NCBI GenBank assembly: GCA_045126855.1
Contig: JBGVPG010000032.1
Span: forward strand, 5,274 to 69,273
DNA length: 64,000 nt
Source: Eubacteriales bacterium
Lineage (GTDB): Bacteria; Bacillota; Clostridia; Oscillospirales; CAG-272
Direction: 5' to 3'
Shown: positions 1 through 64,000 of the stretch, piece after piece
Layout: the number at the start of each line of letters is the position of its first letter
How positions within the stretch are numbered: the first letter of the stretch is position 1
Translations under genes and position numbers: made by a program
Notes under the pieces: model-generated
Told to the model about the DNA's origin: nothing
Seen by the model: only the letters and a program-made list of their open reading frames with translations
Database searches by the model: none

Positions 1-1006
1 GAACAGACATAATGAAGATACAGCTTGCAAGAAGGAAATCAATGACTCCAAGCGAAGCATAGCTTGTAGACGAATCGAACATATTGAACGGAATGACCTT
101 CGTTGCGGAAAGAAGCTCGAGAAGAAGGAGGGCTGCCGCAAATACGAAGCTTGCAACTGATCTGATCCTGACAGCGATAAGCGAGTCGAGGAATCTGTCC
201 TTTATGCTATCTCTCTCGGCAGGGTTGTTGAACTCCTGCTTTTTCTTCTCACGGGGAGCGTTTGCCTCCTCAATGCCTGAGGGCTCGTCCTCAAAGTCAT
301 CGTCAAGGCCGTCTTCCTCCTCGCCAAACTCGTATACGCCGAAGTCACCGTATTCCACGTCGTCGGGATCGGGAAGATCGGGAGTTTCGTCGCTCTCTGT
401 CTCATTGATCTCGGGCTCGTCCACAGGCTCTGCCTCGACCTCGGTCTCAAGCTCAGGCTCGGTCTCGGTAATCTCAGACTCATCGGCAGACTCCTCCCCT
501 ACCACGGGCTCGTCGGGAGTGGTGGTGGGCTGATAGTCGGGGTGAAGAAGCTTTCTTATCTCCTCACGCTCACGCTCGGCGGCAAGGTCGATCGCTTCCC
601 TGTCCTCCTCGGTGAACTTGAAAACGTTGAGGGTCTCGTCGCTTTCGTCGACAGCCACGTTCTCGGGCGCCTTTGCAGGTGCGCTTACGATATCCTCCTC
701 AAACTCGGCAGTAGCATCAAATTTGATCTCATCGGGATTGGGCTCGCTGTCAAAACGGGATGTCTTTATACCGAGTCTCTCACGAATTCTTGCGTCGCCA
801 CGCATTCTGTATCTCTCGCTGGCGTCGGTGAACTTAGGCTGATAGGGCTTTCTGGGCGCCTGGGGTGCAGGCACGTCGAAGAAGCTGAGAGGCTTTGCCT
901 CAACAGTATCAGCCGCAGTCTCGCTCTCTGCCACCTCGGTCTCAGCCACGGTCTCGAGAGCTTTGTTTTCGTTATTTATATTTTCCAGGTTTAATTCCTT
1001 ATCCAT
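1..1006 (-). CDS. Partial CDS (C-terminus beyond window start): hypothetical protein with an acidic low-complexity N-terminal region followed by hydrophobic membrane segments
   Basis: The minus-strand frame is open from the ATG at 1006 to the window edge (checked codon by codon, no stop). It is missing from the ORF track because it has no in-window stop. Translation starts MDKELNLENINNENK, stays D/E/P-rich for about 270 aa, then becomes hydrophobic (SVASFVFAAALLLLELL, GVIDFLLASCIFIMSV). Plus-strand ORFs 84..533 and 542..994 are its mirror images. Confidence 0.6.
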   Translation of the reverse strand, partial: MDKELNLENINNENKALETVAETEVAESETAADTVEAKPLSFFDVPAPQAPRKPYQPKFTDASERYRMRGDARIRERLGIKTSRFDSEPNPDEIKFDATAEFEEDIVSAPAKAPENVAVDESDETLNVFKFTEEDREAIDLAAEREREEIRKLLHPDYQPTTTPDEPVVGEESADESEITETEPELETEVEAEPVDEPEINETESDETPDLPDPDDVEYGDFGVYEFGEEEDGLDDDFEDEPSGIEEANAPREKKKQEFNNPAERDSIKDRFLDSLIAVRIRSVASFVFAAALLLLELLSATKVIPFNMFDSSTSYASLGVIDFLLASCIFIMSV

Positions 1007-1015
1007 TGGTTAACC

Positions 1016-1828
1016 TCACTTTCTGTTCTTCTGTCGTGCGACCTCGGTCATCAGCACCGCAGCTGCACAAGAAACGTTCATTGAATTTACGTTTCCGTAA
1101 AGAGGAATGGAGACTACGAAATCGCACTTCTCCTTCACAAGCCTTGAAATACCAAAGCCCTCGCTACCCATAACAAGACCCACAGCGCCGCTGAGGTCTG
1201 TGTCGTAGTAGGAATCGCCGTCCATATCTGCGGCGTACAGCCAAAGGCCACGATCCTTCAGCTCGTCAATAGTGGTGGCAAGATTGGTAACCTTGCAGAC
1301 ACGCATATGCTCGATAGCACCGGCAGATGCCTTTGCAGCGGTCGACGTAAGTCCAACCGCACGGCGCTTGGGAATAATGACTCCGTGAGCACCCGAGCAC
1401 TCAGCGCTTCTGATTATCGCACCCAGGTTATGGGGATCTTCAACGCCGTCAAGAAGGATAATAAAGGGCTTTTCACCCTTCTCCTCCGCATAGGCGAAGA
1501 TATCGTCGATAGTAGCGTAGTTGCGTTCTGCCGCCAGGGCAACTATTCCCTGATGGTGACCGCCGAGGGTAAGACTGTCAAGCTTCTGACGGTCTACCTC
1601 CATAATGGGTATCTTTCTCTCCGAGGCTATGCCAAGAAGAAGATTGACCGAGCCCTCACGGTCTCCCGACTGAATATACAGCTTCTCAATGTCTCTGCCG
1701 GAGGCAAGAAGCTCCTTAACGGCATTTCTGCCGCAGATGATATTTTCGTTAGGCTCGCCTATATATTTTTCTTCCCTCTTTGGGGGACGGTTGCCGCCTT
1801 TTCGGGGCATTTTCTTCTTATATTCCAT
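1016..1828 (-). CDS. rlmB: 23S rRNA (guanosine-2'-O)-methyltransferase, RlmB / SpoU-TrmH family
   Basis: 270 aa with an N-terminal substrate-binding region (GRNAVKELL) and SpoU motifs LDGVEDPHNLGAIIRSA, VMGSEGFGIS and IPLYGNVNSMNVSCAAAVL. Confidence 0.8.
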   Translation of the reverse strand: MEYKKKMPRKGGNRPPKREEKYIGEPNENIICGRNAVKELLASGRDIEKLYIQSGDREGSVNLLLGIASERKIPIMEVDRQKLDSLTLGGHHQGIVALAAERNYATIDDIFAYAEEKGEKPFIILLDGVEDPHNLGAIIRSAECSGAHGVIIPKRRAVGLTSTAAKASAGAIEHMRVCKVTNLATTIDELKDRGLWLYAADMDGDSYYDTDLSGAVGLVMGSEGFGISRLVKEKCDFVVSIPLYGNVNSMNVSCAAAVLMTEVARQKNRK

Positions 1829-1938
1829 ACAAAATCCTTAAAATTGCATAAAATCGCATTATTACGGCTATATTATATCATAAAATTTTCGGTTTGTACA
1901 GTATTTAAAATAAAATTTTATTATATTTTAAAAAAATA

Positions 1939-1967
1939 TTGACAAAGATGGTAAAAAGGAATAGAAT
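1939..1967 (+). promoter_or_regulatory. Sigma-A type promoter for the MATE gene (TTGACA-17-TAGAAT)
   Basis: TTGACA at 1939..1944, a 17-nt spacer, TAGAAT at 1962..1967, about 35 nt upstream of the GTG start. GGGAGG RBS at 1988..1993. Confidence 0.5.
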
Positions 1968-2000
1968 AGTCATAATGACTTTTCAGAAGGGAGGATTGAC

Positions 2001-3401
2001 GTGGCAACAAAAACCAAGCGTGATCTGACAGAGGGTCCTCTGTTCCTACCAATGATATATTTCGTCATTCCCATCATTCTCACGGGAATGCTGCAGATAC
2101 TTTACAATATGGCCGACAACATCGTAGTCGGCAGATTTTCCGGCGACGACCTTGCGCTGGCGGCGGTTGGCTCCACCTCGTCACTCTCTAACCTCATTAT
2201 CAACCTGCTTATGGGTATTGCAGGTGGCTCGGGAGTTGTTATTGCCCAGAGCTACGGAGCAAAAAATCACGAAAAGCTCTCCAAAGCAGTACATACCTCG
2301 ATGTTCTTCTCGGTTATCGGCGGTATTGCGTTCTGCATCATCGGTCTCCTCATCTCACGCCCTGCCCTGGCCCTTATGGATACCAAGGATGAGCTTATGA
2401 GCCGAGCGGTATTGTATCTTCGCATAATCTGTCTCGGTATTCCCGCATCGTCGGTCTACAACTTCGGTGCGGCCACCCTGAGATCGGTTGGAGACTCCAA
2501 GACGCCACTTATAATTCTCGCCTCTACCGGACTCGTTAACGTTATTCTGAACCTTATTTTCGTTATAGTTTTCGGAATGTCTGTTGACGGTGTTGCCCTT
2601 GCGACCATTGTCTCCCAGTATGTTTCAGCGGTAACGGTCGTTATTATTCTGATGAAGAGAAAAAATCAGCCATACGCCCTTGAAAAGGAAAAGCTTGGAA
2701 TCGACAAGGAGCTTCTCGGTGAAATTCTGAGACTTGGACTTCCTGCAGGCTTCCAGGGTACTCTCTTCTCTATTTCCAACATAATTTTGACCTCGGGCAT
2801 GAATACCCTTGCAACCACGGATATTGCAGGCAAGACCATTGCAATCAATATCGAGGGTCTGGTTTACACCGCAATGAACTCCTACCTCCATGCCTCCACC
2901 ACCTTCACCGGTCAGAACTTCGGTGCAAAAAAGCCGGAGAGAATCAAAAAATCCATTCTCTACGCCGTTCTTCAAGCCTTTATCGTCGGCTTCTTCGGCG
3001 GAATGCTGCTACTGGCCTTTGGTGAACCCCTGGCAAAGCTTTACATTGACGTAAACGATCCCAACCGTGATCTGGTGCTTGCGGCAGCCCTTGAGCTTAT
3101 GACATTTATGCTCTCCTGCTATTTCCTGTGCGGAATTATGGATACCCTTTCGGGTGCACTCCGTGGTCTTGGCTACTCGATGATACCGATGATCGTGTCA
3201 ATTGGTGCGATATGTGTGCTGAGAGCGATATGGGTGTTCTTTGTCTTCCCCTTGGAGCAGTTCCACAGCCTGATCGGCATCTACACGATCTACCCAATCT
3301 CTTGGTCGCTGGGTATTTTGTTCAACTCATTAGCTCTGCTCATTCTCTACCCCAGGGTCAAGCGAAAGCTCATTTCAAAAACAAATATTGTGGCAGAATA
3401 A
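2001..3401 (+). CDS. MATE family efflux transporter
   Basis: 466 aa, about 12 hydrophobic segments, and a typical MATE N-terminus (LTEGPL...ILTGMLQILYNMADNIVVGRF). GTG start preceded by GGGAGG. Confidence 0.85.
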   Translation: MATKTKRDLTEGPLFLPMIYFVIPIILTGMLQILYNMADNIVVGRFSGDDLALAAVGSTSSLSNLIINLLMGIAGGSGVVIAQSYGAKNHEKLSKAVHTSMFFSVIGGIAFCIIGLLISRPALALMDTKDELMSRAVLYLRIICLGIPASSVYNFGAATLRSVGDSKTPLIILASTGLVNVILNLIFVIVFGMSVDGVALATIVSQYVSAVTVVIILMKRKNQPYALEKEKLGIDKELLGEILRLGLPAGFQGTLFSISNIILTSGMNTLATTDIAGKTIAINIEGLVYTAMNSYLHASTTFTGQNFGAKKPERIKKSILYAVLQAFIVGFFGGMLLLAFGEPLAKLYIDVNDPNRDLVLAAALELMTFMLSCYFLCGIMDTLSGALRGLGYSMIPMIVSIGAICVLRAIWVFFVFPLEQFHSLIGIYTIYPISWSLGILFNSLALLILYPRVKRKLISKTNIVAE

Positions 3402-3435
3402 AAAAAGAGGAACGGTGAACCGTTCCTCTTTTTTC
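3400..3435. terminator. Bidirectional intrinsic terminator between the convergent MATE and zinc-ribbon genes
   Basis: Stem GAGGAACGG (3407..3415), loop TGAA, stem CCGTTCCTC (3420..3428). Flanked by an A-run on one side and a T-run on the other. Confidence 0.8.
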
Positions 3436-3465
3436 GTGATTAAGGTAGTCGTTTATGCGATTATC

Positions 3466-3753
3466 TTACTCAGCGTCCTGAGCAGCACGTCTAGCTGCGA
3501 AGCACTCGCTGCAGTAAACGGGCTTACCCTCGGTGGGTTTGAAGGGCACCTGGCACTCCTTGCCGCACTCTACGCAAACTGCCGCAAACATCTCTCTTGC
3601 GGACTTCTGCGCATTCTTCTTTGCAGCACGGCACTCCTTGCATCTGGAGGGCTTGTTCTCAAAGCCTCTCTGCGCGTAGAATTCCTGCTCGCCAGCTGTG
3701 AAAACAAACTCGTTTCCACAATCTCTGCACTTCAATGTCTCGTCCTGGTACAT
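3466..3753 (-). CDS. Zinc-ribbon protein with two CxxC...CxxC units
   Basis: 95 aa with KCRDCG...CKECR and CVECG...CSECF pairs, a basic C-terminus and strong codon bias. Confidence 0.7.
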   Translation of the reverse strand: MYQDETLKCRDCGNEFVFTAGEQEFYAQRGFENKPSRCKECRAAKKNAQKSAREMFAAVCVECGKECQVPFKPTEGKPVYCSECFAARRAAQDAE

Positions 3754-3863
3754 TTTCTGTTTCTCCTAAATGGGTATTTTATTATTTGCCCTGAGACGGA
3801 TTTTAACCGACGCCTTTGTAAACCAACGCTCTCCCTTAAGCTACCTTGGGCATAATGACAAAT

Positions 3864-4430
3864 TTAATTTTCAGAGCCTCCCGAAAGCTCGGCACGAAGG
3901 TGGCGGAAAAGCCTAGCCTTTGCGTTATCGACCGACTTTGGCGTGCGACCGAGTGCCTTTGCAATAGCCGCGGTCTTATAGCCCTGAATATGAAGAAGTA
4001 AAACGCTGTATTCGTAGTCCGAGAGCAGGTCCCTTGCCGATTTGAGCTGGCGGTCAAAGGTCTCTCTTTCCACTATCCGTTTCTCGGGACTCTCACCGTC
4101 TGCAACCATCTCGACGTCGTACTCATCAAGCTTTGGCAGGTTGTCCGTCGCACGGAGAAGGTCGACAATACGATTGCGCACGCATATACGTGCAAACAGA
4201 CCGAAGGTAACCTCCTTTTGATTCAAATCATACTTTTGCGCTGCAAGATGGAGGGCAACGCATGCCTCGGAAAAAAGCTCCGAGGGGTCAAGACCCGAGG
4301 AATCAAAGCCCGAGATGACCTTTCGCATCATAGGAGTATATCTCTGCACAAGCTCGTCAAAAGCCGAGTCGTCACGCTCTCTGCAAAGCAGAATAAGCTC
4401 CCCTATTTCGCAGTTTTCGTACAAAATCAT
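3864..4430 (-). CDS. Sigma-70 family RNA polymerase sigma factor, SigH-like
   Basis: 188 aa with region 2 (SAFDELVQRYTPMMRKV) and a region 4 HTH (GYKTAAIAKALGRTPKSVDNAKARLFRHL). It aligns by eye with Bacillus SigH (FGLFARICVRNRIVDLL vs FKAFAELCITRQIITAI; LLSDYEYSVLLLHIQG vs LLSDLERKVLVLYLDG). Confidence 0.75.
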   Translation of the reverse strand: MILYENCEIGELILLCRERDDSAFDELVQRYTPMMRKVISGFDSSGLDPSELFSEACVALHLAAQKYDLNQKEVTFGLFARICVRNRIVDLLRATDNLPKLDEYDVEMVADGESPEKRIVERETFDRQLKSARDLLSDYEYSVLLLHIQGYKTAAIAKALGRTPKSVDNAKARLFRHLRAELSGGSEN

Positions 4431-4455
4431 CTATTTTACTTCCATTAATAGTATT

Positions 4456-4484
4456 ATTATAACTATATATTAAAAATTTGTCAA
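4456..4484 (-). promoter_or_regulatory. Consensus sigma-A promoter (TTGACA-17-TATAAT) for the sigma factor gene
   Basis: The reverse complement of 4456..4484 reads TTGACAaatttttaatatatagtTATAAT. It lies about 25 nt upstream of the ATG at 4430, with a GGAAG RBS. Confidence 0.6.
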
Positions 4485-4577
4485 TAGTTTTATAACAAAT
4501 TTTCTCAGTATTTCCACAACTATTAACATAATGAACAGTTATATTTTGTAAGAAATACACAATTTACACAAAAACGT

Positions 4578-5132
4578 TTAGGATAAATATTCAATCCTGC
4601 CCGTTGCGGAAAAGAGAACGCCACGGTAAACGCCGTCGGGCTTTGCCTCAAAATTGCGCTTGATCTGCTCTGCCTCTGCAAGGGAATTAACGGCAAGAGA
4701 GGTCTGCATAAGTTCACCGTATCTGTCGTGTGCCTCAAGGGTCACACGGTATCTGCCACCCTCTGTACGCTCGATATAGGACTTTATCGTAGTCTCGCTC
4801 TTGGTAAGAGATACGTGCTTTATTGCCGAGCGCAGGCTTCTTTCACGGAAGCCCTCGTCAAGATTATCGTAAAGCTCTGCAGCAACTGCCCTGCCCTTAT
4901 CCGAGATCATATAGTATTTAACGCCGTCCACCTCGTCAAAGAGAAGATGACCGGAGTCAAAAAGCTCGCCGAGGCACTGCTCGTAGTCAAGGGTAATCTC
5001 GTCGGTATTTTCCGACACGATTGTCATAATAGTATCGGTGTCGATGGGATAGCGAATATTGTCAAGAAGGAAAAGTAAAAACACCTTTAGGTCGGTGATT
5101 GTATTAAGACCGAATTTTTTGTTTCTTTTCAT
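4578..5132 (-). CDS. Conserved hypothetical protein, DUF4364-like
   Basis: 184 aa. The pattern (FLLFLLDNIRYPIDTDTIMTIV...LGELFDSGHLLF) resembles the small clostridial DUF4364 family. This assignment is from memory only. Confidence 0.55.
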   Translation of the reverse strand: MKRNKKFGLNTITDLKVFLLFLLDNIRYPIDTDTIMTIVSENTDEITLDYEQCLGELFDSGHLLFDEVDGVKYYMISDKGRAVAAELYDNLDEGFRERSLRSAIKHVSLTKSETTIKSYIERTEGGRYRVTLEAHDRYGELMQTSLAVNSLAEAEQIKRNFEAKPDGVYRGVLFSATGRIEYLS

Positions 5133-5209
5133 TTCGGTTACCTTTCTGGCTTTCTCTCCTGCATAATTATCCCTGTAGGGGGTAAAAATTTCATAGAAGG
5201 AGGAGAAGA

Positions 5210-6064
5210 ATGTACGGATATTTTGTAGATAGAAATTATAAGGGAAATCTTCCCTACACAGATCTTGCCGTGGAGAGAAGGCGTGCTGATACCAGCCTTC
5301 CGGGCATAGAATATCGAAAGACTAACACCCCACTCGGAAGCTACGAAAGGGTTAAAATCAGCACAAAAAACGGGGCAGATTGTATTGGCAAACCTCTTGG
5401 CATTTACGATACCCTGCAAGCAGACCGTCTCGACAGGCTGGACTCCGACGAGCGAATGCGCCTTAGCGATGCCCTGGCAGACGAGCTTAACAAGATGGTC
5501 GAGGACAGCGATATTTTCCCGGGAAGGCTGCTTGTTGCAGGGCTTGGAAATCGAAGGTTGACGCCCGATTCACTTGGTTGTGACGCAGCCGACAGAGTTA
5601 TCGCCACAATGCATCTGAAGGAGTTTGACCCCATGCTTTTCAGACGGCAAAGCTGTGCCGAGATTGCGGTATGCACCCCGGGTGTTGCCGCCGAAAGCGG
5701 TCTTGACGCCGCAGTAGTTGTAAAGGGCATATGCGACCTTATTCGCCCCGACGCCGTAATTGCAATAGATGCAATAGCGACGAGAGAGGTGGCAAGGCTC
5801 GGCAGCACCATTCAGATTTCCAACAGCGGTATTTCACCCGGCAGCGGTCTTGGAAACTGCCGCCTTGCACTATGCCCCGAAACGGTGGGCGTGCCCGTAA
5901 TTGCAGTCGGTCTGCCAACGGTCATTGACTCAAGGCTCCTCTCGGGTGACGACAGCGACTCCGAGCCCATGTTCGTCTCACCGAAGGAGATAAACGAGAT
6001 CATCTCTGCCTCGGCAGAGGTTATCGGAGGCGCTATAAACCGTGCCTTCGGAATTTATCCTTAA
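5210..6064 (+). CDS. gpr: GPR endopeptidase (spore germination protease)
   Basis: 284 aa. It aligns by eye with Bacillus GPR: TDLAVE near the N-terminus, LVAGLGNRRLTPDSLG, AIDAIATREVARLGSTIQISNSGISPGSGLGN and GVPVIAVGLPTVID. Confidence 0.85.
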   Translation: MYGYFVDRNYKGNLPYTDLAVERRRADTSLPGIEYRKTNTPLGSYERVKISTKNGADCIGKPLGIYDTLQADRLDRLDSDERMRLSDALADELNKMVEDSDIFPGRLLVAGLGNRRLTPDSLGCDAADRVIATMHLKEFDPMLFRRQSCAEIAVCTPGVAAESGLDAAVVVKGICDLIRPDAVIAIDAIATREVARLGSTIQISNSGISPGSGLGNCRLALCPETVGVPVIAVGLPTVIDSRLLSGDDSDSEPMFVSPKEINEIISASAEVIGGAINRAFGIYP

Positions 6065-7344
6065 TATACGAAGTCGAACTCAAAGTCGTAAATGGAGACG
6101 GTGTCGCCCTCCTCTACTCCAGCCTTACGAAGCATTTCGATGACTCCGTTCTTAATAAGAACACGCTGGAAGAAGTTAAGCGACTCGTAGTCGTCAAAGT
6201 TGATCTGACCCATAAAGTTGTAGAGCCATTCGCCCTCAACGATGAACTTATCACCCTCACGGCGGACGGTGGTCTCCTTTTTACCAACGGTATTTGCAAC
6301 CGCCTCATCCTCGGCAGAGTACTCTGCCTCGTAAATGGTGACAGGAGGAAGCTCCTTCAGCTTCTCGGTGGCAACACGAACAAGCTCGGAAAGTCCCTCG
6401 CCCGTTACGGCAGAAACGTATACCACGGGAAGATCGTTCTTTTCGACGTAATTCTTGAAGTTCTGGTAAATCTCCTCTTCCTCAAGTACCGAGTCGATCT
6501 TATTTGCAACGATGATCTGAGGACGGTGGGAAAGCTCCTCGGAATACTGAGAAAGCTCGTAGTTGATCTTCTCGATATCCTCAACGGGATCTCTGCCGTC
6601 GGTACCTGCAATATCAACAACGTGAAGGAGCAGACGGCAGCGGTCAACGTGGCGAAGGAAGTCGTGGCCAAGGCCCTGGCCCTCCGACGCGCCCTCAATA
6701 AGTCCGGGAATATCTGCAGCAAGGAAGCCCCTGCCCTCACCCATACTCACAACGCCGAGATTAGGCGAGAGAGTGGTGAAATGATAGTTTGCGATCTTAG
6801 GCTTTGCAGAGGAGATGCGTGAGAGAATGGAGGATTTACCGACGTTGGGGAATCCTATAAGACCAACCTCCGCAAGCATTTTGAGTTCAAGGAGAACCTC
6901 CCTCTCCTCGCCCTTTGTTCCGCTCTTGGCGAATCTGGGGATCTGTCTTGTGGGAGTGGCGAAATGGCGGTTACCCCAGCCGCCTCGTCCTCCCTTACAG
7001 AGAACGAACTCACGGTCGGAGCCCATATCGAAGATGATCTTGCCACTCTCGGGATCCTTAATCAAGGTACCCTGGGGAACGGTGATAATAACGTCCTGGC
7101 CGCTCTTGCCGTGCATCTTGCCGGACATACCGTTCTGGCCGTTCTCGGCAATAAACTTACGCTTATAGCGGAAGGCGAGGAGGGTGTTTGCGCCCTCGTC
7201 AATTCTGAAAATTATATTTCCGCCACGACCGCCGTCACCGCCGTCGGGACCGCCTGCACTGACGTACTTTTCTCTATGGAAGGAAACGGCACCATTACCG
7301 CCGTCACCTGCCTTAACGTAGATTTTTATATTATCTATAAACAT
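6061..7344 (-). CDS. obg: GTPase Obg
   Basis: 427 aa with the Obg fold N-terminus MFIDNIKIYVKAGDGGNGAVSFHREKY, G motifs GFPNVGKSS, DIPGLIEGA and NKID, and a C-terminal OCT-like domain. Confidence 0.95.
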   Translation of the reverse strand: MFIDNIKIYVKAGDGGNGAVSFHREKYVSAGGPDGGDGGRGGNIIFRIDEGANTLLAFRYKRKFIAENGQNGMSGKMHGKSGQDVIITVPQGTLIKDPESGKIIFDMGSDREFVLCKGGRGGWGNRHFATPTRQIPRFAKSGTKGEEREVLLELKMLAEVGLIGFPNVGKSSILSRISSAKPKIANYHFTTLSPNLGVVSMGEGRGFLAADIPGLIEGASEGQGLGHDFLRHVDRCRLLLHVVDIAGTDGRDPVEDIEKINYELSQYSEELSHRPQIIVANKIDSVLEEEEIYQNFKNYVEKNDLPVVYVSAVTGEGLSELVRVATEKLKELPPVTIYEAEYSAEDEAVANTVGKKETTVRREGDKFIVEGEWLYNFMGQINFDDYESLNFFQRVLIKNGVIEMLRKAGVEEGDTVSIYDFEFDFVY

Positions 7345-7353
7345 ACTTTTACC

Positions 7354-8691
7354 TTACACCTTTGTGGAATCATCACCGCGCTGTCTGATAACAATTCGTA
7401 CGGGAGTACCCTTGAACCCGAAGGTATCACGCAGGCAGTTCTCAATATAGCGCTGATAGGAGAAGTGGAAGAGCTCCTCGCTGTTGCAGAAAATAACGAA
7501 GGTAGGAGGAGCAACAGAGGTCTGTGTCATATAGTAAACCTTCAGTCTCTTGCCCTTATCCGAGGGGGGCTGAACACGGGTAGTAGCATCGTTGAGAAGG
7601 TCGTTAAGAACACCCGTGGTAATTCTCTTTCTCGCCTCTACGTATACCTCGTTTATCATCTCGTAAATATTCTTGACCCTCTGACCCGTAAGCGCAGAAA
7701 CGAATACAATGGGAGCATATGGCATATAGGAGAGCGCAGTACGGATACGCTTGGTATACTCCTTGACGGTGTTGTTCTCCTTCTCAATAGCATCCCACTT
7801 ATTGATAACGATAATACAGGACTTTCCTGCCTCGTGAGCAAGACCTGCGATCTTCTCATCCTGCTCGGTCACGCCGTCCTGGGCATCGATCATAAGCAGA
7901 CAAACGTCGGCACGTTCGATAGCCATATTCGCTCTGATAACCGAGAACTTCTCAATTCTGTCCTCCACCTTGGAGTGGCGGCGGATACCTGCTGTGTCAA
8001 TGAAGTTGTAAACGCCAAACTCATTCTCTACCCTGGTGTCAACCGCATCGCGGGTAGTACCTGCGATATCCGAAACGATAACACGCTCCTCACCGCACAT
8101 ACGGTTGATAATAGAGGACTTACCTGCGTTTGGCTTACCGATAACCGCAACGTTGATGATATTTTCATCATCACCATCGTCCTCGTCAAAGTGGCACTCC
8201 TCGATCACGGCGTCAAGCAGGTCGCCCGAGCCCGTACCGTGGAGAGATGAAAGCGCAATAGGCTCTCTCTCAAATCCAAGCTCGTAGAACTCATAGAACT
8301 CGTAAGGAAGGTCACCAACACGGTCAACCTTATTTACGCAAAGGACGATAGGCTTGCCGCTCTTTTTCAGCATAATGGCAATATCTCTGTCGTCGGCAAC
8401 AAGGCCTGCGTGGATATCACACATAAAAACGATAACGTCGGCGGTGGCGATTGCAATCTCCGCCTGGGTTCTCATCTGTTTCAATATGGTATCGTCGCTC
8501 TTAGGCTCGATACCACCGGTATCAACGAGGAGGAAGTGATGGTCATTCCACTCTGCCTCGGCATAAATTCTGTCACGGGTAACGCCGGGGGTATCCTCAA
8601 CGATAGAACGGCGCTCACCTATGAGCTTATTGAAAAGGGTGCTCTTTCCCACGTTGGGACGACCCACTATTGCAACTATTGGTTTTGACAT
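7354..8691 (-). CDS. der: Ribosome biogenesis GTPase Der (EngA), two GTPase domains
   Basis: 445 aa with GRPNVGKSTLFN and GKPNAGKSSIIN Walker A motifs, DTGG/DTAG, NKVD/NKWD, and a KH-like C-terminus. Confidence 0.95.
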   Translation of the reverse strand: MSKPIVAIVGRPNVGKSTLFNKLIGERRSIVEDTPGVTRDRIYAEAEWNDHHFLLVDTGGIEPKSDDTILKQMRTQAEIAIATADVIVFMCDIHAGLVADDRDIAIMLKKSGKPIVLCVNKVDRVGDLPYEFYEFYELGFEREPIALSSLHGTGSGDLLDAVIEECHFDEDDGDDENIINVAVIGKPNAGKSSIINRMCGEERVIVSDIAGTTRDAVDTRVENEFGVYNFIDTAGIRRHSKVEDRIEKFSVIRANMAIERADVCLLMIDAQDGVTEQDEKIAGLAHEAGKSCIIVINKWDAIEKENNTVKEYTKRIRTALSYMPYAPIVFVSALTGQRVKNIYEMINEVYVEARKRITTGVLNDLLNDATTRVQPPSDKGKRLKVYYMTQTSVAPPTFVIFCNSEELFHFSYQRYIENCLRDTFGFKGTPVRIVIRQRGDDSTKV

Positions 8692-8703
8692 TTTCTTTCC
8701 TCC

Positions 8704-10005
8704 TTAAATTGTCCTGCCGAGGATAGCCTCGCAAAGCTCAAAGCCGTCGCCGCCCGTGGTCTTAACGGAAACGCCAAGGGCAGTCGAAAGCTGACTTACG
8801 GTCATTCCGCAAAGGAATACCTCCTCGCCGTGGCGAAGGCAGTTCTGGGGTATCAGAAGCTCCTCTCCAAGGGGCTTGTCCTTCAGCTGATCATACATAT
8901 CGCGGCCTGTGAGAAGTCCGCTGACGGTAATGCTTGTGCCGAAGAAGTTGTTTGTAATTTCATAGATATTGACGTTTAAACTCGGGCAGAGAGCCTGGAG
9001 CTTGTCTGCAAGCGAAAGCATCATTGGGTAGGATGCGCTGCCTGTGGCGATGGAGACCGAGCGTTCCGCATCGCCCTCAACGTCTAGCAGTGCGCTGTTG
9101 AACTCATCTACAAGCGAGCGGATCATACCTACGCCGTTCTCAATCTGAGGGTAATCCTCATAGTAATCCCCATCGGGAATTTCCCTGCCTGCCTTGAGAT
9201 AAAACTCGTCTGCAGCATAGAAAAGGCGTGTACCGTGCTGTTCAAAATGGGCGTCGCCAAAGGAATTTATCAGGTCGATTATCTCGCCTGCCTCCTCGGG
9301 AGTGAAATCGCTGAGGGGATAAAGCCCTTCCCTATGCTTCGTAAGTCCTGCAGGGACGATAGCAACGCTGCCCATAGCAGGATAAAGCCTTGCAAGGTCG
9401 GTAAGAGAACGGCGAAGCTCATCACCGTCGTTCACACCTCGGCAAAGGACGATCTGACCGCACATTGAAAGTCCTGCATCGGCAAAATCGTCAAGATATT
9501 TCAGCACCTGACCTGCAAAGCGGTTTTTCATCATCTTAACACGCAGGTCGGGATTGGTGGTATGGATCGAGATATTTATGGGAGACATACGCATCTTGAT
9601 AATTCGGTCAACGTCGCACTGTGTCATATTGGTGAGGGTGACGTAGTTGCCGTGAATGAACGAGAGACGTGAGTCGTCGTCCTTGAAATAAAGCGACTCA
9701 CGAAGTCCCTCGGGATTCTGGTCGATGAAGCAGAATATGCACTTGTTCTTGCAGGACTGCTTTTCGTCCATGAGGGGTGTCTCAAAATCAAGACCGATGT
9801 CGTCGTATTCGTCTTTTTTTATCTTTGTGGTATATTCCTTCCCCTCTCTTGACAGGGTGATATTTACCCGACATTCGGTCAGGTAAAATCTGTAGTCAAG
9901 TACGTCACGGATCTCATTGCCGTTGATGGCAATAAGCATATCCTCGGGGCGTATACCCTTTCTGTCGGCAATACTGCCCGGCAGAACGCTAGTTATTTTA
10001 ACCAT
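8704..10005 (-). CDS. DUF512 / PDZ-domain radical-SAM-like protein
   Basis: 433 aa with an N-terminal PDZ-like segment (ITSVLPGSIADRKGIRPEDMLIAING), a Cys cluster CKNKCIFCF, and the usual position next to der. Confidence 0.75.
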   Translation of the reverse strand: MVKITSVLPGSIADRKGIRPEDMLIAINGNEIRDVLDYRFYLTECRVNITLSREGKEYTTKIKKDEYDDIGLDFETPLMDEKQSCKNKCIFCFIDQNPEGLRESLYFKDDDSRLSFIHGNYVTLTNMTQCDVDRIIKMRMSPINISIHTTNPDLRVKMMKNRFAGQVLKYLDDFADAGLSMCGQIVLCRGVNDGDELRRSLTDLARLYPAMGSVAIVPAGLTKHREGLYPLSDFTPEEAGEIIDLINSFGDAHFEQHGTRLFYAADEFYLKAGREIPDGDYYEDYPQIENGVGMIRSLVDEFNSALLDVEGDAERSVSIATGSASYPMMLSLADKLQALCPSLNVNIYEITNNFFGTSITVSGLLTGRDMYDQLKDKPLGEELLIPQNCLRHGEEVFLCGMTVSQLSTALGVSVKTTGGDGFELCEAILGRTI

Positions 10006-10495
10006 TTTCAGTTTCCTTTTTTGAAATAAGATCTCTCAGGAAGAATACAAGGTAAACGGCAAAGGACAGCGTGATAAAGCCTAAGGTGTCTATCCACACG
10101 TCGAGGATTGCCGGGCCACGTCCCGAGAAGACCTGTATAGTCTCGTCAATAAACGCCACGCCGTGACCCACCAAGGGGGTATATGGCATGAGCCTCATAG
10201 GGGCTCTGGCAAAAAGCGAGATGAAAAGTGATATTTCAGCGCCCAGGACACCGTACTCGGCAAAATGGGCGATTTTTCTCAGATTATTCAGTATAAATGC
10301 GCCAAGGGGCTTGTCGTAGGAAAAGAATTCTTCAAGAAATTCTCTCACCGCCCCACTCTCTGCCCCGGAGATCTCTCTCGAAAGCATCGATTGAATGAAA
10401 ATAAAGGCAACGGTAATGCCGATAAGGCTCAAAAGCGATATTGCAATTCTCCGTTTTGCATTAGAAAGGTCGCTGAGTTTATAAAACATAATCAA
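9998..10495 (-). CDS. VanZ family membrane protein
   Basis: 165 aa, 4 hydrophobic segments, and VanZ signatures KIAHFAEYGVLG and DETIQVFSGRGPAILDVWIDTLG. It overlaps the downstream gene by 8 nt. Confidence 0.75.
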   Translation of the reverse strand: MIMFYKLSDLSNAKRRIAISLLSLIGITVAFIFIQSMLSREISGAESGAVREFLEEFFSYDKPLGAFILNNLRKIAHFAEYGVLGAEISLFISLFARAPMRLMPYTPLVGHGVAFIDETIQVFSGRGPAILDVWIDTLGFITLSFAVYLVFFLRDLISKKETENG

Positions 10496-11250
10496 CCTCT
10501 GCGAAGTTTTTTCTGCCCTGTGGGCTTCAGCATCTCGGGTGTGATGCCGTTTTCTATAATATATGCCGTAGCCTCGGGCGAGCCACTCTTCTGTGCCAGG
10601 AGCATAAGGCGAACGGACTTATCACGGTCAAAGTCGGTACCCAGTCCGTCAACGTAGCACCGTGCATAGAGATACTTGCCCTTTGCCACCAGATCCTCCA
10701 CGTAATCGGGAGTGTGCCGTGCGGCAGTCTGGAACCACTCGAACGCCTGCCTTGCATCCTGCCTTATCGCAGAATAACGCAGAGCCTCGTCAAGCTCGAA
10801 ATCCACAACCTCGCCGTCAAGGAGCATAGAATCGTCACGGTATATGGGGGTGTGGCAGGGGATCAGGGATATTCGCACTATATCGGGCTCAAACATACAG
10901 CCCGAGGTATATGCCATACCGAGGTAAAGCTGTGCCTCGATGCATCCCTGACCTGCCGATATTTTCATATACTCGTACGCTTTTACGTAATTCTTCGCAA
11001 CGCCCTCACCGTGGAGATACAGCATTGCGATATTATAGCACGCCTCTCCACCCTCAAGGTCACGGGCAAAGGCAAAAAAGCTCTTTGCCTCCTTCGGGTC
11101 GTAGGGTGCGCCGCTTGCCGTCAGAAGGCAGTAGCCATAGTTGAATGAAGCCACAGCATCACCTTCACGGGCACCCTCAAGGTACATTGCGGCGGCAGAC
11201 TCGTAATCGCCTTCCATATACGCAACGTCAGCTTTGGACTTGTCAAACAT
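10492..11250 (-). CDS. Sel1-like / tetratricopeptide repeat protein
   Basis: 252 aa with repeats of the Sel1 type (ACYNIAMLYLHGEGVAKNYVKAYEYMKISAGQGCIEAQLYLGMAY). Confidence 0.7.
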   Translation of the reverse strand: MFDKSKADVAYMEGDYESAAAMYLEGAREGDAVASFNYGYCLLTASGAPYDPKEAKSFFAFARDLEGGEACYNIAMLYLHGEGVAKNYVKAYEYMKISAGQGCIEAQLYLGMAYTSGCMFEPDIVRISLIPCHTPIYRDDSMLLDGEVVDFELDEALRYSAIRQDARQAFEWFQTAARHTPDYVEDLVAKGKYLYARCYVDGLGTDFDRDKSVRLMLLAQKSGSPEATAYIIENGITPEMLKPTGQKKLRRG

Positions 11251-11273
11251 GGCCTTTTCCTTTCTGCCGAGAA

Positions 11274-12716
11274 TTAAGCCTCGGTTATTGTAAATTTAGT
11301 TCCTTCTCTTGTATCAAGAAGTGTAATTCCCTTAGCAAGAAGCTCATCACGAATTGCGTCTGCCTCGGCAAAATTCTTCGCCTTCTTTGCCGCCTTACGA
11401 GCCTCGATGCGCTCGGTGATATATGCGAGAAGCTCGGGATCAACGCCTGCGTTTTCCTCAGCAGCAGCCTTTGCCTTCTCATCGTTAATTCTCTTTGCGG
11501 CAGCAACAAGACCAAGGTCAAGCACGGTCTCAAAGCTCTCGATGAGAGCCATTTTTGTTCTGTCGTTGGTCCCAAGCTTGAATACGTCGTAAAGTGCTGT
11601 AACCGCAAGAGAGGTGTTAAGGTCGTTGTCAAGGGCATCGGTAAAGCGCTTCTTACCCTCGGCAAATGCGCTCTCGTCGATCTCGCCCTCAGGCTTCAGA
11701 TCTGCTACCCTGCTCACAAGCTTGTCGTAGGCGATCTTGGCGTTATCAAGGTTCTCCCAGGAGAACACAAGATTCTTTCTGTAATGCGACTGCATGCAGA
11801 AGAAGCGGTATACCAGGGGATCGTATCCCTTGCTCTCAAGGAGAGAGACGGTGAGGAACTCGCCCTTGGACTTAGACATCTTGCCCGAGTTGGTGTTCAG
11901 GTGATGAACGTGGAACCAATATTTGCACCACTCGTGGCCGAAGGTAGCCTCCGACTGAGCGATCTCGTTGGTGTGGTGGGGGAAGGCGTTGTCAATACCG
12001 CCACAGTGGATATCGAGGTACTCGCCCACGAATTTAGAGGCGATGCAGGAGCACTCAATGTGCCAGCCGGGATATCCGATTCCCCAAGGGGAAGCCCATT
12101 TCAGCTCCTGGTCGTCAAACTTGGACTTGGTGAACCAGAGAACGAAGTCAGCTTTGTTTCTCTTATTTTCGTCTGCCTCAACGCTGTCACGCACGCCTAC
12201 CTCAAGGTCATCTTCCTTGAAATCGTTGAAAATGTAATACTTCTCAAGCTTCGAGGTGTCGAAATATACGTTTCCGCCTGCCTCGTAGGCGTATCCCTTC
12301 TCGAGAAGGGTCTCTATCATAGCGATAAACTCGGGAATGCAGTTGGTGGCAGGCTCAATGTACTCGGGACGCTTGATGTGAAGCTTGTCGCAGTCAGCAA
12401 AGAATGCGTCTGTATAGTACTTTGCAATCTCAAGGACGGTCTTGTGCTCACGCTTTGCGCCCTTCAGCATCTTGTCCTCGCCCGTGTCGCCGTCGCTGGA
12501 GAGATGTCCGACGTCGGTGATGTTCATTACTCTCGTCACGTCGTTGCCGATGTAACGAAGATATTTCTCAAGCACGTCCTCCATTGTATAGGTACGGAGG
12601 TTGCCTATGTGTGCGAAGTGATAAACCGTGGGGCCACAAGTATACATAGATACCTTGCCTGCCTCTCTGGGAATAAATTCCTCTCTTTTTCTCGTTGCGC
12701 TGTTGTATAAAAGCAT
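11274..12716 (-). CDS. cysS: Cysteine--tRNA ligase
   Basis: 480 aa with MYTCGPTVYHFAHIGNLRTY (HIGH region), KMSKS (GKMSKSKG) and the zinc-site context WHIECS. Confidence 0.95.
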   Translation of the reverse strand: MLLYNSATRKREEFIPREAGKVSMYTCGPTVYHFAHIGNLRTYTMEDVLEKYLRYIGNDVTRVMNITDVGHLSSDGDTGEDKMLKGAKREHKTVLEIAKYYTDAFFADCDKLHIKRPEYIEPATNCIPEFIAMIETLLEKGYAYEAGGNVYFDTSKLEKYYIFNDFKEDDLEVGVRDSVEADENKRNKADFVLWFTKSKFDDQELKWASPWGIGYPGWHIECSCIASKFVGEYLDIHCGGIDNAFPHHTNEIAQSEATFGHEWCKYWFHVHHLNTNSGKMSKSKGEFLTVSLLESKGYDPLVYRFFCMQSHYRKNLVFSWENLDNAKIAYDKLVSRVADLKPEGEIDESAFAEGKKRFTDALDNDLNTSLAVTALYDVFKLGTNDRTKMALIESFETVLDLGLVAAAKRINDEKAKAAAEENAGVDPELLAYITERIEARKAAKKAKNFAEADAIRDELLAKGITLLDTREGTKFTITEA

Positions 12717-12795
12717 ATATTTTCCTTTCTCGCCCTAGGGCAAAAACCATTATTATCTCATTATTTCGCAAAAGGGGCATAAAATGCCAGATATC

Positions 12796-12824
12796 ATTTT
12801 AACAGAAATATAAATATTTGTCAA
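12796..12824 (-). promoter_or_regulatory. Sigma-A promoter for cysS (TTGACA-17-TAAAAT)
   Basis: The reverse complement reads TTGACAaatatttatatttctgtTAAAAT. The leader to the ATG is only about 75 nt, too short for a T-box. Confidence 0.55.
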
Positions 12825-12873
12825 GGTTTTCAAAATAAATAAAAAAATATTTTAATTTTTTTCTATTGAAGTA

Positions 12874-12902
12874 TTGTAATCGAAGGCAAAATTTGCTACA
12901 AT
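12874..12902 (+). promoter_or_regulatory. Candidate promoter for ftsK (TTGTAA-17-TACAAT)
   Basis: TTGTAA at 12874..12879 and TACAAT at 12897..12902, divergent from the cysS promoter. GGAGG RBS at 12930..12934. Confidence 0.45.
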
Positions 12903-12944
12903 ATAAGGGTGAAAATATAACCATTACGCGGAGGTTCTACATAA

Positions 12945-15900
12945 ATGTCTGAGAAAAACGTAAAAGACAACGAAAAGCGAGTCGGCACCAAGGAGAAGGT
13001 TATCTCGGTTGCCCTGCTTGCGTCAGCGGCGCTCATCGCCGTCTGTCTCATCTTCTCTAAGGGAGGCGCTGTCGGCGGCGGAATAAAACAGCTGCTCTGC
13101 GGTCTGTTCTCCTTCGGAGCATACGCCATCCCCGTGGTGCTGTGCCTTCACGCAGCCTGCATCGGTGACGACCTGAAAAACAAAAAGATCGGCAAGCGTG
13201 CGGTGTTCTCCGCCGTTATCGTTCTTGCCGTATCATGTATAGAGTATGCCATCGTCTTCTGGGGCAAGGATCTTGCCTTCACCCCTGCCCTGCTCTTCAC
13301 CGAGATGCGTGGCGGCGGATTTATGGGCGGTGTGCTCGGATTTGTGATCGGTAAGCTCTTTGGCTCGGCAGGTACTATTGTTGTCAGCCTTGGCGTAGCG
13401 GCGATCTTCGGCGTATTCTTCTATGCCGAGCGTGCAGGCGCTATCGGAAAGGCGGCTATTACCGTATCCGAGGGTGCAAAGACCATCGCAAAGAACGTTA
13501 AGGACAAGCAGGCCGAGGTGGCTGAGCAGAAAAAGCAAATCCGCCTTGAGGAGGAGCAGCAGAGGCGCGAGGCAACCAGCCAGGTGCTGATCGACGACGA
13601 TTTCTTCGTTCCCCGTGGACAGAGCTCCGACGTTAAGATCCGTTCACTTGGCATTGACGAGGAGGCAAATCCCAACGGTATTTCTCCTCTTATTCACCCC
13701 TCCAAGCGCAAGTATGATATCCCCGAGGAGCCCGTGGAGGAAAAGGTTGAGATCAAGCACAGAAGAAGTGCGGACAAGCCCCTTGACCTGAGCTACGGCC
13801 TCGAGGAGACCGAGATTCATCATGAGGAAAAGAAGGACGAGCCGAAATTCGACCGTGCATTCTTCGGCCTTGATGATTCGGCAGATAACGTATTCACAAG
13901 AGACTTTGATCCCTTCGACTTCGCTACCAGCGAAAAGACTGCGGCAAAGCACGCCAGCCGTGTTTCTACCGTAAGCCAGAAGGTCGAGGAGGAGCTGGAC
14001 GAGTTTGCTATTTATGAAATGAAGGCAAACCATATCCCAACCGAGCGTGAGAAGAAGATGGCTGAACTTGAAAGACGCCGCCAGGAATGGATGCGCTACA
14101 AGGATCAGAAGGCAGGCATTACGCACACACCCAAGGCGACCGAGCCTACTCCTGCGCCTGCACCCACTCCCACACCTTCAGTTGAGCCCACTCCTGCCCC
14201 CACTCCCGTAGTAGAGGAAAGGCCCACTCCCACGCCTGCGGCATCCACCTCCCGTGCGGCATCCTATATGCCCGTAAGAGAGACTGCGCCCCAGACCGCA
14301 AGCTTCCGTCCCACCTTCTCTAACCAGCCTACTCCCAAGCAGCCTATCAAGACTGTTGAGTTTACCATAACCAAGGAGCCTAAGGCTCCCGTTGAGGAAA
14401 AGCCTGCACCCAAGGTGACAGAGCCCTCCTCCAACCTTGGCGAGGCAACCGAGGATATTGCTATCCTTATCGGTCAGCGTGTTGCCAAGTCTAACCCTAC
14501 TTACCAGCGCAGCGCTAACGACCTAAAGACCTACACCAAGGTTGTTTCGGGCGATGACGACGAGCTTTATCGCCAGCTTTCGGGCATTATGACAGCTCCT
14601 AAGGAGCCTGAGATCGCAGCAGAGCCTATCGTAAACGAGCCTGCTATTGAAGCAGAGCCTCAGCAGGAGCCCATCATTGCTCCCAACATCCAGCCTGCTC
14701 AAGAAAAACTGCCCGATCCCGTAGAGTTCACCTTTGGTGAGACCAAGACAGAGCCTGCACCCAATCCCGGAGCAAGCTACCAGCGTGCCGCAAGCTTTGC
14801 AACCGCAATGGTCAGCGAGACGGTCGAGTTCAAGCCCTACACTCCCCCCACGGTAGCTCCCGAGACTACCCCCGAAATTCCAGCCGAGCCCACCATCAAG
14901 GTGGAGCGTGAGCTTCTTCCTCCCACCCCCGAGGCTCTCGTAAGAGAGACCATTCCCGCTCCAACTCCTGCACCTGCTCCCGTGGCAGAGCCTCTGTTCA
15001 CCGTGGTTGACGAGGAGAACGAGGATACTCCCACCGCCGAGCCTGTTCTCGAATGGAAAACAGACGAGGACGAGAGTGAGGATGAGCTCGAGCTCGACTT
15101 CACCGAGGAAGAGCCCGAGGAGGACGTAGAGGACGAGGAGATCCCCCCCGAAAAGCAGAATCCAGACGTTATCGAAATGAGAAATATGTTCCCCTTCCTT
15201 AAAAACATCGAGGACAAGAGGGCCGAGCCCGATCCCGACCCCATCCCCGAGATCGAGGAGGAAGAGGAAATTCCCGAGGACGAGGAGGACGACGTTCCCT
15301 TTGACGATCCTATCCCTGTAAAGAATGAGGTTGCCCTCGTTCCTGCGACCCCAAAGAAGGAGGAGAAGCCCAAAAAGGCAGACTACTCCGACTACAAGTT
15401 CCCTCCCATTGACTTCCTCAGCAACGACCAGGGAGTAAACGACAGCGACGTTCAGGCTGAGATCCAGGAGAATGCCGATAAGCTTATCGAGGCACTTTCT
15501 TCCTTCAACGTAACCGCATCCATTAAGGGCGTTGACCGTGGTCCCAGAATAACCAGATACGAGGTTGTTCCTGCCAAGGGCGTTAAGGTTAGCTCTATTA
15601 TGAACCTTCAGGACGATATTGCCCTGACCCTTGCGGCAGGTGATATCCGTATGGAGGCTCCCATTCCCGGCAAGAGTGCCGTTGGTATTGAGATCCCCAA
15701 CAAGAAGTCAAATATTGTAAGACTCCGTGAGCTGCTTGAGACCGAGGAATTTGTTTCGGCACGCTCCAAGACCTTCGTTTGTATCGGTAAGGACGTTGCA
15801 GGTCAGCCTGTATTCGGCGATATTGCAAAGATGCCCCACCTTCTTATTGCAGGTGCTACCGGTATGGGTAAGTCGGTTTGTATCAACTCGCTGCTTATCA

Positions 15901-16889
15901 GCGTGCTTTACAAGGCCCGTCCCGACGAGGTTAAGCTTATCATGATCGACCCCAAGCAGGTCGAGTTCACGATGTATAACGGAATTCCCCACCTTCTCAT
16001 CCCCGTTGTCTCCGACCCCAAGCAGGCGGCAGGCGCACTTATGTGGGCGGTTGAGGAGATGGAGAGAAGATACAATCTTCTCAATCCCCTTTGCGTTCGT
16101 AATATCGACGCTTATAACGAGAAGGTTAACGCCGACCGTTCTCTCGGTGAGCCTATGCCCAAGATCGTTATCGTTATCGACGAGTTTGCCGACCTGATGC
16201 TTCAGGTTAAGGACCCTGTCGAGGCACTTGTAATGCGTATCGCAGCCAAGGCGAGAGCCGCAGGTATCTACCTTGTGATCGGTACACAGCGTCCCTCTGT
16301 TAACGTTATCACCGGTGTCATCAAGGCAAACGTTCCCTCTCGTATTTCCTGCAAGGTTATGTCCAACGTTGACTCCAAGACCGTCCTTGATATGGGCGGC
16401 GCTGAAAAGCTCCTTGACAAGGGTGACGCTCTTTACGCTCCCTCGGGCTCGCCTAAGCCCCACAGAGTGCAGTGTGCATTCGTTGCCGACAGCGAGGTTG
16501 AGAACATTATGAGCTATCTCCGTGAGCAGTGTGACGGAACCAACTACGACAACAACGTTATGGAGGAGATCGAGCGTGCTGCCCAGAAGTGTAACAAGAA
16601 GGGCGGCGGCGGAAACGACCGTGACGACGACGGCGGTGACACAAGCGGCGAGGGTTACCTCAACGACAGACAGTTCCTCGACGCAGTTGAGGTTGCTGTC
16701 AACAGCCGTAAGATATCCACCTCTCTTATTCAGCGTAAGCTTTCCATCGGCTACGGCAAGGCGGCGAAGTTTATTGATATAATGGAGGAAATGGGTGTCG
16801 TTGGCGAGGCTAACGGACAGAGACCCAGAGAGGTTCTTCTTACACCCGACGAGTGGCGCGAGAAATTGATGCGCGCACAGCTTGATTAA
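12945..16889 (+). CDS. ftsK: DNA translocase FtsK/SpoIIIE with an unusually long Pro/Glu-rich linker
   Basis: 1314 aa. It has N-terminal TM segments, a linker from about aa 185 to 830, a motor domain with Walker A GATGMGKSV and IVIDEFADL, and a C-terminal gamma winged helix (ISTSLIQRKLSIGYGKAAKFIDIMEEMGVVG). Confidence 0.9.
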   Translation: MSEKNVKDNEKRVGTKEKVISVALLASAALIAVCLIFSKGGAVGGGIKQLLCGLFSFGAYAIPVVLCLHAACIGDDLKNKKIGKRAVFSAVIVLAVSCIEYAIVFWGKDLAFTPALLFTEMRGGGFMGGVLGFVIGKLFGSAGTIVVSLGVAAIFGVFFYAERAGAIGKAAITVSEGAKTIAKNVKDKQAEVAEQKKQIRLEEEQQRREATSQVLIDDDFFVPRGQSSDVKIRSLGIDEEANPNGISPLIHPSKRKYDIPEEPVEEKVEIKHRRSADKPLDLSYGLEETEIHHEEKKDEPKFDRAFFGLDDSADNVFTRDFDPFDFATSEKTAAKHASRVSTVSQKVEEELDEFAIYEMKANHIPTEREKKMAELERRRQEWMRYKDQKAGITHTPKATEPTPAPAPTPTPSVEPTPAPTPVVEERPTPTPAASTSRAASYMPVRETAPQTASFRPTFSNQPTPKQPIKTVEFTITKEPKAPVEEKPAPKVTEPSSNLGEATEDIAILIGQRVAKSNPTYQRSANDLKTYTKVVSGDDDELYRQLSGIMTAPKEPEIAAEPIVNEPAIEAEPQQEPIIAPNIQPAQEKLPDPVEFTFGETKTEPAPNPGASYQRAASFATAMVSETVEFKPYTPPTVAPETTPEIPAEPTIKVERELLPPTPEALVRETIPAPTPAPAPVAEPLFTVVDEENEDTPTAEPVLEWKTDEDESEDELELDFTEEEPEEDVEDEEIPPEKQNPDVIEMRNMFPFLKNIEDKRAEPDPDPIPEIEEEEEIPEDEEDDVPFDDPIPVKNEVALVPATPKKEEKPKKADYSDYKFPPIDFLSNDQGVNDSDVQAEIQENADKLIEALSSFNVTASIKGVDRGPRITRYEVVPAKGVKVSSIMNLQDDIALTLAAGDIRMEAPIPGKSAVGIEIPNKKSNIVRLRELLETEEFVSARSKTFVCIGKDVAGQPVFGDIAKMPHLLIAGATGMGKSVCINSLLISVLYKARPDEVKLIMIDPKQVEFTMYNGIPHLLIPVVSDPKQAAGALMWAVEEMERRYNLLNPLCVRNIDAYNEKVNADRSLGEPMPKIVIVIDEFADLMLQVKDPVEALVMRIAAKARAAGIYLVIGTQRPSVNVITGVIKANVPSRISCKVMSNVDSKTVLDMGGAEKLLDKGDALYAPSGSPKPHRVQCAFVADSEVENIMSYLREQCDGTNYDNNVMEEIERAAQKCNKKGGGGNDRDDDGGDTSGEGYLNDRQFLDAVEVAVNSRKISTSLIQRKLSIGYGKAAKFIDIMEEMGVVGEANGQRPREVLLTPDEWREKLMRAQLD

Positions 16890-16943
16890 TAAAAAGACAA
16901 GGGCTGAGCCGTTATGGCTCAGCCCAAAACAAATGAGGTTAAT

Positions 16944-17441
16944 ATGATTATCGTTCTTTTGGCAGAGGGCTTTGAGGAGATCGAGGCTCTCACCCCCGTA
17001 GATATGATGAGGCGTGCAGGCCTTGAGGTAAAAACAGTCGGAATAGCCGACAAAACCGTCACGGGCGCGCATAATATTAAGGTCGTTGCAGATGCAACTC
17101 CCGATGAGATCGACCTCTCGAAGGTTGAAATGGCGGTGTTCCCCGGTGGAATGCCGGGCTCGCTTAATCTTGACGAATCTCCCTACACCGACAGAGTAAT
17201 TGACGCCGTTCTCGGTAATGGCGGTCGCCTTGCGGCAATATGCGCCGCTCCCCTTGTTCTCGGCAGGCGAGGTCTCCTTGACGGAAAGGAAGCTACCTGC
17301 TTCCCCGGCTTTGAAACCGAGCTTCGCGGCGCAACCGTGATCGATGCCGATTTCGTTACCGACGGCAATATCACCACGGGCAGAGGAATGGAATATTCCC
17401 TTCCCTTCGCCAAGGAGCTGGTAAGGCTTCTTACAAACTGA
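16944..17441 (+). CDS. DJ-1/PfpI family protein
   Basis: MIIVLLAEGFEEIEAL...AAICAAPLVL (nucleophile-elbow Cys). I prefer the start at 16944 (GAGG RBS). The track start at 16914 lies inside the hairpin GGGCTGAGCC-gttat-GGCTCAGCCC that follows ftsK. Confidence 0.8.
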   Translation: MIIVLLAEGFEEIEALTPVDMMRRAGLEVKTVGIADKTVTGAHNIKVVADATPDEIDLSKVEMAVFPGGMPGSLNLDESPYTDRVIDAVLGNGGRLAAICAAPLVLGRRGLLDGKEATCFPGFETELRGATVIDADFVTDGNITTGRGMEYSLPFAKELVRLLTN

Positions 17442-17456
17442 TTTTGGAGAAATACT

Positions 17457-18104
17457 ATGGTAATTCAACCTAAAAAAAGAAATATAGCCTATCGCTGTCC
17501 CGAATGTGGCACAGCAACCGTAGGTCTGGTGGGCAAGTTTGCTCTCCACGCAAATATGCTGAGGCTCAGATGCTCTTGCCCCGACTCGGATTCGCTTGAC
17601 GTGACGCTTACGGGCGACGGCAAGATCCGTCTCTCTGTTCCCTGCCTTTTCTGTAAGCAGAATCATAACTACGTCGTTACCGAGTCGCTTTTCTTCGACA
17701 AGGACAAATTTATGCTTAACTGCCCCTATTCGGGTATGGATATTGCCTTTATCGGCGATGAGGAGACCATTACCGAGGAGCTTTCACGCACCGAAAAGGA
17801 GCTTAATATGCTTATGGCAAGCCTTGAGGCAGAGGAGCTTTCCGACATTCAGCCCCAGGATATGCCCGAGGCAGAGATCCTGCCTGACCCTGCGGTGTAC
17901 GATACACTTCGCTTCGTTCTGAAGGACCTTGAGGCCGACGAGAGAGTCAAGTGCCCCTGCGGCAAGGGTCCCTACGATCTCCGCTTTATTGAGGGCGGTA
18001 TGCAGGCATACTGCGAGAGCTGCGGCGCGAGCCGTGATTTCAATGCTCAGAGCCCCACTATGGCAGAGGAATACTTAGACCTTGACGAGCTTATTTTAAA
18101 GTAA
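17457..18104 (+). CDS. Cys-rich hypothetical protein (putative zinc ribbons separated by an acidic linker)
   Basis: 215 aa with CPECG...CSCP, CLFCK and CPCG...CESCG motifs. Codon usage matches the neighbours. No family recognised. Confidence 0.55.
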   Translation: MVIQPKKRNIAYRCPECGTATVGLVGKFALHANMLRLRCSCPDSDSLDVTLTGDGKIRLSVPCLFCKQNHNYVVTESLFFDKDKFMLNCPYSGMDIAFIGDEETITEELSRTEKELNMLMASLEAEELSDIQPQDMPEAEILPDPAVYDTLRFVLKDLEADERVKCPCGKGPYDLRFIEGGMQAYCESCGASRDFNAQSPTMAEEYLDLDELILK

Positions 18105-18665
18105 GCCGTAATACTTCAGAATGCCGCGGTATATTCCCGTGGCGAAAAGATAGGGAGAATTTGCAAGCAGATCAGCGTCAATGGGATTTGAGATAAAGCC
18201 CATTTCCACGAGAACGGCAGGCATCTCGGTTTCCTTCAGCACGTAAAGTCCGGGGCGGTATACGATACCTCGGTTTCTGAGACCGGTCGTGAGGGTCAGC
18301 TGCTCGAGGATCTGGGTCGCCAGTGCATTTGCAACCGTTGAACCGGGTCCGTATACCAGCGCCTCGTTACCCGTGGCGTTTGAGTTTTCCGCAGCGTTGT
18401 TATGCAGCGAAATGAATATGTCAGCAGGCCAGGAATTTGCCTGCCTTACCCTTTCGGTAAGGCTTGATGAATTAGTCGTTCCAAGTATGGTTTCGGGCGT
18501 TGGACGTGACAGACGGGGGGTGAACTCGGGATTTTGCGAGAGAAGGTTATATAGCCTTCTGCCAATCTCGTAGGTCAAGTCCTGCTCGTAATAACCGTTG
18601 CCCTCTGCCCCCGTGTTAAAGCCGCTGGGGTTGTGGCCCTGATCGATATAAACTTTAATCGGCAT
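18096..18665 (-). CDS. N-acetylmuramoyl-L-alanine amidase (Amidase_3 family)
   Basis: 189 aa with IDQGHN, FISLHNNA and VEMGFISN motifs typical of CwlD/AmiC-type amidases. Confidence 0.8.
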   Translation of the reverse strand: MPIKVYIDQGHNPSGFNTGAEGNGYYEQDLTYEIGRRLYNLLSQNPEFTPRLSRPTPETILGTTNSSSLTERVRQANSWPADIFISLHNNAAENSNATGNEALVYGPGSTVANALATQILEQLTLTTGLRNRGIVYRPGLYVLKETEMPAVLVEMGFISNPIDADLLANSPYLFATGIYRGILKYYGLL

Positions 18666-18721
18666 AATGCCTCCTTATTATTTGATTTCTTCCCTATCTA
18701 TCTTATGCAAAGGATTATTTT

Positions 18722-19489
18722 TTGACTATGAGTGAAATGAGACGACTGCTCAGCTTCGTCAGGCGAGCGGTAGACGATTACGATATGATCGAGGACGGCG
18801 ACAGGATCGCTGTCGGTGTTTCGGGAGGCAAGGATTCGCTCTGCCTGCTGGAGACTCTGGCGGAGATGCGCCGCTTCTATCCCAAGAAATACGACGTAGT
18901 TGCCATAACGGTGGATATGGGCTTCGAGGGTGCGGATTATTCGGAGGTTGAGGAGTTCTGCCGCAGAATAAATGTCAAATACGTGATAGAACGCACCGAT
19001 ATAGCGAAGATCGTTTTTGACATTCGCAAGGAGCCTAACCCATGTTCTCTCTGTGCAAAGCTTCGCCGTGGGTCGCTGCATTCGGCCGCTCAGGAGCAGG
19101 GCTGCAACAAGGTTGCCCTCGGTCACCATTTCGACGATGCTGTTGAGACCTTTATGATGAATATGTTCTTTGAGGGACGTCTCGGCTGCTTCTCGCCTAA
19201 GTCATATCTTTCAAACCGCAAGCTCGGACTTATCCGTCCCCTGCTCTATGCAACCGAAAAGGACGTGCAATACTTTACAAATAAAAGAAAGCTCCCCGTG
19301 GTGACAAGCCTCTGTCCCGAGGACCACGCCACCGAAAGGGAGAATATGAAAAATCTCCTCGCCGAGATTGAAAGAAATAATAAGGGCCTTCGCCACCGCA
19401 TATTCAACGCAATGTGCAAGGGCGAAATTGATGGCTTTAAGATCGTCGAGCGCAAGCCCCGTGAGAAGACAAAAAAAGAGACCGAGTGA
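18722..19489 (+). CDS. PP-loop ATPase, TtcA-like tRNA thiolation family
   Basis: SGGKDS PP-loop, PCSLCAKLRRG motif, GHHFDD. The track start is TTG at 18722; the ATG at 18728 is an alternative. Confidence 0.75.
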   Translation: MTMSEMRRLLSFVRRAVDDYDMIEDGDRIAVGVSGGKDSLCLLETLAEMRRFYPKKYDVVAITVDMGFEGADYSEVEEFCRRINVKYVIERTDIAKIVFDIRKEPNPCSLCAKLRRGSLHSAAQEQGCNKVALGHHFDDAVETFMMNMFFEGRLGCFSPKSYLSNRKLGLIRPLLYATEKDVQYFTNKRKLPVVTSLCPEDHATERENMKNLLAEIERNNKGLRHRIFNAMCKGEIDGFKIVERKPREKTKKETE

Positions 19490-19502
19490 TCGGTCTCTTT
19501 TT
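19471..19502. terminator. Bidirectional intrinsic terminator
   Basis: A-run, stem GAGACCG (19478..19484), loop AGTGAT, stem CGGTCTC (19491..19497), T-run. It lies between convergent genes. Confidence 0.75.
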
Positions 19503-19505
19503 ACT

Positions 19506-20117
19506 TTAGTTCTTAGTGATTGTAATAGTTACCTTGCCGTCTACGAGGTCGTAGTAAGCCTCGATGTCCTCTACGGAGTAGCCGTCGGGAAGCTCGGTGA
19601 TCTTAGCTGCATAGCTACCGTTCATGCTGGGTCTCTTTGCCTCACCGTTAGCATCGGTACTGCCCATGGGAACGCAGGTGCTGTCGTTACATACCTGAAC
19701 TATAACGCCTGCAACGGGGTTGCCGTCCTGGTCAACTACCTTAACTACGAAGGGAGCACGTGCGGTGAGTGTAACGGTGAGCTTGCCCTCGGAATCGAAT
19801 TCAAGAGTCTGACCAAGCTTGTCAAACTCGTATCCGGTGGGAACCTTATCAATTCTTGCGGTCATTTCCTTAGAGCTCTTCTGTGTTGCCTTACCGTCAG
19901 CCTCGGTATTCCAAGGGAACTCGGTGCCGCCCTTGGGGCAGAAGGTTACGTTTACGCCGGGAATAGGGTTGCCCTCGCTGTCAACAACGGTCACAACGTA
20001 GGTGGTCTTTTCATCGGCAGGGGGATTGTTTCCCTTATCGGTGTTATCCTTGTCATTACAAGCAACGAGGCAAAGCATCATTGCAAAAACGAGGATGAGA
20101 GATAATATCTTTTTCAT
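19506..20117 (-). CDS. Lipoprotein with repeated beta-sandwich (carboxypeptidase-regulatory-like) segments
   Basis: Signal peptide with lipobox LVAC (MKKILSLILVFAMMLCLVACN). Repeated V.V.D..GNP..GV.V motifs. Confidence 0.65.
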   Translation of the reverse strand: MKKILSLILVFAMMLCLVACNDKDNTDKGNNPPADEKTTYVVTVVDSEGNPIPGVNVTFCPKGGTEFPWNTEADGKATQKSSKEMTARIDKVPTGYEFDKLGQTLEFDSEGKLTVTLTARAPFVVKVVDQDGNPVAGVIVQVCNDSTCVPMGSTDANGEAKRPSMNGSYAAKITELPDGYSVEDIEAYYDLVDGKVTITITKN

Positions 20118-20347
20118 TTTTGTTCCTCCAAAATTTATTTTCCTTTATTATATCATACCCCATGTGTTTTTTCAAGATAAATCTTAAAAAAGACCAAAAA
20201 AGCTCCTTTGTGTATCTTTTACAAAATTTCGGCAAAAATTTTTATATTTTGCCACTCGAGGAAAACGGAGGTTTTGGGAGCATTCGGGAGAAAAAACGAG
20301 GTCTCGATTTCTAAATTAAATTTCTTCAAAAAAGTTTCAAAAAAGCA

Positions 20348-20376
20348 TTGACAAGTGGAATGTCTTGTGCTATAAT
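20348..20376 (+). promoter_or_regulatory. Consensus promoter for rplM-rpsI (TTGACA-17-TATAAT, extended TGc)
   Basis: TTGACA at 20348..20353, TATAAT at 20371..20376, about 45 nt upstream of the rplM ATG. Confidence 0.65.
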
Positions 20377-20419
20377 AAACAAGCTTGAAAAAAGTATCAA
20401 AATTTTGGAGGAATACAAA

Positions 20420-20845
20420 ATGTCCACATTTATGGCAAACGCACAGAACATCGAGCGTAAGTGGTACGTTATCGATGCAGCAGGCAAGCCCCTTGGCCGT
20501 ACTGCTGTTAAGGCTGCGAACATCCTTCGCGGCAAGCATAGACCCGAATTCACTCCTCACGCTGACTGCGGCGAGTTCGTTATCATCGTAAACGCTGATA
20601 AGGCTATTCTCACCGGTAAGAAGCTTGAGCAGAAGTACTGCCGTCATCACTCCGGTTACATCGGCGGTCTTAAGGAAATCCAGTACAAGACCCTTATGGC
20701 AACCCGTCCCGAGAAGGCTATGGAGCTCGCAGTTAAGGGAATGCTTCCCCACAACTCTATCGGCGCTAAGTCCTTCACCCGCCTTCACGTATATGCAGGC
20801 GCAGAACACAAGCAGCAGGCTCAGCAGCCTATTGCTATCGACTAA
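20420..20845 (+). CDS. rplM: 50S ribosomal protein L13
   Basis: [27 protein letters not shown]... The start at 20420 follows a GGAGG RBS (20407..20411); the track ORF begins further upstream at 20348. Confidence 0.95.
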
Positions 20846-20861
20846 TGGGAGGTAAGTGAGA

Positions 20862-21263
20862 ATGTATACAAGTGCTAAACCCTATTTCTACGGAACCGGT
20901 AGAAGAAAGAAGTCCGTTGCTAGAGTTCGTCTCTATCCCGGCACCGGCGCTATCACCATCAACGGCAGAGATATCGCTGATTACTTCGGTCTTGAGACCA
21001 TGAAGCTTATTGTTAACCAGCCCTTCGGCGTTACCGATACCGTTGGCAAGTTCGACGTTGTTGTTAACGTAAACGGCGGTGGCTTCTCCGGCCAGGCAGG
21101 TGCAATCCGTCACGGTGTTTCTCGTGCACTCCTTTCTGCAGACGAGACCTACAAGCCCCTCCTCAAGAAGGCCGGCTTCCTTACTCGTGATCCTCGTATG
21201 AAGGAGAGAAAGAAGTACGGACTCAAGGGCGCTCGTCGTGCTCCTCAGTTCTCGAAGAGATAA
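20862..21263 (+). CDS. rpsI: 30S ribosomal protein S9
   Basis: [24 protein letters not shown]... ending in RRAPQFSKR. The ATG at 20862 follows a GGGAGG RBS. Confidence 0.95.
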
Positions 21264-21284
21264 TTTCGACCTTTGGTCGAATAC

Positions 21285-21318
21285 AAAAAATGCTCAACTT
21301 CGGTTGGGCATTTTTTAT
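21285..21318 (+). terminator. rplM-rpsI intrinsic terminator
   Basis: Stem TGCTCAAC (21291..21298), loop TTCG, stem GTTGGGCA, then TTTTTT. A smaller hairpin, TTCGACC-ttt-GGTCGAA, precedes it. Confidence 0.8.
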
Positions 21319-21342
21319 TATCTCTTCGACGGACTGAGGAGC

Positions 21343-21525
21343 AGTTATATTCGCCTGCAGCGAGTGATATTGCTACGCAGTGATATTTGGCTTACGCCAA
21401 GTGATATTCGCTTTGCGAGTTTTAGTGGCGAATATAATATCACTGTGAGCATAATTTGCAATTCAAATTTGCGAACAATATCACTACGAGCAAAGCGAGT
21501 AATATCACTGCGAAGCAATATCACT
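21343..21525. repeat. Array 1 of mini-hairpin + ATATCACT units (4 inverted + 4 direct)
   Basis: AGTTATAT at 21343; AGTGATAT at 21363, 21379 and 21400; ATATCACT at 21437, 21478, 21502 and 21518. Each abuts a short GC-clamped palindrome. Confidence 0.85.
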
Positions 21526-21594
21526 ATGCATAATCGATAAAAATTTGCTTTAATCAAAAAGGGCGGTTCAATTTGTAAAAACTCCGCCGTCAAT

Positions 21595-21725
21595 ATAATC
21601 AAACGAAGCGAATCGACGAGTTTGCTCGTCAGCGAGCGAGTGCAGATTGCTCTGCGAACGTTTTGCGAGTAGCAAAACAAGGTGCGTCGTACCGCCTCGC
21701 AAGAGGCAAAGTTCGCAATGAGTAT
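21595..21725 (+). repeat. 131-bp structured repeat, copy A
   Basis: It aligns along its full length with 22631..22761 at roughly four identities in five (by eye). Hairpins are GACGAG-tttg-CTCGTC, GTTTTGC-gagta-GCAAAAC and GCCTC-gcaa-GAGGC. Confidence 0.8.
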
Positions 21726-21798
21726 TTACTTTTTGCCGTTTTTATGGTATAATACAACTAATCGATAAACTTGAATTTGACGAGGGATGTGGTTTTTA

Positions 21799-22119
21799 AT
21801 GATAGATGACAAGATTAAAAATAGCATAGTAGAAAAATTTGAAATAGCTTCTAAGGAATTCAACTTTAATTTCGTTACTCCATATTGTACAGGCAAAAAT
21901 CATAAGTTGTGTTTTTTCGGTTATTTGTTTAAAGATAATCCTGAAAAAGGGGTAATAATTGATATAATTTGTGACTTTAAAGATAGAAATATCGAAAAGC
22001 GAAAGTATTGTGAAGATAACAATCTGTTTTATAGCTGTTTGTATATAGAACCTTTACTTGGAGAATACAAACGTAGCTATTTTAGTAAAATGCTAAAAGA
22101 TTGGAGATATGAGTTTTAA
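21799..22119 (+). CDS. Small hypothetical protein (AT-rich cassette gene 1)
   Basis: ORF 21787..22119. K/N/F/Y-rich with A/T-ending codons, unlike the neighbours. Start uncertain (21787 or 21799). Upstream GAATTTGACGAGG box. Confidence 0.5.
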   Translation: MIDDKIKNSIVEKFEIASKEFNFNFVTPYCTGKNHKLCFFGYLFKDNPEKGVIIDIICDFKDRNIEKRKYCEDNNLFYSCLYIEPLLGEYKRSYFSKMLKDWRYEF

Positions 22120-22157
22120 GGTATTAAACGAATAAGAATTTGACGAGGTGATGACAG

Positions 22158-22544
22158 ATGAAATTTAACGATTATTGGAAAATTCCAACAAATGCAAAGC
22201 AATATTTTTCACCCAAATATGAAAAAAAGTTAAAAGAGAAATATGGTGTGTGGTATACTTTTCACACTTTTTTGTCGATTTTAATACTCTTTATTCCTTT
22301 GGTAATTTTCTTTGTTATTTCTCCATCTAATGCATTTAATCCAAGCACTCAAATGGATAATATTATTGGTGGTATAGGTGGAATTATTGGGGTAATAGGA
22401 TCATTCTCTATCGGTGTTGGTTTGGTAAATGTTTTTATGTGTTTTATCAAACAGTATTTAGGTCATTGGGTTACTATTCTTACAATTGTTGGCGGAATAC
22501 TATTAGATATATTGGCCTTATTTGTGTTTTCGTTTGTTAGTTAA
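22158..22544 (+). CDS. Small hypothetical membrane protein (AT-rich cassette gene 2)
   Basis: 128 aa with three hydrophobic segments. It has the same GAATTTGACGAGG box (with a GAGGTGA RBS) upstream. Confidence 0.55.
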   Translation: MKFNDYWKIPTNAKQYFSPKYEKKLKEKYGVWYTFHTFLSILILFIPLVIFFVISPSNAFNPSTQMDNIIGGIGGIIGVIGSFSIGVGLVNVFMCFIKQYLGHWVTILTIVGGILLDILALFVFSFVS

Positions 22545-22630
22545 ATTCCAATTTATCGAGCCGAATAGGCGTTGAGTGCCCGTGTGATTTTGGTGCAACA
22601 CTTTATGTTAGCGTACTCACGATATTCACG

Positions 22631-22761
22631 ATAATCAAATAAAGCGAGTCGGCAAGCTTGCTTGTCAGCGAGCAAGTGTAGATTGCTCCTCGAGTGTTTT
22701 GCAAACAGCAAAACAGAGTGCGTAGCACCACCTCGCAAGAGGGGTAACTCGCAAGGAGCAT
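22631..22761 (+). repeat. 131-bp structured repeat, copy B
   Basis: Hairpins are GGCAAG-cttg-CTTGTC (with a G.T pair), GTTTTGC-aaaca-GCAAAAC and CCTC-gcaa-GAGG, at positions equivalent to copy A. Confidence 0.8.
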
Positions 22762-22913
22762 ATCAAACAGTATTGCTAAAACTCCAAGAGAAAATTAAAA
22801 GTTCATAACGAAAAGATATACATAATTTCCCTACCCCGTAATTTTGTATTTACAAACAGTTCCTTTTGTGATATAATAGGACAGACAATTTTTCTAACCG
22901 ACAGGAGTGCATC

Positions 22914-23819
22914 ATGGGATTAATTGAAAATGCCATTATATCTATCACAAAACTGAAAATGAAAAACGCCTTTAACCCCGGGAAGGTGGAAGAGGTGCCT
23001 TCCGACGGTTTAAAGGAATACAGAGATATTCCCTATACCAATCGCGCAGGAAAAGAATTACTAATGGATATATTCGAGCCAATCGCACCCGAAGGCACAG
23101 AGCTCCCCGTTATTGTTAACATTCACGGTGGTGGATTGATTGGCGGAAGCAAAAACCTTTCCGTAGGATTTTGCAGGCAGCTGGCGAAAAGAGGATATTT
23201 GGTTTTCTCTTTGGAATACCGTCTTATTCCTGACGTTCGTGTATACGAGCAGTTTGACGACGTGTGCGCAGGAATGGATTGCATCGGCAGAAAGCTTGTA
23301 GATTTTGACGTTGATTTCACGAGAATTTACATGGTTGCCGAAAGCGCAGGCGCATATCTCGCAACATACGTTGCCGCAATGAAGAAGTCAAAGGCATTGC
23401 AGGACGCAATAGGCTATCCGCCCACGAGCATGGTCTTCAAGGCCATGGGGTTAATCAGCGGAATGTTCTACACTAGGAGAAATGACATGCTGGGTCGCTT
23501 TTTGTCCCCATCAATATACGGCAAGGATGAGCGTAGTTTAGCAATGGCAGAATATACAAATCCCGAACACCCCGAGATCATCCACAACATCCCTCCCTGC
23601 TACCTTATAACCAGCAAGGCAGATATGCTTGAAAGATATACACTCGACTTTGCAGGAGAGCTCGGCAACAAGGGTGTTGAGCATCATTTAAGGCATATGG
23701 GAAGCGATCCAAAGCTTTTGCACGCCTTCCCCGTTCTAAACGCAACATTGCCCGAGAGCGTGAGAGTGATCGATGAAATCGTCGACTGGTTCAAGGCACA
23801 CGAACCCACGACACTTTGA
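22914..23819 (+). CDS. Alpha/beta hydrolase (esterase/lipase, HGGG type)
   Basis: 301 aa with oxyanion motif NIHGGGLIGG and nucleophile elbow VAESAGAY. Candidate promoter TTTACA-17-TATAAT at 22849..22877. Confidence 0.8.
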   Translation: MGLIENAIISITKLKMKNAFNPGKVEEVPSDGLKEYRDIPYTNRAGKELLMDIFEPIAPEGTELPVIVNIHGGGLIGGSKNLSVGFCRQLAKRGYLVFSLEYRLIPDVRVYEQFDDVCAGMDCIGRKLVDFDVDFTRIYMVAESAGAYLATYVAAMKKSKALQDAIGYPPTSMVFKAMGLISGMFYTRRNDMLGRFLSPSIYGKDERSLAMAEYTNPEHPEIIHNIPPCYLITSKADMLERYTLDFAGELGNKGVEHHLRHMGSDPKLLHAFPVLNATLPESVRVIDEIVDWFKAHEPTTL

Positions 23820-23821
23820 AA

Positions 23822-23851
23822 AAATGGCGGTTTTTGACCGCCATTTTTTGA
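23822..23851 (+). terminator. Intrinsic terminator after the hydrolase gene
   Basis: AATGGCGGT-ttttg-ACCGCCATT followed by TTTTT. Confidence 0.8.
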
Positions 23852-23912
23852 TCTTTACAAATTGAACATATTGTGATATAATTTAATTAAACTAAAGAAA
23901 GAAGGGATCACG

Positions 23913-24197
23913 ATGAAGAAAACGTTTATATGCAGCATCATTTGCCCCGGCGGTATACTTGGCGGAGGTCTGTACCTCGATGACAAAGCTCTTACCTACA
24001 AGACAAACAAGCTGACCGTTGATGCACAGTACAGAAACCTTGTGTTGCCGCTAGCGGAAATAAAGGAAATCTCCTGGAAACGGATTCTCTTCCCCATCGC
24101 AACGGTCCATATGAAGCACGGCGGTGATTACAAATTTTTGCTGTTTGGCAAAGCTCGTTTTGAAGAATGTTTTAAGGATGCCTTGGCACAAGGTTGA
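23913..24197 (+). CDS. Small hypothetical protein (possible PH/GRAM-like fold)
   Basis: 94 aa; GAAGGG RBS; promoter TTTACA-17-TATAAT just upstream. The fold suggestion rests on sequence pattern only. Confidence 0.5.
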   Translation: MKKTFICSIICPGGILGGGLYLDDKALTYKTNKLTVDAQYRNLVLPLAEIKEISWKRILFPIATVHMKHGGDYKFLLFGKARFEECFKDALAQG

Positions 24198-24227
24198 CAT
24201 ATAAAAAAATTAAGGAGGTCTCGGACA

Positions 24228-24809
24228 ATGAAAAGAATCCTCGCGTTAATTTTATCCATCATACTGCTCTTCAGCCTTAGCGGATGCATCAAAATTTACA
24301 AGCAAGCCTGGGACGGCTTCTGCTACACGGCGGAGGATGCTCCCGTTGAGCTTGACTCGGAGGCAAAGAGTTACATTCTTGACCTGTTGAACGAGGGAAA
24401 GTGGACTAGCGGCGTAATAAAATGCCCCTCTGATTTTTACCTCTCCCTGCAGGTTCAGAGGGTTGGATACGTCTCCTCCGAGGGATACTTCGTTGACTAT
24501 ACCCTGCAGCGTTCGCTGAAGCTGACCGACGAGCAGCGTGAGAAGGTGAACGGATACCTTTTTGAAGATATTCGGGTGAAATTTGAAGGCAGAGTGACCG
24601 AAAAGTATGATAATGGCTGCCTTTTGGAGATAACCTACGGCGGAGAAAGCGGCATGGCTGAGGGTTCGCCGATCATGGTTCACCTCGGTGACGCAGAGTG
24701 CCCCGAGTATGAGGTGGGCGACGTTCTGGTAATTGTTTTCAACGGTATGGTTGCCGAGAGCTATCCGCCACAGATATTCAGCGTATACGAGGTATATAAA
24801 TCCGAATAA
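24228..24809 (+). CDS. Lipoprotein, N-terminal domain paralogous to 25669..26886
   Basis: Lipobox LSGC. The stretch YKQAWDGFCY...LLNEGKWTSGVIKC...LQRSLKLTDEQREKVNGYL matches the other lipoprotein. Confidence 0.65.
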   Translation: MKRILALILSIILLFSLSGCIKIYKQAWDGFCYTAEDAPVELDSEAKSYILDLLNEGKWTSGVIKCPSDFYLSLQVQRVGYVSSEGYFVDYTLQRSLKLTDEQREKVNGYLFEDIRVKFEGRVTEKYDNGCLLEITYGGESGMAEGSPIMVHLGDAECPEYEVGDVLVIVFNGMVAESYPPQIFSVYEVYKSE

Positions 24810-24883
24810 ACGGTAAAACTCTACGCTCCGTGGGTGTTCTACGGGGCGTATTTTATGTATAATGGTAGCGAAAGGAGAAAAAT

Positions 24884-25492
24884 ATGGATCAAATTAAAAC
24901 AGGCAAATTTATTGCCGAAATGAGAAAAGAACAAAACCTGACCCAACGTCAGCTTGCCGACGCCCTGCTAATCAGCGATAAAACGGTGTCGAAATGGGAG
25001 TGCGGCAAGGGTCTGCCCGAGGTTTCTCTTATGCTGCCATTATGCGATATTCTGAAGATCACGGTCAATGATCTGCTCAGCGGCAGAAGGGTCTCCGACG
25101 GCGAATATAAAATGAAAGCCGAGGAAAATATTATGAAGTTGATGAAGGAAAACGAAGAAAACAAACAGCGGATGATCACATCCATTGCCTGCGGAATAGT
25201 CACCATAATTGCCGTGTGCTCGCTTGTAGTAATTGCGGCATACATTGAAATGCACTGGGCGATAAGAATAGCTTTAATTATCTTTGCCATAGCAACTGCG
25301 GTTCTTGGCATAGGCGCGGCGGCGGTCCTCGAAAGAAAGGCAGGCTACTACGAGTGCCCCCATTGTAAGGAGCTGTTCGTTCCCGAGATGAAGGATTACG
25401 TAGCAGGCGTTCATACCTTGACAAAGCGTATGCTTCCCTGCCCGAAATGCGGCAAAAAGAGCATGTGTCGTCATATAGTTACAAAAAAATAA
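24884..25492 (+). CDS. XRE-family HTH regulator fused to two TM segments and a C-terminal zinc ribbon
   Basis: N-terminal HTH (IAEMRKEQNLTQRQLADALLISDKTVSKWECG), TM helices at about aa 100-150, then CPHC...CPKCG. Confidence 0.8.
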   Translation: MDQIKTGKFIAEMRKEQNLTQRQLADALLISDKTVSKWECGKGLPEVSLMLPLCDILKITVNDLLSGRRVSDGEYKMKAEENIMKLMKENEENKQRMITSIACGIVTIIAVCSLVVIAAYIEMHWAIRIALIIFAIATAVLGIGAAAVLERKAGYYECPHCKELFVPEMKDYVAGVHTLTKRMLPCPKCGKKSMCRHIVTKK

Positions 25493-25521
25493 ACCATGGG
25501 CGAGGAGCAATCCTCGCCCTA

Positions 25522-25550
25522 TTGACATTTTTACACCTAAGTGATACAAT
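25522..25550 (+). promoter_or_regulatory. Consensus promoter (TTGACA-17-TACAAT, extended TGa) upstream of the 405-aa lipoprotein gene
   Basis: It follows the hairpin GGGCGAGGA-gcaa-TCCTCGCCC and leaves a leader of about 110 nt. Confidence 0.6.
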
Positions 25551-25668
25551 GTAATCAAGGTTAATGATTTCGAAGAAATATCATATTAATTAATTTTTTG
25601 TTTTGTGAAACCTTTTGGTGTTTTTTGGTGTCATATATATTGAAAAATAATTTTCAGGAGGAAGATAT

Positions 25669-26886
25669 ATGAAGAAGCTTATTGTTTTAGTTATTACCCT
25701 TACGCTTATGCTTTTGCTCAGCAGCTGTGATATTCAACTCTATAAGCTGCCGCACGACGCCTTTTGCTACTCCGACACCGACACGGTGGTAGAGCTCGAA
25801 ATCGAAGAGAAGGAATACATAATCAATCTTCTGAACGAGGGCAAGTGGCACCCTGACGTTGCAAAATGCACCACCGACTATAATTTCTACACCCAAAAGC
25901 AATCCCTTGGCTACAATGCCGAGGAGGGCATCTTCAACGATTTTACTCTGAGCCGATCTCTCAAGCTCTCCGAGGAGGACAGAATTGCGGTCAATCTCTA
26001 TTTAGGCTATAAGGACGCCGATGAGACTCCCTTTACTCCCTCTCCCGATGAGACCTATTCCTTCGAGGAAATATACAACCTCTCATCTTATATAAACCTC
26101 GACGAGATCACCTCGATCAAGATTGATTTCAACCGCGGTTATTTGGGACGTGCAATGATGCACGACGTTAGTATTACGACCGACCAAGGATACATTAATT
26201 CTGTAAAGGAATTTATAAAGAATTCTGTTTTCTCCGTAGGTCTTCTTTCTGACGGAGCAAGTATTTACAGCGTTACTCTGCTTGCAGGTGACAAGCCCTT
26301 CAATTTCCATTTCTCGTCTGGCGACGAGTTTGTTACGAGCGGTTATGATTTCACGTCGTCCATTCCCTTCCCTCTGACGGACAAGTTTGACGAAGGATAT
26401 AATTATCTGCAGCCTATAATGAATAAAATTGAGTATTACTCCTACGGAGAGGTCAAGACAATTACTGACTTTGACATTACGGAAATACACCTTACGCCCA
26501 TTGAATACGAAATGGTCGCATACGATTATACCAAGGATGCATACCTGAGAATTGACGATGAGGTCTTCAACATTATTTCCAAAGATACGATTTACTCATC
26601 CTCAAGAGGTTACTATAAGGTTGTTGGCGAAAAGGATTTCGCAAGCCTAATACCCAAGGGAGAGAAAACTTCAAAAATTACATTTGTTGATGAAAATGGC
26701 AAAGAGCTTGGCGTGATCATTGTCAGCGATGATATTGTATATACCTTAGATGAGATTGAAGCCGTACTAAGAACTATTACAAACGGAACAAGATTTGAAA
26801 TCAAAAACAAGAATGGCGAGAGCTTCACGGACAGAGAATTTACAAAAGATGAAACACTCACCGTAAAAATTACACCACGTTGCTGA
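25669..26886 (+). CDS. Lipoprotein (405 aa), N-terminal domain paralogous to 24228..24809
   Basis: Lipobox LSSC. The stretch YKLPHDAFCY...LLNEGKWHPDVAKC...LSRSLKLSEEDRIAVNLYL matches the shorter lipoprotein. Confidence 0.65.
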   Translation: MKKLIVLVITLTLMLLLSSCDIQLYKLPHDAFCYSDTDTVVELEIEEKEYIINLLNEGKWHPDVAKCTTDYNFYTQKQSLGYNAEEGIFNDFTLSRSLKLSEEDRIAVNLYLGYKDADETPFTPSPDETYSFEEIYNLSSYINLDEITSIKIDFNRGYLGRAMMHDVSITTDQGYINSVKEFIKNSVFSVGLLSDGASIYSVTLLAGDKPFNFHFSSGDEFVTSGYDFTSSIPFPLTDKFDEGYNYLQPIMNKIEYYSYGEVKTITDFDITEIHLTPIEYEMVAYDYTKDAYLRIDDEVFNIISKDTIYSSSRGYYKVVGEKDFASLIPKGEKTSKITFVDENGKELGVIIVSDDIVYTLDEIEAVLRTITNGTRFEIKNKNGESFTDREFTKDETLTVKITPRC

Positions 26887-26979
26887 TAACCTTAGATATT
26901 GATAGGGCGAGATCTTCTCGCCCTATTTACTTTTTCGTCGGGCTGTGATATAATATAGAAAAAGAAAAGGAGCTGTAAT

Positions 26980-27423
26980 ATGAGCTTTAGTATAAGGCAG
27001 ATGGTCGAGAGTGACCGTGCTGCCGTTATGGATATGATGCAGACCTTCTACTCCTCCCCTGCGGTGCTGACCAATGGGTCGGCGGAGATCTTCGAGGCGG
27101 ATATCGATGCCTGCGTCAGCGACAGCCCTTATGCCGAGGGCTACGTTTTCGAGGATGGTGGCGAGATTATCGGCTACGGGATGCTGGCAAAGAGCTTTTC
27201 CACCGAGTTTGGCAAGCCATGCATATGGATCGAGGATCTGTATATCAAAGAGCCTTACCGTGGACGTGGTATTGGCAGCGCATTTTTCAATATGATTAGC
27301 GAGAAATATCCCAATCATCTCTTCCGCCTTGAGGCTGAGGAGGAAAACGAGCGAGCTATCGCAGTCTATAAGAAAAACGGATTTGAGGTACTTCCCTACC
27401 TCGAGATGAAAAAGGAGAACTAA
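26980..27423 (+). CDS. GNAT family N-acetyltransferase
   Basis: 147 aa with the acetyl-CoA motif IKEPYRGRGIGSAFF, then AIAVYKKNGFE. Confidence 0.85.
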   Translation: MSFSIRQMVESDRAAVMDMMQTFYSSPAVLTNGSAEIFEADIDACVSDSPYAEGYVFEDGGEIIGYGMLAKSFSTEFGKPCIWIEDLYIKEPYRGRGIGSAFFNMISEKYPNHLFRLEAEEENERAIAVYKKNGFEVLPYLEMKKEN

Positions 27424-27424
27424 T

Positions 27425-27760
27425 ATGACTATCAACGAATATCAGACGCTGGCAATGAGAACAGTCAACCCCGACCTTGACAAAAAGGACATGCTCATAA
27501 ACAGTGTTATGGGTCTTTGCGGTGAGTCGGGCGAGGCGATCGATATTGTGAAAAAGTGGTATGCCCACGGTCACGAGCTTGACAAGGAGCATTTTGCAAA
27601 GGAGCTTGGGGATATCTGCTGGTATCTTGCCGAGGCGGCAACGGCTATCGGCGTTGACCTTGAGAGTATTATGGCGGCGAATATTGAAAAGCTTAGGAAG
27701 AGATACCCCGAGGGCTTTTCCACCGAAGACTCAATCAACAGAGTTGACGTAGAAAAATGA
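27425..27760 (+). CDS. MazG-like all-alpha nucleoside triphosphate pyrophosphohydrolase
   Basis: 111 aa with LCGESGEAIDIVKK and ELGDICWYL (EXXE...EXXD pattern). It starts 1 nt after the GNAT stop. Confidence 0.8.
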   Translation: MTINEYQTLAMRTVNPDLDKKDMLINSVMGLCGESGEAIDIVKKWYAHGHELDKEHFAKELGDICWYLAEAATAIGVDLESIMAANIEKLRKRYPEGFSTEDSINRVDVEK

Positions 27761-28296
27761 AAAAGCTGCTTTTGATCACAGGCGACCTCGCCTGCGGAAA
27801 GTCCACATTTGCCAATATCCTTTCGAGAAGATATAACGTCCCTGCCTTTTACAAGGACAAAATCAAGGAAATTCTCGGTGATACCATAGGTTTTACCAAC
27901 CGTGAGGAGAACATCAGGCTGTCGGTTGCCACCATGGAGATAATGACACATATCTTTGAGGAAACCGCAAAAACAGCTAACGACCTTATCCTTGAAGCAA
28001 ACTTCAAAGAGCATGAAATGGAACGTCTGCACGCCATTGCAAAGGAGTCGGGATATGAGGTGCTGACCCTGGTACTTCGTGCGGATATGGACGTAATCTA
28101 CAAGCGCTTTGTCAATCGAATTGAGAATGAAAATCGCCATCCCGTCCATATTTCGGGTTTTGACGGATATGAGAGTCTGAAAAGCTACATTGAACGTGGC
28201 AGAGAGCAAAAATGCTTTGGCAAGGTTCTTGAAATTGATGCAAATGATTTCTCCTACCAGGAGAAATTCGATGAAATTGATAGGTTTATGAAATGA
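27757..28296 (+). CDS. P-loop kinase / AAA-type ATP-binding protein
   Basis: 179 aa with Walker A ITGDLACGKST. ATGA overlap with the MazG-like gene. Confidence 0.7.
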   Translation: MKKLLLITGDLACGKSTFANILSRRYNVPAFYKDKIKEILGDTIGFTNREENIRLSVATMEIMTHIFEETAKTANDLILEANFKEHEMERLHAIAKESGYEVLTLVLRADMDVIYKRFVNRIENENRHPVHISGFDGYESLKSYIERGREQKCFGKVLEIDANDFSYQEKFDEIDRFMK

Positions 28297-28781
28297 AAAT
28301 TATAGAAATTTTTGGCGATAACCGATACCCCGAGTACACCAAAATCCGTGAGGGTTGCCGTGGAATATTAATTAAAAACGGTAAAATTCTATTAAGCTAC
28401 GAAAAAAATATCGACCAATATCTAATTCCGGGCGGCGGCATTGAGGAAGGTGAGAGCCTTGCCAAGTGTTGCATCCGTGAGATGGCTGAGGAGACGGGTG
28501 TGGAGGTCGAGCCATACGAGCATTACCTCACCCTTGAGGAATACTATCACGAATATTACTTTAAGAGCCACTATTTTCTCTGCCGCTACGTCGGTGAATG
28601 CGAGAGAAGTCTCACCGAAAATGAGAGGGAAAACGGACTTGAACCAAGATGGGTAGACTTTGACGAAGCCTTAATGATTTTTGGCAACTACGAAAAATAC
28701 AAGGACAAAAGCGAAATGCGCTACGGCGCATATTACAGAGAGTATCTGGCGCTTACAGAGATGAAGAGAACCGCAGAGTAA
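28293..28781 (+). CDS. NUDIX hydrolase
   Basis: Nudix box GGGIEEGESLAKCCIREMAEETGV. ATGA overlap with the kinase gene. Confidence 0.85.
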   Translation: MKIIEIFGDNRYPEYTKIREGCRGILIKNGKILLSYEKNIDQYLIPGGGIEEGESLAKCCIREMAEETGVEVEPYEHYLTLEEYYHEYYFKSHYFLCRYVGECERSLTENERENGLEPRWVDFDEALMIFGNYEKYKDKSEMRYGAYYREYLALTEMKRTAE

Positions 28782-28824
28782 ATCTGCGGTTTTAAATATA
28801 TTTTTCCCTTGCAACAAATTTCTC

Positions 28825-28853
28825 TTGACATAACAAGTAAAAAATGGTACAAT
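28825..28853 (+). promoter_or_regulatory. Perfect consensus sigma-A promoter (TTGACA-17-TACAAT) driving the tRNA-like leader and tRNA-Arg
   Basis: TTGACA at 28825..28830, a 17-nt spacer, TACAAT at 28848..28853. Confidence 0.7.
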
Positions 28854-28864
28854 TTACAAAGTAT

Positions 28865-29003
28865 CTACCCGTGGCACAGCTGGATAGCGCGCAAGACTCC
28901 GCATACCGCTAGCGGTATATTGCCGTGCGAGGAGATTGTACCTGCAATTAGTACAACAAGCGGAATTACCACAAATACTGCCCCGAGCGGCAAACTCTGA
29001 AGG
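28865..29003 (+). pseudogene. Interrupted, degenerate tRNA-Arg(CCG)-like copy in the tRNA leader
   Basis: 28865..28901 matches the first 37 nt of the downstream tRNA at 33 of 37 positions. A 92-nt insert follows the anticodon, then ACTCTGAAGG (28994..29003) resumes the match. There is no T-arm or 3' acceptor strand. Confidence 0.55.
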
Positions 29004-29035
29004 TATCGCGTTAGCGATCCCAAACAACTCAATAT

Positions 29036-29112
29036 CTACCTATGGCACAGCTGGATAGCGCGTCAGACTCCGACTCTGAAGGTCCGCGGTTCGAATCCGC
29101 GTAGGTAGGCCA
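29036..29112 (+). tRNA. tRNA-Arg (anticodon CCG), CCA encoded
   Basis: Manual cloverleaf: acceptor CTACCTA/TAGGTAG; D arm GCAC-AGCTGGATA-GCGC (one A.C mismatch); anticodon arm TCAGA-CTCCGAC-TCTGA; variable loop AGGTC; T arm CGCGG-TTCGAAT-CCGCG; discriminator G; CCA. Total 77 nt. Confidence 0.9.
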
Positions 29113-29113
29113 A

Positions 29114-29145
29114 AGGTCGGCAGGATTTCCTGCCGACCTCTTTAC
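29114..29145 (+). terminator. Hairpin terminator after tRNA-Arg
   Basis: AGGTCGGCAGG-attt-CCTGCCGACCT followed by a weak T-tract (CTTTAC). Confidence 0.6.
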
Positions 29146-29157
29146 AAGGAGACAACT

Positions 29158-29982
29158 ATGCCTAAAATTATTCATATAACCGACTTTTCCGACCCTGCAC
29201 TTGACGTTTACGTCAGGCTGACAGGAGCGCAGCTGCGAAGCAAGCTTGAGGGCGAGGCAGGAATATTTATAGCCGAGAGCCCCACGGTAATTGAGGTGGC
29301 TATGCAGGGTGGCTGTGAGCCAATATCAATACTTACCGACGAGAGACTTATTGCAAGCGGCGGTGTTACCGCCATACTCGACAAGTGCGGTGATATTCCG
29401 ATTTACACCGCAAGCCGTGATTTGCTGACGAAAATGACGGGCTTTGAGCTTACCCGTGGAGCACTTTGTGCCATGAAGCGCCCTGCACTTCCCTCGGTAA
29501 GCGAGGTCCTTCGAGGTGCGAGACGTGTGGCTGTGCTGGAGGAGGTAACCGACTCCACCAATATTGGCGCAATTTTCCGTTCTGCGGCAGCCCTTGGCAT
29601 TGATGCGGTGCTGGTAACACCCACCTGCTGCGATCCACTCTGCCGACGTGCAGTAAGAGTCAGCATGGGCACGGTGTTCCTCGTTCCATGGACGAGAATC
29701 GGCGAGAGTAAAAACGATTGGCCCGAGGCAGGCATTGAAAATCTGCATAGTCTTGGCTTCAAGACGGTGGCGATGGCGCTTACCGACAGATCGGTATCCA
29801 TTGACGATCCTGCCCTGAAGGGCGAGGACAAGCTTGCAATCATTCTCGGCACAGAGGGTACGGGGCTCAAATCCGAGACAATAGAAAACAGCGACTACAC
29901 CGTAAGAATTCCCATGAAGCATGGAGTTGACTCGCTGAACGTGGCGGCAGCCGCCGCAGTTGCCTTTTGGGAATTGAGATAA
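29158..29982 (+). CDS. TrmH/SpoU family RNA 2'-O-methyltransferase
   Basis: 274 aa with LEEVTDSTNIGAIFRSAAALG, ILGTEGTGL and IPMKHGVDSLNVAAAAAVA. Confidence 0.85.
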   Translation: MPKIIHITDFSDPALDVYVRLTGAQLRSKLEGEAGIFIAESPTVIEVAMQGGCEPISILTDERLIASGGVTAILDKCGDIPIYTASRDLLTKMTGFELTRGALCAMKRPALPSVSEVLRGARRVAVLEEVTDSTNIGAIFRSAAALGIDAVLVTPTCCDPLCRRAVRVSMGTVFLVPWTRIGESKNDWPEAGIENLHSLGFKTVAMALTDRSVSIDDPALKGEDKLAIILGTEGTGLKSETIENSDYTVRIPMKHGVDSLNVAAAAAVAFWELR

Positions 29983-29983
29983 G

Positions 29984-30016
29984 AAAAACGCTTCCGTTTT
30001 TTCGGAAGCGTTTTTT
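29984..30016. terminator. Intrinsic terminator
   Basis: AACGCTTCCG-tttttt-CGGAAGCGTT followed by a T-run. Confidence 0.8.
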
Positions 30017-30051
30017 ATGTAAGGATGAAGCAGATTTAGGCAAGAAAGGCT

Positions 30052-30101
30052 GTTTGCGACCGAAGGCGTAGAAATCTACGTCGAGAGTTAAGCAAACGGC
30101 A
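30052..30101. repeat. 50-bp GTTTGCGACCGAAGGCGTAG...GCAAACGGCA element, copy 1
   Basis: Near-identical to 37672..37721. Nested hairpins: outer GTTTGC/GCAAAC and inner CGTAG-aaat-CTACG. It sits between the 9-bp inverted repeats TAAGGATGA (30020) and TCATCCTTA (30119). Confidence 0.8.
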
Positions 30102-30124
30102 TTTATTGACAAATATGGTCATCC

Positions 30125-31558
30125 TTAGGATTTCTTCATCATACGGTAGAAGAACTCCACAGTACGGGAGATAGTGGCAACGGGAATGCGCTCGTTGTTG
30201 CCGTGGATCATACCGCGCTCCTCCTTGGTAAGAGCCATGGCGGAGAAGCGATATACCTTATCGGAGATCTCGCCCCAATGACGGGAATCCGAGCCTGCAA
30301 CCATAAGATAGGGGGAGACGATAGCCTCCTGCCAGGTCTCGGCTACGGTAGAGCGAACACGCTCGTATGCCTCGCAGCGGCTGTCGGAGATAACCGAGGG
30401 ATTGTTGCCGTTAATAAGCTCGACCTCGATCTTATCGTCGCTAACGGCTTTTCTTACGTGCTCAACGACGGTCTCCACCGTTTCACCGGGGATAATTCTA
30501 TGGTTGGAGACCATAGTTGCGTGGGCAGGGATAACGTTTGCTCCCTTTGAGCCTGTCATCTGGGTAAATGCGGTGGTGGTACGTACAACGGCGTTGAACT
30601 CACCGCCTGCCATCTTTGCATAGATACCGAGAACCGGACCGAAGCACCACTGGTTAGCGAAAATAAGTCTATAAAGGAAGGTGGAATGTCTGCCTGCTAT
30701 GTTGAAAAGCTCGGCAGTAGGCTTGGTCAGAGTGTATTTAAAGGCAGACTTCTCAACACGGAGACAAGCCGCAGAAAGACGGGCGATAGGACCGCCTGCT
30801 GTGGGAGAGGAGGAGTGACCTCCGCCGCCCTTAACGGTGTATTTGATATTCATCTGACCCTTCTCACCGAGACCGATGAGAGCAATGGGACTCTTTACGC
30901 CGGGGAATACGCCCGTGCACACTGCACCGCCCTCGTCAAGAACAAGACCGGGGGTAATACCGCGCTCCTTAAAGAGCTGAACTATACCGTAGGAGCCGTC
31001 GCCTGCGATCTCCTCGTTGCCACCGAAGGCGAAGTAAATATCATTTTTGGGAACGAAGCCCTCGCTGATAAGAGCCTCTGCCGCCTGAAGAATGCCGTTA
31101 AGAGTACCCTTGGTATCAAGAGTGCCACGGCCCCAGAGAACACCGTTGTCGATTATGCCCTCAAAGGCAGGCTTTTCCCAATCGTTCTCCTCCACGTTTA
31201 CAACGTCGTAGTGGGACATATAAACGCTGGGAGCCTCGGGAGACTTGCCCTTCCATCTAATGAGAATGCCACGGTTGCCAACCTTTTCAAAGGAACATTT
31301 TGCAAAAACCGCAGGGAAAAGAGTGGGCAGAAGCTCCTCGAACTTCTTGAACTCGGTTTCGTCATCAAGAGAGGCGTCTGCGTGAGAGATAGTCTTGCAT
31401 CTGATCATCTCGGCAAGGTCAGCCGTTGCCTTCTCGCCGTTTACGTATACGGGAGGAACGGGTACAGCCGATGATTTTGCAGGCTTAAATGCAAGTGCGC
31501 GGATAAAAATTACCGCCAGAAAAATTACAAGTAAAATCGGAAATACTATCCACCACAT
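30125..31558 (-). CDS. M20 family metallopeptidase with N-terminal membrane anchor
   Basis: 477 aa with an N-terminal TM (MWWIVFPILLVIFLAVIFI) and metal-ligand contexts MSHYDVV, GRGTLDTKG, GGNEEIAG and GGGHSS. Confidence 0.85.
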   Translation of the reverse strand: MWWIVFPILLVIFLAVIFIRALAFKPAKSSAVPVPPVYVNGEKATADLAEMIRCKTISHADASLDDETEFKKFEELLPTLFPAVFAKCSFEKVGNRGILIRWKGKSPEAPSVYMSHYDVVNVEENDWEKPAFEGIIDNGVLWGRGTLDTKGTLNGILQAAEALISEGFVPKNDIYFAFGGNEEIAGDGSYGIVQLFKERGITPGLVLDEGGAVCTGVFPGVKSPIALIGLGEKGQMNIKYTVKGGGGHSSSPTAGGPIARLSAACLRVEKSAFKYTLTKPTAELFNIAGRHSTFLYRLIFANQWCFGPVLGIYAKMAGGEFNAVVRTTTAFTQMTGSKGANVIPAHATMVSNHRIIPGETVETVVEHVRKAVSDDKIEVELINGNNPSVISDSRCEAYERVRSTVAETWQEAIVSPYLMVAGSDSRHWGEISDKVYRFSAMALTKEERGMIHGNNERIPVATISRTVEFFYRMMKKS

Positions 31559-31559
31559 A

Positions 31560-32231
31560 CTACACTATTCCCTTCTTATAAAGAATTCTGGAGAAGCCGA
31601 TGGTAAAGAGTACGCCAACGGGTACCATAATACCAACCATACCTGCGTTAAGAGCAGGAACGAATACGAAGAGGATAAGCATAAGGGTTACGGGAGCAAT
31701 GGCAAGCTTCCAATTCTTAGAGATAAGAGCCACACCGAGGGCACCGAAGAGTGCGGGAAGCATCTGATCGAAGGCAGGCTTCAATGCAGGATTGGAAAGC
31801 ACGGGCTCAAGGGGTGTGATAAGAAGAACTCCTAGAGCGATAATAAGTGTGGTTACGATAGAGGAAACGGCAATAGCTATGGTGGAAATGATCTCACCCT
31901 CCTCGCTCTTTGCATCGACCTCAGCATTTTCAAGTGCATTGATCGCGCAGGGGAGCTTCAGGTTAGAGATGTTACCGGTAACGAATGAGAGGTAGGATCC
32001 GCCTGCACCAAGCATAGGGATAAAGGTGATAACCTCAACAGCACCAACCGCCCAGTACATAGGTGCGGTGGCAAGAAGTCCGAGACCTACGCCCTGCCAA
32101 TCAGGTGTCGCATTAAAGAGAATACCAATCGTTACGGGGAAAAGAAGGAGAATTACCATCATGGAAAGGTTCCAGATAGTACCGTCACGATGGACGGTGT
32201 CCATATATGTAAGATTCTTATTGTTTTTCAT
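31560..32231 (-). CDS. Polytopic membrane protein (unknown family)
   Basis: The start at 32231 (MKNNKNL) follows GGAGGTG. Multiple TM segments. Gaps of 1 nt and 4 nt separate it from the flanking genes. Confidence 0.6.
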   Translation of the reverse strand: MKNNKNLTYMDTVHRDGTIWNLSMMVILLLFPVTIGILFNATPDWQGVGLGLLATAPMYWAVGAVEVITFIPMLGAGGSYLSFVTGNISNLKLPCAINALENAEVDAKSEEGEIISTIAIAVSSIVTTLIIALGVLLITPLEPVLSNPALKPAFDQMLPALFGALGVALISKNWKLAIAPVTLMLILFVFVPALNAGMVGIMVPVGVLFTIGFSRILYKKGIV

Positions 32232-32235
32232 CTTC

Positions 32236-33069
32236 TTACACCTCCATACCAAGCCATGCGGTGAGAGGAATAGCCACAGCCATACCGATGATCATACAGA
32301 TAGGCAGAGCGTAGTCGTTTACCCACTTCCACTTCAGCTTGTTAATGAGAATACCGCAGATGCACATAGAAAGCGCACTTGCAACCATTACGAAAACGGG
32401 AACGAGACCCGAGGTGGGGGTATATTCGGTAACACCCACGACCTTATCAATAACCTCGCCGTTTTCAAGCACCTTCTCCTTTACGTCAACGAATCTTGCA
32501 GACTCGTTCCAAAGACGGCTTACGTCGCAGAATACGAAGCCAACGAAGGCGGAGATCATACCGATAAAGAGAGAGTTCTGAAGAATATCAGACCACTTCT
32601 TGTCCTTGTTCTCAAAGGACATAAGACCCGACTGATACTTCTTACAGATTACGGGTACGAGCCAAATACCGACCATAATGGAAACGGTCATAACGATAAC
32701 GATAGTGAGGTACTGGCTGGCGTTCATCCTGCCTGCAAGCTGAGCCAGGGTGGTGCCCATACCGCTTGCCGCATTGGCAGCGGCAATAGCCTCGTAGGAG
32801 AGCGAGCCTACAACCGAAAGTCTGAGCCAAGGAAGGGCGATACCCAGAGACTGGGAAAGCGAGATTACGGTAATAACGATTGCAACGGCAGGCGCTATTG
32901 TGAATATTGCCGCCGTAATGATTGTTTTCTTGATTTTCTCCATATTCATGCCGATCTTCTTCGCCTGTCTTACCGACTTCAGCAGGAAGTAAACCGACTG
33001 TCCAAGCACGGCAGCGATAATAATGCCGACCAGGACGAAGAGTATGGGATGATTTACACTGAATTCCAT
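32236..33069 (-). CDS. Polytopic membrane protein (unknown family)
   Basis: 277 aa with about 7 hydrophobic segments. Same operon. Confidence 0.6.
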   Translation of the reverse strand: MEFSVNHPILFVLVGIIIAAVLGQSVYFLLKSVRQAKKIGMNMEKIKKTIITAAIFTIAPAVAIVITVISLSQSLGIALPWLRLSVVGSLSYEAIAAANAASGMGTTLAQLAGRMNASQYLTIVIVMTVSIMVGIWLVPVICKKYQSGLMSFENKDKKWSDILQNSLFIGMISAFVGFVFCDVSRLWNESARFVDVKEKVLENGEVIDKVVGVTEYTPTSGLVPVFVMVASALSMCICGILINKLKWKWVNDYALPICMIIGMAVAIPLTAWLGMEV

Positions 33070-33085
33070 GATAAATTATCCTTTC

Positions 33086-34576
33086 TTAGCTATTGTGGAA
33101 AAGCTTTTTGGTCTGATATTGGGGCTCGCAGGAGAGGTTTGTGCCAAGCTTACGGAAGGTTGCGGCGTCAACCTGCGAGAGAATAACGGTGGAATGCACC
33201 TCGGCGTATTTCAGCCCTGGAATAGCCTCAAAGGCTCGCCTTGCCAGGGGGTTATTGACCGCCGAAACAGAGAGCGCTACTAGCACCTCGTCGGTGTGAA
33301 GCCTTGGGTTGTGGTTGCCGAGATACTCGGTCTTCAGCTTCTGAATAGGCTCGATGACCTCGGGTGAAATGACATCAAGGTCATCGTCGATGCCTGCCAC
33401 AAGCTTAATTGCGTTAAGCAGAGCCGCACTTGACGCTCCGAGAAGCGATGAGGTCTTTCCTGTGACTATTCTACCGTCGTCAAGCTCGATCGCAACGGCG
33501 GGAGCGCCCGTTTCCTCTGCACGCTTTAACGCCGCAGGAACGCACCTGCGATTCAGCTCGGCGGTGATGCCTATTTTACGCATAAGAAGCTCGATCTTGT
33601 CGATCTCCTCCTGGTTGTCACTTCCCTTTCGCATATTGCAGAGAGCGTTATAGTGACGGCGAATGATCTCCTGCCCTGCAGCGTCACAAACAGCCTCGTC
33701 GTCATAGATGCAGAAGCCTGCCATATTTACGCCCATATCGGTGGGCGACTTATAGGGGCACTCACCGAGAATACCCGAAAGCATTGAGCGAAGGACGGGA
33801 AATACCTCAACGTCACGGTTATAGTTTACCGCCATGCTGCCGTATGCCTCAAGGTGATATGGATCGATCATATTAACGTCGGCAAGATCTGCTGTTGCAG
33901 CCTCGTAGGCGAGGTTTACGGGGTGGCTGAGCGGAAGATTCCACACGGGGAATGTTTCAAACTTGGCGTAGCCCGACTTTCTGCCCATCTTGCTCTCGTG
34001 ATAGATCTGAGAGAGGCAGGTCGCCATCTTGCCCGATCCCGGACCGGGTGCGGTAACCACGACGATGGACCTTGTGGTCTCGATATACTCGTTTCTTCCG
34101 AAGCCTGCCTCGGAAAGAATAAGCGGCACGTTGTGGGGATAGCCGGGAATGGCATAGTGCTTATATACCCTGATGCCCAGCTTCTCAAGCTTCAACTTGA
34201 AGGCGTCAGCGGCAGGATTTGATTCATATCTGCTCATAACAACGGCACCAACGTAGAGACCATAGCCTCGGAAGGCGTCAATAAGCCTTAAAACGTCGTT
34301 ATCATAAGTAATTCCAAGGTCACCTCTGACCTTGTTTTTCTCAATATCCTCGGTGTTTATGGAAATGATTATCTCTGCCTCCTCACGAAGCTCGATAAGC
34401 ATTTTGATCTTTGAATCGGGGGCAAAGCCCGGAAGAACACGGGAGGCGTGGAAATCGTCAAACATCTTGCCGCCAAACTCGAGGTAAAGTCTCTCTCCAA
34501 AAAGAGAAATTCTCTCCTTGATCTTCTGAGATTGCAGCTTCAGATATTTGTCGTTATCAAAACCAACTCTGAACAT
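33086..34576 (-). CDS. DUF1846 / UPF0371 family protein
   Basis: 496 aa. The N-terminus MFRVGFDNDKYLKLQSQKIKERI...FGGKMFDDFHASRVLPGF is characteristic of UPF0371. Confidence 0.8.
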   Translation of the reverse strand: MFRVGFDNDKYLKLQSQKIKERISLFGERLYLEFGGKMFDDFHASRVLPGFAPDSKIKMLIELREEAEIIISINTEDIEKNKVRGDLGITYDNDVLRLIDAFRGYGLYVGAVVMSRYESNPAADAFKLKLEKLGIRVYKHYAIPGYPHNVPLILSEAGFGRNEYIETTRSIVVVTAPGPGSGKMATCLSQIYHESKMGRKSGYAKFETFPVWNLPLSHPVNLAYEAATADLADVNMIDPYHLEAYGSMAVNYNRDVEVFPVLRSMLSGILGECPYKSPTDMGVNMAGFCIYDDEAVCDAAGQEIIRRHYNALCNMRKGSDNQEEIDKIELLMRKIGITAELNRRCVPAALKRAEETGAPAVAIELDDGRIVTGKTSSLLGASSAALLNAIKLVAGIDDDLDVISPEVIEPIQKLKTEYLGNHNPRLHTDEVLVALSVSAVNNPLARRAFEAIPGLKYAEVHSTVILSQVDAATFRKLGTNLSCEPQYQTKKLFHNS

Positions 34577-34803
34577 TTTATCACATCCTTTTTGTCTGGA
34601 TTGTTAAATTCAAATAAAACTACATCTTATATTATATCACAAAGACTTCCCCATTTCAATGAATTTCTCCTTTTTTCCTTTTCTTTTAAATAAAAAAAAG
34701 AGTCTATTTTTTAGTAAAAATATATAAATTTTTTAAAAACTGTTGTAAAAGGCGAGGAAAAATGATAAAATTAAGGAAAGACTATCTTTAAAGGAGAACC
34801 AAT

Positions 34804-35802
34804 ATGGAAACCTCTGTAAGAAAGCAAGCGGCGAAAACCTTTTCCCGTGTATTTGGTGCTGCCACAGGCTATATCCTTATCGGTATCGCTCTGGTATATC
34901 TCTGCCAGATCCTGACCGCCCTGATAGTTGGCGGCGAGAGATTGATTGAGCTTTCGGATAACCCATACTACATATGGGGACTGCAGGTATTTGCAATGTA
35001 CCTTGTCTCATTCCCCCTCTTTCTTCTGTTCATAAGGAAGCTTCCCACGGCAAGCCGTGAGAAAACTCCCATATCGCTTACCGAATTCGGCTGTCTTTTC
35101 CTTATTTGCCAAGGAATTTCGATGGTTGGCTCTATGTTCTCAAATTGGCTGATTACAGTCTTTGAAGCTCTGCTTGGCCACGAGATACCCGATACCACAA
35201 GCGAGATCATTGAGATCACGCCTGTTTGGATTATTTTCCTGGTAGTTGTTGTTATTGGTCCGTTTATTGAGGAGATGATCTTCCGCAAGCTGATGATCGA
35301 CAAGCTTTCGATCTACGGTGACAGGCTCGCCATTGTGGTAACCTCGGTTGCCTTCGGCATCTTCCACGGTAATTTCTATCAGCTCTTCTACGCTACCGCT
35401 CTTGGTTTTGTACTCGGTTACTTATACACAAAGACCAGGCGCTCGGAGTACAACTGCGTTCTTCATATGGTAATAAACTTTATGGGCACGATCCCTGCCC
35501 TGCTTACCCAGGATGCTATGGAAAGGATCAACGCACTTCCCGAGGATGCTATGATCCAGGGCAGCCTTCTCAACGACTACTTCCTCATAATGTTCACAAG
35601 CTACGTGCAGATGGGACTTGCCATTGCAGGCATTGTGCTCCTCATCCGTGCTATCGTTAAAAAGCAAATCCACTTCAGAAACGAGTGTGACATTTCCCTC
35701 GAAAAGAGCGACTATCCGAGAGTTATGATTCTCAACGTCGGAGCGATCTCATTTATCATCGTTTGCATCGCCCAGTGTATTCTCAGCCTATTTGCGGCAT
35801 AA
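34804..35802 (+). CDS. CPBP family intramembrane glutamic endopeptidase (CAAX protease-like)
   Basis: 332 aa with motifs GPFIEEMIFRKL, FGIFHGN and HMVINF. Confidence 0.8.
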   Translation: METSVRKQAAKTFSRVFGAATGYILIGIALVYLCQILTALIVGGERLIELSDNPYYIWGLQVFAMYLVSFPLFLLFIRKLPTASREKTPISLTEFGCLFLICQGISMVGSMFSNWLITVFEALLGHEIPDTTSEIIEITPVWIIFLVVVVIGPFIEEMIFRKLMIDKLSIYGDRLAIVVTSVAFGIFHGNFYQLFYATALGFVLGYLYTKTRRSEYNCVLHMVINFMGTIPALLTQDAMERINALPEDAMIQGSLLNDYFLIMFTSYVQMGLAIAGIVLLIRAIVKKQIHFRNECDISLEKSDYPRVMILNVGAISFIIVCIAQCILSLFAA

Positions 35803-35810
35803 GGAGTTAT

Positions 35811-37514
35811 ATGGAAAGCTATAATAAACTGACAACGGTCCACGCAGAGCGTATGGACAAAAATATCCCCTGGAATGAGTATCCGAGGCCCTCTATGGTC
35901 CGTGATTCCTTCCTCTGCCTTAACGGTAAATGGGACTTTGGCGTATCGAGTGACGGCAGTGAGCCCGAGTACAAGGAAACGATCCTCGTGCCTTTTCCTC
36001 CCGAATCTGCCCTCAGCGGTATCGAACGACAGGTTGAGTGGGGGCAGTATATCCATTGCAGAAGAAACTTTGTTCTGCCTGAAAATATGGTTGGAAAACG
36101 CATTATTTTACATTTCGGAGCGGTAGATACACTTGCAACCGTTTATCTTAACGGTGAGCGTGTGGCATACCACGAAGGCGGATATATCCCCTTCAGCATA
36201 GATATTACCGCCTACCTCCTATCGGGCGAGAATACCCTTACGGTCAAGGTGCTTGACACCCTTGATCTTGACTACCCCTATGGCAAGCAGACCAAAAAAC
36301 GTGGCGGAATGTGGTACACGCCTGTCAGCGGAATCTGGCAGACGGTGTGGATCGAGGCAGTGCCCGAGAAATATATTAAAAAGCTTGTAATCACCCCCAC
36401 GATGAATGACGTTACGATCAAGATAGTAGGCGGTGAAGCTAAGAAAAAAATCACTCTTCATGGCGGAGAGTGCTATGAATTTGAAGGAGACAGCATCACT
36501 ATTTCTCCAAAAGAAAAGCACCTCTGGTCTCCCGAGTATCCCTATCTCTACCACTTCACTATTGAGACGGGCGAAGACAGAGTTGACAGCTATTTTGCCC
36601 TTCGTGAAATCGGCATAAGCAAGGTGAAGGGCATTTCCCGTCTTACCCTGAATGGTGAGCCTTATCTCTTCAACGGTCTTCTCGACCAGGGATATTATCC
36701 CGAGGGTATCTTTCTCCCGGCGACAAGAAACGGCTACCTTGACGATATTCTCGCATCAAAGAGCTGTGGCTTCAATATGCTTCGTAAGCATATTAAGGTT
36801 GAGCCGGACATCTTCTACTACCTCTGCGACAGCCTTGGAATGGTCGTATTCCAGGATATGGTTAACAACTCCTCCTACTCCTGGCTTATTGATACTGCCC
36901 TGCCTACAGTAGGCTTCAAGCGTCTGCCTATTCTCTTCAGACACAAGGGAGAGAAATCGAGAAGGATATTCGAGGAAACTATGAATGAGACCATTGATCT
37001 CCTCTATTCCCATCCTTCTGTGCTTTATTACACTATATTCAACGAGGGCTGGGGACAGTTTGCTGCCGACAAGATGTATGACAAGGCAAAGGCTCTCGAT
37101 CCCACAAGAATCTACGACTCCACAAGCGGCTGGTTCTATCGCAGCAGAAGCGACGTTGAGTCACGCCACGTGTATTTCAAGCCCGTACGACTGGGAAGAC
37201 CTGACGGACGCCCTCTTGTTATCAGCGAATTCGGTGGTTATTCTCACCGTGTGAAGGGACATCTTTTCGGCAAGGACGAGTATGGTTATGGCGGCTTTGA
37301 GACCCGTGAGGAGTACGAGGATGCATTCCGTAAGCTCTACACCGAGCAGGTGAAGCCTCTGATCTCCAAGGGCATCTGCGGTCTGGTTTATACGCAGGTA
37401 TCCGACGTTGAGGATGAGACAAACGGAATCCTCACCTACGACAGAAGAGTGATTAAGCTCGACCCCGAACGCACAAGCTCGCTTATGGACGAGCTTTACG
37501 CCGAGATCAAGTAG
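35811..37514 (+). CDS. Glycoside hydrolase family 2 protein
   Basis: The start at 35811 follows an AAGGAG RBS. It has GH2 sugar-binding and TIM-barrel features (NGERVAYHEGGYIPFSIDIT, FNMLRKHIKVE, YTIFNEGWGQ). Confidence 0.8.
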   Translation: MESYNKLTTVHAERMDKNIPWNEYPRPSMVRDSFLCLNGKWDFGVSSDGSEPEYKETILVPFPPESALSGIERQVEWGQYIHCRRNFVLPENMVGKRIILHFGAVDTLATVYLNGERVAYHEGGYIPFSIDITAYLLSGENTLTVKVLDTLDLDYPYGKQTKKRGGMWYTPVSGIWQTVWIEAVPEKYIKKLVITPTMNDVTIKIVGGEAKKKITLHGGECYEFEGDSITISPKEKHLWSPEYPYLYHFTIETGEDRVDSYFALREIGISKVKGISRLTLNGEPYLFNGLLDQGYYPEGIFLPATRNGYLDDILASKSCGFNMLRKHIKVEPDIFYYLCDSLGMVVFQDMVNNSSYSWLIDTALPTVGFKRLPILFRHKGEKSRRIFEETMNETIDLLYSHPSVLYYTIFNEGWGQFAADKMYDKAKALDPTRIYDSTSGWFYRSRSDVESRHVYFKPVRLGRPDGRPLVISEFGGYSHRVKGHLFGKDEYGYGGFETREEYEDAFRKLYTEQVKPLISKGICGLVYTQVSDVEDETNGILTYDRRVIKLDPERTSSLMDELYAEIK

Positions 37515-37538
37515 TCTATTATATAATATATAATGTAG

Positions 37539-37576
37539 AAAAAGGACGAGATATCACTCTCGTCCTTTTGTTTTAT
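37539..37576 (+). terminator. Intrinsic terminator whose 8-nt loop is ATATCACT
   Basis: Stem AAAGGACGAG (37541..37550), loop ATATCACT (37551..37558), stem CTCGTCCTTT, then TGTTTT. Confidence 0.8.
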
Positions 37577-37583
37577 AAAGTTT

Positions 37584-37639
37584 ATGGCAGGAGAACCTTT
37601 CAGAACTCCTGCCATTGTTCTGCCTAAATAAGGCAGACG
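37584..37639. repeat. 56-bp direct repeat R1 (hairpin GGCAGGAG...CTCCTGCC)
   Basis: Identical to 37728..37783 at 53 of 56 positions. Confidence 0.85.
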
Positions 37640-37671
37640 ACCGGCTAGGCTTATTTTGAGCAAAGATTGTC

Positions 37672-37721
37672 GTTTGCGACCGAAGGCGTAGTTACCTACG
37701 CTGAGAGTTCAGCAAACGGCA
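37672..37721. repeat. 50-bp GTTTGCGACCGAAGGCGTAG...GCAAACGGCA element, copy 2
   Basis: Matches 30052..30101. The inner hairpin loop differs (ttac vs aaat) while the stem is kept. Confidence 0.8.
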
Positions 37722-37727
37722 ATAAAT

Positions 37728-37783
37728 ATGGCAGGAGAACCTCTCGGAACTCCTGCCATTGTTCTGCCTAAATAAGTCAGACG
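37728..37783. repeat. 56-bp direct repeat R1'
   Basis: Second copy of 37584..37639. It ends 3 nt before the stop codon of the converging 1069-aa gene. Confidence 0.85.
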
Positions 37784-37786
37784 TGA

Positions 37787-40700
37787 TTATTTGTACTGCT
37801 CTGCGTGGCCACCAGCAAGGGTGATCATCTTAACAGCCTGAAGCGAGAAGCTATCAGACTCGATAGTGAGCTTCTTGTTCATGGTACCGCGGGCAAGAAC
37901 CTTCAGTCTGCCTGCGTTCTGGGGAGCAAGTCTCATCTTCTTCAGAGCATCAAGGGTTACGACGTCACCGTCGTTGAAGTGGTCACAGATGGTGTCAAGG
38001 TTAATTGCGTGAACCTTACCGGATCTGGTCTTACCGGGGGTCTCATCAATCAGCTCAACGCTGAGTGCGGCTTCCTCGTCGGACATAAGCTCGTCTGCGG
38101 TCTCTGCATCAGCGAATACGGGAACCACCTCGGGCTCGGGCTCAACCTCTGGTGCAGGCTCCTCGATGACCTCAGCCACAGGCTCCTCAATCTCGGGCTC
38201 CTCTACGGGCTCTTCGATTTCAGGCTCTGCAACGGGTTCTTCTACAGCAGGTTCTTCTACAACGGGCTCTTCAACCTCAGGCTCCTCAGCAAGCTCAGGC
38301 TCGTTGATAAGCTCAGGAAGGGTCTCGGGAATTGCAGGTGCTTCCTCCTCGTCAGCAAAGGTGATGTTAACCTCTGCGTCAGCCATAACAACGTCAGGTC
38401 TCTCGGCTGCAGGTGCAGGAGCAGGCTGCTCTACGGGACGATCAATGATGGGAGCGATGGGAAGCTCGTTTGCCGCATTAAGCGCATTCTCGAAGCTGGG
38501 CTCGCTCTCCTCCTGCTTGTATGCAGGATTCTTCTGCATCATACCCATACCGGTTGCGGTTGCAGGAAGGACGAAGGGAGATTCGCCATAATCCTTGTTC
38601 TTGGAACGGATGGTGGGAATGGTGGGGATCATAGGCTCTGCGTGCTGTACGCGGCCGTCTCTGGTGGTAGGAATAGTATCGATCTTGGATGCACGCTTGG
38701 GAACAACGTCAACGTGAGGCTCTTCTACAGGTGCCTCGTGGCGCTCCTCAACAACTTCAATTACACCCTCATCGGTATCAATGATAGCGTGGGTCTCAGT
38801 AACAGTCTCTTCCTCGGCAGGCTCCTCAGCAGGCTCCTCGGTGGTTTCCTCAAGCTGCTCGGACTTCTCCTCGGACTTTTCCTCGAAGATCTCGCGAGTC
38901 TCCTCCTTGAGTTCCTCCACGGGCTCTTCCTTGGGCTCTTCCTTGACCTCGGTCTTTTCCTCGACAATCTTCTCTTCCGCAATCTCCTCCTCGATAACCT
39001 CGAATACGGTGCGGTAGGTGGTCTTCTTGGTTGTCTCGGTTACGGTAACCTCTACATCGCTCTCCTCAGCGGCCTTTGCAGGCGCATCATGATGCTCAGC
39101 GGTCTTTGCAGGCGCATCGTGAAGCTCTGTATGCTGGACTTCCTCGGTAACATGACCGTTCTTTCCGGTCTTGCGAACGATCTTTTCTTCTGTAAATACA
39201 GTATTGTTAATAAATGTAGACTTGGGAAGGTTTGCGGGCTCGATATCAACGGACTCTTCGTAAGTCTCAATCGCCTCGGGAATAGGCTCATCAACAAGCT
39301 CGGTAACCTCTACGATATCCTCGTAGATAACAGCACCGGTCTCAGGAAGTTCGATTCTGCTCTCGGGAATCTCGTTGTCGAAGAGGAACTCCTGGGAAGG
39401 AAGAACTGCCTCGTCGATGTGAAGCACGGTAGCAACCGGCTCAACGGGTGCGGGAGTAGGCTCGTCAACAAGCACGGTAGTCTCTACGGTATTCTCATAG
39501 ATAACAGCACCGGTCTCAGGAAGCTCGATTCTGCTCTCGGGAATTTCCTGGTCGAAGAGGAACTCCTCCTTGGGAAGAATAACGTCGGAAATAACAGTTG
39601 CTTCCTCGGCGGTAATCTCCGCAGGCTTAGCTTCATCCTCAAGCACAGTAGAGGCAACGTCCTCGTATACTGCAGCCTGCTCGGTGGGAATAACGATCTC
39701 CTCCTCGGGAATTTCCTGGTCGAAGACGAACTCCTCTCTGGGAAGAATAGCCTCTGCAACAACCACGGGCTCTGCAACGGGTGCAGGAGTAGGCTCGTCA
39801 ACAAGCTTGGACTCTGCAACCTCCTCGGAGATAGCAGCTTCTGCCACGGGAACAACCACGGGGGTCTCCTCTGTAACGAAGGTTGTTGTAATGGGATCTG
39901 CCTTGGGAATAACGGTCTCGGGAATAACAACAGGCTCTTCCTTAACGGGTGTAGGCTCATCCTCAAGCAGAGATGCGGTAATACTCTCGTAAATCGCAGC
40001 CTCGGCGGTAGGAATGAAGACGGGCTCCTCCTTGTTCTGGAAGAGATATGTAGCAGGGTCTGCCTGAGGTGTAACGCTCGCCATAATGGGCTCGGGCTGA
40101 ACGGGTGTCTCGGGCTTCTTCTCGTCCACAAGAACTGTGGGCGCTACGGTATTCTCGTAGATAGATGCGCTGATATGAACTACACCGCCAACGTCCTTGG
40201 ACGTAACGATGGTGATGGGAACATCCTTCGTAACGTATCCCGAAAGGGGATTTGCCTTGGGAAGTATGGGCTCTTCTCTCTTAGGCATCTCAGGTGCGGT
40301 CGCAGGAGCATCAACGAGAGTGCTTCTCTGCACGCCGTCCTCGAAGATATAGTTCTGAGAACCAACGTATCCGTGAGGAACGTCGTTATACTCAGGCTTA
40401 TCAATGATGTTATTAACAGGCGAAGCCTTGGGAATAACAGACGCATTGATAGGCGTCTTGCTTTCGATAACCAGACGGTTGTCCTCGAGAGTGGTGTAAG
40501 GAACATCCTCGTACACCTGGTTCGTAAGAGGCTGATCGATCTTATACGCATAAGGAATCGCGCCGCTGTTGATAGACTGCATAGGATTCGGGTTGGTCTC
40601 GGAAATAATGATTCCGTCAAGGCCGTGAATCTTAGGCACGGGCTGAGGGTCCATAAGAATAGCAGCGGTGGGCTCGAGAGCGTCAAGGAATACGCTGTCG

Positions 40701-40996
40701 GGTGCATCCCACTTGGCATCATCGAGATCCTCGTAAAGCTTAACGGATCCGTCGTCGTCCTCCCACTCCTTAATCTTCTTATGCTTCTTAACCTTAAAGT
40801 AGATTACGATAGCACCGATGAACAGGGTGAAGAATCCTGCAACAAAGCCGAAGAATACGTACAGCATAGGATCATTCCATCCGCTGACCTCGGCCGCTTC
40901 CCCTTCCGCGAAGGTGGGGATCACCATGGCAAAGAGCGCGGAGAGTATCATCAGCGCACAGAGCATGGCCTTCTGGTGTTTCTTAAAGATGTTCAT
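37787..40996 (-). CDS. Membrane-anchored repetitive acidic protein with C-terminal ribosomal uL15-like domain
   Basis: I prefer the start at 40996 (GGAG RBS; the track start is 41011). It has a signal-like segment plus a TM (VFFGFVAGFFTLFIGAIVIYF followed by KVKKHKKIK) and roughly 58-aa tandem repeats. The C-terminus AINLDTICDHFNDGDVVTLDALKKMRLAPQNAGRLKVLARGTMNKKLTIESDSFSLQAVKMITLAGGHAE aligns with the C-terminal half of Bacillus L15. Confidence 0.8.
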   Translation of the reverse strand: MNIFKKHQKAMLCALMILSALFAMVIPTFAEGEAAEVSGWNDPMLYVFFGFVAGFFTLFIGAIVIYFKVKKHKKIKEWEDDDGSVKLYEDLDDAKWDAPDSVFLDALEPTAAILMDPQPVPKIHGLDGIIISETNPNPMQSINSGAIPYAYKIDQPLTNQVYEDVPYTTLEDNRLVIESKTPINASVIPKASPVNNIIDKPEYNDVPHGYVGSQNYIFEDGVQRSTLVDAPATAPEMPKREEPILPKANPLSGYVTKDVPITIVTSKDVGGVVHISASIYENTVAPTVLVDEKKPETPVQPEPIMASVTPQADPATYLFQNKEEPVFIPTAEAAIYESITASLLEDEPTPVKEEPVVIPETVIPKADPITTTFVTEETPVVVPVAEAAISEEVAESKLVDEPTPAPVAEPVVVAEAILPREEFVFDQEIPEEEIVIPTEQAAVYEDVASTVLEDEAKPAEITAEEATVISDVILPKEEFLFDQEIPESRIELPETGAVIYENTVETTVLVDEPTPAPVEPVATVLHIDEAVLPSQEFLFDNEIPESRIELPETGAVIYEDIVEVTELVDEPIPEAIETYEESVDIEPANLPKSTFINNTVFTEEKIVRKTGKNGHVTEEVQHTELHDAPAKTAEHHDAPAKAAEESDVEVTVTETTKKTTYRTVFEVIEEEIAEEKIVEEKTEVKEEPKEEPVEELKEETREIFEEKSEEKSEQLEETTEEPAEEPAEEETVTETHAIIDTDEGVIEVVEERHEAPVEEPHVDVVPKRASKIDTIPTTRDGRVQHAEPMIPTIPTIRSKNKDYGESPFVLPATATGMGMMQKNPAYKQEESEPSFENALNAANELPIAPIIDRPVEQPAPAPAAERPDVVMADAEVNITFADEEEAPAIPETLPELINEPELAEEPEVEEPVVEEPAVEEPVAEPEIEEPVEEPEIEEPVAEVIEEPAPEVEPEPEVVPVFADAETADELMSDEEAALSVELIDETPGKTRSGKVHAINLDTICDHFNDGDVVTLDALKKMRLAPQNAGRLKVLARGTMNKKLTIESDSFSLQAVKMITLAGGHAEQYK

Positions 40997-41157
40997 AAGA
41001 TCTCCATTCATTGTCTTTTTACCGCCTACCCATACGGCGGCAACAAGAAATATGGTGTCAACGCGCCTATTTATATATATGCGCGTAAAATATTTCTATA
41101 CAGATATTATTATAGCACCTCTTTGCAACAAAATCAATAGGTATTTTAAAAATAAAA

Positions 41158-41190
41158 TAAAAAAATGGGAAGCCGAAGCTCCCCATTTTA
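41158..41190 (-). terminator. Intrinsic terminator of the small lipoprotein gene
   Basis: On the minus strand: TGGGGAGC-ttcg-GCTTCCCA followed by TTTTTT. Confidence 0.7.
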
Positions 41191-41202
41191 TTCTGATCGA
41201 AA

Positions 41203-41574
41203 TTAGTCAACCTTGTTAAGGGTAAAACCACCAAGCTTGATGTACTTTGTGCCGTTCTCCTCACCCTGAGAGAAGTCGAGAGTCTCAATGTTATCCTCTT
41301 CGGTTTCCCATGTAAAGGTGATCTGGAACTTGCCTTCCTCAACCTCGTTGATCTCATACTTACCCTCAACGGTTTCGGACTTGCTGTAACCAAGGATACC
41401 GCTGGTCTTGGTCTTGGTTACCTTTTTGCCGGAGAACTCGTATACAACGTGGTTGTCATCGGTAATCTTGAGCTCGTACTTGCCGCTAAGCATGATGCCA
41501 CAGGATACGAGGGAAAGAAGAGTACCTACGAGAAGTACGCATACAAGAAGTGCAGATAAAGTCTTTTTCATCAT
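41203..41574 (-). CDS. Small lipoprotein, hypothetical
   Basis: 123 aa with lipobox LVSC (MMKKTLSALLVCVLLVGTLLSLVSCG). Confidence 0.65.
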   Translation of the reverse strand: MMKKTLSALLVCVLLVGTLLSLVSCGIMLSGKYELKITDDNHVVYEFSGKKVTKTKTSGILGYSKSETVEGKYEINEVEEGKFQITFTWETEEDNIETLDFSQGEENGTKYIKLGGFTLNKVD

Positions 41575-41758
41575 TTTGTCTCCTTTTTGTATTATTAGTC
41601 TTTCAACTACATCTACATTTTACCATTTATTTGGTCAAATGTCAATGATTTTTATCCAAAAAAATCCATTAAAAATTATTAAATATTCTTAATTTTTTGT
41701 TGACTTTCATCGCTTGGTGTATTAAAATAAGAAGAGTTGATTAAGTGAGGAGATCGCT

Positions 41759-42298
41759 ATGCTTATTAAGAATTTCTTTCTCCACCTCTCGCTGGTGCTG
41801 AGGCACAAGCACAGAGTGTTTATAAACTGTGTGAAATGCGGTATTCCCTTCCGCGGAATTATGCACGATCTGTCAAAATTCTCGCCATCGGAGTTTTTCG
41901 AGAGCGTGAAATATTACCAGGGTGACCGCTCGCCTATCGGTGCATGCCGACGTGCGACCGGAAAGAGCGAGGCATGGCTTCATCATAAGGGACGCAACAA
42001 GCACCACATCGAGTATTGGCTTGACCCAGAGTGCAAGGTCACACCTCTTATGCCCTACAAGTACGCTGTTGAGTGCGCCTGCGACAAGCTGGCGGCAACC
42101 TACGTTTATGCAGGCGGCGAATACGAGTGGGGTCTTCCCCTGCTCCACTGGCACAAGCACGGTGACAAGGTCAACGGCAACCCCAAGACTATGGCCTTTC
42201 TCGAAGAGGTCTTTATTGACGTGGAAAATCACGGTGAAAAATACGTGCTCAATAAGAAGTATATGAAAAACAAGTATCGTGAGGTGTGTGGCGAGTGA
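41759..42298 (+). CDS. Conserved hypothetical protein with HD..SK and His-rich motifs (DUF5662-like)
   Basis: 179 aa with GIMHDLSKFSP and WLHHKGRNKHHIEYW. The family name is recalled, not verified. Confidence 0.5.
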   Translation: MLIKNFFLHLSLVLRHKHRVFINCVKCGIPFRGIMHDLSKFSPSEFFESVKYYQGDRSPIGACRRATGKSEAWLHHKGRNKHHIEYWLDPECKVTPLMPYKYAVECACDKLAATYVYAGGEYEWGLPLLHWHKHGDKVNGNPKTMAFLEEVFIDVENHGEKYVLNKKYMKNKYREVCGE

Positions 42299-43434
42299 AT
42301 ACTACCGTAAAGGAATTTCGTTACGAGCCAAGGAAAATTCTCACATTTTTAAAGGACAACGCCGTTTTGATGATAGCGATTCTTGCGGCGACGGTGACAT
42401 CCTTCATCGTGCCGCCGGACGAGAAATATCTTGACTACTTTGATTTCAAGACCCTTGCCTGCCTTTTCTCGGTGCTGGCGGTGGTCTGTGCACTCAGAAA
42501 TATAAGATTTTTCTACACCCTCGCTAAGGCGATAGTCAGAAAATTCCGCAACGCTAGGGCGGCTATTTTGGTGCTGGTGTACGTCACCTTCATCGGATCA
42601 ATGCTAATAGCCAACGATATGGCTCTGCTTACCTTCCTGCCACTGGGATACTTTATACTACATACTACAAAGAAGGAAAAATACCTCGCCTTCGCCTTCA
42701 TAATGCAGAATATCGCTGCAAATCTCGGCGGTATGCTCACCCCCTTCGGCAATCCGCAGAACCTTTATCTGTACTCCAAGTTTAACATTCTCGACGGAGA
42801 ATTCGTACAGATTATGTTTCCGCCCTTTATTCTTGCGATGCTGCTTATCACGATTTGTTGCCTTATATTCGTGAAGAACGAGCCTCTTGAGATTGAGGAA
42901 AAGGCGGCGAGCCTACCGGTTGGCAGAGTGATAATTTACCTTCTGCTCTTTGCCATAGCAATAATGATGGTATTCCGCTTCATGCCCTATCAGATAGGAC
43001 TTATCATCATTCCCCTTGCCCTGCTCTTTCTCGACAGACAGGCTCTCATGCAGGTGGACTACGGACTGCTTTTCACCTTCGTTTTCTTCTTCATCTTCGC
43101 AGGAAATATGGGAAGGATCGAGGTGGTGCGAGAGTTCTTTTCCTACCTTCTGAGCATTAACACCCTGGTCTTCTCAGCGCTGAGCTGTCAGGTTATCTCA
43201 AACGTTCCCTCGGCAATACTACTCTCGCAATTCACCGACAACTACCGTGAGTTGCTCCTTGGTGTAAATATCGGTGGTGCAGGCACTCTCATAGCCTCGC
43301 TTGCCAGCCTAATCACCTTCAAGGAATACACAAAGCAGGATCCGAAGCATACATTGGCGTACGTGCTCAAATTCACTGCCTTCAACTTCGCTTTCCTGAT
43401 TATTCTGACAGTTTTTTGCCTCATTTTGCAATAA
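42286..43434 (+). CDS. Anion permease of the ArsB/NhaD (citrate-transporter-like) superfamily
   Basis: 382 aa, polytopic. GTG start overlapping the previous stop. Pattern NIAANLGGMLTPFGNPQNL. Confidence 0.7.
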   Translation: MWRVNTTVKEFRYEPRKILTFLKDNAVLMIAILAATVTSFIVPPDEKYLDYFDFKTLACLFSVLAVVCALRNIRFFYTLAKAIVRKFRNARAAILVLVYVTFIGSMLIANDMALLTFLPLGYFILHTTKKEKYLAFAFIMQNIAANLGGMLTPFGNPQNLYLYSKFNILDGEFVQIMFPPFILAMLLITICCLIFVKNEPLEIEEKAASLPVGRVIIYLLLFAIAIMMVFRFMPYQIGLIIIPLALLFLDRQALMQVDYGLLFTFVFFFIFAGNMGRIEVVREFFSYLLSINTLVFSALSCQVISNVPSAILLSQFTDNYRELLLGVNIGGAGTLIASLASLITFKEYTKQDPKHTLAYVLKFTAFNFAFLIILTVFCLILQ

Positions 43435-43466
43435 AAAAAACCGCGAGATTTACTCGCGGTTTTTTT
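43433..43466. terminator. Bidirectional intrinsic terminator
   Basis: A-run, CCGCGAG-attta-CTCGCGG, T-run. It lies between convergent genes. Confidence 0.85.
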
Positions 43467-43467
43467 A

Positions 43468-44388
43468 TTAGAATTCAGCGGGATACTTACCCTCTGCAAT
43501 AAGTCTCTTGAAGGCTGCCACAACGTCGGGCTTATCCTCCTTATAGGTAACGCCGTGCCACTGATCGTTGGTCTCAAGCACACGAACGTCAGCCACGCCC
43601 TCGTCGATAAGGGTTGCAACTGCGGTGGGAATAAAGAACTCGCACTTCTCGGGATTCTTCTCAAGGTTCTCGTCAAGGAAGGCTGCAAGACGGCTCTTGC
43701 ACTCGGTGATGAAGCCCTCGTCAAAGCCCCAGAGATTCATGGATACGACGGTGTTAGGCTCAAGGTCATGCTGAACGCCATCGTCGGTATAGAAGATACG
43801 GTTGCCGTCGGTCTCAATACCGGTGGTCTCACGCACGCCTGTAAGATATCCATCCTTGGTAACGCAAACGCCACGGGTAACTGCGCCCTTGTCGGTAACG
43901 GTATTGCAAACACGGTAGCCTACCATACAGTAGTGTGCCTTGCCGTCGTTCTTTGTATTTTTAAGGAAGGAATAGATCTCGGTAAAGGCGTTCTCGCCAT
44001 AATAGTCGTCTGCATTAACAACAGCGAAGGGAGCGTCAACGATTCCCTCGCAGCATGCAATAGCGTGGGCAGTGCCCCAAGGCTTTCTTCTACCATCGGG
44101 AACGCTGTATCCCTCGGGAAGCTTATAAAGTTCCTGGAAAACGTAGGACACGTTGATGTCCTTTCCCTTGGTATGCTGATCCATTATCTGACGGAAATCC
44201 TCCTCGATCTCCTTCTTGATAATGAATACGAAGTCACGGAAGCCTGCCTTCATGGCATCGTAAATAGAATAATCGATAATGATATGGCCTGCATCATCAA
44301 CGGGGTCGATCTGCTTCAGACCGCCGTAACGGCTGCCCATACCTGCGGCAAGAATAACGAGCTTTGGGTTTTTCATAATGTCCTCCAA
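43468..44388 (-). CDS. Sugar-phosphate nucleotidyltransferase
   Basis: 306 aa with N-terminal LAAGMGSRYGGLKQ (G-x-G-x-R NTP-transferase signature). Confidence 0.75.
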   Translation of the reverse strand: MEDIMKNPKLVILAAGMGSRYGGLKQIDPVDDAGHIIIDYSIYDAMKAGFRDFVFIIKKEIEEDFRQIMDQHTKGKDINVSYVFQELYKLPEGYSVPDGRRKPWGTAHAIACCEGIVDAPFAVVNADDYYGENAFTEIYSFLKNTKNDGKAHYCMVGYRVCNTVTDKGAVTRGVCVTKDGYLTGVRETTGIETDGNRIFYTDDGVQHDLEPNTVVSMNLWGFDEGFITECKSRLAAFLDENLEKNPEKCEFFIPTAVATLIDEGVADVRVLETNDQWHGVTYKEDKPDVVAAFKRLIAEGKYPAEF

Positions 44389-44525
44389 AAAAAGTTTTCA
44401 TCTCTATCATTATACACCCAAAAAAATAATTTTGCAAGGGGTTATTTTTTTATTGTGAAAATCTATTGAAAAAACGGGTCGAAAAGTGTATAATATATTC
44501 AAATAAAGGAAAGGAAGTAACTTTT

Positions 44526-45155
44526 ATGAGCAAATTCCAGGTTATTGAGCATCCCTTGATTCAGCACAAGCTGACTATTATGCGTGAGAAGGACACCCCC
44601 ACAAGCGAGTTCAAGCAGCTACTTGACGAGATCTCTATGCTTATGGGCTATGAGATCACAAGAAATCTCCCCACCGAGGAGGTTGAGATCGAAACTCCCA
44701 TCTGCAAAACAAAGCAGAGAAAAATATCCGGCAAGAAGCTTGCAATCGTTCCTATTCTCCGTGCAGGCCTTGGTATGGTTGACGGTCTTCTCCGCCTCGT
44801 ACCCGTAGCAAGAGTCGGTCACATCGGACTTTACCGTGACCCAGAGACTCATCTCCCCGTTGAGTATTACTGCAAGATGCCCGAGGGCCTTGGCGAAAGA
44901 ACGGTTATCATCGTTGACCCTATGCTTGCAACCGGCGGCTCTGCCTCCGACGCTATAACTATGGTTAAAAACAGAGGTGCGAAGCATATCATGCTTATGT
45001 GCCTTGTTGCTGCTCCCGAGGGAGTTAAGAAGGTGCAGGAGACCCACCCCGACGTTGACATTTACGCCGCAGCTCTTGACGAATATCTTAACGACCACGC
45101 CTACATTGTTCCCGGTCTCGGTGACGCAGGTGACAGAATCTTCGGCACCAAGTAA
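44526..45155 (+). CDS. upp: Uracil phosphoribosyltransferase
   Basis: [20 protein letters not shown]... with PRPP motif [14 protein letters not shown] and C-terminus [17 protein letters not shown]. The start at 44526 lies within the longer track ORF. Confidence 0.95.
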
Positions 45156-46114
45156 TGCGTGAGCTTGTTATTGGCAAAAACGATGCAGGTCAGCGTCTGG
45201 ACAAGTTTATTACGAAGACACTTGACCTGCCTACAAGCCTGCTGTATAAGTCGATACGACTAAAGAAAATAAAGGTAAACCGCAAGCGTGCCGAAAATAA
45301 TCAGGTTCTCCTTGAGGGTGACACTATACAGTGCTTCCTTGCCGAGGAGTTCTTTGAGAAGCGTGCAGACGAGCATTCCTTTGCAAGCATAACTCCGCAT
45401 CTGGACGTTATCTATGAGGATGAGAATATTATGCTCCTGAACAAGCGCCCGGGCGTATCGGTTCACGAGGATGAGGACGGGTCTACAAATACCCTGATAA
45501 CGCACATTCAGGCATACCTCTACCAAAAGGGCGAATATGATCCCGACCGTGAGCAGTCCTTTGCCCCTGCCCTGTGCAACCGCATTGACCGTAACACGGG
45601 AGGCATCGTTATTGCGGCAAAAAATGCCGAGGCTTTGCGCGTCATGAACGAGAAGATCAAAAAACGCGAGATCGACAAGTTTTATCTTGCAGCAGTGCAC
45701 GGAATTCCCAAGCCCGAGGCAGCCACCATCCGAGGCTGGCTTATTAAGGACGACAAAAAGAATATCGTCCGTGTTTACGACAAAAATCCCCCTCGCGGAT
45801 CGAAGGAGATCATCACGAAATATAAGGTTATTGCCAAAGCAAAGGACTCCTCGCTTATCGAGGTTGAGCTGCTCACGGGACGCACCCACCAGATACGTGC
45901 CCATATGGCGTATATCGGTCACCCCCTGATCGGTGACGGCAAGTACGGCGTGAACAAAAACGACCGTCAGAAGGGCTATAAGTATCAGGCGCTGTATTCC
46001 TATAAATTGCGTTTTTCCTTTGATAAAACCGAGCAGACTGCGCTTGACTACCTGAACGGCAAGGAATTCAAGATCCCCAAAAAGGATATTTATTTCACCA
46101 AGGAATATTTTTGA
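45155..46114 (+). CDS. RluA family pseudouridine synthase
   Basis: S4-like N-terminus (RLDKFI), catalytic NRIDRNTGG, and GRTHQIRAHM. The start overlaps the upp stop. Confidence 0.85.
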   Translation: MRELVIGKNDAGQRLDKFITKTLDLPTSLLYKSIRLKKIKVNRKRAENNQVLLEGDTIQCFLAEEFFEKRADEHSFASITPHLDVIYEDENIMLLNKRPGVSVHEDEDGSTNTLITHIQAYLYQKGEYDPDREQSFAPALCNRIDRNTGGIVIAAKNAEALRVMNEKIKKREIDKFYLAAVHGIPKPEAATIRGWLIKDDKKNIVRVYDKNPPRGSKEIITKYKVIAKAKDSSLIEVELLTGRTHQIRAHMAYIGHPLIGDGKYGVNKNDRQKGYKYQALYSYKLRFSFDKTEQTALDYLNGKEFKIPKKDIYFTKEYF

Positions 46115-46122
46115 GATCAATG

Positions 46123-46151
46123 AAAAAGGCACTCATTTGAGTGCCTTTTTT
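46123..46151. terminator. Bidirectional intrinsic terminator
   Basis: AAAAAGGCACTC-attt-GAGTGCCTTTTT. Confidence 0.85.
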
Positions 46152-46156
46152 GTCGT

Positions 46157-46594
46157 TTATTTAGTACCGGTAGACCCGAAGCCGCCAGTACCACGAACGG
46201 TGTCGGAAAGCTCGCCCGACTCCTCAAACTCCGCCTTCAGGAAAGGCACAATGGCAAGCTGGGCAATGCGCTCGCCCTGCTCTACCGTGGCAGGCTTTTC
46301 AGAATGATTGTGAAGTGTCACCATGATCTCACCGCGGTAATCGGCGTCAATTACGCCAACCTTATTTGCAGGGGCAAGACCACGCTTTGCACCCATACTG
46401 CTTCTGGCAAAGACAAGACCGCAGTAGCCCTCGGGAATCTCCACAGATATTCCCGTATGGATAAAGACGGTCTCGTGAGGAAGAATCTCAACCGCACCGT
46501 CGATGAGAGCATAGAGATCTGCCCCTGCAGAATACTCCGAGCCATAGGTGGGGGTGACCGCCCTTTCGTCTAATTTCTTAATTCTGATTTTCAT
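46157..46594 (-). CDS. dut: dUTP diphosphatase
   Basis: Motifs AGADLYA, ARSS, GVIDADYRGE, ERIAQL and RGTGGFGSTG. The start at 46594 (MKIRIKKL) follows a GAGGA RBS. Confidence 0.9.
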   Translation of the reverse strand: MKIRIKKLDERAVTPTYGSEYSAGADLYALIDGAVEILPHETVFIHTGISVEIPEGYCGLVFARSSMGAKRGLAPANKVGVIDADYRGEIMVTLHNHSEKPATVEQGERIAQLAIVPFLKAEFEESGELSDTVRGTGGFGSTGTK

Positions 46595-47123
46595 AAATTC
46601 TGTCCTCAATGCCGAGGAGAACGACTCTTCCCTCGGTTCTTGTTCTGTTCATATCAATAACTCGCTGGTTTTTCGAGCCCCTGAACCGAAGACCGAGAGC
46701 TGCCTCACTCTCCTCAAATCTACCGTCAACAAGCACGTCCAAAAGGGCGAGTATGCCATCGGTATTTTCGGTGCGATTTCTATGGTCGCCCGTCAGCTCT
46801 TCAAGGGTATTTCCTGTGTATAGCCATATTGTTTTTTGAGGAAAACGTGATTTAAATTCGAGCAGAAACGGTAAAAGCTCGGCCTGATTCTCGGGCTCCA
46901 TCGGCTCGCCGCCAAGAATGGTTATGCCCCTTACGGAGGGGTTATTCATCCCCGAGAATATCTCGTTTTCGGCATTTTTATCAAACTCTATGCCGTAGTT
47001 AAAATCCCAGGTTTCGGGCTGAAAGCAGCCCTTACATCTGTTGCGACAGCCGCTGACGAAGAGGCTGACCCGAATGCCCTCGCCGTTGGCAATATCGCAC
47101 TTATTTATTTTTCCGTAATGCAT
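46578..47123 (-). CDS. nrdG: Anaerobic ribonucleoside-triphosphate reductase activating protein
   Basis: [39 protein letters not shown], the class III RNR activase radical-SAM signature. Confidence 0.9.
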   Translation of the reverse strand: MHYGKINKCDIANGEGIRVSLFVSGCRNRCKGCFQPETWDFNYGIEFDKNAENEIFSGMNNPSVRGITILGGEPMEPENQAELLPFLLEFKSRFPQKTIWLYTGNTLEELTGDHRNRTENTDGILALLDVLVDGRFEESEAALGLRFRGSKNQRVIDMNRTRTEGRVVLLGIEDRIYENQN

Positions 47124-49942
47124 AGCTTTTCCCTTAGATACTTGCCCGTGTAGGAGCTTTCGCAGGCGGCAACCTCCTCGGGCGTACCGCAGGCAACCAG
47201 CGTTCCTCCACCGTCACCGCCCTCGGGTCCAAGGTCAATGATATGGTCGGCGGTCTTGATAAGGTCAAGATTATGCTCAATAACCACAACGGTGTTGCCG
47301 CCGTCGGTTATACGCTGAAGTATGCTGATAAGCTTTGCCACGTCCTCGGTGTGCAGACCTGTGGTAGGCTCGTCGAGGATATAGATAGTCTTGCCCGTGG
47401 AGCGCTTTGCAAGCTCGGTGGCAAGCTTCACTCTCTGCGCCTCACCGCCCGAAAGAGTGGTGGAGGACTGACCGATCTTGATGTAGCCAAGACCTACGTC
47501 AAAGAGAGTTCTGAGCTTTCTCTGAAGTGCGGGAAGTCCGTCGAAGAAGTAAAGTCCCTCCTCTACCGACATTTCCAGAACGTCATAGATGCTCTTGCCC
47601 TTGTACTTAACGTCAAGGGTATCTCGGTTATATCTTCTTCCCTTACACACGTCACACTTAACGTAGACGTCGGGCAGGAAGTTCATCTCAATACATTTAA
47701 CGCCGTCGCCCTCGCAGGCCTCACAGCGTCCGCCACGGACGTTAAAGGAAAACCTGCCTGCGTCATAGCCCTTTGCCTTGGCGTCTCTCGTTGATGCAAA
47801 GAGGTTTCTGATATCGGTAAAGAGGCCCGTGTAGGTTGCAGGATTGGATCTGGGCGTTCTGCCGATGGGACTCTGGTCGATGGCAATAACCTTGTCAAGC
47901 TGCTCCATCCCCTCGATCCTGTCCACGTCACCCGGATAGGTCACGGCACGGTTAAGGTCTCTTGCGAGAGTTCTGTAAAGGATAGAGTTGATAAGGCTGG
48001 ATTTTCCGCTTCCGGACACGCCCGTTACGGCGGTAAATGCACCAAGGGGGATGTCCACGTTAATGTTTTTCAGGTTATTTTCACGTGCGCCGATGATGTG
48101 AAGATAATTTCCGTTGCCTGCCCTTCTCTCGGTGGGTACGGGAATGACCTTTCTGCCCGAAAGGTAGTCTGCGGTGACGGAATTTTCGCACTCTGCAACC
48201 TCTTCTGGTGTACCAACTGCAACTATCTCACCACCGTGTATTCCTGCGCCCGGTCCGACGTCAACGATAAAGTCAGCCTCACGCATAGTCTCCTCGTCGT
48301 GCTCAACGACGATAACGCTGTTACCGAGGTCACGCAGACTCTTCAGGGTATTTATAAGCTTGCTGTTGTCACGCTGGTGAAGTCCGATGGAGGGCTCGTC
48401 GAGAATATACAGCACGCCTGTCAGCGCAGAGCCGATCTGGGTGGCAAGACGGATTCGCTGAGACTCTCCGCCCGAAAGCGTACCTGCTGTACGGGCAAGA
48501 TTCAGGTAGTCGAGGCCAACACTTACAAGGAAATTAAGGCGTGCCTTGATCTCCTTCAGGACCTCCTTGGCAATCTTGGCACGGCTCTCGTCGAATTCGA
48601 GAGATTCAACGAAGGCGAGCATTTTATCAATGGAAAGACGGCAGATCTCGTCGATATTCAATCCGCCGACGGTAACGCCGAGGACCATATCCGAAAGTCG
48701 TCTGCCCTTGCACTTAGGACAAGCGACCTCCTCAACGAATTCCTGATAATAGTCACCGCCCTGCATCTTCATTCGCTTTTCGATAATATTCACGATGCCG
48801 TCGAAGGTGGTGTACTGCTCCCTGCCCGTACCTCCGAAATAACGGACAACGCTGTAACGTTTACTGCCCGTACCGTACATCAGGGCATCCATAGCCTCGG
48901 GAGAGAATTCCGAAAGGGGCGTGGAAAGTGTGAAGCCGTAGCTCTTACCCACCTCGGCAAGGAGGGGACCCGTCCAGGAATCCTCGGTCATAGACTTAAA
49001 TCCGTTGACCGCAATACCTCCGTCACGGAGGGATAGATGCTTATGGGGAATAAGCTTTTTCACCGAGATGCGCTGCATATTTCCAATGCCCGAGCATTCG
49101 GGACAAGCACCGAAGGGATTGTTGAAGGAAAACATTCTGGGCTCAAGCTCGGGGAATGAAATGCCGTGCTCCTCGCAGGCATATTTCTGCGAGGACTCAA
49201 GCTCCTCGCCCTCACCGCCGTCACGGTCAACGACGAGGATATTAACTCGTCCGTCGGCAACCTTCAGGGCGGACTCAACCGAGTCGGAAAGACGGGCACG
49301 GACGTCACCCCTAATGACCAGACGGTCGAGAATAATGTCTATATCATGTTTGAGATTTTTGTCAAGATTTATTTCCTCGGAAAGGTCATACATATTGCCG
49401 TCAACACGTACTCTTGCAAATCCGCTCTTACGTGCGTCGGCGAAAATTTTCTCGTGCATACCCTTCTGCCCACGAATAACCGGCGAAAGCACCATGAATC
49501 TGGTTCCTTCGGGAAGTGAGAGAATACGGTCTACGATCTGATCGAGTGACTGCTGACTGATCTCCTTGCCACATACGGGACAGTGAGGAATTCCCACTCT
49601 CGCATAGAGCAGACGGAGATAGTCGTAAATCTCGGTGACTGTACCAACGGTGGAACGAGGGTTCTTTGAGGTGGTCTTCTGGTCAATGGAGATGGCAGGC
49701 GAGAGACCCTCAATAAGGTCGACCTCAGGCTTATCCATCTGTCCGATGAACATTCTGGCGTAGGAGGAAAGGCTCTCGACAAAGCGTCTGTGACCCTCGG
49801 CATAGAGGGTATCAAAGGCAAGAGAGGACTTTCCGCTGCCCGACAGACCCGTCAGAACAACCAGCTTGTCACGTGGAATTGTGACCGAAATATCCTTTAG
49901 GTTATTAACTTTTGCACCTTTTATGATGATGTTTCTTTGCAT
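47105..49942 (-). CDS. uvrA: Excinuclease ABC subunit A
   Basis: 945 aa with two ABC modules ([18 protein letters not shown]), LSGGE signatures and zinc-finger Cys pairs. Confidence 0.97.
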
Positions 49943-51897
49943 TATTTTTTCAGTTCCTTAATTCTATCTCTGATATAGGCTGCCTTTTCAAACTCGAGAG
50001 CCTTGGCTGCCTCTCGCATCTCCATAGTCAACTGCTCGATAAGCTTCGCCTTCTGAAGCTTATTCAGCTTCTTCTCGCTCTCGGGCTTCGCCTTTCTGCC
50101 AATCTCAATAACGTCGGCAACAGCCTTTTTAATACTCTCGGGTGTGATGCCGTGCTTCTCGTTATACTCCATCTGTATTCTGCGGCGGCGGTTGGTCTCG
50201 TCGATTGCCGCACGCATGGAGCCGGTAATTCTGTCGGCGTACATTATTACGTGGCCGTTGACGTTTCTTGCAGCACGTCCAATGGTCTGTATCAGCGAGG
50301 TCTCGCTACGGAGGAAGCCCTCCTTATCTGCATCGAGAATAGCCACGAGTGACACCTCGGGAATGTCAAGTCCCTCACGAAGTAGGTTAATGCCCACGAG
50401 GACGTCGAACTCGCCGAGACGGAGGTCACGAATGATCTCCATACGCTCAAGGGTCTCCACCTGGTGGTGGATATATTTTACTTTTATTCCGTGGGTCTGG
50501 AGATACTCGGTAAGGTTCTCCGCCATGGCCTTGGTCATAGTGGTGACGAGCACCTTCTCGCCACGGGCGGTGGTTGCACGTATTTCACCGATAAGATCAT
50601 CCACCTGTCCCTCAATGGGACGGACGAATATCTCGGGGTCAACAAGTCCCGTAGGACGGATAAGCTGCTCGGCTGTCGAGGAGCTTTCCTTTGCCTCATA
50701 AGGGCCTGGGGTTGCGCTGACAAATATAGTCTGCCCGATTTTTTCCTCAAATTCCTCAAAGAACAGAGGTCTGTTATCGAATGCCGAGGGCAAACGGAAG
50801 CCGAAGTCAACGAGGTTTTTCTTACGGGCAAAGTCACCGCCCGACATACCTCTCACCTGAGGGAGGGTCACGTGGCTCTCGTCTATTATCATCAGATAAT
50901 CCCTTGGGAAGTAGTCAAGGAGAGTGTGGGGTGTTGAGCCTGCAGGTCTGCCCGAGAGAACACGCGAATAGTTCTCAACGCCCGAGCAGAAGCCCACCTC
51001 ACGGAGCATTTCAAGGTCGTACTTTGTGCGCTCCTCAATGCGCTGTGCCTCGATGAGCTTATGCTGGGACTTGAAGTACTCTACCCTCTCCACCATCTCA
51101 CGCTCAATCTCCTGAAGAGCTGCCTCACGGCGGTCGTCAGACACGGCGTAGTGTGTTGCAGGGAAAATGGCGGTGTAGGAAAGATGCTCGGTGATCTCGC
51201 CTGTCAGGGGATTGACACGGCTGATGCGGTCGATCTCATCACCGAAAAACTCAATACGAATGGCGCTGTCACGCTTTGAGGCAGGAAAGACCTCAACGGT
51301 GTCGCCACGGACACGGAATTTGTTACGAACGAAATTCACGTCGTTTCTCTCGTAGCTTATAGCCACAAGACGGCGGATAAGCTCCTCACGTGACATCTGC
51401 TGTCCCTCTCGTACAGAGACGAGGAGGCTCTGGTATTCCATAGGGTCACCAAGCGAATAAATACAGGAGACCGAGGAGACTATGATGACGTCTCGCCTCT
51501 CAAAGAGGGCGGAGGTTGCGCTGTGGCGAAGCATATCGATCTCGTCGTTCACCATAGCGTCCTTCTCAATATACACGTCCTTGCCCGGGATATAGGCCTC
51601 GGGCTGGTAGTAGTCATAGTAGGAAACGAAATATTCCACCGCATTCTCGGGGAAAAACGCACGCAGCTCGGTACAAAGCTGGGCAGCCAGAGTCTTGTTG
51701 TGGGCGAGAACTAAGGTGGGTCTGTTAAGGTTGGCAATTACGTTTGCCATAGTGAAGGTCTTACCAGAGCCGGTAACACCGAGAAGTGTCTGTGCCCTCT
51801 CGCCTGCCAGAACGCCCTCTGTCAGCTGTCTTATTGCCTCGGGCTGGTCACCCGTGGGCTTGTAATCGCTTTTCAGCTTAAAGGTTTCGTCAAACAT
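49942..51897 (-). CDS. uvrB: Excinuclease ABC subunit B
   Basis: 651 aa with [13 protein letters not shown], helicase motifs and a C-terminal UVR domain ([16 protein letters not shown]). Confidence 0.97.
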
Positions 51898-51976
51898 AAT
51901 ATGCCTCCCTTCATATACTTTACCTTATATTTTACCACAAAAATTTTTATATGTAAAGGGAAAGTAAAAAATTAGG

Positions 51977-52005
51977 TTGACAAAATCCGACTTTTGATGT
52001 ACAAT
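51977..52005 (+). promoter_or_regulatory. Consensus promoter (TTGACA-17-TACAAT) for the PsiE-like gene
   Basis: TTGACA at 51977..51982 and TACAAT at 52000..52005. AGGAGA RBS before the ATG at 52037. Confidence 0.6.
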
Positions 52006-52036
52006 ACTGTCAGTAATAAAATTCAGGAGATACAAA

Positions 52037-52441
52037 ATGATTCACAAGATAGAAAAAGTTTTACATTACGTAGTCGAGGTGGTTGAAATTATCATCGCCA
52101 TTATCACTCTTATTGCCATGGGCTATCTTCTCGTTACTGAGGTAATCAGCATGTTCACCGTGGAAGGATATTTCTCTGATCCCACGCATATACTCCACCA
52201 CATTCTTACAATCGTAATCGGACTTGAGTTCGTAAGCATGCTTATCGATCTTACCCCTGCGAACACCATCGAGGTTCTTACCCTCGCAATTGCAAGATAC
52301 GTTATCATCGAGCACACCAATGCGGTGAGCAACATCGTCTGCGTTATCTGCATCGCAGGTCTGTTTGCGATCAAGCGCTTCCTCGTTCCCAAGGACGAGC
52401 TGAAAAAGGTTATCTCCCCCAGCGTAAAACACCACGAATAA
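52037..52441 (+). CDS. Small membrane protein, PsiE-like
   Basis: 134 aa with 4 hydrophobic segments. The pattern IVIGLEFVSMLI...IARYVII resembles phosphate-starvation-inducible PsiE. Assignment tentative. Confidence 0.5.
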   Translation: MIHKIEKVLHYVVEVVEIIIAIITLIAMGYLLVTEVISMFTVEGYFSDPTHILHHILTIVIGLEFVSMLIDLTPANTIEVLTLAIARYVIIEHTNAVSNIVCVICIAGLFAIKRFLVPKDELKKVISPSVKHHE

Positions 52442-52455
52442 ACCGAACGTAATGG

Positions 52456-52487
52456 AAAAAGACACGAGAAAATTCTCGTGTCTTTTT
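52456..52487. terminator. Bidirectional palindromic terminator (AGACACGAGAAAATTCTCGTGTCT core)
   Basis: AAAAAGACACGAGAA/TTCTCGTGTCTTTTT. The core is nearly identical to the terminator at 54932..54968. Confidence 0.85.
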
Positions 52488-52490
52488 ATG

Positions 52491-54872
52491 TTATTCTGTG
52501 CATTTTGCCATTACGGTCTCAGAATCCACTCCATCGGGAACGAAAATGACCTCTACGTCTGCCCACAGATACCTGTAAAGGTAAAGATTTATACTCTCCC
52601 ACTGCTCCTCTGTGCCCTCGAAGAAGATGGTGTGAATTTTCTCATTCATATGGAATGCGTCATTCTTGATCTCTTTAATACTGCCCGGCAACCAGAGAAC
52701 CTGAAGATTTGACGCACCGCTGAAATCGCCGGTATCAATTACCTCACGTCCATCAGGAACCCGAATGGAAAGAAGACCGGGGCTGTACGTGGAGTCAATC
52801 CTAAGTCCTGTTAGATCGTAATCCTCATACAGCTCCTCGGGAAGGATCAGATGCTTAATGCCGCTGTTGTTAGTTCTTACCAGACCGCCCTCTAAAAATT
52901 CGATCTCATAATTGCTATGAGGTCCAAAGACAAGCCTTCTCAGGCAACCGCATCTCTTGCATTTTCCAACCGATGCTTCGGAAGTATTTCCGACGTCAGA
53001 GGTATACTCCACAGAGTACCACTCATTGCTATGCCAAAGCGAGCTGGTCTTATCTGTAAGATACTCTACACCACAAATCTTACACTTCCACTTTTTGTAT
53101 CCACCGGTCAGGCAATCAGCTTTCTTCTCCTCTACCATCTCATACTCGTGGACGATAAAGGTTCCGTTAACGATCTTTGCCTCGTGATATTCGTCAAGGA
53201 GCTTGCCCGGGAAGGTATAAAACTTCGTGATAAATCCTGTTCCATTAGAAGTGCAGAGAATATATGTACCGCAAGCCTCGTCATAATAATAAATCTTCTT
53301 TATGTTTTTGCTTTCTGTCAATGTTCGGTATTTTCTGAAAAGGATTTCTATAGCCTCGGCATCATTGAGTGCAACTGTGTAATTGCTTATGGGAAGACCG
53401 TCCTCGGAAAGGTGAATCTTCTTACCAAGAGCTGTCCAGAGGCTCTTGTCTATACCTGCAAAATTGATGCCGGCAATAATAGCGTCCAGTCGCTCCTCTG
53501 TAATATCAAGGAAGTTCTCGCCCTCGGGCATGGTAAGCTGCTTACCTGCCTTGTCAAGCTTCGTGTAGAAGCTTATGAGATCGGTAAGGCTAACGTCCTC
53601 GTCAACGTACTTATCAATGGAGAAGAAGTAACCGCCACGATTCTTGTAGAAGCCTGCCTTACCCTCCATAAGCATGTCGGGATCCTCGGCGTCCTCGGAG
53701 GAATAGTACTCAAGGCGGTAGTCACCGTCCTTTGTGTAATGCTCAAGAGTAAAATAGAACATTTCCTCCTCACCCTCATGAGGCTTCGAGGTAAAGGTCA
53801 GGGTGGTATTTGTCTTTCCCTTCTCCTCTGTCCTGACGTACTCAAGAGAGGCGCTGTCGGTCACGCGGTTATGAGAGGGACCCGTGGTGGTCTCCATAGT
53901 AAGAGTCAGGGTGTCCTTATTCTTTTCGGTGGTGATCTGAAGGTCATACTCAATATTTTCAATATTGTTGACCTTATTGTGCTCTACGCTCAAATGAGCG
54001 CTTCTCAGCATATTCTTTTCCACCGTATATGTAAGCTCAAAGGTGTAGCCCTTAACCGACTCGTTAAACTGCTTTTTAATTTTGTCAAGTGCCTCGTCGT
54101 CAAGAGAAAGCCTTTCCTTGAGCTTCCCGTCACCCTTTAACTCGTCAACTGCGATCTCAACAAGCTTTTTCAGGGTCTCCTCTTCAAGAGTTATTGCAAC
54201 GGTGTTTTTATCTACAATAACGGTTTTCTGCTTAATTTGGTCTTTAATCTTAGGCAGAAGGCGGTTGTAGAACTCTCGAAGCTCCTCTGTGGCGTCATCA
54301 TCGTCGCCCTCAAGCGCCGATTTGATCTGATTATAAGCATCCTCGCTCATAGCGAATTTCGAGTCACTTGTTGGGGCGAAAATCGAGCCTTCCAGCTCCT
54401 CTAGGATATTGTCCAGAGGCATATAGAGACAGAACTGCTTTTGGTCCTTGTCGTAGCCGATAACGTAGAGCTTTCCGTCGGCGTAGGCAATTCCTCCACC
54501 GTGCTCGTTTTCATCAACCTTAATGAGATAATCCATTCTCTCCTTCAGGTCGTCTCCATCGCCGTATCCAAGGGCCTCCATCTGTATGGAAACGTCGGAC
54601 GTGCGGTTAGCCTCCTCGCCATCAAGCTTGAAATCAATTCTCGACCTGTAACCGTTCTCCGCCAGCTTCTCGCCTATGCGCAAAAGCTCATCGGTGTCGA
54701 TGAAAAGCTCATTTACGGTGTTCACGAGGAAGTGGGTACTGCCTGCACCCCAGGGGATCAGCAGACAGCCTGCCACAACCAGGCATACGCCCACAAATGA
54801 GGCAAGGCTGATGATTACGATCTTCTTGTGCAGCTTCACAAAACCGACAATAGTGTTAAATAGATTTTTCAT
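52491..54872 (-). CDS. Large hypothetical membrane-anchored protein with a C4 Cys cluster and one C-terminal BspA-type LRR unit
   Basis: 793 aa with an N-terminal TM (IVIISLASFVGVCLVVAGCLLI), CKICG...CKRCGC, and a C-terminal ASNLQVLWLPGSIKEIKNDAF. Confidence 0.7.
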   Translation of the reverse strand: MKNLFNTIVGFVKLHKKIVIISLASFVGVCLVVAGCLLIPWGAGSTHFLVNTVNELFIDTDELLRIGEKLAENGYRSRIDFKLDGEEANRTSDVSIQMEALGYGDGDDLKERMDYLIKVDENEHGGGIAYADGKLYVIGYDKDQKQFCLYMPLDNILEELEGSIFAPTSDSKFAMSEDAYNQIKSALEGDDDDATEELREFYNRLLPKIKDQIKQKTVIVDKNTVAITLEEETLKKLVEIAVDELKGDGKLKERLSLDDEALDKIKKQFNESVKGYTFELTYTVEKNMLRSAHLSVEHNKVNNIENIEYDLQITTEKNKDTLTLTMETTTGPSHNRVTDSASLEYVRTEEKGKTNTTLTFTSKPHEGEEEMFYFTLEHYTKDGDYRLEYYSSEDAEDPDMLMEGKAGFYKNRGGYFFSIDKYVDEDVSLTDLISFYTKLDKAGKQLTMPEGENFLDITEERLDAIIAGINFAGIDKSLWTALGKKIHLSEDGLPISNYTVALNDAEAIEILFRKYRTLTESKNIKKIYYYDEACGTYILCTSNGTGFITKFYTFPGKLLDEYHEAKIVNGTFIVHEYEMVEEKKADCLTGGYKKWKCKICGVEYLTDKTSSLWHSNEWYSVEYTSDVGNTSEASVGKCKRCGCLRRLVFGPHSNYEIEFLEGGLVRTNNSGIKHLILPEELYEDYDLTGLRIDSTYSPGLLSIRVPDGREVIDTGDFSGASNLQVLWLPGSIKEIKNDAFHMNEKIHTIFFEGTEEQWESINLYLYRYLWADVEVIFVPDGVDSETVMAKCTE

Positions 54873-54931
54873 AATAGTCTTACCTCCTTTTTCTTACTTT
54901 CATTATATCGCATATACAGTCACTTGTCAAG

Positions 54932-54968
54932 AAAAAAAGACACGAGAAAATTTTCTCGTGTCTTTTTT
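54932..54968. terminator. Palindromic terminator downstream of yebC (AGACACGAGAAAATTTTCTCGTGTCT core)
   Basis: Perfect 13-bp arms at 54938..54950 and 54951..54963, flanked by A and T runs. Confidence 0.85.
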
Positions 54969-54971
54969 AAC

Positions 54972-55076
54972 GTTTGCGTAGCAAACATATCACTCGACTG
55001 TTGTCGAATATCACTTTTGCAAAGCAAAAATATCACTATTGCGAAGCAATAATATAACGTTTGCCATAGGCAAACA
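54972..55076. repeat. Array 2 of mini-hairpin + ATATCACT units (5 units, one orientation)
   Basis: GTTTGC-gta-GCAAAC ATATCACT; CGAC-tgtt-GTCG AATATCACT; TTTGC-aaa-GCAAA AATATCACT; ATTGC-gaa-GCAAT AATATAAC; GTTTGCC-ata-GGCAAAC. Confidence 0.85.
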
Positions 55077-55078
55077 TC

Positions 55079-55804
55079 TTAGTTGTCCCAGTTGTGGTAA
55101 ACGGCGTTTACGTCATCATCCTCGTTGAACTTGTCGAGCATCTTTTCCATATTGGCGATGTCGTCCTCGTTGATAAGCTCAACGTAGGTGGAGGGAACCT
55201 TTGCAAGGTCAGCGGTATTGATCTGATATCCGAGACCGATGATGGCGTCACGAACGGTGTCAAGATCAGCAGGATCGGTGTAAATGGTGTACTCACCCTC
55301 GTCGCTTCTGATATCCTCAGCGCCTGCCTCAAGTGCGTCCTCCATAATCTTATCCTCGTCGATCTCCTCGTCCTCGTCAACGATGGTGATAACGCCCTTC
55401 TCCTCAAAGAGGTAGCCTACGCAGCCGTTCTGTCCAAGGTTTCCGCCGTACTTAGAGAATGCGGCACGAACGTTACCTGCGGTACGGTTACGGTTATCCG
55501 TCTGTGTCTCAACGATGATTGCAACACCGCTGGGGCCGTAGCCCTCGTATACGATCTCCTCGAAGTTGATATCCGAGCTGTCGGTAAACTTCTTGATAGT
55601 ACGCTGGATGTTATCGTTAGGCACGTTATTTGCCTTTGCCTTCGCAATAAGGTCACGAAGCTTAGAGTTGTTGTTGGGGTCGGGACCGCCTGCCTTAATG
55701 GCAACAGCCATTTCCTTACCGATCTTGGTAAAGATCTTGGCCTTGGCAGCGTCTGCCTTCTCCTTCTTATGCTTGATATTATTCCACTTAGAATGTCCGG
55801 ACAT
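55079..55804 (-). CDS. yebC: YebC/PmpR family DNA-binding transcriptional regulator
   Basis: MSGHSKWNNIKHKKEKADAAKAKIFTK..., the canonical YebC N-terminus. 241 aa. Confidence 0.9.
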   Translation of the reverse strand: MSGHSKWNNIKHKKEKADAAKAKIFTKIGKEMAVAIKAGGPDPNNNSKLRDLIAKAKANNVPNDNIQRTIKKFTDSSDINFEEIVYEGYGPSGVAIIVETQTDNRNRTAGNVRAAFSKYGGNLGQNGCVGYLFEEKGVITIVDEDEEIDEDKIMEDALEAGAEDIRSDEGEYTIYTDPADLDTVRDAIIGLGYQINTADLAKVPSTYVELINEDDIANMEKMLDKFNEDDDVNAVYHNWDN

Positions 55805-55822
55805 ATATATTTCTCCTATAAA

Positions 55823-57556
55823 TTAAATCTTTTCGGGGGTCTGCATACAGATGAGATGCAGTGCGGTACGAAGCACCTGATTGGTTGCCTCGGTGAGAGC
55901 GATCCTCGACTGCTTCAGAGCCTCGTCGTCACAGTTTGCAATAGAGCAATCGTGGTAGAAGCGATTGAATGCTGCGCAGAGGTCGAGAATGTATCTGGTC
56001 ACGAGAGAGGGCTCGGACTCGGCAAGTGCAGCGTTAACCTTCTCGGGGAATACGGCAAGGGTCTTTGCAAGCTCGATCTCCTGCTCACCAAGGGTGGCGG
56101 TAGTCATAGCCGCTCCCCTTCCCACCTTCTCAAGGATAGAGCAGGTACGGGCGTAGGTATACTGAGCGTAAGGACCTGTGTTACCGTCGAAGGAAAGTGC
56201 GTCCTCCATCATAAAGTTGATGTCACGCATACGGTTGTTGGAGAGGTAGTAGAAGACGATAGCGCCAACGCCAACCTTCTCTGCAATAGCCTGAAGCTCT
56301 GCCTCATCGGGGTGCTTATCACGGGCTATCTCCTTAACACGGGCAATAGCCTCGGCAAAGAGGTCCTTCAGAAGGATTACGTTACCCGTTCTGGTGGCAA
56401 GCTTCGCACCGTTGATGGAAACCGTGCCGTAGGGAACGTGGAGAAGCTGATCGTGCCACTCGTAGCCCATAAGCTCAACGACCTTGAACCACTGTGCAAA
56501 GTGGAGAGACTGCTGTGCGGCGGTGACGTAGATCGCCTTATCGAAATTATACTCGCCCTTACGGTAAACCGCAGCGGCAATATCACGGGTAGGATAGAGA
56601 GTGGAGCCGTCACGCTTCAGAATCAGGCAGACGGGCATATTCCACTTATCAAGGTTGACGATAGACGCACCGTCGTCGATCTCAAGCAGACCCATATCAC
56701 GGAGCTTCTGCACCTGGGCAGGCATCTTGTCGGTATAGAAGGACTCGCCCTTGTAGGAATCGAACTCGATATTCAGGAGCTTATAGGTCCTCTGATACTC
56801 CTCAAGGCTGACGTCAACGAACCAGCGCCAGAGGGCGATGTTCTCCTCGTCAAATTCCTCGAGCTTCTTGAACTCGGCACGGGAGGCGTCTGCAAGAGGC
56901 GAGTGCTTATCCTCGTTTGCCTCCTCCTCGGCCTTGATCTCGTTATTGATACGGACGTAGAGCTTTACAAGCTCGTCAACACCGCCCTGCTCTATGGTAG
57001 CCTTATCGCCCCAGAGCTTATATGCGGTAATGAGCTTACCGAACTGAGTACCCCAGTCGCCAAGGTAGTTGATACCAACGCACTTGTAGCCTGCGAACTC
57101 GTGAAGAAGCTTCAGGCTGTGGCCGATAACGGTTGTACCGAGGTGGCCGATGTGGAAGGGCTTTGCCACGTTGGGAGAGGAGTAGTCGAGAACGACGGTC
57201 TTGCCAACACCGTTCATAGGAGAGCCATAGCTGTCAGCAAGTGTGAAGACGTCCGAAACTACACGGCGCGCAAAGGCAGTGCCGTCGATTTTAAAGTTAA
57301 GATAACCGCTGATAGCGGTGATGGAGGAGAACTCCTCACACTTGATAGCCGCCGCAAGGGTCTCGGCAATCTGCACGGGAGAACGACGCAGACTCTTTGA
57401 CAGACGGAAGCAAGGGAGGGCGAGATCGCCCATAGTTTTATCGGGGGGATATTCCAGCATGGAGAAGATCTCCTCAGCCGAGAGAAGTCCCGTACCAAAG
57501 CCCGCCTCTACTGCATCGGCAATAAGGGCGGCGGTCTTTTTCTTCAAAGTAAGCAT
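55823..57556 (-). CDS. argS: Arginine--tRNA ligase
   Basis: 577 aa with the HIGH region SSPNVAKPFHIGHL and a C-terminal anticodon-binding domain. Confidence 0.95.
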   Translation of the reverse strand: MLTLKKKTAALIADAVEAGFGTGLLSAEEIFSMLEYPPDKTMGDLALPCFRLSKSLRRSPVQIAETLAAAIKCEEFSSITAISGYLNFKIDGTAFARRVVSDVFTLADSYGSPMNGVGKTVVLDYSSPNVAKPFHIGHLGTTVIGHSLKLLHEFAGYKCVGINYLGDWGTQFGKLITAYKLWGDKATIEQGGVDELVKLYVRINNEIKAEEEANEDKHSPLADASRAEFKKLEEFDEENIALWRWFVDVSLEEYQRTYKLLNIEFDSYKGESFYTDKMPAQVQKLRDMGLLEIDDGASIVNLDKWNMPVCLILKRDGSTLYPTRDIAAAVYRKGEYNFDKAIYVTAAQQSLHFAQWFKVVELMGYEWHDQLLHVPYGTVSINGAKLATRTGNVILLKDLFAEAIARVKEIARDKHPDEAELQAIAEKVGVGAIVFYYLSNNRMRDINFMMEDALSFDGNTGPYAQYTYARTCSILEKVGRGAAMTTATLGEQEIELAKTLAVFPEKVNAALAESEPSLVTRYILDLCAAFNRFYHDCSIANCDDEALKQSRIALTEATNQVLRTALHLICMQTPEKI

Positions 57557-57581
57557 TTATATAAACCTTTCAGTATTTTAA

Positions 57582-58397
57582 TCAAAGGGAATTTCTCATT
57601 CTTACGTACTCGCCCGAGGGCTCAGCCTTTACGAGTCTGCAAGGAATGAAGGGTGAGAAGTTGAAGACGTGGGCGATCGCCGCCTCAAAGCCGTCTACGA
57701 GGTAGAACTCTCCGTCCTTCTCACAAACGGTGATGCAGTTAAGCTCCTCGCCACGCTCAATACCCTGGGTAAAGGGGGAGAGGCTGTCGCCGTCAAGCTC
57801 CCTCTCGGGGAAATGAAGTCTCTCGGGAGAGAGGAAAACGCAGCAGTAGGACTTGTCCGCCTGCCATCTCTCAAAGCCCGAGATAATGCACTCGGCAACC
57901 TGGTCGGGTGTGGCAACGCTGGTGTCCACGATAAGCGAGTAGTTGGCAAGGTCCTTGATATCAACGCCGTACTGCTCCATATAACGCTTTTTCTCGCTGG
58001 CGCGACGAGCCTTTGTGCAATCGATCATCTCCTCAAGGGTAGAGGTGCTTTCACCGCTGCGCTTGGCGTTCATAATTCGGAGAGCCGATGTCTCGCTGTC
58101 GCAGGAGAGGTAGACCTTAAAGGTGCCCTTGGTGAAATGCCACGCCATGCGTGAGTCGATAACGAGAAATCTCTCGTCCTCGGATAGGGCGGCAATACCG
58201 TCGTCAATCTCGTGGTCGATCTCGGGATGTGTCTCCATATACTTATTCAGCTCACCAACCGTCATTCCTCGCTCGGCTGCAATAGAGCGCACGATAGCAC
58301 CCGTAGAGTAGTACTCTGCCCCAAGGCGTTTAATGAGAATGTCCGCAACAGTGCTCTTACCGCTGCCAAGGTCGCCTGCAAGTGAAATCTTGTCCAT
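57582..58397 (-). CDS. Cytidylate-kinase-like P-loop protein with a C-terminal ParB/Srx-like extension
   Basis: The start at 58397 (MDKISLAGDLGSGKST) follows GGAGGTG. The kinase-like region spans about 175 aa. The tail contains EFYLVDGFEAAIAHVFNFSPFIPCRLV. Confidence 0.65.
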   Translation of the reverse strand: MDKISLAGDLGSGKSTVADILIKRLGAEYYSTGAIVRSIAAERGMTVGELNKYMETHPEIDHEIDDGIAALSEDERFLVIDSRMAWHFTKGTFKVYLSCDSETSALRIMNAKRSGESTSTLEEMIDCTKARRASEKKRYMEQYGVDIKDLANYSLIVDTSVATPDQVAECIISGFERWQADKSYCCVFLSPERLHFPERELDGDSLSPFTQGIERGEELNCITVCEKDGEFYLVDGFEAAIAHVFNFSPFIPCRLVKAEPSGEYVRMRNSL

Positions 58398-58562
58398 TCG
58401 ACACCTCCCAAAATCCGTAAAAATAATATAATAGGATATTATAATATATTTTGGCGAAAATGTCAAGTGTTTTATCTCACTTTATATGCGTCCTTTATTT
58501 ACACAAAAAGTGTTTACTTTTCACTTGCGATATGGTAAAATAATGTAAAAGGAGGATTACTT

Positions 58563-59165
58563 ATGAAAAGACTCATTTGTTTGATACTATTTTCCTGCAT
58601 CTTAGCCTTCAGTCTCACGTCCTGCATTAACTCCGCAAACTACCTCGGTGTTAACGAGAAGGATGACGGCACGGTGACCGTGTGGGCAGGAGAGGCCATG
58701 TACCTTAGCAAAATTACCGTTCCGTCAAAAATAGACGGCAAACCGGTGGTTGCTATTGATCCAAGCGCATTCCGTATGAATGATTACATACGCGAGATCA
58801 ACATTAAGGCAGGTCCGACCGAAATCGGCAATTACGCATTCGGCTGGTGCAGATATCTTGAAAAGGTCACCCTTCCCGATACGATAACCGATATCGGCTC
58901 ATCCGCATTCTACTCCTGCTACTCACTGGAGGAGATAAAAATACCTAATGGCGTTACCGACATCAAAAGCGGTACATTCTACAACTGTCGCTCGCTTGAG
59001 CTTGTTGATATCCCTGCGAGTGTGACGAGCATAGCAGAAGACGCATTTACCAACTGCACGAGCCTGAAGACCATACGCTTCGGCGGAAGCAAGGAGGAGT
59101 GGATGGCAATGGTTGATCCCAATTCCGCCGATCTCAAGGACGTCGATATTATATGCGGAAAGTAA
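58563..59165 (+). CDS. BspA-type leucine-rich-repeat lipoprotein
   Basis: Lipobox LTSC. Repeats of the form AF..C..L..I.IP..VT.I...AF. Confidence 0.8.
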   Translation: MKRLICLILFSCILAFSLTSCINSANYLGVNEKDDGTVTVWAGEAMYLSKITVPSKIDGKPVVAIDPSAFRMNDYIREINIKAGPTEIGNYAFGWCRYLEKVTLPDTITDIGSSAFYSCYSLEEIKIPNGVTDIKSGTFYNCRSLELVDIPASVTSIAEDAFTNCTSLKTIRFGGSKEEWMAMVDPNSADLKDVDIICGK

Positions 59166-59180
59166 AGGGAGGATGAAATA

Positions 59181-60812
59181 ATGAAAAAATTAGCATTTCT
59201 TATAGCACTGCTTTCTGTAATCTGCCTTCTCTCCTCCTGCAGCAGCGACGTCGAGGTCGAAGGACTAAAGTTCTATCCGCAAGACGACGGTAGCTTCTAC
59301 GTCGGCTGCGACTACGAGGTATTTTCCGCTACCGAGCTTGTTGTTCCGGCGTTCTACAAGGGTCACCCCGTAACCGGAATTGCAAAGAGGGGATTTATCT
59401 CCTGCACAGCACTTACATCCGTTACCCTTCCCAAAACTATCAGGGTCATTGATGAAGAAGCCTTTTATAGCTGCAATAACCTGAAATCTGTCAGCATTCC
59501 CAATGGGGTAAATAAGATCGGAGCATCCGCATTTTACGGTTGCGAGGAGCTTGTCGACATTAACTTCCCCAAGAATCTCAAGTATATTGATACAGGTGCA
59601 TTCAGCGGTTGCGAAAAGCTGGAGAAGGTCATTCTCCCCGACGGACTGCTGGAGCTGAGTTCAAACGCATTCAAGGATTGCAAGGGGATCAAGGAGGTGC
59701 ATCTTCCCGAAAGCCTTTATTACCTCGGCGAATCAGCCTTTGATAAGTGTTCGGAAATTGAAAAGCTGACGATTCTCGGCCCAGAGATCATTGATAAAGA
59801 ATCATTCAATCTCTTTAAGCTGAACGAGCTATACATCGGTGATAACGTCAGGGAGATCCACTACGGCAACTATTTCAGCGGAACCTACGGCAAAGGTAAT
59901 ATCGAAAAGATCAGAATCTCAAGCAATCTTGAATATCTTTCCTCCTCCGTAATCAACGCAGGAGAAAATTATAAATATAATTATTACAACGGTCAGAGAT
60001 ATCTGGGAAATGAGAACAATCCTTACATCCTTCTTCTGGTGTCCGAAAATTACTCAAGCAAAGAAAAGATCGTTGCTCACGAGGATACCCGTGTAGTCAC
60101 CGTACACGGTGGAGATCCCAAGGAAATTGAACTCAGCGACGGTATCCTGAACGTTTCTATTACCATAACAACCAACCAGGATCCGTTGATCTATAACACC
60201 TACAACGGTGGAGAATACCTTGGCACTAAGGACAATCCATATTACATGCTCTACGGAGTGACCGACATCGGTACAAGAGAACTTGATATCCATCCTGACT
60301 GCCGTGTGCTTAACGTTGGGCTCAGCCAATGTAAGAATCTGTACGAGATCAATATTCCAAAGAACGTTTGCCACATGTACCCCTTCACCTTTGAAAGTAG
60401 TGAAAACCTTTGTGCAATCAACGTTGATCCCCAAAATAAGCATTACCGCTCTGTCGACGGTCTGCTTTATTCGCACGACGGAAAGACGCTGATCAGATGT
60501 CCCCAGGGTATCCGCGGTGACGTCAAAATAATGGACGGAGTAACCGATATCGGACGAGGGGCATTTCACGGCTGTTCCTCCATAACGTCCATCACTCTGC
60601 CTGACGGAGTAAAGGTAATTCATTGCTATGCGATCAGCGGAAACAATATCGAAGACATATATCTGCCTTCAAGCATTAAGGAGATCCGTGCCCGTGGCTT
60701 TGAATACGTCAGCTACAGAGCAACCGTTCATTATGACGGAACTCTAAGGCAATGGCGAAGGGTCACACTCAGCCCCTACAACACCAGAGTATACGTGCGC
60801 TGCTCCGACTGA
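59181..60812 (+). CDS. BspA-type leucine-rich-repeat lipoprotein
   Basis: Lipobox LSSC. LRR units at both ends with a divergent middle region. Confidence 0.8.
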   Translation: MKKLAFLIALLSVICLLSSCSSDVEVEGLKFYPQDDGSFYVGCDYEVFSATELVVPAFYKGHPVTGIAKRGFISCTALTSVTLPKTIRVIDEEAFYSCNNLKSVSIPNGVNKIGASAFYGCEELVDINFPKNLKYIDTGAFSGCEKLEKVILPDGLLELSSNAFKDCKGIKEVHLPESLYYLGESAFDKCSEIEKLTILGPEIIDKESFNLFKLNELYIGDNVREIHYGNYFSGTYGKGNIEKIRISSNLEYLSSSVINAGENYKYNYYNGQRYLGNENNPYILLLVSENYSSKEKIVAHEDTRVVTVHGGDPKEIELSDGILNVSITITTNQDPLIYNTYNGGEYLGTKDNPYYMLYGVTDIGTRELDIHPDCRVLNVGLSQCKNLYEINIPKNVCHMYPFTFESSENLCAINVDPQNKHYRSVDGLLYSHDGKTLIRCPQGIRGDVKIMDGVTDIGRGAFHGCSSITSITLPDGVKVIHCYAISGNNIEDIYLPSSIKEIRARGFEYVSYRATVHYDGTLRQWRRVTLSPYNTRVYVRCSD

Positions 60813-60842
60813 TAATTCACTTTGAACAAAGAGAGAATCTCT

Positions 60843-62822
60843 ATGAAAAAAATTTGCATACTGTTTGTTCTTATAATTGTACTATGCGTGCTGACCTCCT
60901 GTGGCGGAGGATCGAACAAACTATCAAACGGTCTACAGTTTAATACCTTCGCAGACGGCACCGCCTTTGTCACGGCAATGGGCGATTGCACAGATACAGA
61001 GATCGTCATTCCCTCCCGAACACCATTGGGCATGAAGATCGTTGGCATCGGAAGTGGCGCATTTAAGGGCAAAGATATTGAAAGTGTTATCATTCCCGAG
61101 GGTGTGGTCTACATCGGCGACGAAGCCTTTTTGGAATGTGAGAATCTCAAATCGGTCAGCTTCCCCGAGAGTCTTGAAAGGATCGGCAAGCGAGCCTTTG
61201 CGAGCTCTGCCATAGAATCAATAACTCTTCCCGACAGCGTTACACAAATAGGTGACGAGGCATTCTACAAATCCAAGCTGATGAATGCAATGCTGGGCAA
61301 CGGCGAAATGACCATCGGACGCGGTGCGTTCTCAAAATGCGAATCGCTTACCGTGCTGCAGCTCTCTCCCAACACGTTTTCCCTTGACATCAACTCCATT
61401 GAAAGTCCCGGCATTGTTGAGCTTCTTATTCCCGGCGCTATTGGCGTTGTACCGAGCAAAATGTTCAGCGAATTTAAGGCACTGCAAAAGGTTGAGATAG
61501 CCGAGGGAATAACCACCATAGAAAAAGAGGCGTTTTACGGCTGCCAGCTTCTGATGGAGGTGCAGCTTCCCTCCACTCTCGAAAGCATTGGAGAAAGTGC
61601 CTTTTCAGGATGTAGATCACTGCACAAAATAACCTTGAACGACAATCTGAAAAGCATAGGCGAAAAGGCTTTTATGGATTGTACGGTTCTGCCCGAAATG
61701 AAAATACCAAACACGGTAGAGACTATCGGCGAGGCAGCCTTTTTAGGATGTACCGCATTAAAGAAATTTTCCTTCCCTAAATATTTCTCGTCAATCCCTA
61801 ACAGGATTTTTTCAGACTGTCGAAATCTTACCGACATTGATTATCCCATTGCCTATTCGGCAATCGGACACCATGCCTTCAAGGGATGTACGAGTATAAC
61901 GTCATTTGATCTCCCCGACTTCCTTGTAGAGATTGGATCGGGTGCGTTCAGCTACACGAATATTACGTCTATTACTCTTCCCGATTCGGTATCCTCTCTT
62001 GGCAGCGGCGTCTTCCAAGGATGCAGTAAACTGGAAAGCGTAACGTTGCCGAATAATCTGAAACACATCCCGGGCAGTTGCTTTAAAGACTGCAAGTCTC
62101 TTGTAAGCTTTAACTTCCCCAAAAAGGCTACAGAGATCTATAGCTCCGCCTTTTCCGGATGTACCTCCCTCACCTCCTTCGTGGTTCCCGAGGGAATTAC
62201 CAAAATATGGTCACATTCCTTTAGCGGATGCACAAACCTCGCAGAGATCATTCTGCCCAAAAGCCTAACGTCTCTTGATGATAAGGCGTTCATCTCCTGC
62301 GGAATAAAAAGCATCAAAATACCCGATAGCATAACCTACATACCTTACAGTTGCTTCGACTCCTGCACTCTTCTTGAAAAGATAGAATTTGGCAAGGGTA
62401 CGTCGGCGATCGGTGATAACGCCTTCGAATATTGCGAGAATCTTAAAGAAATCGATCTTTCGGGCATAGGTTACATTGGAAGATATGCCTTCCGTAATTG
62501 CGTATCGCTTACAAGTGTTACGATTCCCGGAACGGTCAAAAACGTCTATGAAAGGACCTTTTCCGGTTGCACCTCGCTTGAAAGCATCAGCTTCGGTGAG
62601 GGCGTGGTTTCGCTAGCCGAAAGTCTCTTTGCAGGATGCACATCTATTAAAGAGGTGAGCATTCCTTCTACTCTCAAATCCATTGGCGACAACGTCTTCA
62701 GCAATTACTTTACCACCCTGACCGACATATACTATAACGGCAGCGAAAAGACCCTCGATGCTATTCAGATCGGTACAGGTAACGGCAAGCTATATTCAGA
62801 GGCAATGCATTTCAAGTATTAA
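60843..62822 (+). CDS. BspA-type leucine-rich-repeat lipoprotein (about 25 units)
   Basis: The start at 60843 (MKKICILFVLIIVLCVLTSCGG) has lipobox LTSC. A regular ~23-aa LRR_5-type repeat runs throughout. Confidence 0.8.
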   Translation: MKKICILFVLIIVLCVLTSCGGGSNKLSNGLQFNTFADGTAFVTAMGDCTDTEIVIPSRTPLGMKIVGIGSGAFKGKDIESVIIPEGVVYIGDEAFLECENLKSVSFPESLERIGKRAFASSAIESITLPDSVTQIGDEAFYKSKLMNAMLGNGEMTIGRGAFSKCESLTVLQLSPNTFSLDINSIESPGIVELLIPGAIGVVPSKMFSEFKALQKVEIAEGITTIEKEAFYGCQLLMEVQLPSTLESIGESAFSGCRSLHKITLNDNLKSIGEKAFMDCTVLPEMKIPNTVETIGEAAFLGCTALKKFSFPKYFSSIPNRIFSDCRNLTDIDYPIAYSAIGHHAFKGCTSITSFDLPDFLVEIGSGAFSYTNITSITLPDSVSSLGSGVFQGCSKLESVTLPNNLKHIPGSCFKDCKSLVSFNFPKKATEIYSSAFSGCTSLTSFVVPEGITKIWSHSFSGCTNLAEIILPKSLTSLDDKAFISCGIKSIKIPDSITYIPYSCFDSCTLLEKIEFGKGTSAIGDNAFEYCENLKEIDLSGIGYIGRYAFRNCVSLTSVTIPGTVKNVYERTFSGCTSLESISFGEGVVSLAESLFAGCTSIKEVSIPSTLKSIGDNVFSNYFTTLTDIYYNGSEKTLDAIQIGTGNGKLYSEAMHFKY

Positions 62823-62901
62823 TTTTCTAAAAAAACGAATATTTCCCTTCCCCTTCGGCAACAATAGGCTTGTCACAAATGAAGACGGAAAGGAAATATT
62901 A

Positions 62902-63579
62902 ATGGAAAACAAAATTAAATTCAGCGATCAGCCACGCAAGGTAAAGATAGTTTATGCGGCGGTGATTGCGGTGCTATGCATTACGGCGGTTGTTATCGGC
63001 ATTGTTTCCGCCGCGTCGAGAAAGCCCGATGCCCCGAGCGACGAGCCTGTGGTAAATCTCCCGAGCGATAGCGGAAATACCGAAACGCCCGACGACGAGA
63101 AGCCTGACAATCACCAGCCGGAGCCCGAAAAGCCTAAGAAGCTCAGCTTCGTATCCCCCGTGGTGGGTAAGGTGACGAAGGGACACAGCCTGGAGATTCC
63201 CGTATTTTCCGACACACTCCAGGAATGGCGTGTGCATACGGGCATTGACATCTCTGCCGACGAGGGGGCGTCTGTCTACTCGGCTGAGGAAGGAATGGTA
63301 ACCAAGGTGTACTCCGACCCCTTCCTTGGCAAGACGGTGGAGGTGAGTCACGAGGGTGGCATAGTCACGGTCTACTCTAACCTTGACGCAAGCTCTGTTG
63401 CGGTCAAGGAGGGTGACACCGTTGAATGCGGTACCCTGCTCGGCCACGTTGGTGACAGCTCGCTCTCCGAGCTTGCCGACGAGCCACATCTCCATTTCGC
63501 CCTGAAGGTCGAGGGTGTGAGCGTAAATCCCCTTGACTATATCACCGAGGAGTCGCAAAAGGCGTCTCTCGGAATCTAA
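62902..63579 (+). CDS. M23 family metallopeptidase with N-terminal TM and Pro/Glu-rich spacer
   Basis: The start at 62902 (MENKIKF) follows GGAAAGGAAA. TM segment IVYAAVIAVLCITAVVIGIV. Catalytic motifs HTGIDIS and EPHLHFA are intact. Confidence 0.8.
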   Translation: MENKIKFSDQPRKVKIVYAAVIAVLCITAVVIGIVSAASRKPDAPSDEPVVNLPSDSGNTETPDDEKPDNHQPEPEKPKKLSFVSPVVGKVTKGHSLEIPVFSDTLQEWRVHTGIDISADEGASVYSAEEGMVTKVYSDPFLGKTVEVSHEGGIVTVYSNLDASSVAVKEGDTVECGTLLGHVGDSSLSELADEPHLHFALKVEGVSVNPLDYITEESQKASLGI

Positions 63580-63586
63580 AAAATGC

Positions 63587-63615
63587 TTGACAAGAAATGC
63601 CTTTTATGGTATACT
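63587..63615 (+). promoter_or_regulatory. Near-consensus promoter (TTGACA-17-TATACT, extended TGg) upstream of hom
   Basis: TTGACA at 63587..63592 and TATACT at 63610..63615. Confidence 0.55.
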
Positions 63616-63625
63616 TTTCTTGTCT

Positions 63626-63661
63626 GTCGGGGTTTCGCCTGAAGCCCCGACTTTATTTTTT
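63626..63661 (+). terminator. Terminator-like hairpin plus T-run between the promoter and the hom start
   Basis: GTCGGGG (63626..63632) pairs with CCCCGAC (63645..63651), followed by TTTATTTTTT. Confidence 0.6.
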
Positions 63662-63678
63662 CAAAAGGACGTTACAAA

Positions 63679-64000
63679 ATGAGAAATATTGCCATACTCG
63701 GCTTTGGCGTTGTTGGTGGCGGCGTTGCGGAGCTTCTTACGAAAAACTCTGCCGAAACCCTTCGCCTCGGTGGTGACAAAATCAATATCAAATATATTCT
63801 CGACCTGAGAGATTTTCCCGGCTCGCCGTTTGAAGATCTGGTGGTACACGATTACGACCTCATTCTCTCCGATCCCGAGGTGGATACGGTGATCGAGGTT
63901 ATGGGTGGTTCTCACCCTGCATACGAGTACACCATGGCTGCTCTCGGCGCAGGCAAGAACGTCATCACCTCCAACAAGGAGGTCGTGGCAAACTTTGGCG
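63679..64000 (+). CDS. hom: Homoserine dehydrogenase (partial, continues beyond the window)
   Basis: MRNIAILGFGVVGGGVAELL (NAD-binding GxGxxG) ...TVIEVMGG...GKNVITSNKE. Open to the window end, so it is absent from the ORF track. Confidence 0.85.
   Translation, partial: MRNIAILGFGVVGGGVAELLTKNSAETLRLGGDKINIKYILDLRDFPGSPFEDLVVHDYDLILSDPEVDTVIEVMGGSHPAYEYTMAALGAGKNVITSNKEVVANFG

What the first reader, a model, noticed from the sequence alone, without database searches (positions are those of the whole stretch)
54972..55076. Five tandem hairpin + ATATCACT units fill the gap between the yebC stop codon and its terminator, with perfect stem covariation
All five units share one orientation with a 21-23 nt period. 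They are GTTTGC-gta-GCAAAC+ATATCACT, CGAC-tgtt-GTCG+AATATCACT, TTTGC-aaa-GCAAA+AATATCACT, ATTGC-gaa-GCAAT+AATATAAC and GTTTGCC-ata-GGCAAAC+ATC. Every stem has a different sequence, yet every stem is perfectly complementary. This pattern suggests selection on structure rather than on sequence. The array starts 2 nt after the yebC stop (55079) and ends 3 nt before the palindromic terminator (54932..54968). It should therefore be transcribed as the yebC 3' UTR, reading hairpin + AGTGATAT on the mRNA strand. The last two units have decayed constant parts (AATATAAC, ATC), which suggests growth or decay from one end. The stem GTTTGC/GCAAAC is also the outer stem of the 50-bp element at 30052 and 37672, which hints that the families are related.
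Basis: seen in the sequence. Interest (0 to 1): 0.65.

Follow-up and report, generated by a model that had tools for sequence, protein, structure and literature searches.

The report
Solo Gut-1 hairpin repeat after yebC
The five hairpins after yebC are a real copy of "Gut-1", a repeat of gut Clostridia already catalogued in Rfam but unexplained; it is scattered through this genome rather than tied to yebC, and its complete relatives flank small four-helix-bundle genes that may encode its binding partner.

Summary
At 54972-55078 five perfect hairpins alternate with ATATCAC(T), which reads GTGATAT in yebC sense. This is far beyond chance.

It is not new and not specific to yebC. It passes the gathering threshold of Rfam RF01706 (Gut-1 RNA: 53.0 bits, threshold 50). 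That motif was described in 2010 and has no known function.

The same design forms 63 arms at about 40 intergenic loci in this 1.62-Mb genome, in at least six heptamer classes. Ten close relatives lack it after yebC. Seven cattle-gut metagenomes carry it with the unit number fixed at five.

All five PF05635/TIGR02436 genes in the genome are flanked by arrays, each gene with its own heptamer. Across 41 related genomes arrays co-occur with PF05635 (p = 5e-5), and heptamer class follows the protein tree.

My best reading is a gene-less solo arm of such a cassette, riding in the yebC 3' region. Its heptamers are probably recognition sites for the matching four-helix-bundle protein.

Loop types and stem mismatches favour folding of the strand opposite to Rfam's orientation and to the yebC mRNA. 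Whether the active form is RNA or single-stranded DNA remains open.

The parts
54972..55078 (-). One-armed Gut-1 array. In yebC sense it reads five hairpins joined by GTTATAT, then GTGATAT three times, then a terminal GTTAAAA. The Rfam RF01706 match covers 54982-55060.
   Evidence: 53.0 bits, gathering threshold 50. Fold z-scores from -4.5 to -5.8.
55059..55075 (-). Hairpin 1 in mRNA order: GUUUGCC-UAU-GGCAAAC. It is nearly identical to hairpin 5.
   Evidence: The loop is polymorphic between strains at 55067-68.
55052..55058 (-). Variant linker GTTATAT (ATATAAC on the + strand). Other strains have the canonical GTGATAT here.
   Evidence: 55056 A>C in runs X5, X6, X15, X17 and X20.
54987..55037 (-). 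Three canonical AGTGATAT linkers (54987-94, 55008-15, 55030-37), with hairpins CGAC-aaca-GTCG and TTTGC-ttt-GCAAA between them.
   Evidence: The hairpin TTTTGCTTTGCAAAA recurs in arrays of other genomes.
54972..54986 (-). Hairpin 5: GUUUGC-UAC-GCAAAC, which abuts the terminator.
54932..54968 (-). Intrinsic terminator of yebC (A-run, 12-bp stem, T-run). It pre-dates the array: relatives without the array keep the same stem ends (AAAAGACAC...GTGTCTTTT).
   Evidence: L007, L012, L013.
55079..55804 (-). yebC (TACO1/YebC family) coding sequence. The array begins 3 nt after its stop codon.
   Evidence: Pfam PF01709 E = 5e-60 and PF20772 E = 2e-30.
54902..54930 (-). Sigma-70-type promoter (TTGACA, 17 nt, TATAAT) of the downstream 793-aa gene. 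It is not part of the array.
   Evidence: Read directly from the sequence. RNA contig depth is zero between the terminator and that gene.
21342..21551 (.). Second copy of the same family in the window, in two-armed (mirrored) form after rpsI. The GTGATAT arm lies at 21342-21412 (+) and the ATATCAC arm at 21437-21551.
   Evidence: RF01706 scores 55.2 and 26.5 bits. Sequence.

Best explanation
The array is a solo, one-armed copy of the Gut-1 heptamer-hairpin repeat (Rfam RF01706). This is a dispersed intergenic repeat of uncultured gut and rumen Clostridia.

Shown:
- It scores as a family member.
- It belongs to a family of 63 arms in at least six heptamer classes in this genome.
- It is absent from the orthologous yebC site of close relatives.
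- It is stable within the species.
- Complete relatives are cassettes in which a PF05635/TIGR02436 four-helix-bundle gene is flanked or preceded by two inverted arms carrying a heptamer private to that gene.

Inferred:
- Solo arms such as this one are gene-less derivatives of those cassettes. The relation resembles that of a MITE (a gene-less miniature element) to its parent.
- This arm lodged between the yebC stop codon and a pre-existing terminator.
- The constant heptamers, held single-stranded between small stable hairpins, are recognition sites for the matching multimeric PF05635 protein. Here that would be the C15 paralogue, whose own arms read AGTGRTATT and AGTTGTATT.
- The array is a passenger at yebC and at most stabilises the 3' end incidentally.
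- The strand under structural constraint is the ATATCAC strand, which is the template strand at this locus.

Whether the active form is RNA or single-stranded DNA is not resolved.
For: Membership: RF01706 scores 53.0 and 55.2 bits against a threshold of 50.

Dispersal: 30 strict arrays against 0 in shuffles. There are 63 arms, 62 of them intergenic, with a mode of 4 linkers per arm.

Not tied to yebC: relatives L007-L016 lack it, and three of them (L007, L012, L013) keep a recognisably related terminator. A second orthologous comparison (C18 against G054) also shows lineage-specific presence.

PF05635 link:
- All 5 PF05635 genes in the genome have arrays within 100 bp, each with its own heptamer.
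- 39 of 65 PF05635 loci in 28 genomes have a 6-mer repeated at least 6 times, against 9 of 260 other intergenic regions (p = 2e-24).
- Arrays co-occur with PF05635 in 22 of 27 genomes that have the gene and 2 of 14 that lack it (p = 5e-5). Among other-family genomes the counts are 6 of 6 and 1 of 10 (p = 9e-4).
- Heptamer class changes 16 times on the protein tree, against 21-28 in 300 shuffles.
- The geometry of solo two-armed elements equals that of the gene cassettes of their class.
- The C15 protein matches PDB 2RLD (E = 2e-28, five chains) and TIGR02436.

Strand: GNA triloops number 45 on the ATATCAC strand and 1 on the other; GNRA tetraloops 31 and 0. Tandem G.A and G.T pairs also lie on the ATATCAC strand.
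Against: - No binding has been shown. Adjacency and co-occurrence could reflect shared mobility rather than recognition.
- Matching of heptamer class to a resident gene is incomplete. The ATATGAATT-type class (ATGAATT) has no gene in this genome. G006 and G026 hold many arrays without an identified matching gene. The tree signal is partly co-inheritance.
- The strand evidence conflicts. As RNA, the yebC-sense strand of this array is 10 kcal/mol more stable, through G.U pairing of linker halves. All six one-armed GTGATAT/GTGAAAT arrays are in gene sense.
- No clean empty site or target duplication was found, so insertion is inferred and not demonstrated.
- The modal arm has four heptamers, which does not obviously fit a pentamer.
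Confidence: 0.55

Rival explanations
1. One reading: the array is a yebC 3'-UTR RNA element selected for structure. Stacked hairpins on the mRNA would block 3'-exonucleases or bind an RNA-binding protein, and so set yebC mRNA stability.
For: - It lies between the stop codon and the terminator in yebC sense.
- The sense RNA folds to -39.7 kcal/mol with z = -5.8.
- One RNA contig runs from yebC into the array, to 55030.
- All six one-armed GTGATAT/GTGAAAT arrays are in sense orientation.
- The array is unchanged in seven strains.
Against: - It is absent from the orthologous site in ten close relatives.
- The same element sits at about 40 unrelated loci, including upstream of genes and as mirrored pairs.
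- Loops and mismatches favour the other strand.
- Four of five RNA runs show contigs ending at the stop codon.
Confidence: 0.15
2. A REP/BIME-like DNA repeat: small palindromes with a fixed flanking word, spread as folded single-stranded DNA by a Y1 (RAYT or IS200-type) transposase. On this view the four-helix-bundle genes are unrelated cargo.
For: - It is intergenic, high-copy, often lies at terminators, and forms mirrored pairs.
- C-GNA-G triloops of the type I recall as unusually stable in DNA hairpins lie on one strand.
- The genome has one Y1 transposase.
- Arrays show a weak association with Y1 (12 of 15 genomes with it, 12 of 26 without; p = 0.05).
Against: - The array-richest genomes G020, G023 and G027 have no Y1 gene.
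- Stems vary freely, whereas REP stems are conserved within a genome, and there is no GTAG word.
- PF05635 is a far stronger correlate and lies directly adjacent to arrays.
Confidence: 0.12
3. A stand-alone small RNA gene, as Rfam labels Gut-1 ('Gene; sRNA'), transcribed on the GUGAUAU strand and acting in trans.
For: - The Rfam and Weinberg 2010 classification.
- Contigs resembling the left arm of the rpsI-side copy reach a summed depth of 330-900 in one metatranscriptome.
Against: - There is no promoter of its own: it starts 3 nt after a stop codon, and no promoter above chance was found at the sister copy.
- A genome holding 63 arms in six classes, many of them mirrored, does not look like a small-RNA gene family.
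- The loop asymmetry points to the other strand.
Confidence: 0.08
4. A functionless by-product: units multiply by replication slippage, and stems stay perfect because quasi-palindromes are corrected by template switching, not because the structure is selected.
For: - Tandem amplification of a 3-hairpin block to more than 20 units in G023:C68, and duplicated neighbouring units elsewhere.
- 110 of 122 stems are perfect.
Against: - This does not explain invariant heptamers within an array.
- It does not explain the strict one-strand bias of loop types (TTC 39, GAA 0; p = 4e-12).
- It does not explain the C:G closing pair or the tie to PF05635 genes.
Confidence: 0.1

Closest known systems
Gut-1 RNA motif (Rfam RF01706; Weinberg et al. 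2010, Genome Biol 11:R31, PMC2864571)
   Same: The architecture is the same: hairpins of variable sequence separated by a conserved (G)UGAAAU-type linker, with C-UUC-G and UUGC loops. The source is uncultured gut bacteria. Both copies in the window score above the gathering threshold.
   Different: - The linker is GUGAUAU rather than GUGAAAU.
- There are five hairpins rather than three.
- The host is a ruminant-gut Clostridia lineage, whereas the paper reports 'human gut only'.
- It sits in a 3' UTR and in mirrored pairs, and behaves as a dispersed multi-class repeat linked to PF05635 genes.
- The structural signal favours the strand opposite to Rfam's.
PF05635 / TIGR02436 four-helix-bundle proteins (23S rRNA intervening-sequence protein; DGR Avd; PDB 2RLD)
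   Same: The candidate partner genes belong to this family. From my own knowledge, the 23S intervening-sequence ORFs also sit between inverted repeats, and Avd is a nucleic-acid-binding pentamer.
   Different: The assembly has no reverse transcriptase, so this is not a DGR. The genes lie between protein-coding genes or beside a tRNA, not inside 23S rRNA. No function or sequence-specific binding is known for the family.
REP/BIME elements and their RAYT transposases
   Same: Both are short intergenic palindromes in many copies, often after genes and near terminators, and often in inverted pairs.
   Different: The stems here are not conserved in sequence. The constant part is a heptamer between hairpins rather than a GTAG next to one. 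The Y1 transposase is absent from the array-richest genomes.
Integron attC sites (analogy only, from my own knowledge)
   Same: Recognition elements whose structure is conserved while their sequence is free, and which are read on one folded single strand.
   Different: There is no integrase and no cassette-array organisation. The units are much smaller and tandem. This was not tested here.

Membership tests
Gut-1 RNA motif (RF01706) | Covariance-model score at or above the curated gathering threshold (50 bits) | tested here: met
   53.0 bits at 54982-55060 (-) and 55.2 bits at 21342-21412 (+).
Gut-1 RNA motif (RF01706) | Three or more hairpins separated by a conserved (G)UGAAAU linker | tested here: met
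   Five hairpins. The linkers are GUGAUAU three times and GUUAUAU once, which differs from the consensus at one position.
Gut-1 RNA motif (RF01706) | Stems vary in sequence but keep their pairing | tested here: met
   All 5 stems here are perfect. So are 110 of 122 in the genome and 170 of 225 unique spacers from 41 genomes. This is variation between paralogous units.
Gut-1 RNA motif (RF01706) | Acts as a stand-alone small RNA on the annotated strand (Rfam type 'Gene; sRNA') | tested here: inconclusive
   There is no promoter of its own. One RNA contig enters from yebC. GNA/GNRA loops and G.A/G.T pairs lie on the opposite strand, but the sense RNA is the more stable fold for this copy.
REP/BIME with RAYT | Palindrome sequence conserved within a genome, with a GTAG-type word at its 5' side | tested here: not met
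   Stems differ from unit to unit and there is no GTAG.
REP/BIME with RAYT | A cognate Y1 transposase in the genomes that carry the repeat | tested here: not met
   Y1 is present in only 12 of 24 array-bearing genomes. G020, G023 and G027, which are rich in arrays, have none.
Diversity-generating retroelement (Avd accessory protein) | A PF05635-like gene next to a reverse transcriptase and template/variable repeats | tested here: not met
   No PF00078 match anywhere in the 93%-complete assembly.
23S rRNA intervening sequence carrying a PF05635 ORF | The ORF lies inside a 23S rRNA helix, between inverted repeats | tested here: not met
   The five genes lie between protein-coding genes or beside tRNA-Leu. 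Only the inverted flanks are shared.
CRISPR array | Constant repeats of 23-50 bp, unique non-palindromic spacers, and cas genes nearby | tested here: not met
   The constant part is 7-9 nt, the variable part is always a palindrome, and the period is 22 nt. No cas gene appeared among the neighbours scanned.

The most novel reading that the evidence does not exclude
Gut-1 would be one class of a large superfamily of heptamer-hairpin arrays. Each class would be the cognate ligand of one paralogue of the orphan PF05635/TIGR02436 four-helix-bundle family. The biologically folded strand would be the complement of the one Rfam annotates: a purine-rich strand with C-GNA-G and GNRA loops and tandem G.A pairs. 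That strand would act either as the 5' leader RNA of the cassette gene or as single-stranded DNA. Solo arms in host 3' UTRs, such as the one after yebC, would then be kept only in the orientation that hides the active strand from transcription.
Probability: 0.3. Interest if true: 0.7.

Novelty: new member of a known kind. Interest (0 to 1): 0.45.

Why it matters
Taken alone, the yebC array is one more copy of a catalogued motif. Its value lies in what the genome around it shows.

Gut-1 has had no function or genomic context since 2010, and PF05635 has had none since, as I recall, the 1990s. Here the two appear as matched pairs: five paralogues, each with its own heptamer. That turns two orphan families into one testable protein-nucleic-acid system.

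The one-strand bias of loop types also suggests that the Rfam entry may describe the wrong strand, or even the wrong nucleic acid. These repeats are very abundant in rumen and gut metagenomes and break assemblies there, so recognising them also helps with MAG annotation.

Tried and rejected
- **Replication orientation.** GC skew around the 23 one-armed arrays is small and of mixed sign, so it says nothing.
- **A promoter at the centre of two-armed elements firing into the ATATCAC arm.** The centres are class-specific, and the promoter scan gives 1 hit against 1.1 expected. Dropped.
- **Phage origin.** Of 119 viral-contig matches to GTGATAT x3, only 2 have palindromic spacers.
- **Kinship with the 50-bp element at 30052 and 37672.** That element is a separate 7-copy family, never adjacent to arrays. 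It shares only the 6-mer GTTTGC/GCAAAC.
- **Empty-site search.** At yebC and at C18 relatives have unrelated sequence, so no insertion boundaries or target duplication could be defined.
- **Unit-number variation between strains.** None was seen in seven DNA runs.
- **Strand-specific RNA evidence.** All RNA runs are kept as contigs without direction.
- **My first gene caller** picked antisense shadow ORFs and was re-seeded with verified genes. **My first array detector** was too loose, then too strict, and was replaced by a 6-mer count with a null.
- **Defence system.** PADLOC has no match for the PF05635 protein.
- **Resemblance of TATCACT to the WATCACW heptads** bound by the omega repressor of inc18 plasmids. 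This is recalled from memory and was not tested. The other heptamer classes do not fit it.

Full report
**1. The observation**

Read in yebC sense (- strand), it follows the TAA stop at 55079-81 after 3 nt:

GUUUGCC-UAU-GGCAAAC / GUUAUAU / UAUUGC-UUC-GCAAUA / GUGAUAU / UUUUGC-UUU-GCAAAA / GUGAUAU / UCGAC-AACA-GUCGA / GUGAUAU / GUUUGC-UAC-GCAAAC / GUUAAAAAA

The last words run into the intrinsic terminator at 54932-68. A TTGACA-17-TATAAT promoter for the next gene follows.

All five stems are perfect, and the first and last are nearly identical. TRF reports a period of 22. AGTGATAT occurs 12 times in the window against 1.65 expected. The array folds far better than shuffled sequence on either strand and with either parameter set (z from -4.5 to -5.8).

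**2. Identity**

A scan of the window against Rfam places both AGTGATAT clusters in RF01706, the Gut-1 RNA motif. The yebC array scores 53.0 bits, and a second array after rpsI (21342-21412) scores 55.2, against a gathering score of 50. The model reads linker / hairpin / GUGAAAU / hairpin / GUGAAAU / hairpin / UGAAAU. Our copies differ by one base in the linker.

Weinberg et al. (2010, PMC2864571) found Gut-1 in human-gut metagenomes only. They rated it a likely non-coding RNA and gave no function or context. I found no later functional work.

**3. A dispersed, multi-class repeat, not a yebC element**

The window's genome is a 1.62-Mb, 93%-complete MAG of an uncultured Clostridia lineage from ruminant guts.
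- A linker-agnostic detector finds 30 strict arrays in it and none in five shuffles.
- A class-aware scan finds 63 arms at about 40 loci. Of these, 62 are intergenic, and the modal arm has four linkers.
- Linkers fall into classes: GTGAAGT (28 arms), AATGATG (15), GTGATAT (10), ATGATAT, ATGAATT, GTGAAAT.
- Many loci are mirrored two-armed elements.
- Arrays sit at contig ends unusually often, as expected of repeats that break assemblies.

Ten relatives with 86-96% identical YebC have no array after yebC. Three of them (L007, L012, L013) keep a terminator with the same stem ends. They and L010 fill the spacer with a different repeat. A second orthologous comparison (C18 array against G054) also shows lineage-specific presence. 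Neither comparison gave a clean empty site.

**4. Within-species behaviour**

Seven independent cattle-gut DNA runs carry the array. Contigs in X6, X15 and X17 span it without indels, so the unit number is fixed at five.

The point differences are informative:
- 55056 A>C, in four DNA runs and the RNA run X20, restores the canonical ATATCAC in the 'decayed' fourth linker.
- 54992 A>G turns one linker into ATATCGC, which is another class.
- 55067-68 alters a loop.
- Only one change (55070, in X6) hits a stem, and it is not compensated.

K-mer depth over the central units is 10-60 times the flanks, which shows how abundant the family is in those communities.

**5. Transcription**

One metatranscriptome contig (X20) runs from yebC to 55030, inside the array. 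In four other RNA runs the yebC contigs stop at 55082-55113, and none covers 54860-54991. Co-transcription is therefore shown only in part. Contigs carry no strand, and no raw-read RNA run exists for the locus.

At the rpsI-side copy, contigs matching the left arm reach a summed depth of 330-900 in one metatranscriptome. Gut-1-type arrays are therefore present in RNA pools, though their strand and origin are unknown.

**6. The link to PF05635**

Earlier notes of this scan suggested an Avd-like partner. I tested the idea independently.

In this genome:
- There are five PF05635 genes. All five are directly flanked or preceded by arrays, each with its own heptamer: C29 AATGATG, C17 TGAAAT, C19 ATGATATA, C4 GTGAAGT, and C15 AGTTGTATT plus AGTGRTATT.
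- The C15 gene is therefore the candidate partner of the yebC-type arrays.
- The paralogues are only 47-54% identical to C15. No sixth copy exists, so the ATGAATT class has no resident gene.
- The geometry of solo two-armed elements equals that of the gene-bearing cassettes of the same class. This is the relation of a gene-less derivative to its parent.

Across 41 related genomes:
- 39 of 65 PF05635 loci show a 6-mer repeated at least six times in their flanks, usually as two inverted arms upstream. The figure for other intergenic regions is 9 of 260 (p = 2e-24).
- GTGATAT or GCGATAT arrays occur in 22 of 27 genomes with PF05635 and 2 of 14 without (p = 5e-5). In genomes from 16 other families the counts are 6 of 6 and 1 of 10 (p = 9e-4). 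Reversed-pattern controls are zero throughout.
- Heptamer class changes 16 times on the protein tree, against 21-28 in 300 shuffles. Sister clades differ by single-base steps.

Caveats: co-inheritance contributes to the tree signal. Some array-rich genomes (G006, G026) lack an identified matching gene, although several of their genes sit at contig ends.

Other properties of the partner protein:
- The C15 protein matches PDB 2RLD (five chains, function unknown) and TIGR02436.
- The assembly has no reverse transcriptase, so it is not a DGR Avd.
- PADLOC has no match.

A Y1 transposase, which would be the partner under a REP-like model, is a much weaker correlate. It is missing from the array-richest genomes.

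**7. Which strand folds?**

Oriented by the linker, the loops are strongly one-sided.
- In this genome TTC outnumbers GAA 39 to 0, TAC outnumbers GTA 6 to 0, and TTAC outnumbers GTAA 5 to 0.
- In 225 unique spacers from 41 genomes, TNC triloops outnumber GNA 45 to 1, and the complements of GNRA tetraloops outnumber GNRA 31 to 0.
- The closing pair is almost always C:G.
- The commonest stem irregularity is a tandem T.C/C.T. On the other strand this is a tandem G.A, as in ACGAGC-AAA-GCGAGT.
- G.T wobbles number 13 on the ATATCAC strand and 6 on the GTGATAT strand.

So the ATATCAC strand carries C-GNA-G triloops, GNRA tetraloops, tandem G.A pairs and wobbles. From my own knowledge these are the classic stabilising features of folded single strands, and C-GNA-G is especially stabilising in DNA. 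The Rfam consensus shows the same loops on its complement.

Against this, the yebC-sense RNA of this copy is 10 kcal/mol more stable. UAU and GUG halves of successive linkers pair through G.U and lengthen every hairpin. That feature is specific to the GUGAUAU linker.

All six one-armed GTGATAT/GTGAAAT arrays lie in gene sense (p = 0.03). This fits either an RNA role on that strand or selection against exposing the other strand. I leave the question open.

**8. Verdict**

This is a real, ordinary member of a known but unexplained family. Its most probable nature is a gene-less solo arm of a PF05635 cassette riding in the yebC 3' region.

The wider picture is worth an experiment, but none of it is shown biochemically: matched pairs of heptamer arrays and four-helix-bundle paralogues, with a structural signal on the unannotated strand.

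Noticed in passing
window 30052-30101 and 37672-37721; also L007, L010, L012, L013 downstream of yebC: The 50-bp nested hairpin (GTTTGC...CGTAG-nnnn-CTACG...GCAAAC) is a separate repeat with 7 copies in the genome. In four relatives, copies of what looks like the same family (judged by eye, not aligned) fill the very spacer between the yebC stop and terminator that holds the Gut-1 array here. Its GTAG-containing stem, together with the genome's single Y1 transposase (C21:14018-14374), makes it a REP/RAYT candidate.
   Followed up: partly
window 21263-22914: My codon-usage gene caller finds no confident gene in this 1.65-kb stretch after rpsI, and the two ORFs there have no Pfam match. RNA contigs from related strains cover 21532-21603 and 21723-21795 and skip 131 bp (21592-21722). 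This may be an unannotated transcript with an insertion polymorphism.
   Followed up: partly
window 37541-37568: The constant word ATATCACT forms the 8-nt loop of a terminator-like hairpin (GGACGAG-ATATCACT-CTCGTCC followed by a T-run). Here the heptamer is presented in a loop rather than between hairpins.
   Followed up: no
G023:C68:8833-9331 (related genome): A GTGATAT array of more than 20 units made by tandem amplification of a three-hairpin block. Unit number can therefore expand greatly in this family, although it is fixed at the yebC locus.
   Followed up: no
window 55094-57400 (+): A 768-aa open frame lies antisense to the Pfam-verified yebC and argS genes. It is a long shadow ORF and fooled a naive longest-ORF gene caller.
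   Followed up: yes
G000:C19:613-1300 (locus L004): One PF05635 cassette, with its two ATGATATA arms, sits directly beside a tRNA-Leu(CAG) gene. A TTGACA-17-TATAAT promoter overlaps the last heptamer, so in that cassette the arms lie upstream of the gene's promoter and not in its leader.
   Followed up: partly
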